Shown piece after piece: positions 1 to 25,747 of a stretch of DNA of 25,747 bases; positions within the stretch are counted from its first letter, which is position 1, and each line of letters begins with the position of its first letter. The DNA comes from a virus. Its lineage: Duplodnaviria > Caudoviricetes. The notes beneath the pieces were generated by a model. The model was given only the letters and a program-made list of their open reading frames with translations, had not been told where the DNA came from and did not search any database. The stretch spans positions 1-25,747 of IMG/VR virus record IMGVR_UViG_3300015370_000046; one strand, 5' to 3'. Position numbers and translations under genes: made by a program.

Positions 1-1857
1 GGGTGGTGTTCCGCCACCGGGGGGAGGTGTTCCGCCACCGGTAGGCGGCCCCCAAGTCTTGGTATCTGGATTCCAGATCTCTCCATTAGGACCCACAGGA
101 GATGCGCCTCCATAGTCGACCCCGGAGGTCTGGAAATTAACCAGAAGCGCAGCCAAGGTCTCCGTGGTATCCTCCCACCATCCCGTGGCCTCAGCCCGAG
201 CGATGATTTCATCCAGATCAAACTGATCCCAGGCTAACTCCATCTTGGAGTTGAACTGATCGATGGTCGCTTTCAACTCCGCCTGGCTCATCCCCATCTG
301 GGCCGCGAACTGCGCCCGGCCCTCTTCTGTGGCTGTGTCGAACTGCCTCGCAGCCTCTTTGAACTTCTGCTCATCCAGGCCAAATTCCTGAGCCCACTGA
401 CTGGTAAGCTCCTGAAACTTCGTGACCTCGTGCGACAGGGCTCGGTCTCGGTAGTCCATCTCCTGGTCGAACTCACTCACCCGCAGGCGAAGCTCCTCCC
501 AACTGATCCCCATCTCCGCCGCCAGCCGCTCCTGCTCCCGCGTGTCGCCAACGTCAAACTGGCGCTTCGCTTCAGCGAACTTCTGCCCGTCCATGCCAAA
601 TTCTTGGGCCCACTGATTAGTGATCTCAGTGAATTTCTGCTTCTCAAACGCTAGAGCTTTGTCGCGATATGCTATGTCCTGATCGAACTCCTTGACTCGC
701 TGATCCAACTCTGCCCAGCTCAGTCCCATCTGCTGGGCCAATTTCTCCTGCTCAAATTGAGTGCCTACCTCGAACTGCCGGCGAGCCTCAGCGAACTTGT
801 CCCTATCCAAACCAAGAGACTCAGCAAATTGCTTCTCCTGAATCTTGATCTGTTCTTTCCGTAAGAGGTATTCCTGGTCGAACTCACTGATCCGCTGTTC
901 AAGCTCCGCCCGGGACAACCCCAGAGACTGCGCGAACTGATCCTTCTCAATCTCGGAGGCCGTGTCATACTGACGCCTGGCCTCAGCGAACTTCCGTTCA
1001 TCCAACCCGAGAGAAGCGGCAAACTGCTCTGCTTGATTCCGAATCTGCGTTTCCTGCAGGGCGATTGTTCTGTCAAACTCAAGCATGCGCTGATCAAGCT
1101 CTGCCCTCGACAGCCCCAAAGACTGAGCAAACTGATCTTTCTGGATATCAGTCGAAGTCTTGTACTGCCTCTGAGCCTCAGCAAACTTGGCAGTATCCAA
1201 CCCGAGAGAAGCAGCAAACTGATCTGCCTGATTCCTGACCTGCTGCGCCTGCAGTCCAAAAGAGCTGTTGAACTCGAGGATGCGCTGATCAAGCTCTGCA
1301 CGAGACAGCCCCATCGACGCTGCGAATTGATCCTTCTCGATGTCGGTAGCCGTATCGTACTGCCGAACTGCCTCAGTGAACTTCTGGCTCTCCAGACCGA
1401 ACTGGGCAGCCCACTGGCCAGCATCTTTTTCCATCCTCTCGCGCTCAATCTTCAAGCGCTCCGCCTCCAGCCCCAACCCCTGCTCTCGTTCGATCTGGGG
1501 GACCATCACAGACTCGGCCATCTGGGCGTAGATGTCCCGAGTCATGTCGCCGATCTTCTCCCGGCGCTCGTCAGAGAAACGCAGCCCCTGCGACTCGTAA
1601 TACTGCTCCAGGTCCTTGCGACCCTTCTCAGCCTGGTCCAGGTAAGGCTTGGCGCGATACTTGAAGACCCGCTCCCTGTCCGCCTCGCTCATGCCCGTCG
1701 TGGGTTGAGCCATTTCGCCCAGACCAAGGCCCGGCACTATGGGAGTTGCACCAGGGGACCAAGCCTGTTGAAGGACATCCTCTGCATCCGTTACACCTTC
1801 AGGAGGAGTGATCGCTGGAATCGGAGGAGAATTAGGAGTAACTAAACCGAGTGTCAT
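1..1857 (-). CDS. Putative DNA ejection / internal virion (pilot or tape-measure-like) protein, partial, >=619 aa, open at the left edge
   Basis: Not in the ORF track because it has no stop in the window. Translated by hand from ATG 1857 (MTLGLVTPNSPPIPAI...) with no stop down to base 1 (...WGPPTGGGTPPPGGGTPP). It starts right after the tail gene stop at 1859, contains long helical Q/E/A-rich repeats, and sits where podoviruses keep ejection proteins. Confidence 0.75.
   Translation of the reverse strand, partial: MTLGLVTPNSPPIPAITPPEGVTDAEDVLQQAWSPGATPIVPGLGLGEMAQPTTGMSEADRERVFKYRAKPYLDQAEKGRKDLEQYYESQGLRFSDERREKIGDMTRDIYAQMAESVMVPQIEREQGLGLEAERLKIERERMEKDAGQWAAQFGLESQKFTEAVRQYDTATDIEKDQFAASMGLSRAELDQRILEFNSSFGLQAQQVRNQADQFAASLGLDTAKFAEAQRQYKTSTDIQKDQFAQSLGLSRAELDQRMLEFDRTIALQETQIRNQAEQFAASLGLDERKFAEARRQYDTASEIEKDQFAQSLGLSRAELEQRISEFDQEYLLRKEQIKIQEKQFAESLGLDRDKFAEARRQFEVGTQFEQEKLAQQMGLSWAELDQRVKEFDQDIAYRDKALAFEKQKFTEITNQWAQEFGMDGQKFAEAKRQFDVGDTREQERLAAEMGISWEELRLRVSEFDQEMDYRDRALSHEVTKFQELTSQWAQEFGLDEQKFKEAARQFDTATEEGRAQFAAQMGMSQAELKATIDQFNSKMELAWDQFDLDEIIARAEATGWWEDTTETLAALLVNFQTSGVDYGGASPVGPNGEIWNPDTKTWGPPTGGGTPPPGGGTPP
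240..1416 (-). repeat. In-frame tandem repeat: three 195-bp units (65 aa), two 216-bp units (72 aa), one partial unit
   Basis: Units start at 1416, 1221, 1026, 831, 615 and 399. Consensus is Q[FW]AxxxGLDxxKFxEAxRQ[YF]DxxxxxxxxQFAxxMGLSxAELxQRxxEFD. Confidence 0.9.
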
Positions 1858-1858
1858 A

Positions 1859-3409
1859 TCACGTACTCTTCATTCGTTTGAGGAGATGGGGGATCGTGAA
1901 AGCTGTAAGGATGTGCGGCGTCTCCCCCGAACTGGTGCGCGTGATATCCAACTGCACCCCGCGCCCGTCTACATTCAAACTGACGTGCCCCTGCGACAAT
2001 GAGGTGTCCGACAGGTAGGACTCATCCAAGCGGAACCCCACATCAAGAAGATCCCCAGAGACCCCCATGGACAGGGTCTTCTGCACTGGTGTTTGCCCAC
2101 CCAGAGTCGTGGCGGCGATGTTGAAGTCAATATTAGCGGTGACCTCACCGTCAATAATCACCTCGCGAGTAGCAACGATCCCCGGGTAGCCAAAGTTCAT
2201 AAATCCAGTCTGAATCTGATATCGAATGGCCACCCCGTTATCGGTCAGGCCGGAGTCTGTATTGCTCGTCCCGAAAGCCTCATAAACGTACCCATCCAAG
2301 CCCCCGAAGAGCGTTCGATCCAGAAGGCTGGAATCCCGCCAGTTACAGCCACAGTTGAACTGCGTGGCGGAGGAAGATAACCCCCTCGGGAAGATGCTCC
2401 AGGCGTCAAGCTGATCCTGCCACACCATTACTGCATCGTGATGTGCCGAACCCCCCTCACTCACCAGAAACATCACCTCAGTCCAGGGGGAGCCACGCTC
2501 TACCGCCTGGATCTGATAACGACGAGACTGGTTCAAGCTATCCCAGTAATCTTGAACCTCTGGCGTGAGGAGCTTGACTCGCATGTTGGGATCAATGCGG
2601 TTGAGCCCCTTGGCTCCAGCGTAGTAGGTGTACCCGTCCTTGGTGAAGATCGACCCCTTGCTCACACACCCATCTGCTCCTGCAATGGGGAGGGCCCGCC
2701 AAGTAGCCCCTTCGTGAGGCTGATACTCCAGCATGTAGACGACGTGCTCGTAGAAAAGGATCACAACGTTCTGCGAGTGCAGCGTCATCCCTACAGCTTT
2801 ACTACGCCTCTGGGTGTCGATCTTCCCACCATTGGGGAAATCCCAGGTCCCGTAAGCCGTGTGATAAAGCGTGTAGTCATCCAAAGCCAGAATGTGACCG
2901 TGATGCTCGATCATATCCGCCGGACTGAAGTTCCCCTCGGGAACAAGCCCCAGGTCGGAGATTGGAACGGCCGACTGCCCATTGCGCACGGCAAACGGAA
3001 TATTGGTGCCATCCGCTCCAAATAACCAGTTATACGACCCGTCGGTGAAGTTCCCCCAACGGATATGCTTGTTCTCCCCACTGGCGATAGTTGCCGTCCC
3101 AGTAACATTGGACCAGGCATCAACTACCCGCAGCATCAGTGCTCCGCCGGCTACAGCGTAGAGATCGCGAGTGATACCCCACTCATCCATATACAGGGCC
3201 TGCACTGGAGCACTGCCGTTCACCTGGGCTAAGACATAGGGTTTGTATCCCCTACGGGAGAGCAGGCGAGCCCGGCCGATAACGTGGTAGTTCCGAAGAC
3301 GATTAACTTTGCAGGCCCGTCCACCATACACAGACTGGTCCGTCAGGGCGGAGCGGTCGTCTTCACCCAAAACACGATCAATGATGTGTGGACGGCGGAC
3401 GGTCGCCAT
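1859..3409 (-). CDS. Tail nozzle / head-stabilisation protein (P22 gp10 / T7 gp12-like beta-propeller)
   Basis: 516 aa, beta-rich, with GCVSKGSI...YYAGAKG (GCxxxxS motif) and a C-terminal IQTGFMNFG segment. It lies between the adaptor and ejection genes. Confidence 0.7.
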   Translation of the reverse strand: MATVRRPHIIDRVLGEDDRSALTDQSVYGGRACKVNRLRNYHVIGRARLLSRRGYKPYVLAQVNGSAPVQALYMDEWGITRDLYAVAGGALMLRVVDAWSNVTGTATIASGENKHIRWGNFTDGSYNWLFGADGTNIPFAVRNGQSAVPISDLGLVPEGNFSPADMIEHHGHILALDDYTLYHTAYGTWDFPNGGKIDTQRRSKAVGMTLHSQNVVILFYEHVVYMLEYQPHEGATWRALPIAGADGCVSKGSIFTKDGYTYYAGAKGLNRIDPNMRVKLLTPEVQDYWDSLNQSRRYQIQAVERGSPWTEVMFLVSEGGSAHHDAVMVWQDQLDAWSIFPRGLSSSATQFNCGCNWRDSSLLDRTLFGGLDGYVYEAFGTSNTDSGLTDNGVAIRYQIQTGFMNFGYPGIVATREVIIDGEVTANIDFNIAATTLGGQTPVQKTLSMGVSGDLLDVGFRLDESYLSDTSLSQGHVSLNVDGRGVQLDITRTSSGETPHILTAFTIPHLLKRMKST

Positions 3410-3410
3410 G

Positions 3411-3674
3411 CTACCTCTTGAACAGCCTCATCACCAGGGGGGCCGTAGCCTGGAGGGCCTGGAAGGACTGCTCAACCAACTTCTCCACCTCAACCTGGGT
3501 CCAGCTCTTCCCCCCGGGAGAAGACTCAGAGCGGGCATTGTCGACGGTGCTGTACACGTCCTGCCACTCCTTGAAAGCACTACGCAGCCGCTTGGCTTTG
3601 ATGGCTCCTATGAGCGCCACAGCGCCTCCAATGACCATCTGCCATGTCACTGCCAGGCCGAATATCTCCACCAT
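3411..3674 (-). CDS. Small membrane protein, holin-like
   Basis: Likely start is ATG 3674 after a GGAG RBS. N-terminal TM segment (IFGLAVTWQMVIGGAVALIGAI) followed by KAKR and an amphipathic tail with SPGGKSWT. Confidence 0.45.
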   Translation of the reverse strand: MVEIFGLAVTWQMVIGGAVALIGAIKAKRLRSAFKEWQDVYSTVDNARSESSPGGKSWTQVEVEKLVEQSFQALQATAPLVMRLFKR

Positions 3675-3679
3675 GCTAT

Positions 3680-4378
3680 CTATCTCCTGTAGACATTCCC
3701 CCCCCAACTGGGGGACTGGATGGGCTCCTCCTCGCGGGGAGCATGATCGTAGGCTCGCATTTCCACCTCATGGCGCTGCACCCACTGGTTCACCAGCAGT
3801 CCAATGGCGTTGTCGTCTTCCTGGTGCGCACCGATAATCTTGGCCAGATCAATCACATACTCCTGGAGATCATCATACATCGCCAGATCTGCCGTGGTAT
3901 CTGACAGATCCTCCCCCCGGAAGTAGTACCCCTTCAGGGTGGGATTGGCTGTAACGAAGGTGGTGTCAGGCTTCTTACCTACGATGATCGCCTGGCCCAT
4001 CTCTGTGATATACTGCGGGCTCCCCCCACTAGCTGTAGAATCCTTCCAAGATGCCCCACCGAGGAACCTGTCAATCCTGCCAATGCTCTCCCTCCAAACC
4101 AAGGACGTATCGCCGTATCGGAAAGAGTTCCCGTCGATGCGAAGTGGCCGCGTCAATGCAGCCGCCGTCCAGATTGACGAGGTATAAGGGTAGCGGTAGG
4201 TGCCGGGCGTCAGGGTCAACTCCAGCTCGTTCTTCCAACACTCGAAGTCGAGCCGCTGAATCCCTCGGATAGCCCTGAAGATCCACCGGTTGACGGTGAG
4301 AGCCTCTGCCGTGAGGGAGGTCTCCTTGTGTAGCTCTTCCGCTACATGGGGGCGAATGTCGTCTATCGAGAAGGCCAT
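3680..4378 (-). CDS. Head-tail adaptor / connector protein
   Basis: 232 aa with helical N- and C-termini and a central LTLTPGTYRYP beta region. Positioned between capsid and nozzle genes. Confidence 0.6.
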   Translation of the reverse strand: MAFSIDDIRPHVAEELHKETSLTAEALTVNRWIFRAIRGIQRLDFECWKNELELTLTPGTYRYPYTSSIWTAAALTRPLRIDGNSFRYGDTSLVWRESIGRIDRFLGGASWKDSTASGGSPQYITEMGQAIIVGKKPDTTFVTANPTLKGYYFRGEDLSDTTADLAMYDDLQEYVIDLAKIIGAHQEDDNAIGLLVNQWVQRHEVEMRAYDHAPREEEPIQSPSWGGNVYRR

Positions 4379-4387
4379 GGAGCCTCT

Positions 4388-4732
4388 CTATTTCTTGGTG
4401 GGCCGGCGGGAAACCTGATCAGTGACCTGGGGGGGGATGAGACCCAACTCCTGCAGGCGTGCGTCAACAACAGCGATGATCTGCTCTCGCTCGCTCTTCA
4501 GGATGGCATCGGACGGTACGATAAACGCCCTGCGCGAGCCCCACATACCGACGTTGCCGTTGTTCAGAAGCTCCTGCTGGTCCTCAGACGACGGGACCTC
4601 GGCAATCTTGCGCCCCCCAAAGTCCGGGTTGGCAGCAAAGCTCACTCGGCCCAGGCGCAACGTGCTAACGCCCACCTTGTCACTGTAGCCGGCCTCGCCG
4701 GGCTTGAGGATGTACTCTACGAGGTATGCCAT
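4388..4732 (-). CDS. Hypothetical protein (virion morphogenesis region)
   Basis: 114 aa, ATG start, fills the gap in the minus-strand operon. Confidence 0.65.
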   Translation of the reverse strand: MAYLVEYILKPGEAGYSDKVGVSTLRLGRVSFAANPDFGGRKIAEVPSSEDQQELLNNGNVGMWGSRRAFIVPSDAILKSEREQIIAVVDARLQELGLIPPQVTDQVSRRPTKK

Positions 4733-4751
4733 GATTTCTTTCTTGTGAATA

Positions 4752-4780
4752 GGGGGAGGAGCGATCTCCCCTCCTCCCCC
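4752..4780 (-). terminator. GC-rich hairpin, probable partial terminator or mRNA stabiliser after the capsid and decoration genes
   Basis: GGGGGAGGAG-N9-CTCCTCCCCC is a perfect 10-bp stem. It is followed only by TATTC on the minus strand, a weak U-tract. Confidence 0.6.
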
Positions 4781-4812
4781 AGAGGTCGTTCTGCTATCCA
4801 GCCAGGAGCAGG

Positions 4813-5427
4813 CTACCGAGGATAGGAGATCGTTGCAATAGCGGTGACGTATGTGGTGTCACCAGCCGACGCGTCAGGATCAACAATCAGCCGCACGAAC
4901 TGGCCGTTGGCAATCATGTACTGGTCGATCTGACTGTTGATCGTCATACCAACCTGTGTAGCATGGCCGACGGAGGTGTCAGGGAAAGCCCCGGCGCGGG
5001 GAAGCATAACCCACATCGTGGAATCCTTGGCCGTATTGTCCACCCCGCCGATCTGACTGCCTTTCGTATTGTCGACGGAGTAGCTCTTGAGGATGGTGTG
5101 CCAGGCTGCTGTCTTCAGGGCTGACTGGCCAACCTGCGCATAGATGGTAAAGTCGCAGTCGTCCTCAATGCCCTGGGAGATGATCTCAACGGACACGGCC
5201 TCCGCACCAGCAATGTTCATCGCGTAGGTCGTGTCGCTGAGGGTACCAGCAACCAACGTGTCCACCCTCACCCCACCGGAGCCGAGAATGGCACCCGAAG
5301 AGAACCAGCGCATGGTGTCGGTCTTGACGTAGCCGATCGACCCACGGTAATCGGTAATAGCGCCGTCGCCAAAGGACGCGCCGACGAGCAGGGCCAGGAT
5401 GGCGGTTACAACAATCAGCTTCTTCAT
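4813..5427 (-). CDS. Signal-peptide-bearing beta-rich protein in the capsid decoration slot
   Basis: MKKLIVVTAILALLVGASFG|D is a classic Sec/SPI signal. Strong GGGGAGG RBS, start 15 nt after the capsid stop. Mature region is G/T/S/A/V-rich and jelly-roll-like. Confidence 0.7.
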   Translation of the reverse strand: MKKLIVVTAILALLVGASFGDGAITDYRGSIGYVKTDTMRWFSSGAILGSGGVRVDTLVAGTLSDTTYAMNIAGAEAVSVEIISQGIEDDCDFTIYAQVGQSALKTAAWHTILKSYSVDNTKGSQIGGVDNTAKDSTMWVMLPRAGAFPDTSVGHATQVGMTINSQIDQYMIANGQFVRLIVDPDASAGDTTYVTAIATISYPR

Positions 5428-5442
5428 GGTGTCATCCTCCCC

Positions 5443-6561
5443 TTAGACTTCTGTGGCAGTGTAGATGCCCCAGATGGCCATCGACTGGTTGAAGGTGGTC
5501 CCCGAGTTGGGGGCCCAGTCGAAGCGAGACTGCCCGTAGATCTCCTTGATGCCGAGACCGAAGATGTCCTCGTAGTCGTCTTCCTTGCGGCGGACGAGGC
5601 GCGGACGCGAAGTGACGCCCTCTGCCACTGCGTCGGCACCCAGAAGGATGCACCGGCGGGCGTTGGGGTTGGTAGCACTGGCACGGATGCGCGAGTACTT
5701 GTACACGTAGATCCCGGCATACTCGAAGTCGGCCGCCCCAAACAGAGGGTTGTCCTTCTTGTCGCGAGGATACGCGTTCTGCAACGAAGCCTGGATCTCA
5801 CTGTTCGAGATCAGATCGTTGTAGTTGAACGGATGCACCAGGAGGACGTACCCCTCCATGCCCTTGAAGGTGACCGGACTAATATTCTTGGTCTCCACAA
5901 AGGAGCACATCCGGCGAAGCTCGGCAGGAGACAGCCGATCGCTGGTCCCCAAGGAAGCGTCGTCAGTGGCCGCACCGGCCCACTTCTGATTCGCCGTCGG
6001 GGGAGAAGACGCGGTCTGCGAAAGGCCTGCCTTGACGTGGCCAGACCACTTGTAATAGATGGCGTCGAGGGTGTTCTCCTCACGCTCCGCTGCCGACCAG
6101 TCGGTCAGCAACCCACCGAGCTGCGCAGTAACCTTGAACTCGGTCCTCAGATCCTGAATCTCCGGGGTCACCGTGCTCGTTGCGTGCTTGGACTGCTCGG
6201 TAAATGCGATGCAGTTGTGCAGTGCAGCCAGTTCCTCCTGATCAACCATCGTGTTCGAGGAACTAACACCATACGTTCTGGCGTTGAGACTGCGCTCACC
6301 GGTAGCCTGCGTCCGGTTTCTGGTCAACTGCATCATCAGGCCAACGCGCACTTCCTGTGCCCGCTTGCCATTCAGCGCTTCGAGACTGCGAATGGGCAGT
6401 CCAGCGCGCCGCTCAAAAGCCGACTCGCCCCCAATGTCCTTCCCGACCATGTTCTTCTTGTTGAAGAAGAGCTTGTCCTGCGTCTGACGATGAAGAACAG
6501 ACGAGAACGCGATACGAGTCAGGTTATTGGTAAGGGCTGTGCCGGTAACAAGAGATGCCAC
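5443..6561 (-). CDS. Major capsid protein (HK97 fold, N4-gp56/DUF4043-like)
   Basis: 372 aa with YVLLVHP..YNDL, NPLFG...YAGIYVY, CILLGADAVA and EDDYEDIFGLGI..IYG motifs. Directly follows the scaffold gene. Confidence 0.88.
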   Translation of the reverse strand: MASLVTGTALTNNLTRIAFSSVLHRQTQDKLFFNKKNMVGKDIGGESAFERRAGLPIRSLEALNGKRAQEVRVGLMMQLTRNRTQATGERSLNARTYGVSSSNTMVDQEELAALHNCIAFTEQSKHATSTVTPEIQDLRTEFKVTAQLGGLLTDWSAAEREENTLDAIYYKWSGHVKAGLSQTASSPPTANQKWAGAATDDASLGTSDRLSPAELRRMCSFVETKNISPVTFKGMEGYVLLVHPFNYNDLISNSEIQASLQNAYPRDKKDNPLFGAADFEYAGIYVYKYSRIRASATNPNARRCILLGADAVAEGVTSRPRLVRRKEDDYEDIFGLGIKEIYGQSRFDWAPNSGTTFNQSMAIWGIYTATEV

Positions 6562-6571
6562 TATCGTTACC

Positions 6572-7507
6572 TCACATTGGTGCCCCGCTCCCCATCAAAC
6601 TCACCTGGCGATTGACACCCTCTTCGATGATCGATCCCATCACATCGGCTCCGACCTTCTCAGCAAAGTCCCACGCCGCCCGGCTATTCTCCGGTAAAGC
6701 AGAGTAGTAGTCGAACATCTCCCCGGCAGACGCGTCCTGTTTGGGCACGCCTCCTTCTCCAAGGATAACCGCCGTCGCCTTGCCGTTGCTTCCACGCTCA
6801 CCGAGTCCCTTGTTGAACCCCTGGGTGCGGATATTCTCCTCGTGGTACTCCCTACGAGAAAGTCGATCCGCATCCTCCGCAGCCTTCGTGGTGAACTGAA
6901 AAACCCCGGCCTCACGATTGAACGCACCATACCCCAGCTGTTCGATCCGAAGACCGTCCATTTGCGTACGCAGGCGCGTCTTGTCGTCCCCGACGATGTC
7001 GTTCTCCTTGCAGTAGGCGTCGAGTATCTGTTCGTTGGCAGAGACAGCCTGGTTGCGAGCGACCTTACCCGTAGCGCGGGTCTCGGCCATCTTCACCCCC
7101 TCTGTCATCTCTGTCTTTAGGCCCCTGTTCTCCTTCCGCAACTCCGCCATCTCCGCGCGCAAAGAGGCCAACTCAGAAGCAGTGCTCGACGCGAACTTCT
7201 CCGGGTCGTCAAGAGGATTGCCCAGGTCCACAACGCGCGGAACCTCCGCAGTCTTCCTGCTTCCACCTCGAAGTTCTGCCACATCTGCTCTCAAAGCTGC
7301 CACTTCTCGCTCCGTTTCTGACATGGTTGCGGCTCGTTTATCAAGAGCCTCTTTTTCGCGCTTCAACTCTGCGGCTCGGGCCTCCTGCGTAGCTTGCCAC
7401 TTCTCGTTACGCTTGAAGTCCTGCCAAGCCTTGCGCGGTACCTGCTCGCCGTCGACATCCATCAGGTCGTCAGGGCCGGATTCTCCGGGTGTACGAACTT
7501 TGGCCAT
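6572..7507 (-). CDS. Capsid scaffolding protein
   Basis: 311 aa, charged coiled-coil, with N-terminal VDGEQVP...W...QEARAAELKRE pattern. AAGGAG RBS. Immediately upstream of the capsid gene. Confidence 0.72.
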   Translation of the reverse strand: MAKVRTPGESGPDDLMDVDGEQVPRKAWQDFKRNEKWQATQEARAAELKREKEALDKRAATMSETEREVAALRADVAELRGGSRKTAEVPRVVDLGNPLDDPEKFASSTASELASLRAEMAELRKENRGLKTEMTEGVKMAETRATGKVARNQAVSANEQILDAYCKENDIVGDDKTRLRTQMDGLRIEQLGYGAFNREAGVFQFTTKAAEDADRLSRREYHEENIRTQGFNKGLGERGSNGKATAVILGEGGVPKQDASAGEMFDYYSALPENSRAAWDFAEKVGADVMGSIIEEGVNRQVSLMGSGAPM

Positions 7508-7612
7508 CGTGTCTCTTCTCCTTCAGTGTGCCGGCAGGGGCCCTGGGGCGTACCGACAGGGGCTGATGTTGGATGGGGTTTGAGGCTGGCGCTGCCTCGC
7601 TCCCCGCGTGAA

Positions 7613-7957
7613 CTATGCCCGCCCTGGCCTTCGCATCTGCGCCCTATTCTGGCGCTGCGGTAGACCTCGAACGGGGTTGCGCTGCTGCTGTTGCGTCTGA
7701 CCCACCGGAGCCTGCATCCCCATCTCTGGGGCTGGTGCCCCGCCGAGCTTCGGCGTCACTGGCCTTCGACCCATAGAGGCCGCCCCGGCCTGGGGGTTCT
7801 GCATCCCGGCCTGCCCCGCCATCCCAGTGGACGCCTGCTGGCCCGGGCCCTGAGCCTGCATACGGTACTTCCCCTGGTAGCGACGGCTGTAACTCAGCCC
7901 GAGGGACTCTGTTGCCCCGGAGTCTGAGCCCCGGTCACTTCTGGATTCACGCGGCAT
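7613..7957 (-). CDS. Small basic Q/G/M/R-rich disordered protein
   Basis: 114 aa, tightly packed in the operon, ends MRRPGRA. Confidence 0.55.
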   Translation of the reverse strand: MPRESRSDRGSDSGATESLGLSYSRRYQGKYRMQAQGPGQQASTGMAGQAGMQNPQAGAASMGRRPVTPKLGGAPAPEMGMQAPVGQTQQQQRNPVRGLPQRQNRAQMRRPGRA

Positions 7958-7960
7958 GAT

Positions 7961-8437
7961 CTATCTCTTCGCTGGCGCACGGCCAGCCTTACGATTGGCG
8001 GTATACCTGGTCTGCCGGGCGGTCCCGTATCGCGCCTCTGCCTCCCGATTCATGGTCTGAAGGCGCTCTACTACGCGAGGGTATGTATCCTTGTTCATTC
8101 TCGTGTTTGATTGAACACCCCTCAGACGGTCCAAGGCCTCTTGCTCTTCCCTGCCAGGACGCTGGCTGTCAAGCGCCTCCATTCTCGTCTTGTTCTCTGC
8201 CCTACCCGCAGCCACACGAGCAGGCTCCCCTGCATCCCACTCTCGCTGAGTTGGCCGAAGAGCGTCCTTGTTCACAGGCCCCTTTGTCTCAGCCGCTCTT
8301 TTATTCTGGGCCCGACTGCCTACTCCGTAAGTAGCCCGGTAGGGACTGCGAGAGCCAGAGCCATACCCACCACCGCCTCCACCTCCCTCTCCCCCTACGG
8401 AGCCTCCACGGCCTTCTTTACTCGGTGCACGTGCCAT
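7961..8437 (-). CDS. Small basic G/R-rich protein
   Basis: 158 aa, GAGGAG RBS region, poly-Gly N-terminus, ends RKAGRAPAKR. Confidence 0.65.
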   Translation of the reverse strand: MARAPSKEGRGGSVGGEGGGGGGGYGSGSRSPYRATYGVGSRAQNKRAAETKGPVNKDALRPTQREWDAGEPARVAAGRAENKTRMEALDSQRPGREEQEALDRLRGVQSNTRMNKDTYPRVVERLQTMNREAEARYGTARQTRYTANRKAGRAPAKR

Positions 8438-8448
8438 ACCCCATCTCC

Positions 8449-8712
8449 TCAGTTGGCTCGTCCGTTACGCGACTCCTGACGATTCGCTGCCCGCTGCCTA
8501 TCCCGTCTCCCCCCTTTTCGAAACTCCTCCTGTCTCCCCATCTGCAGCTGTCGCAGCATCTCTTCCTCACGCAGGGAGTCCTGCCCCTTCTCCTTCTCCA
8601 GAGGAGCTATCCCCTTGCTTTTTCCTGAAGGAGGACCCACCAGGCCGGAGTTGTACTTTTTCGCCCTATCGTAATCTTTCGTTCCCGCTTTTCCGTATCG
8701 TTTGATCGGCAT
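8449..8712 (-). CDS. Small basic protein, paralog of 9161..9373
   Basis: MPIKRYGKAGTKDYDRAKKYNSGLVGPPSG...NGRAN, with a GAGGA RBS. Confidence 0.75.
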   Translation of the reverse strand: MPIKRYGKAGTKDYDRAKKYNSGLVGPPSGKSKGIAPLEKEKGQDSLREEEMLRQLQMGRQEEFRKGGRRDRQRAANRQESRNGRAN

Positions 8713-8739
8713 CTGATTCCTCGGCTTCCTGGCTAGTGT

Positions 8740-9159
8740 TTACCTGCTACTCCGAACTGAGTTGCGAAAGGCACTCTTGCGCATCGTCCTACGCCCCCTA
8801 CGTGCCTTATTTTCCGGATTCGGAACACGCGCCCTCGAGCCACGAGGCTTGGCCGTAGCCGTCTGCCTGCGCGCGACATCCTCGGGATTCACCGCACTGG
8901 CAGTACGGGGCGACGGTACACGGGCCACATCCTCTGGATTGGCCGCGCGAGGTGGCATCTTACGGGCCGCATCTTCTGGATTGACCTTGGGCCCGACATT
9001 GCGACTGTTGTAGCTGTTGCTACTTCGAGATGCAGCCGCCTCCTGGGCGTTATAGTCGGTGCGCGAGGCGGTCCTGCGCGTCGCTTCCTTACGCCTCGCG
9101 TCCTCCTGCACCTTCTTCTCGTTCGTAGCAGCTACGCTCTTTGACCTCGTCAGTGCCAC
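8740..9159 (-). CDS. Basic R/A/S-rich protein with four NPExxAR repeats
   Basis: Likely start is GTG 9159, right after the upstream TAA with GGAGG before it. Repeats are NPEDAAR, NPEDVAR, NPEDVAR and NPENKAR. Confidence 0.7.
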   Translation of the reverse strand: MALTRSKSVAATNEKKVQEDARRKEATRRTASRTDYNAQEAAASRSSNSYNSRNVGPKVNPEDAARKMPPRAANPEDVARVPSPRTASAVNPEDVARRQTATAKPRGSRARVPNPENKARRGRRTMRKSAFRNSVRSSR

Positions 9160-9160
9160 T

Positions 9161-9373
9161 TTAGTTGGCCCTCCCACCGCGATACTGCTGGCGCTTGCCT
9201 TTTCGCTGTATCGCACGGGCTCCTAAGCGCCCCGCCTTGCGAGCCCCCTCCGTAAACGCGGCCTTATCATCGCCACTGGACACTCCACTCTCAGGGCCCA
9301 CATTGCCCGCGTTATAGGCCTTCGCCTGAGTATACTCCTTGGTGCCTTCTTTCCCGTATCGCTTGATTGCCAT
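9161..9373 (-). CDS. Small basic protein, paralog of 8449..8712
   Basis: MAIKRYGKEGTKEYTQAKAYNAGNVGPESG...GGRAN, with a GAGGA RBS. Confidence 0.75.
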   Translation of the reverse strand: MAIKRYGKEGTKEYTQAKAYNAGNVGPESGVSSGDDKAAFTEGARKAGRLGARAIQRKGKRQQYRGGRAN

Positions 9374-9384
9374 CCTGTCCTCTG

Positions 9385-10068
9385 TTAGATCGGGCTTCCG
9401 GTAGCATCAAAGAGCCCGCCCGAAGGGGCTCCTGCGCCGATGTCCTGCGCCTTCAACTGTGACGAAGGGTTGTACGGAACAGCCATCGTTGAGGCCAAAC
9501 TGTCCTTGTTGGCCTTCACCGCTAAAGCCTCCGCAGCGTCAACCTGCAACTGCCCCCGAGGGATGGTGTACGCGTGCCAGTCAATCTCCCCGCACGTTCC
9601 CAGGAGCTTGCCCTCGTACAGCGGACCTCTACATCGGTGTGCCGGTAGACACCACGGCAGCTCAGGAGGAGCTTCTGGATGAATACCCCGCACATAGTAC
9701 ATCTCGGGCTTCCACTCACGCCCCTCACGGGGATCTCCCAGGCGGCACTTCCAGCAGGTCCTCACCAGCTCGTAGGGGGAGAGGATGCCCACCTCCTCGT
9801 GGTTGAACAGCACCCGATAGTGATGCGGAGGTATCCCCTTCATCCACTGAGTCGACCAATTCAGCCTCACGCCCCACTTCCAGAAGTCCGCCTTCAGTAC
9901 CCCCACCTCCCCGTTGCGGACTTGGGTCTCAGCGTTGAGGGTTGGGTCCATGCGGATGTCGTTCTCCTCCATGATCAACCAGAGGATGGGCTCGAACTCC
10001 GCAGCGTACTCCGGGTCCTCGTACCACCCCTCCTTAGAGGAGTCCAGATCAACCGGATGGTCTTTCAT
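9385..10068 (-). CDS. Hypothetical protein, Trp/Cys-rich, possibly Zn-binding
   Basis: Likely start is ATG 10068 after GGAGGTG. Contains CWKC, WCLPAHRC and GTCG. Confidence 0.65.
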   Translation of the reverse strand: MKDHPVDLDSSKEGWYEDPEYAAEFEPILWLIMEENDIRMDPTLNAETQVRNGEVGVLKADFWKWGVRLNWSTQWMKGIPPHHYRVLFNHEEVGILSPYELVRTCWKCRLGDPREGREWKPEMYYVRGIHPEAPPELPWCLPAHRCRGPLYEGKLLGTCGEIDWHAYTIPRGQLQVDAAEALAVKANKDSLASTMAVPYNPSSQLKAQDIGAGAPSGGLFDATGSPI

Positions 10069-10116
10069 ATCACCTCCAGGATGACACCAATGCACTGCCT
10101 ATAACTACCTCTTCCA

Positions 10117-11559
10117 CTATCGGCTCTTCCGCGCCCTCAGCGTAACAGCACCCTTGGTCGCAGCACTCCCCTTGACGTAGGCGACGATGAAGCCACCCTT
10201 CACCGGGAGATAGGCCCTCGACAGGTCATGCCGATCGATCGGGTGATTGGCGTGAAGCTTGCTCGTGGCCGCCACGTAATAGCCGTCCCCCAGGTCGCGG
10301 GTGTCCTCGATAGAGGGATACACCCTCAACTCCCAGAAGGAAGTGTCTGTGGCAGCAAGGTGCCGGAACTCCACACTCTCCATCCAACCCGCCGTCTGCT
10401 TCCCTACCATGAGCTGTCCAATGTCGTAGGTCAGCTTGCCGGCGGGGATACTGTCCAGAAGTGAGCTTCGGGGGGAAGTGGCAGAGGAGTAGATCAAGAG
10501 CGGATGGACCTCTTCCGTGTCCATGTAGGCCGACTCAAACGCGTGAAAACGCCGCGAGGTTACTTTGGCTAGTGGCATGGTGACCGTGAGTGAAGTATCA
10601 ACACGAATGGAGTCAGTGCCGATGCCTACAATGTGAACCCGCGCCTCATCTATAGAGTCACCCCGTGCGTCGAGGAAGTCGTGAATCTCAGACCTCAAGG
10701 TCGTTGAGTCCCCCATCAAGTAGAACTCATCGATATAGCCGTTGAACAACTTCGCTCCCCGGATACCGAAGATGTCCAGGGTGTCTACCGTGAGAGCCGA
10801 GGACGCATTGGCGAAGACCGTAGACACAACCACCCGATTATCCACCTCAAGACGCATGGTATTAGCTGAAACCCGGGTGGTAATCAGGTGGGGAGTGCCG
10901 TCGTAGAGATCCACCGCTACGGAGACGGAATCCACCGATGTGTCGTAGTCATCTGTGATCACGAAGAAAGGGTAGCCCAACTGGTTGAAGCCCACCCGCA
11001 CCTCGTCGGGAGACTCATACAGAGACCAGACGATCTGCGTTGTGCCAAGCCCTGGATTGCCAGCGCTCTTGCCCGTCGCCCACACGGACTGCGCCCACCC
11101 TCCTGTAGCCAGCCTCAAATCGGCATCATCTACCACCCGAGAGTAGCCCGTCTGGGGGGAGGCCCCGTTTCCAAAGATCCCAGCGGCTGCCTTGTAAGTG
11201 ATGTCCCTCTGACCTACATCCTTCAAGAGGACAGAGCCAGTCTCATCCCCGGAGTCAGCGCACAGGAAGATGGCCACAATCGTCCCCACACCAGCGTTGG
11301 CACCGCGCAGAGAGTCGACAAAGCTCTCCCCAGCATAGGCCACTCGGATGGCAGTGTCAGCCGCCATCTGGGTGAAGCCGGTGTCAGCGGTAACTGGCTC
11401 CCAGGAAGTGCCAATACCCACGTCCTCGACGTGGATATACCAGCCGTCCTCAGCCCCGCGAGGATTGTCAGCCTGAGTCAAGCTGGCCAGCAGGATGCCG
11501 AAAAAGATCGCGGAGCCCATCAGGGGCCAGATCAGATGCGAGAGGATTGAACGCTTCAT
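10117..11559 (-). CDS. Secreted protein with a central LamG/concanavalin-A-like domain
   Basis: N-terminal signal ending in ..LASLTQA|D. LamG motifs DLYDGTPHLITTRVSANTMRLEVDN and FNGYIDEFYL. ATGA-coupled to the portal stop. Confidence 0.7.
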   Translation of the reverse strand: MKRSILSHLIWPLMGSAIFFGILLASLTQADNPRGAEDGWYIHVEDVGIGTSWEPVTADTGFTQMAADTAIRVAYAGESFVDSLRGANAGVGTIVAIFLCADSGDETGSVLLKDVGQRDITYKAAAGIFGNGASPQTGYSRVVDDADLRLATGGWAQSVWATGKSAGNPGLGTTQIVWSLYESPDEVRVGFNQLGYPFFVITDDYDTSVDSVSVAVDLYDGTPHLITTRVSANTMRLEVDNRVVVSTVFANASSALTVDTLDIFGIRGAKLFNGYIDEFYLMGDSTTLRSEIHDFLDARGDSIDEARVHIVGIGTDSIRVDTSLTVTMPLAKVTSRRFHAFESAYMDTEEVHPLLIYSSATSPRSSLLDSIPAGKLTYDIGQLMVGKQTAGWMESVEFRHLAATDTSFWELRVYPSIEDTRDLGDGYYVAATSKLHANHPIDRHDLSRAYLPVKGGFIVAYVKGSAATKGAVTLRARKSR

Positions 11560-13652
11560 TGCGATGGTCCTTCTGGTGGCCCCTGTGGAGCCTGTGGTTG
11601 TCCCTGCGGTGGTCCTTGCGGGCCCTGTGGTGCCCCTGGAGGGGCCTTGCCTTCCTTCTGGGCCTTCATGGCCTGGGCCATCTGCGCGAAGTCCTGAAGG
11701 GTCATACCCGTCTCTTCCTCGATCTGCTTGATCTGCTGCACGACCTTAGCCTGAGAGTCTGCCGTATCCAGCGCGGAGAACAACTGCTCCAAGTTGGGGG
11801 TGTCCATCAACTCAGCGGCCCACTTGATCACTCCCGGGCCACCGCCAGGTCCAGCGTACTGCAGTAGCTGCGCCACTAAGTTCATGTTCTCAGCCTGGTT
11901 GCGCTCCTTGTCCGTATCGAGCTTGAGGCGTAGGTCGAACTTCCTGATATCGGCGTCACTCAAGACCAAGACCTGGCGCTTCTCACCCGTAGGCGTAGCG
12001 AAGGACTTCTCCCCCGTGCGCTCGTCCGTTTGCTTGGTGAGCCGGTGGGACTTGATGGCCGACTCTTCCGTCTGTGCCAGTACCACGCCATACCCTGCAC
12101 TCTGCGCCTTCTGCGTCACCCGAATCATGCGGTTGACCCGCATGTTCTGCTGGATCAGCGCGATACGCAGCATCTCCGCGTGAGCAAGGCCACTCTCGAC
12201 TGCTTTACGGAGCTTCGTCCCGCTTAGATCAGCCTCAGCCATCAGGGAATTGATTGCCTTCCCCGACATCTCATACTGCGGGGCGGCACGATGCACGTCA
12301 GTAACCTGAGACTGCTTGTCCTTCAGTGTTGAAAGCCAGTCAACACTCTGTTGCCACATCTGGAAGGAAGTGGGCGGAGCAGACAAGAACTGAACGGGAG
12401 GCTGGCCGGGGTATCGTCGCATAACTTGAACGGCCTGCTCGCCGAATCGTTGAATCTTGGCCTCCTCCGCCCGAGGATAAGCACCACGCTGCAGGTCTAC
12501 GATCAGCCCGTTGCCAATGAACAACGTCTCCAGGCCGTAAGACATGACCTGGTTAATGTAGTCCTGATAGGCAAAGAGCGGCTCGACTTGACCCTTGGCG
12601 TGGGTATTATTGGGATCGTAGCCAGCGGTGTACCTCGCGATAGGGAAGTGACCGTGACCGTTGAAGGTCGTGTCCTCCTTGGCAATTCTCTCCTCAAGGA
12701 TGAACTCGTTAACCATGATGGTCTGCCAGAGTTCGTAATCTCTGATGTCGACCTTCTCCAACCGCTTCTTCTGCTCTGTAGAGAGCTTCTCGAACTTTTC
12801 CCGGTCGATGAAGATGTTCTCGCCGGCAGGAGTACGCGTCATTGCCGGCCTGCCGTCCAACATGTAGCGCTCTGTGTTCTTCCAGCGCTTCTCCCAGAAC
12901 TCTATCCGGTAGGCGCGGTCCTCATTGGCCTGCGCTAATAGCCCCCCCTGCCCAAAGGCCAGAGAGGCCGTGCGGTAATGCTCATCCTGCGCTTGATCGA
13001 AGAGGGAAGAGAAGAAGCCAGGAACATCCGAAGCAAACTTCCCCTTCCAGCGGGGAAACTCCTGCTCGAGTAAGGCGATCTCGATAGGCTCGAACTTCGC
13101 CATGTATCGAGCGTCCCGAAGCTGGTCGCTCTTGCACTTATGCCAAATGATGTGGAAGGGGTCGACGTAGTCGCTGACCACCATCCCCAAACCGTTCTCC
13201 TCATCCCCACACCAAGAGGGCCACTCGAAGCCCTCCCCCGTGACGTGCATGTCCGTCCAGGCCTTGCGCCGGATCTCCATCACCGAATCGTGGAACTCTC
13301 CTGTCCACTCTCGGCAGTACTCCAGGAAGTCCTGCCAAGCGGCACCCAACTCGAAGTCCTCTGCCCCTCGGCCGTGAGCCTCCATAATAGGCTCGGCCTC
13401 AATGAGACGGGCGATCTTCTTGTCGAGGTCGTCGGTGCAGACGTTGTGGACCAGGTGGAGGCGGTTCTTGTGCTGCGAAGTAGCAATGTCGTCCCACTGG
13501 TTACCGTTGTAATACCGACGCCCCTTAAGCGCACGCTCCGCCCAGGGGCTGTACTCCTCCACCCCTAGGCAAACCAATTGCTTAACGCGCTCCGCCTTTG
13601 AGGCTTCCCCCTTGGGGATCTCAGTAATCAGCCTGGTAAGCGCTTCTGCCAT
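11556..13652 (-). CDS. Portal protein (P22-like)
   Basis: 698 aa with RRYYNGNQWD...LVHN, VDPFHIIW..DARY, G.VEPL..YQDYINQ and MSGKAI motifs, plus a P/Q/G-rich C-terminal tail. Confidence 0.9.
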   Translation of the reverse strand: MAEALTRLITEIPKGEASKAERVKQLVCLGVEEYSPWAERALKGRRYYNGNQWDDIATSQHKNRLHLVHNVCTDDLDKKIARLIEAEPIMEAHGRGAEDFELGAAWQDFLEYCREWTGEFHDSVMEIRRKAWTDMHVTGEGFEWPSWCGDEENGLGMVVSDYVDPFHIIWHKCKSDQLRDARYMAKFEPIEIALLEQEFPRWKGKFASDVPGFFSSLFDQAQDEHYRTASLAFGQGGLLAQANEDRAYRIEFWEKRWKNTERYMLDGRPAMTRTPAGENIFIDREKFEKLSTEQKKRLEKVDIRDYELWQTIMVNEFILEERIAKEDTTFNGHGHFPIARYTAGYDPNNTHAKGQVEPLFAYQDYINQVMSYGLETLFIGNGLIVDLQRGAYPRAEEAKIQRFGEQAVQVMRRYPGQPPVQFLSAPPTSFQMWQQSVDWLSTLKDKQSQVTDVHRAAPQYEMSGKAINSLMAEADLSGTKLRKAVESGLAHAEMLRIALIQQNMRVNRMIRVTQKAQSAGYGVVLAQTEESAIKSHRLTKQTDERTGEKSFATPTGEKRQVLVLSDADIRKFDLRLKLDTDKERNQAENMNLVAQLLQYAGPGGGPGVIKWAAELMDTPNLEQLFSALDTADSQAKVVQQIKQIEEETGMTLQDFAQMAQAMKAQKEGKAPPGAPQGPQGPPQGQPQAPQGPPEGPSQ

Positions 13653-13655
13653 GGT

Positions 13656-14114
13656 CTATTGCAAAAAAGCGACGCGAGCCAGAAGCTCATCGCCGCTTTT
13701 CGTTTCCAGTACCATGCGGAAGGACTCAATCCCCTCACGTACCAGGTAGTCCCGCACCGCCTGGGCTCGCTTGAACGCTAAGGCATTGATATTGGAGTAA
13801 CCGGTTATTCTGATGAGTACGGAGGGGTTGGAGAGAAGGTACTCGGCCTGCTGGGTCAACTCGCCGGCATAAGCATCCGAAATGTTGTGCCTGGCGTAGT
13901 TGAACGGCACGTCTGGGAACGGCCACATCGGCGTCCCGTAACTCTCCCCACCGCGATCAACGAACAGGTCGTCAATGTAGTATGGGTCAGATGCGGGCTC
14001 GTTCTGTGGGGCGTACGCAGAGGCTGAAGGCTCCTGCGCGGGGGGCGTCGAGGTGCAATACTGCCCGAGCACCGCAAGAGCGCACGTACTGAGTATCAAG
14101 GATCTGTAGGACAT
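13656..14114 (-). CDS. Exported OmpA-C/Pal-like protein, possible lipoprotein
   Basis: MSYRSLILSTCALAVLGQYC leader, then VPFNYARHNI...AEYLLSNPSVLIRITGYS...LAFKRAQAVRDYLVREGIESFRM. Start could instead be GTG 14156. Confidence 0.8.
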   Translation of the reverse strand: MSYRSLILSTCALAVLGQYCTSTPPAQEPSASAYAPQNEPASDPYYIDDLFVDRGGESYGTPMWPFPDVPFNYARHNISDAYAGELTQQAEYLLSNPSVLIRITGYSNINALAFKRAQAVRDYLVREGIESFRMVLETKSGDELLARVAFLQ

Positions 14115-14199
14115 ACGACCTGGGCTCCCAGATCGGGGGCCTGGCCGAAGGGGCACTCAGAGTCACGGGCGTGGCTCTATCGAGCGCTTACGGACGGGC

Positions 14200-14208
14200 T
14201 GGTATAAT
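14200..14208 (+). promoter_or_regulatory. Possible extended -10 promoter, antisense to the methyltransferase
   Basis: TG-G-TATAAT is a perfect extended -10 in an AT-rich intergenic patch. There is no good -35. Confidence 0.4.
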
Positions 14209-14210
14209 AC

Positions 14211-14239
14211 AAGGTAATACTTTAGTGCAACACTGTCAA
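14211..14239 (-). promoter_or_regulatory. Sigma70-type promoter upstream of the OmpA-like and portal genes
   Basis: TTGACA (14239-14234), 17-nt spacer, TACCTT (14216-14211). Confidence 0.7.
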
Positions 14240-15184
14240 CCCCTCCATAACCACTTTTATGAACTCAGCCGCCAGCGGTGCTACGATTGCATCGCCGTAG
14301 CCGCGCAACCTCAGCACCCGGGCTTCCGGTGTGTTGAGGATATCGCGGCCAGGTCGAACTCCACCGGCAGGCCCATCAGCCACCTGGGCAGGGCTGGATT
14401 GAGCTGGCCGCTGCACGAGGGGCCAGATGCCGGGTCCGATGGGCCGCCACTTGCCGTCCCGGCAGGGGAGCCACTCGGCAGGGGTCCAGAAGTCAACTGC
14501 GCCTGGTCCTCGATCCGGCAGTTGCCGCTCTCCATCTCCCGATCGCCGTTCCCGTAGCCCGCTGCGTTGTTGTTCCGTGGCGTTCCCCAACTCACCAGTT
14601 GGGCCTGGCCGTCCAACATCTCCCCCTTGGGCCGGTCCCGGTGTCGGGTGTCCTTCCAGTCCCGCTGGCTTGGGGTGGTCCAGGTCGATGGCACAGAACC
14701 ACAGCCGCTGTCTGAGGTGGGGCGACCCGATGCCACAAGCCGGGATAGACAACGCCCCAACGGCGTAGTCCATTCCTTCCAGGTCATCCGAAACAAGGTC
14801 GAACCACGCCCTTCCAGCCTTGCTTGCAACTTCTTCTCCAAGGATGACTGGAGGGCGGCACTCGCCAATGAGCCTCGCCCAGGCTGGCCAGAGGTGTCGC
14901 TCGTCGTTGAAAGCTTTCCCTTTGCCTGCGGCTGAAAAGGGCTGACAGGGGGCCGACCCAGTCCAACAGGGTCTGGAGTCGGGCCAGCCGGCAAGTCGCA
15001 GGGCGTAGCTCCAGACCCCGATGCCGGCGAAGAAGTGGCACTGGGTGTATCCCATAAGCTCATCTGGTCGAACATCCTTGATGCTCCTCTCATCTACTAC
15101 CCCTTCCGCGATGAGGCCGCGCTCAACGAGCCCGCGCAGCCAGGCAGCCTTCTTAGGGTCAAACTCATTATAGTAGGCTACCAT
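14222..15184 (-). CDS. C5-cytosine DNA methyltransferase, alpha (catalytic) polypeptide
   Basis: ATG 15184 after AGGAGG. Motif I FFAGIG, IV GSAPCQPFS, VI ILGEEV, VIII PHLRQRLWF, X RLRGYGDAIV. No motif IX or TRD in this frame. Confidence 0.92.
   Translation of the reverse strand: MVAYYNEFDPKKAAWLRGLVERGLIAEGVVDERSIKDVRPDELMGYTQCHFFAGIGVWSYALRLAGWPDSRPCWTGSAPCQPFSAAGKGKAFNDERHLWPAWARLIGECRPPVILGEEVASKAGRAWFDLVSDDLEGMDYAVGALSIPACGIGSPHLRQRLWFCAIDLDHPKPAGLEGHPTPGPAQGGDVGRPGPTGELGNATEQQRSGLRERRSGDGERQLPDRGPGAVDFWTPAEWLPCRDGKWRPIGPGIWPLVQRPAQSSPAQVADGPAGGVRPGRDILNTPEARVLRLRGYGDAIVAPLAAEFIKVVMEGLTVLH
14311..15075 (-). CDS. C5 methyltransferase beta polypeptide nested in an alternative frame (TRD-like repeats plus motif IX)
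   Basis: Open for about 255 codons inside the alpha gene, with AGGAG before ATG 15075. Contains WTTPSQRDWKD...LDGQAQL, WGTP...IEDQAQL and GQLNPALPRWLMGLP. Confidence 0.75.
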   Translation of the reverse strand: MFDQMSLWDTPSATSSPASGSGATPCDLPAGPTPDPVGLGRPPVSPFQPQAKGKLSTTSDTSGQPGRGSLASAALQSSLEKKLQARLEGRGSTLFRMTWKEWTTPLGRCLSRLVASGRPTSDSGCGSVPSTWTTPSQRDWKDTRHRDRPKGEMLDGQAQLVSWGTPRNNNAAGYGNGDREMESGNCRIEDQAQLTSGPLPSGSPAGTASGGPSDPASGPSCSGQLNPALPRWLMGLPVEFDLAAISSTHRKPGC

Positions 15185-15216
15185 GACCCCTCCTGTGGAT
15201 GAATGCAACTCCCTCT

Positions 15217-15245
15217 ATAGTAGTGCATCCACCTACACGCGTCAA
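15217..15245 (-). promoter_or_regulatory. Sigma70-type promoter of the methyltransferase
   Basis: TTGACG (15245-15240), 17-nt spacer, TACTAT (15222-15217). The -10 is flanked by the inverted repeat GTGGATG/CATCCAC. Confidence 0.75.
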
Positions 15246-15246
15246 G

Positions 15247-16296
15247 CTATCTCGGGATCACAATCGTTGGCCTGTGAGCCGCTTCAAACATCTCCGGAGC
15301 CATCTTGGAGAGGTAGCCGTTGATCCCGTCTCGCTCGATCAGAGCCTTGGCGTTTGAGCCGAGGATGGCGTAGCAGAGCGCCTCCCTTGTACGTAGAGCT
15401 TCTCTCTCGTTCAGCATCTCGATGCGCTCTTCCTCTTCAGTGGGAACAGGATACCCATCGTGCGCCGCAGAAGGATCGATCCTCTCCGACCACTCGAATC
15501 TACTGAAGGCTGCAGCTACCATAGCCGTGGCTCTCTGAGGGGTCTGCCATGCTTCTTGAGACCAGGCTGTGCAAATAGCATGATGCCCGAACATCTCCCT
15601 GCCTGACTCGGTCTTCTCCTCCATCAGCGCGCCCATCGTGGCTAGGAGCCGGTCAGGGTCCTCCTTGTACGGCGGCAGGAGAGCAGGTACGACGTGATTC
15701 CTGGACTGGAAGTAGGGCCAGCGGACCTTCGCCTGGTGGTCTGGCAGGTCCTCCTCGTCCGGGTAGCTGCAGATACCGTAATTCCACTTCACCACGTCCT
15801 CGTACAACTCCTCCTGGGGCCACACGTACAGCCGGTGGTCCGGGTCGTGCCGATGAGGATTGCCCATAGCCAGATCTTCCCGGTCAATGTAGGGCAGGTA
15901 GATGTCCTTGAGGTGCGCTACCTTCAACAGTAATCGAGGCAGGAGGATGTCGTACGCCTCGTCCAGTAGGAAGATAGGCCTGAGCTTCGGACGTACAGCG
16001 TCGTCGGGAGAGAGTTCACTCTCGAACAGCTCCCCGACTACCGCACAGTAGCCCGGCTCCCTACCCGTAGGAGGAGCCAGCCCCAGCCAGATCCGGGTAA
16101 ACAGGGTCACCGAGCCCCCACGCTCGTCTACCTGCCCTGAAGACCCCGTCAGCCGTAGCCCGGCAGCATCCCTACGGAAGGGAGTGTTGGGATACAACTC
16201 CAGGGCCGCAGGAGAGCGGTCAACGAGAGCGATCAGGCCAAACGGCTGGTGTAGCCTGACCTGGATGTGATTCTGTCCGTCCGGTCCTACGTTCAT
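15247..16296 (-). CDS. Hypothetical protein resembling a degenerate terminase RNase H-like domain
   Basis: Likely start is ATG 16296 after GAAAGG. RIWLGLAPP..PGYCAVVGE...IFLLDEAY parallels the beta1-beta3 pattern of terminase nucleases but lacks the first catalytic Asp. Confidence 0.5.
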   Translation of the reverse strand: MNVGPDGQNHIQVRLHQPFGLIALVDRSPAALELYPNTPFRRDAAGLRLTGSSGQVDERGGSVTLFTRIWLGLAPPTGREPGYCAVVGELFESELSPDDAVRPKLRPIFLLDEAYDILLPRLLLKVAHLKDIYLPYIDREDLAMGNPHRHDPDHRLYVWPQEELYEDVVKWNYGICSYPDEEDLPDHQAKVRWPYFQSRNHVVPALLPPYKEDPDRLLATMGALMEEKTESGREMFGHHAICTAWSQEAWQTPQRATAMVAAAFSRFEWSERIDPSAAHDGYPVPTEEEERIEMLNEREALRTREALCYAILGSNAKALIERDGINGYLSKMAPEMFEAAHRPTIVIPR

Positions 16297-16350
16297 GGGG
16301 TGCCTTTCACCTGCAAGAACTACCACTTTCTGCGAACTACTGCGGTTGAA

Positions 16351-16611
16351 CTACTCCGAAAGAAGCAGACCAGCCTCCGACACCCACCTAGGCTGTACGG
16401 CCTGACCGTCCACTCCATAGAAGGTAACTGCCGGCACCCCCTGATGCACCACCAGGACGATCCGTGTCACGCCATCCTGATCCTCGATGACCACTCTTCG
16501 CGCTCTGAGAGTGTCGACGTGGTAGTTACTGAGGGCGAACCCCGTCAGGCTACCGATGAGCCCGAGTAAGAGGAGTGCTCTCATGGTCGGTGATCTGCGC
16601 AGCCAATTCAT
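16351..16611 (-). CDS. Small exported or membrane-anchored beta protein
   Basis: MNWLRRSPTMRALLLLGLIGSLTGFALS then VDTLRARRVVIEDQDGVTRIVL. Start is 16611 or 16584. Confidence 0.6.
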   Translation of the reverse strand: MNWLRRSPTMRALLLLGLIGSLTGFALSNYHVDTLRARRVVIEDQDGVTRIVLVVHQGVPAVTFYGVDGQAVQPRWVSEAGLLLSE

Positions 16612-16756
16612 CCTGTCTCTCCTGTAGCTTGGCGATGGTCTGGAAGGTGGAGCCGATCTGCCCGTCCTCCCGGCTGTAGATCTCCCGAAGGCGAATGATC
16701 TCCTCGTGAAGGTATTTGAGTTCTGCATGGATTGAGATCTGCTCTTTTTCTGTCAT
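16550..16756 (-). CDS. Small coiled-coil hypothetical protein
   Basis: ATGA-coupled to the terL stop. MTEKEQISIHAELKYLHEEIIRLRE..., 68 aa. Confidence 0.55.
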   Translation of the reverse strand: MTEKEQISIHAELKYLHEEIIRLREIYSREDGQIGSTFQTIAKLQERQDELAAQITDHESTPLTRAHR

Positions 16757-18414
16757 GCCGGTATCTCCATCATTGGTGGAGTGCTCTGCTTGTGACGCTC
16801 TTCGCGATACTGCTGGTACTCCCCGGCGGCTGAGTAGGACGCTATCTGCAGACACCCACCAAGAGCGAACACCCTGTCGTCCTTCGAGCCTGGCCTGGCT
16901 TCGCCGTTACGGGGCCCAGGAAGGCGCTGGAACGCGAGTAGCTCCAGGATGGTATCCATGTCCGGGATCTCTATTGTCTCGTCCCTGATGGCCGAATCCA
17001 GGTCCTCTATGAGGTTGTGTCGGGTAATATGCCCCGTGTAGAACCCGATCCGATCACCTGGCTTCCTGACGGCTCGATCAATTGGTAACCGATGATACAA
17101 GGCCCTTTCGGGGTACCAATGGCGTAGGTGTGACTGACAAGCCTCCCCGATGCCGTTAACCTCAACACCGACAAGACACGTCCCGAATAGGTGTCCAACG
17201 TTGGCAATGGCCCTGGCATAGATGTCTGCCCCTCTCAGTCCCCAAATAGTCGCCACCAGCTTCCAAGGACGGCTGGAGATATCCATCACCGTGGCTGTAT
17301 TGTGATCTCCCCCCGGATTACTCCCTGCACAATCCGCGAACAAGACGTGCCTGTGGGTAGTGTCGATCTCCCCCCATATCTTGAGCCAGTCCCCCTCTCC
17401 CTCAAGCAGCCTGATGTCAGCCTCTCGCTTACTGATATCCAAGGGCATGGACCCCACGAAGCTGGGCTCGATGGCGTTGTCATACCAGGTCTGCAGGGTG
17501 CGCATGGCAAATCGAGGAGAGCCACTGGTAATGAAAGACTCCTCCGAAGTAGCCGGGTATTCCTGCCTGAAGAACAGCACGTCCCCCCCGCACTTGATAT
17601 CAATGGCCCTGCGCCTCCAGGCAAGCTGCCCCCTGGTTAACGCGAACCGCGCAACAAGATCATCCTCCTCCCCTGGGTAGAAATTGTAGCGATCATGCGT
17701 ACCGAAGTCCTCGAGGGCCTCATCCAAGTCGCGCGCTGGCAGATCAAGGCAGTACTCAGCGTGGATGTACCAAGGCAGAAACACCGGCCTCCAGCCACTC
17801 TCACCTGCTACCGCCGCCTCCCACTGCTCGTGGAAGTACCCCCCAGCCCCATACGCCGTCGACTCGATAATCACCAGAGACTCAGGAATGTCAGGAATGG
17901 CCTGCATCAGCGACAGCATGGTCTCTTCGGGGAAGGCCCACTTAGCCAGTTCCGAAAGGTGCGCCATCTGGTGAGTCTGCCCTGTCCCTGCGAATCTCTT
18001 GGCCGCTGTCTGGACTACAACCTGGGAGTTATGGGGCGGAGCGAAGGTTAGCCCCTTCATACTGGAGAATCGCGTCGGAGGGTGAGCCTCATCGTGGTCC
18101 AGGTAGCGCTGGTACATCGAGTAGAGGTTGGCCGTGCCCTCGGGGTCGTGAGAGAGGATCACCCCAGACTGATCTGGCACCAGTCGACAGCGGGCGTAGA
18201 TCAACGCCTCAACCCAAGTCGAGACGCCTTCTTGGCGGGCTTTACAGATAATCAGACGTATCGGTCTCTTTTTCCTGAACTCCTCCCTGACCACAGCGTT
18301 GAGCCGCCTCTGAGCAGAGTTGAAGCGCAGCAGATGCACCCGAGGTGGCTCCTCCCTGCCGGCGAGGATACGGAGGTGAGCCTCCTGCCAGACTGTGTCT
18401 ACGTACTCAGCCAC
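16753..18414 (-). CDS. terL: Terminase large subunit
   Basis: FNSAQ adenine-binding motif, Walker A KARQEGVST, Walker B AHLSELAKW, motif III IESTA, nuclease motifs LFADCAG, GVEVNGIG and KDDRVFALG. Confidence 0.95.
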   Translation of the reverse strand: MAEYVDTVWQEAHLRILAGREEPPRVHLLRFNSAQRRLNAVVREEFRKKRPIRLIICKARQEGVSTWVEALIYARCRLVPDQSGVILSHDPEGTANLYSMYQRYLDHDEAHPPTRFSSMKGLTFAPPHNSQVVVQTAAKRFAGTGQTHQMAHLSELAKWAFPEETMLSLMQAIPDIPESLVIIESTAYGAGGYFHEQWEAAVAGESGWRPVFLPWYIHAEYCLDLPARDLDEALEDFGTHDRYNFYPGEEDDLVARFALTRGQLAWRRRAIDIKCGGDVLFFRQEYPATSEESFITSGSPRFAMRTLQTWYDNAIEPSFVGSMPLDISKREADIRLLEGEGDWLKIWGEIDTTHRHVLFADCAGSNPGGDHNTATVMDISSRPWKLVATIWGLRGADIYARAIANVGHLFGTCLVGVEVNGIGEACQSHLRHWYPERALYHRLPIDRAVRKPGDRIGFYTGHITRHNLIEDLDSAIRDETIEIPDMDTILELLAFQRLPGPRNGEARPGSKDDRVFALGGCLQIASYSAAGEYQQYREERHKQSTPPMMEIPA

Positions 18415-18629
18415 TTCGACCTCACATGTTCCCAGCGCACGGCAGAGGCCTCAAGAAGAACATCAACCGCACCCCCTCGTCTCCGCTCCACTCCAAGCCA
18501 ATAATCATACACCCCCTCCAGTATGGCATCGCAGGCAGGAGTGTCACCCAAATTCGGAAGCCCCATTATCTCCGGGTCATCAAGATCCCTAGGGACTAAC
18601 GTGCCCATGGCCAGACGTAGAAGACTCAC
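18399..18629 (-). CDS. Hypothetical protein
   Basis: GTGA-coupled to the upstream stop and overlapping the terL start. Confidence 0.5.
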   Translation of the reverse strand: MSLLRLAMGTLVPRDLDDPEIMGLPNLGDTPACDAILEGVYDYWLGVERRRGGAVDVLLEASAVRWEHVRSKWLST

Positions 18630-19210
18630 AGACTCGCCCACTGATGATACCTCTCCATGACCTCGTCATACAGCTTATGAGCAATCTGTCCCCGCTCCAG
18701 GTCTGGCGCAGGATTCACAAACTTCCGATAGACATGCTCCCCCTTGTTCAGGAAGGGCAGCTCCACCGTGGGCTCTACACAGAGAGCACTGCATAACCTG
18801 TTATACTCAGCGGAGAAAGGGTTGTCCATCCTCTCCAGTAAGTAAGGAGACCCGAACTGCTGCAAAAGCCTGTTGGTCTTCAGCCACCCCCGGGCGTGGG
18901 TAGTCAGCCTGTCGTCTCCCCCGAACTGCTGCTTGAAAAAGGCACCATCATGGGGGTTGTTGAAGAACTGCGCAGCTGATGGAATAGTTCTTCGCGGATC
19001 TCTGAGTAGCCATAGGCAGGCACCCATGTCCAAGCGCACCCTGATGGCTGTCTTCAAGTCACCTGCAGTGTCGATGGTCTTGAAGGGGAAGCCCACCACC
19101 ACATCCGACGGGCCCTGGATGGTCTCGTGCCTGGCCTGCAGGCCTGTTGCCTTGAGCAGGGCGGTGAGATAGGTCGACCCACTGCGGGGGTAGCAGAGGA
19201 TGGAGATCAC
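18626..19210 (-). CDS. Sulfotransferase-family (P-loop) protein
   Basis: 5'-PSB motif YPRSGSTYL, the conserved HE, and 3'-PB motif LLRDPRRTIPS. Confidence 0.8.
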   Translation of the reverse strand: MISILCYPRSGSTYLTALLKATGLQARHETIQGPSDVVVGFPFKTIDTAGDLKTAIRVRLDMGACLWLLRDPRRTIPSAAQFFNNPHDGAFFKQQFGGDDRLTTHARGWLKTNRLLQQFGSPYLLERMDNPFSAEYNRLCSALCVEPTVELPFLNKGEHVYRKFVNPAPDLERGQIAHKLYDEVMERYHQWASL

Positions 19211-19746
19211 TGCGTCCTCCTCAGATTGTCCTTATAGACCTCATTCCTCGGGTCTAACCGACTGGCCGTTAGGTAGCACTCTCTCGCTCTATCCATCTCT
19301 CCCCCCGCCGCATAGGCCACCCCCAGATTACACCAGGCTTGCGCGAAGTTGGGCCTGGCCATAAGGATCACCTCGTAGATCTCGATAGCTTTCTCGCGCC
19401 TCCCAGGAGCTCCTGCCTGGGCTTGGTAGAGGTAGGTGCCCGCCAGGTTGGCTGCAGCGTCCAAGTCTGCAGGATTGATCCTTAGGGCCTGCAGGAAGGC
19501 AGCCTCAGCCACCACCAGGTCGTCGTGCTGCAGACGTATAGCCCCGACATTATTGAGCGCCTTGGTGGCTAGGCTCCGGTCCCCCCTCGACTTAGCCAGC
19601 GCAAAACACCTGCGATACCACACCTCGGCCATCTCCCAGTGCAGGTCTTGAGTGGACTGCTGAATGGAGGTGAAGCCAGCAAGAGAGATGGAGGGGCCCT
19701 CCCACTCTGCGTGGACAGGTAGGGCCAGAAGGAGGAGAAGAAGCAT
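19207..19746 (-). CDS. Secreted TPR-repeat protein
   Basis: Signal MLLLLLLALPVHA|E. TPR motifs ALNNVGAI..AFLQALRINP and AWCNLGVAYAAGGEMDRARECYLTASRLDP. Confidence 0.85.
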   Translation of the reverse strand: MLLLLLLALPVHAEWEGPSISLAGFTSIQQSTQDLHWEMAEVWYRRCFALAKSRGDRSLATKALNNVGAIRLQHDDLVVAEAAFLQALRINPADLDAAANLAGTYLYQAQAGAPGRREKAIEIYEVILMARPNFAQAWCNLGVAYAAGGEMDRARECYLTASRLDPRNEVYKDNLRRTQ

Positions 19747-20414
19747 CAGTCGTCACTTCCCCGGCGCTGGGCTTCGGTATCGTCGCTGACGTGACGGGCG
19801 TAGTCATGAACAAAAGAGAATGTCTCCAGCCCCGCCAGGCGGTGCTCCATCCTCTTCAGGCGGTCTGAGAGGGGCTCTTGGTAGTCCTCGGTGTAGTCCT
19901 CGTCATACTGCACTTCTACACCAGGGGAGGGGACATCGCCCAAGATGGCATCGATGTCGATGCGCAACTGCTCGATCCCATCCTCGTGATAGTTGGTGCA
20001 GTAAGCAGCCAGAATGGGCTTGGCCCGCTCCAGTAGCAGATGCTGGCACTCGATCATATCAGACTGCTGCTTGTTCCCTTTCCAGGTCATACACTTCCGA
20101 GTAAGTTCCAGCCGCTTGCGCTCCAGCTCAAGCTTGTCTTCAGCCTCGCACAGATCATCCTGAAACTGACCCCGCTCCTTCTTCAGCTCCAAGGCACGAT
20201 GCCAAAGGGGTAGGATCGCAATGAGGTCCACGCCCTCCAAGTCTATCTTGCACCCCGGCAGACGTCTGAAGCCCACCCTTGTCCCCCCCGTTCCCACGGC
20301 CTGCTCTATCCACCACCCCAGCCTCAGCGGATCTTTCTCGGCGGGCCCATAACGGAGTTCCCCATCCTTGATGTACAGATTCTCATCCTTCAACGTCACA
20401 TGAGTCGCCATCAT
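19746..20414 (-). CDS. Hypothetical protein with a coiled-coil
   Basis: Likely start is ATG 20414 or 20411 after GGAGGAG. TGATG-coupled to the TPR gene. Confidence 0.65.
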   Translation of the reverse strand: MMATHVTLKDENLYIKDGELRYGPAEKDPLRLGWWIEQAVGTGGTRVGFRRLPGCKIDLEGVDLIAILPLWHRALELKKERGQFQDDLCEAEDKLELERKRLELTRKCMTWKGNKQQSDMIECQHLLLERAKPILAAYCTNYHEDGIEQLRIDIDAILGDVPSPGVEVQYDEDYTEDYQEPLSDRLKRMEHRLAGLETFSFVHDYARHVSDDTEAQRRGSDD

Positions 20415-20527
20415 CTCCTCCATCGTTCGCAGATCCACGCGGCCAGCCACCAGGTGTGGGCGTGACCGTTGCTACACTCCCACCACTCGATCTTCACGAT
20501 ACGGCTCTTACAACTCCTCCAGATCAT
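20411..20527 (-). CDS. 38-aa Trp/Cys/His-rich microprotein (not in the ORF track)
   Basis: MIWRSCKSRIVKIEWWECSNGHAHTWWLAAWICERWRR, with start/stop overlaps at both ends. Confidence 0.6.
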   Translation of the reverse strand: MIWRSCKSRIVKIEWWECSNGHAHTWWLAAWICERWRR

Positions 20528-20796
20528 GATAGCCCGCCCTGGCCCATGATAATGCCCTCGTTCCACAAGGCCACCAGATCCGCAAGCATCGCCGTCATCC
20601 GCCGCCGGATGGCTGGGACTGACTTAGCGTTGGGGGGCAGGAAGTAGTCCACTGACACCTCCCTGCCACAGCCGCAGCGCAGAATCAGCTTGGCCCTGAC
20701 CATATCCACCTCAGCGTCTGTCGAGCCACAGGGACAGTCAATAGGTCGATAGTCCTTGGGTAGTAGGTCGAGGGCGTTGTCCGGGAGGGGATTCAT
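20524..20796 (-). CDS. Zn-ribbon hypothetical protein
   Basis: CPCGS...LRCGCG. Likely start is ATG 20796 by ATGA coupling. Confidence 0.6.
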   Translation of the reverse strand: MNPLPDNALDLLPKDYRPIDCPCGSTDAEVDMVRAKLILRCGCGREVSVDYFLPPNAKSVPAIRRRMTAMLADLVALWNEGIIMGQGGLS

Positions 20797-20906
20797 ATGA
20801 CCGAGAAGGCCCACATGGCCATACCCACGACTACCCAGAAGCAGGCACAAACGAAGATCATCATCAGCCACACCATCGTCTTGAGCCAGTCCCTCTTGTG
20901 TCTCAC
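20793..20906 (-). CDS. 37-aa single-TM microprotein (not in the ORF track)
   Basis: MRHKRDWLKTMVWLMMIFVCACFWVVVGMAMWAFSVI, with GTGA and ATGA overlaps at its two ends. Confidence 0.6.
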   Translation of the reverse strand: MRHKRDWLKTMVWLMMIFVCACFWVVVGMAMWAFSVI

Positions 20907-21070
20907 AGATGCCCCCACAGCACGCCAGCCATTAGACCAAGGCTAAAAGCAAAGACCAGGGCCCAACCATTGCTGGAGTTGAAGTGCATCCAAAGGCGGA
21001 AGGGCAGAGGGTCTCCAGATCGGCAGGCGTCCATGATGCGCTCAAGCTCCTTATCGGTGAAGTCCTTCAT
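20903..21070 (-). CDS. 55-aa protein with a C-terminal TM helix
   Basis: MKDFTDKELERIM...WALVFAFSLGLMAGVLWGHL, ATGA-coupled. Confidence 0.6.
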   Translation of the reverse strand: MKDFTDKELERIMDACRSGDPLPFRLWMHFNSSNGWALVFAFSLGLMAGVLWGHL

Positions 21071-21354
21071 TTCAGCCCCCCCAATTTTGAGCCTGTAAAG
21101 AGCCAGACCAGCCAATCCACATCAACATCCTCGATCTGGAAGTGGATAATCCCCTTCATCGGGCTGGCCATACACAGGCGCTTATCGTTGACGTGGCGAA
21201 CACCGCCTACCTCATACTCACTGGGCTTGCTCTGCCCAAAGCACATCATACAAGAGCCCTCATCGAGGTCCTTAGGGTCAAGATGCACCCCCTCAGCCGT
21301 AGAACGAATAGGCTTACAGGACATAGGGCAGGGGCAGAGGTGAGGGCGTCTCAT
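21067..21354 (-). CDS. Cys-rich hypothetical protein
   Basis: ATG 21354 after AGGAGG. Contains HLCPCPMSC, SCMMCFG and H..D..LC. Confidence 0.6.
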   Translation of the reverse strand: MRRPHLCPCPMSCKPIRSTAEGVHLDPKDLDEGSCMMCFGQSKPSEYEVGGVRHVNDKRLCMASPMKGIIHFQIEDVDVDWLVWLFTGSKLGGLK

Positions 21355-21413
21355 TTCAGCCTCCTTTTCAGCTCCTCGGCTGCGACCTCCGGAAGAACAA
21401 CGGGCGCTGCGTT

Positions 21414-21602
21414 TCAGCGTGCCAAGCCCAATAGATTCATATTCAACCATCCCCAGGAGGCGCACCCGTACTTATATACAATGCGCCCGCACTCAGGACA
21501 TCGCGCCGGGCCTCGGCCGCGAATCCTCACCACAGCCCCACACGGACACTGCTTCCGCCAGGCGTTCTTGCCGGCATGAACCACCTCACATATCGGTGTC
21601 AT
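21414..21602 (-). CDS. Zn-ribbon small protein
   Basis: MTPICEVV...QCPCG...RCPECGR, with an AGGAGAGG RBS. Confidence 0.55.
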   Translation of the reverse strand: MTPICEVVHAGKNAWRKQCPCGAVVRIRGRGPARCPECGRIVYKYGCASWGWLNMNLLGLAR

Positions 21603-21822
21603 CACTGCCTCTCCTCCTCGGATCATCCTCATCCAGGGTGGCCGCGTCGTCGCCCAGCAAGACGCGGACGTCAAACACCAGGCCCGCGACCTGCGCCAGG
21701 ATGCCAAACCCTGCGTTGTTCACCAGCAGCAGCCGATTGATCTGCCGCAGTTTCTCCAGCACCTCGCATGCGTCGGAGTCTTGGAACTCGCGGATAGCGT
21801 CGAAACACTTTCTTGGAATCAT
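21586..21822 (-). CDS. Hypothetical protein
   Basis: 78 aa, AAGGAG RBS, ATGA-coupled. Confidence 0.55.
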   Translation of the reverse strand: MIPRKCFDAIREFQDSDACEVLEKLRQINRLLLVNNAGFGILAQVAGLVFDVRVLLGDDAATLDEDDPRRRGSDDTDM

Positions 21823-22388
21823 CTCAGCGTCTCCTTCAGTTGCTCGAATTCACTCTTCCGCGGCGGCACCTCGACACGGATCTGCCATTCACGTCTTTTG
21901 CAGTGGCGACAGATACGCTCGCGCTCCAAGGGGGCATAGGCAATAGCGGACGGATAGAGCTCAGAGTAGACCCAGTTGTGATACAAGGGGTAGGAAGTCC
22001 CGACGCACATGCTGTCCACCCTGCTCCGCGAAGCAATGGGCTTGGGCGGCAGGGGCCAGCACCCCAGGTTGGCACTGTCCACCTTCACCGTCTCCCACTC
22101 GTAGGCCGGCTCCGTTGTGGTGAACTCGTCATACGTCCCAATAGAAGCGTTACCCTCGTCGTCAAACGTGATAAGGGGCGTGCCGTCCAATCGATAGATA
22201 TTGGGAAACGGCAACTTCATGGTCCTAATCTCCCTCACGGCTTCGGGTTTGCGGATGGTCAGCACCGAGTCCATCGCGTTCCACCGCAGGATCTCCTCGT
22301 TATCCCAGTAAGTGGGGCCGTAGTCGGTGGCGGAGAGCGTGTCCTGCCCCCAGGCAGGCAGCGCCAATAGCAGTAGTAGGTAGATCAT
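21819..22388 (-). CDS. Secreted hypothetical protein
   Basis: Signal MIYLLLLLALPAWG|Q, GAGGAGGAG RBS, coupled to the terS stop, C-terminal RICRHC. Confidence 0.7.
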   Translation of the reverse strand: MIYLLLLLALPAWGQDTLSATDYGPTYWDNEEILRWNAMDSVLTIRKPEAVREIRTMKLPFPNIYRLDGTPLITFDDEGNASIGTYDEFTTTEPAYEWETVKVDSANLGCWPLPPKPIASRSRVDSMCVGTSYPLYHNWVYSELYPSAIAYAPLERERICRHCKRREWQIRVEVPPRKSEFEQLKETLR

Positions 22389-22930
22389 AATTGCTCCTCC
22401 TCAAAACGCACACACACCTCCTCGACGGGTGTCAAGGGGTCCAACTCAAGCTCTCTGCAGAAGTGCCTCACCCGCTCGCACAGGGGTATGGTGTCGCTCA
22501 TCACCATCTCAGGCAACGCCCTAACATCCTCATAGGGCTCCAGCCTAGCCCTGGCTGCCAGTAGCCTACGCTCAAGGTCAGCTACCTCCTCCCGGACCTC
22601 TGTACGGATTCTGGACCTGGCTGAGGCTGCCTGAGAAGCCTTATCCCCGGTCATCTGGTCAGCCAGGCTCGTATGATCGTTCTCTGCCTCAACCAGCCGG
22701 TGCCTGGCCCCCGCCAAGTTGATGTCCAGGACGTCATCGCGGTAGACGTGTAGTTGCTCGTCCAGCTCGCGCATGAAGAGCTTGTCGTGCTTCCACCTCG
22801 AGAGGGTACTGGTCGAGACCTGGGCAGCCGTAGCCACATCATCGTGACTTGTCTGACCTTCCACCAGCAGGGCGATGGCCGTCAGGTGGCGTCGGTCAAG
22901 CTTGTCGAGCTTGGCGTCTCTTTTTCCCAT
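22385..22930 (-). CDS. terS: Terminase small subunit (N-terminal HTH)
   Basis: AIALLVEGQTSHDDVATAAQVSTSTLSRWKHDKLF HTH followed by LA..RHRL helices. First gene of the coupled run leading to terL. Confidence 0.65.
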   Translation of the reverse strand: MGKRDAKLDKLDRRHLTAIALLVEGQTSHDDVATAAQVSTSTLSRWKHDKLFMRELDEQLHVYRDDVLDINLAGARHRLVEAENDHTSLADQMTGDKASQAASARSRIRTEVREEVADLERRLLAARARLEPYEDVRALPEMVMSDTIPLCERVRHFCRELELDPLTPVEEVCVRFEEEQL

Positions 22931-23000
22931 TTTGGCAATATGGCCGTTTCTTGTTTTCCCATTTTGGGAATATGGAACGCGCGCGTTACGACATATCGTA
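22922..23000. repeat. 22-bp direct repeat pair plus palindromes upstream of terS
   Basis: TTTTCCCATTTTGG[C/G]AATATGG at 22922-22943 and 22954-22975, AACGCGCGCGTT at 22976-22987, TACGA-CATA-TCGTA at 22987-23000. Confidence 0.85.
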
Positions 23001-23002
23001 GT

Positions 23003-23623
23003 TTAGAAGTCGGCAGTCTTGATCTTGACGATGACCCGCCGGCCGTTCCTACAGCGCAGCGGCACCTCAGGCTGGCAGACCAACCCCTCGGCGATGACCG
23101 CACCCCAGGCGGATTCGATGCCCAGCGAAACCAAGCGAATGGCCGTATCCAGAGGGCCAACGTAGCACACGGGCACCGCTCGAATACCCAGCTTCTCCGC
23201 GACCCCCCGCACATCGACAAGCTTCAGCCACCACTCACCCACCGTGATATCAAATAGTATGAAGTCCACCCCGTCCGGGATGTAGCTGGTGCCGACCTTT
23301 TGTATCTTAGCTCCGTAACCCTCGCCGTAGAGGCAGACGGAGCCCTCGTCCCCAAAGACCTCAGCCATCTTCTCAGGGGGGAACATCTTCTGAAGCTTGT
23401 TGAGCAGGGGGGTGTAGAGTTGGGCTCGGTCTGTCCGACCGCCGAAGCGCACCTCCTTGCCATCCCACATCACCCGAACGTTGGTGCCGTCGACCTTCTC
23501 AGTACAGACCCAGGGACAATTCTTAAGGTACTCCACCTCGGGCTGTCGCCACTCACCCTCGATGAGCTTGTGGGTTTTCTCGTCTCGCCTGAACAGACTC
23601 TCGATCTTGGGATACTCGATCAT
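23003..23623 (-). CDS. RNA ligase (Rnl2-like nucleotidyltransferase domain)
   Basis: EYPKI, motif I TEKVDGTN, III LYGEGYG, IIIa FILFDI, IV EGLV, V IVKIK. Confidence 0.9.
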   Translation of the reverse strand: MIEYPKIESLFRRDEKTHKLIEGEWRQPEVEYLKNCPWVCTEKVDGTNVRVMWDGKEVRFGGRTDRAQLYTPLLNKLQKMFPPEKMAEVFGDEGSVCLYGEGYGAKIQKVGTSYIPDGVDFILFDITVGEWWLKLVDVRGVAEKLGIRAVPVCYVGPLDTAIRLVSLGIESAWGAVIAEGLVCQPEVPLRCRNGRRVIVKIKTADF

Positions 23624-23641
23624 CTCGCTCCTCCTCCGGAG

Positions 23642-23718
23642 TGGTGGGCGTGGTAGGGATCGAACCTACTGCCTCCTGTATATCAGACAGGCGCTCTAAC
23701 CTGTTGAGCTACACGCCC
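23642..23718 (-). tRNA. tRNA-Ile (anticodon GAU), 77 nt, CCA encoded
   Basis: Cloverleaf with acceptor GGGCGTG/CACGCCC, D stem GCTC/GAGC, anticodon arm CCTGT-CTGATAT-ACAGG, T arm GTAGG-TTCGATC-CCTAC, and ACCA end. Confidence 0.95.
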
Positions 23719-23725
23719 GGATATC

Positions 23726-23831
23726 GCTGGAGGTCCAGGTCACTCATCGTGAGGGCAGACCCGGAGCTACCGGGGGGATGCCACACATCCCTAAAGGGAC
23801 CCATTTGGCCGATGTCCTCGATGCCCCCAGC
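23726..23831 (-). ncRNA. Candidate structured RNA upstream of the tRNA
   Basis: Closing stem GCTGGGGG/CCTCCAGC with inner stems TCCGGGTC/GACCTGGA, CTCA/TGAG and GGGATG/CATCCC. No family recognised. Confidence 0.35.
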
Positions 23832-23840
23832 TATAACCGG

Positions 23841-24059
23841 TTATTCGTTGATGGCAATCGCGGCGTTGGCCCACATCACCGCCTCCTGGATCTTGCGCAG
23901 GGCCAGAGTCTTCTCAGCGGAGTCAGGGCAGAGATCTGAGATCCTCAGGGCCAACCTGAGCCCAGCCTGCCGGATCTCCACGTGCCTCCGGCCCTGGCTC
24001 TCCCCTGGAGGGTGGTGCGCGAAGATCTTCTCCAGATTCGCACCTACAGTGATATCCAT
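23841..24059 (-). CDS. Acb2/Tad1-like helical-hairpin protein (putative cyclic-nucleotide sponge, anti-defence)
   Basis: FAHHPP...IRQ...LA..I..LCPDSAEKTLALRKIQEAVMWANAAIA matches the C-terminal helix pattern of the Acb2/Tad1 family. TGATG-coupled start at 24059. Confidence 0.72.
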   Translation of the reverse strand: MDITVGANLEKIFAHHPPGESQGRRHVEIRQAGLRLALRISDLCPDSAEKTLALRKIQEAVMWANAAIAINE

Positions 24060-24682
24060 CAGGCGTCTCCCCAAGCGTATTCGCCCATATTCCCTTTGAG
24101 ACAGTGCTTCCTGTCCAGGGCAGTGGCAACCCCTCGTCCATCTCGTAGGTCATCCGGGGGGTCGGTGCAGGTAGGCTCGTCCCTAGTAAGCAATTCTCGT
24201 GCCGTTTGAGCCCCGACGTTGGAGTCCTTAGCCATCCTCATCGCCAACTCCACGATGGGGCGCACTACGGCGGAAGTGTAGTGGCCGATGGGTGCGAAGC
24301 GGGGGTCGGTCTCAGCGGGGGGGCCATCGCCGACCTCACCTGGATCATCCCCATCAGCCATGTACTGCTGCATCGGGTCCTCACCCGCCTTGGCCACACC
24401 AGCCACAGGGGAGCCCTGTCCTTCAGGGTGGACAGGCTGGGCCGGCTGCCACTTCGCTGCTGGAGGAGGAGCAGACCCCGCAGCGTTTGGGCGAGCCGAC
24501 CCAGCCACTATGTTGGCGATGGCCTGAGCCATCTTACTGTCCTGACCCCTGTGCCAGGCTGCCATCCACACGTACTGCTCTCGAATCGTCAAGTCGGGAG
24601 CGTGCTCGAAGATCTCGAGAGAGGCGAAGTCACGAGGCTCGGGAGACCTGCGCTTTACCTTGTTGGGGATGCCTCTGGGCAT
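24059..24682 (-). CDS. Hypothetical protein with a central low-complexity linker
   Basis: 207 aa, GGAGG RBS, starts MPRGIPNK. Confidence 0.65.
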   Translation of the reverse strand: MPRGIPNKVKRRSPEPRDFASLEIFEHAPDLTIREQYVWMAAWHRGQDSKMAQAIANIVAGSARPNAAGSAPPPAAKWQPAQPVHPEGQGSPVAGVAKAGEDPMQQYMADGDDPGEVGDGPPAETDPRFAPIGHYTSAVVRPIVELAMRMAKDSNVGAQTARELLTRDEPTCTDPPDDLRDGRGVATALDRKHCLKGNMGEYAWGDA

Positions 24683-24688
24683 AACCAG

Positions 24689-25009
24689 TTATACCTCCCT
24701 GAGGTCCGCTTCGATATGCACATGATCCGACTCCGCCACTACATCGTAGTCGGGACCGAGGTAATATTGCAGGTCGGTCACCAGTTGAGTTACCTGCCCT
24801 GGAGACAGAAACCAGATCCTGATGTCGATAGCCAGGCCCGCGTTATGCAGGGAGGTGGGGCGGTCCTCGTGAGAGTCGGTCCCGCAGGTGATGACAAACG
24901 TGAATTCAGCGGGCGAGACGGCATGTCGGTAGCACTCCTCGATGATGAAGAACTTGCTTGTGATGGGCTCCTTGAGCCCTCGGCAGTCGGCGCCCTGCTT
25001 AACCCTCAT
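24689..25009 (-). CDS. Peptidase M15 / Hedgehog-DD-peptidase fold protein, probable endolysin
   Basis: Zn-ligand pattern in VITCGTD.H...SLHNAGLAIDIR and DVVAESDHVHIEAD. Confidence 0.82.
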   Translation of the reverse strand: MRVKQGADCRGLKEPITSKFFIIEECYRHAVSPAEFTFVITCGTDSHEDRPTSLHNAGLAIDIRIWFLSPGQVTQLVTDLQYYLGPDYDVVAESDHVHIEADLREV

Positions 25010-25229
25010 TGAGCGTCCTCTCCAGATGTACCAGTGCCTGCCGCGCTTGGAACAGCGCCTCTAACTGCGCCGTCTCCTGCTCCGTCAAGGGGCATCTCTG
25101 CCTGTACTTCCGGTGGACCTTCCACGTTGAGATCGCTTGGCCGAGTCTCGTACTCGTCCACTCGATGCCCGCTCGATCCTTCGGCGTCCACGGCACCACT
25201 GAGAATTGCATAGACGTGGTCGCTGTCAT
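24999..25229 (-). CDS. Small helical hypothetical protein overlapping the 3' end of the LmbU-like gene
   Basis: This frame has G/C-ending codons and a protein-like sequence (PLTEQETAQLEALFQARQALVHLE). Start uncertain. Confidence 0.45.
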   Translation of the reverse strand: MTATTSMQFSVVPWTPKDRAGIEWTSTRLGQAISTWKVHRKYRQRCPLTEQETAQLEALFQARQALVHLERTLNEG

Positions 25230-25716
25230 CCGCCTGCCACTCCCGACCGACCCTGGTCTGGACGTACTCCCAAGCCTCCTTGGACCGGCCCTTCAGTTGA
25301 GGCTCCTCCGTATCTTCGCCCTTGATCGCAGCGGCGAGTTCCTTCCGCGTCCAGCCCTCCTCCAGGGCGCGTGTCAACCAGTAGTTCTGAGCGTCGACGT
25401 CCATGTTCGCCACCAGTCGGTGGTGGCTCCAGGACAGGGGGAATAACCTGTTATGTCTCTCGACTCGCTCGGCCACGTACTCAGCCTGGCGGATGGTCTC
25501 CGTTGAGTAATCAGTGATATCCCCCAGCGCCTGGGTGTACTCCTCGCCGTAATGGGCCCGGCCATAGACTAGAGCGTCCCCAACCCACCACATCGTAGAC
25601 CCCTGGATGTCCTTAAGGCTGTTGACAATATCCAGCCAGCCCTCAATGGACAAGGCCTCCGGGAGGACGTACCCTACCCGGGTGAGTGTTCCTAGTGCCT
25701 GGATCGCAAGTGTCAA
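25006..25716 (-). CDS. LmbU-like HTH DNA-binding protein
   Basis: MWWVGDALVYG..HYGE.Y.QA...YSTETIRQAEYVA...R...LSWSHHRLVA...WL..A....WT.KEL. Confidence 0.75.
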   Translation of the reverse strand: MTLAIQALGTLTRVGYVLPEALSIEGWLDIVNSLKDIQGSTMWWVGDALVYGRAHYGEEYTQALGDITDYSTETIRQAEYVAERVERHNRLFPLSWSHHRLVANMDVDAQNYWLTRALEEGWTRKELAAAIKGEDTEEPQLKGRSKEAWEYVQTRVGREWQADDSDHVYAILSGAVDAEGSSGHRVDEYETRPSDLNVEGPPEVQAEMPLDGAGDGAVRGAVPSAAGTGTSGEDAQ

Positions 25717-25747
25717 TGCGACACCAGCGCCTCAACCTCGACACCCA

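Follow-up and report, generated by a model that had tools for sequence, protein, structure and literature searches.

A capsid-adjacent gene family of podophage-type viruses encodes predicted exported, sequon-rich jelly-roll proteins that may coat the virion

The gene directly after the major capsid gene in a podophage-type virus (4813..5427, minus strand) encodes a 204-aa protein, which carries a predicted signal peptide, a predicted jelly-roll fold and six sites of the kind O-glycosylated in Bacteroidota, and is a candidate cement or decoration protein. We propose, with a probability of about 0.5, that this protein is a cement which is exported via Sec, likely O-glycosylated in an FCB-type periplasm, and bound to finished heads at lysis. 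Judged from the sequence, export and cleavage near D21 are highly probable and glycosylation at the sequons is probable, while binding to expanded heads at capsomer interfaces is slightly favoured.

The window, by which we mean the whole stretch of 25,747 nucleotides that was analysed, is a linear virus record that is 42% complete. A late module of podophage type occupies its minus strand, including a terminase-like gene, a P22-like portal gene, a scaffold-like gene, the major capsid gene (5443..6561, minus strand; PF13252, phrog_334) and an SU10-type adaptor gene, as well as a 516-aa gene in nozzle position, which would be labelled a nozzle by analogy with the gene order in phage KLEP18-1. 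Near-identical pieces were found in groundwater metagenomes of two studies besides a possible source run, none of the data sets listed as carrying them being RNA, and reads mapped to the window revealed scattered base differences only and no joints. Between the scaffold and portal regions lies a run of short, very basic, low-complexity ORFs (7613-9373), two of which start alike (8449-8712 and 9161-9373), and these are possibly DNA-condensing or internal head proteins. A long protein with QFAxxLGL-type repeats of ~44 aa, which is common to the relative L002, occupies the ejection-protein position (1-1857), and a small hydrophobic ORF after the adaptor gene (3411-3707) is holin-like by eye. As well, the window possesses a tRNA-Ile(GAT) gene (23642-23718), which could be used for host linking, and a 106-aa ORF (24689-25009) with what we take, by eye, to be an M15-like peptidase motif, although it has no significant family match.

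The ORF of the exported protein begins 15 nt past the capsid stop, and a ribosome-binding site, GGGGAGGA (5435..5442, minus strand), adjoins the capsid stop codon, with similar junctions in other loci. Residues 1-20 (5368..5427, minus strand) form a predicted Sec/SPI signal peptide, for which a rule-based test of n-region charge, h-region and small residues at -3/-1 places the cut at 20/21, between SFG and DG. Both features had been put forward in an original prediction made from the window's letters, and both were borne out. The five strict D-[ST]-[AILMTV] sequons, D37-T-M (5311..5319), D56-T-L (5254..5262), D65-T-T (5227..5235), D135-S-T (5017..5025) and D190-T-T (4852..4860), and the extended sequon D150-T-S (4972..4980) all lie on the minus strand, and D-[ST] is found at these sites in 31/35, 30/36, 37/37, 33/36, 36/36 and 33/36 rows of the family alignment, respectively. 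The sixth site, DTS, matches the extended motif given in the accessible text of PMC8729774. At window position 5301 the base is not the one in the run X1 contig, and the encoded residue 43 departs from that of database protein P0001 (Ser vs Ala); most homologues have Ala there.

The counts stated in the original prediction (16 Asp, six D-[ST] and five strict sites) were reproduced, while the enrichment it had suggested proved marginal in the 204-aa protein alone, where six D-[ST] stand against a shuffle mean of 3.0 (p 0.063) and five strict sites against a mean of 1.5 (p 0.014, as one of 38 ORFs tested). Strict-sequon p-values below 0.05 occurred in 6/38 window ORFs, three of which are leaderless; the three smallest p-values all belong to leader-bearing proteins, and two other leader-bearing window proteins have zero sequons. 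The claim that the neighbouring capsid protein lacks D-[ST] was also confirmed (0 among 18 Asp, 2.9 expected), but the lack is not specific, as 27 capsid homologues are also poor in N-[ST] and D-x-[ST], and the idea that the capsid protein avoids sequons was therefore rejected.

A word search (4 proteins) and a profile search (36 representatives) gave a family of 38 distinct homologues, which share 24-65% identity. A rule-based Sec/SPI leader is kept in 32/33 full-length homologues, the exception having Pro at +1, and neither a lipobox nor a later transmembrane segment was detected in any of the 33. The six D-[ST] sites are conserved in 83-100% of rows, although the alignment has zero invariant columns. 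Sequence searches of Pfam, PHROGs, NCBIfam and the PDB returned zero families for the protein or its alignment, and by this measure the family is new to these four collections; INPHARED contained no relative of the exported protein and no cultured relative.

Scans with a capsid profile gave 69 loci, of which 6 duplicates were dropped and 63 examined; five of these end too early and 58 are informative, many of them being one phage sampled repeatedly. In 21 examined loci, which encode 13 distinct proteins if that of the window is counted, the exported gene is the next one after the capsid gene, while in 37/58 informative loci the capsid gene is followed by a leaderless gene of ~115 aa, which in the window is the 114-aa gene past the hairpin described below (4388..4732, minus strand). 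The family profile hit 25 proteins in 70 loci, all directly after the capsid gene or, in two cases, as a tandem paralogue, in a sample that was mostly gathered via the capsid gene and thus under-samples family members elsewhere in genomes; a scan with the exported family itself gave one locus, likewise capsid-adjacent. Accordingly, leader, sequons and capsid-adjacent position were all kept when the homologues were checked, and the computational checks suggested by the original prediction, as far as they were run, all turned out favourable or neutral. Two loci (L009, 8116-8694 and 8763-9356; also L026) carry tandem jelly-roll paralogues separated by the hairpin, as if one form were major and the other minor.

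A G/C-rich hairpin (4752..4780, minus strand) closes the capsid unit, and when the 81-nt piece was shuffled, 3 of 200 sequences folded as well. It folds as originally predicted and its position is conserved, but a U-tract is missing, and no classical intrinsic terminator was called here by the terminator scan. Of the loci examined, 8/8 with the exported gene have the hairpin 3' of it (3' of the first paralogue in the case of L009), and 9/9 without the gene have the hairpin 3' of the capsid gene. Since the exported gene lies inside this hairpin-closed unit, its expression at the level of the capsid gene is suggested. The gene is absent from many relatives and is therefore not essential to this capsid lineage; both exported families (see below for the second) are missing from four relatives, of which one is complete (54 kb) and three are partial. 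In a quick capsid tree, 10/11 gene-bearing rows fall in one clade together with the gene-less L003, and L070 lies outside. The 37-kb L003 record (with L028 and record G003; also record G004) nests in the gene-bearing capsid clade and has neither exported family nor any other credible exported gene that was seen, possibly through a host switch or loss of the whole exported set. INPHARED contains just two matches to the capsid protein, at 23-25% identity, and the post-capsid proteins of both phages are leaderless and lack profile similarity to the family. A leaderless post-capsid protein of Rhizobium phage Y1_10 contains one DTT.

A second exported and sequon-rich family is encoded after the portal gene (10117..11559, minus strand in the window; L009 3876-5327; L027 ~7350-8751; L049 2784-3566 and 3566-8146; L070 150-749), with no detectable similarity to the jelly-roll family. 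Its members range from ~260 to 1,526 aa and carry lectin-like inserts (LamG, CBM) between conserved N- and C-terminal parts, and ten members hold 106 strict sequons against 24 expected (4.35-fold). The 480-aa window protein, whose architecture was drawn from alignments, Pfam and a low-confidence Atlas model, has a lectin-like LamG middle region and is a head-fibre or spike candidate. An OmpA/Pal-like exported protein with 0 strict sequons, encoded upstream of the portal gene (13656..14114, minus strand), is present in five gene-bearing phages (the window, L009, L027, L034 and L049), its homologues having a lipobox-like Cys, and none was seen in loci without the exported gene. L034 also encodes a DUF3078 outer-membrane barrel with a signal peptide (3341-4129). 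Two further leader-bearing proteins lie outside the virion module, namely a 189-aa protein with a Cys pattern and four strict sequons (21819..22388, minus strand; p 0.0006), which has no homologue among the relatives' loci compared, and a 179-aa TPR protein without sequons (19207-19746). In a rule-based scan, credible exported genes occurred solely in gene-bearing phages, and the hits in gene-less loci seem, by our reading, to be ORFs in a wrong frame or virion proteins without a leader.

The AlphaFold2 model of the mature chain is a single jelly roll (pLDDT 82, pTM 0.79). Structural comparison returned 2,146 chains at Z of at least 2 and 20 at Z of at least 8, and the top matches are all jelly rolls, including XepA (Z 9.2) and viral capsid and receptor domains (Z 8-9). 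The BPP-1 cement Bbp16 was matched at rank 38 (Z 7.6, rmsd 3.2, 111/140 aligned), which is within the generic range, and it is equalled or outscored by lectins, carbohydrate-binding modules and receptor domains. Hence the fold check suggested by the original prediction gave a predicted jelly roll like those of known cements, but the match to cements is only a generic one. GP4 gp1, Pam1 gp6 and A1002 gp49 were not among the best 50 structural matches listed, which excludes nothing. The nearest language-model neighbours were three viral clusters at 0.91, followed by Bbp16 (21% of members) at 0.85, and serve as a lead only. A co-fold of two capsid subunits with the mature chain scored 0.00, with the controls not folded, and speaks neither for nor against binding.

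The capsid protein offers a stronger argument. Its profile matched four sequences in the PDB, those of A1002, Pam1 and GP4 among them, and its profile relatives are entries 9vye, 26de/44ny, 8h89 and 7eel; 8h89 is presumably GP4, which agrees with the 369-aa, 9-chain description. According to the accessible parts of PMC13730344 and PMC9698820, the capsid surfaces of A1002, Pam1 and GP4 bear beta-sandwich cements with jelly-roll or Ig-like folds, and in A1002 and GP4 the cement gene is numbered next to the capsid gene; the same arrangement is described for PhiXacm4-11, where gp26 is the cement by the capsid gene. Because the relatives of the present capsid protein carry jelly-roll cements encoded by the neighbouring gene, the lineage argument is stronger than the fold match.

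The podophage cements A1002 gp49, GP4 gp1, Pam1 gp6, PhiXacm4-11 gp26 and BPP-1 Bbp16 (PMC13730344, PMC9698820, bioRxiv 10.64898/2026.02.16.706137, as far as accessible) thus have in common with the present protein a capsid-adjacent gene and a single beta-sandwich, which is predicted in the present case, and the present capsid protein is a profile relative of those of A1002, GP4 and Pam1. In contrast, the virion location of the solved cements is proven and that of the present protein proposed, and no sequence similarity between them was detected. The accessible structural descriptions give modelled spans of 2-156 for GP4 gp1, 4-143 for A1002 gp49 and 1-148 for Xacm4-11 gp26, that is, 140-160 aa from near residue 1, compared with a mature chain of 184 aa here. 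Being modelled from near residue 1, these three cements have no cleaved leader, and the leader is a departure in the present family; as the leaderless, cytoplasmic character of cements is lacking here (leader in 32/33), the protein was filed as cement-like and not as a member. In the A1002 fibre gp41, the first ~30 residues are missing in the map, and the authors suggest possible cleavage (PMC13730344, accessible text); a signal peptide in gp41, if present, would be a possible precedent.

A leader and sequons by themselves require no capsid role, and it is possible, though on the unlikely side, that the protein is instead an abundant late envelope factor, exported and glycosylated, which blocks superinfection, weakens the surface layer or times lysis. 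The gene-bearing phages add an OmpA/Pal-like protein and in one case a DUF3078 barrel, while gene-less loci have no credible exported gene, and XepA and carbohydrate-binding modules are among the top fold matches. Action on the host envelope is also what publications favour for exported late viral proteins: in the accessible text, a role in egress was proposed for secreted sheath-like proteins of archaeal tailed viruses (PMC11576556), while P. gingivalis phages have Q-rule proteins that were read as outer-membrane modifiers (PMC10367356). However, the slot between capsid gene and hairpin is fixed in all hits and is the cement slot in the solved relatives. Moreover, features of lipoproteins or T9SS cargo are absent (lipobox 0/33), there is no transmembrane anchor, and the window protein has no Pfam or NCBIfam match, T9SS tail included, leaving no visible hold on the envelope.

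Across the 38 homologues, the sequon excess goes beyond composition, which is the part of the original enrichment claim that stood. There are 195 strict sequons where shuffles give 47 (4.1-fold), compared with 0.91-fold for [ST]D, 0.75-fold for E[ST], 1.13-fold for N[ST] and 1.18-fold for N-x-[ST]. N-glycosylation was rejected, N-x-[ST] reaching 1.18-fold in the first family and 0.74-fold in the second. The excess is specific to D, as N, E and G do not show it, and depends on D preceding S/T, with S and T interchanging at the D-[ST] sites (188 T, 68 S), and extra, non-conserved sites also emerge in the same form. Over both exported families, the third residue is never P (14.5 expected) or Y (13.1 expected), and R, H, W and K are rare. 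The homologues share descent, so that z-values overstate independence, and it is therefore more informative that six separate sites are kept, that S and T interchange and that the third residue follows a pattern. Leaderless beta-rich virion proteins of the phages, namely nozzle-position proteins (6 and 4), fibres (5) and small proteins (7), gave strict-sequon ratios of 0.97-1.20, and among E. coli proteins from four 50-kb stretches picked for fimbrial operons, 22 fimbrial beta-sandwich proteins gave 1.27 and 44 exported proteins 1.18. Beta structure thus accounts for little of a four-fold excess when beta-rich controls reach 1.0-1.3-fold, and the excess tracks the leader across families.

In the model, five of the six sequons are found within beta strands or where these begin, where D-T-hydrophobic can be structural. 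An exported protein that joins the capsid at lysis might therefore use D-[ST]-hydrophobic as a structural or cation-binding turn-and-strand motif without any glycan, and the bin proteome described below (1.39-1.54 vs 1.18-1.27 in E. coli) does not establish a host glycosylation system. We regard this as rather improbable, since the four-fold excess recurs in two unrelated exported families and is specific to D and to order, with a third-residue bias that equals the published motif and extra sites of the same form.

In Bacteroidota, O-glycosylation was reported for exported proteins only, at the motif D-(S/T)-(A/I/L/V/M/T), extended to S/G/C/F (PMC8729774, accessible text), and the six conserved family sites match this motif. 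Predicted export and the third-residue preference are common to those substrates and the present protein, which differs in being phage-encoded and in its density of ~3 strict sites per 100 aa, which exceeds the 2.2 per 100 aa of the densest among 531 bin proteins sampled. The bin in question, a candidate host, is the one bin that holds a distant family member, on a single 6.7-kb phage contig, and it gave 95 matches to T9SS sorting domains. Such domains are an FCB-type trait. In a sample of its proteome (60 contig stretches, 0.95 of 4.9 Mb), strict sequons were enriched 1.39-fold in exported proteins and 1.54-fold in lipoproteins, against 0.93-fold in cytoplasmic proteins and 1.18-1.27-fold in E. 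coli; the tendency is the one expected of such a host, yet not clearly stronger than in E. coli. By a crude pattern, Q follows an AxA-like site in 14/33 family leaders vs 5/44 E. coli exported proteins. Q after cleavage was described for ~71% in Bacteroidetes, with a continuum elsewhere in the FCB group (PMC5837995, accessible text), and an FCB host outside core Bacteroidetes would fit. The DUF3078 barrel of L034 is a further clue to the host.

Less probable still is that the protein, freed at lysis or carried on vesicles, serves as a glycan-bearing decoy or adhesin which aids burst spread or receptor binding; a soluble periplasmic design and the lectin-like domains of the second family would agree with this, but the strict capsid-unit position would be left unexplained. 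An ordinary cement, whose N-terminus does not serve export but tethers it to a membrane or is cut off as a leader in the cytoplasm, would suit the capsid slot and the jelly-roll fold, and signal-like ends of some capsid proteins were read as cut by the prohead protease (PMC10367356, accessible text), but it is very improbable given an n/h/c layout with small -3/-1 residues in 32/33 members despite free divergence, and a sequon excess that goes with the leader across families.

Under the proposed route of export, glycosylation and late decoration, the capsid and cement genes would be transcribed late as one unit, and the coupling of the ribosome-binding site to the capsid stop together with the shared hairpin-closed unit points to co-expression at a capsid-like level. 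The product would be exported by Sec, cleaved near D21 and O-glycosylated at the sequons by the host periplasmic system. Lysis would then open the inner membrane and mix the compartments, so that the mature protein could bind finished heads, and a second component, the 480-aa post-portal protein, would follow the same route as a head fibre or spike. T4 Soc and lambda gpD are examples of decoration proteins able to attach to heads that are already finished, and late addition is therefore mechanically possible. More tentatively, and at somewhat less than even odds, we suggest an extracytoplasmic branch of virion assembly in this podophage clade, in which a cement and a lectin-tipped head fibre pass through Sec, are glycosylated by the host and are added at lysis, bringing host-type glycans at several sites per subunit, the exported set being gained and lost with the host envelope type.

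Glycosylation of mycobacteriophages modifies capsid or tail proteins in the cytoplasm. The glycosylated mycobacteriophages encode their own glycosyltransferases (PMC11256854, accessible text). A glycan-coated capsid would be alike in both systems, but here export and a host periplasmic enzyme would serve, and no phage enzyme of glycosyltransferase type was seen among the 25 window ORFs scanned. Host-type signal peptides are shared with the archaeal sheath-like proteins (PMC11576556, 159-288 aa) and the P. gingivalis Q-rule proteins (PMC10367356); however, as described in the accessible text, the former have an amyloid-like fold and the latter an unknown fold, compared with a predicted jelly roll here, and that text reports no O-glycosylation motifs and no constant place in a capsid unit combined with a cement-like fold. 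The accessible text of the crAss001 structure paper holds no passage on signal peptides or glycosylation. No description of signal-peptide-bearing, glycosylated capsid decoration proteins was found in the literature searched, mostly the main texts of open papers, and the novelty of the route might be affected by proteomics tables for phages of Bacteroidota. An export-glycosylate-decorate route is not yet shown for tailed phages.

To our knowledge, the particles of tailed phages are held to be made of cytoplasmic proteins throughout. If the proposed route is true, an exported, host-glycosylated coat would add an extracytoplasmic step to assembly and would provide a second way to glycosylated virions, for which no phage enzyme is needed. 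Such a coat might also influence how stable the particles are, how they adsorb to mineral or cell surfaces and how hosts recognise them. The family offers a convenient test object, with a 184-aa chain that is well folded in the model, six fixed sites, natural relatives without the gene, and a second family. Finally, the signature of sequons plus leader may indicate the hosts of uncultured phages and may show how far Bacteroidota-type glycosylation reaches in the FCB group.
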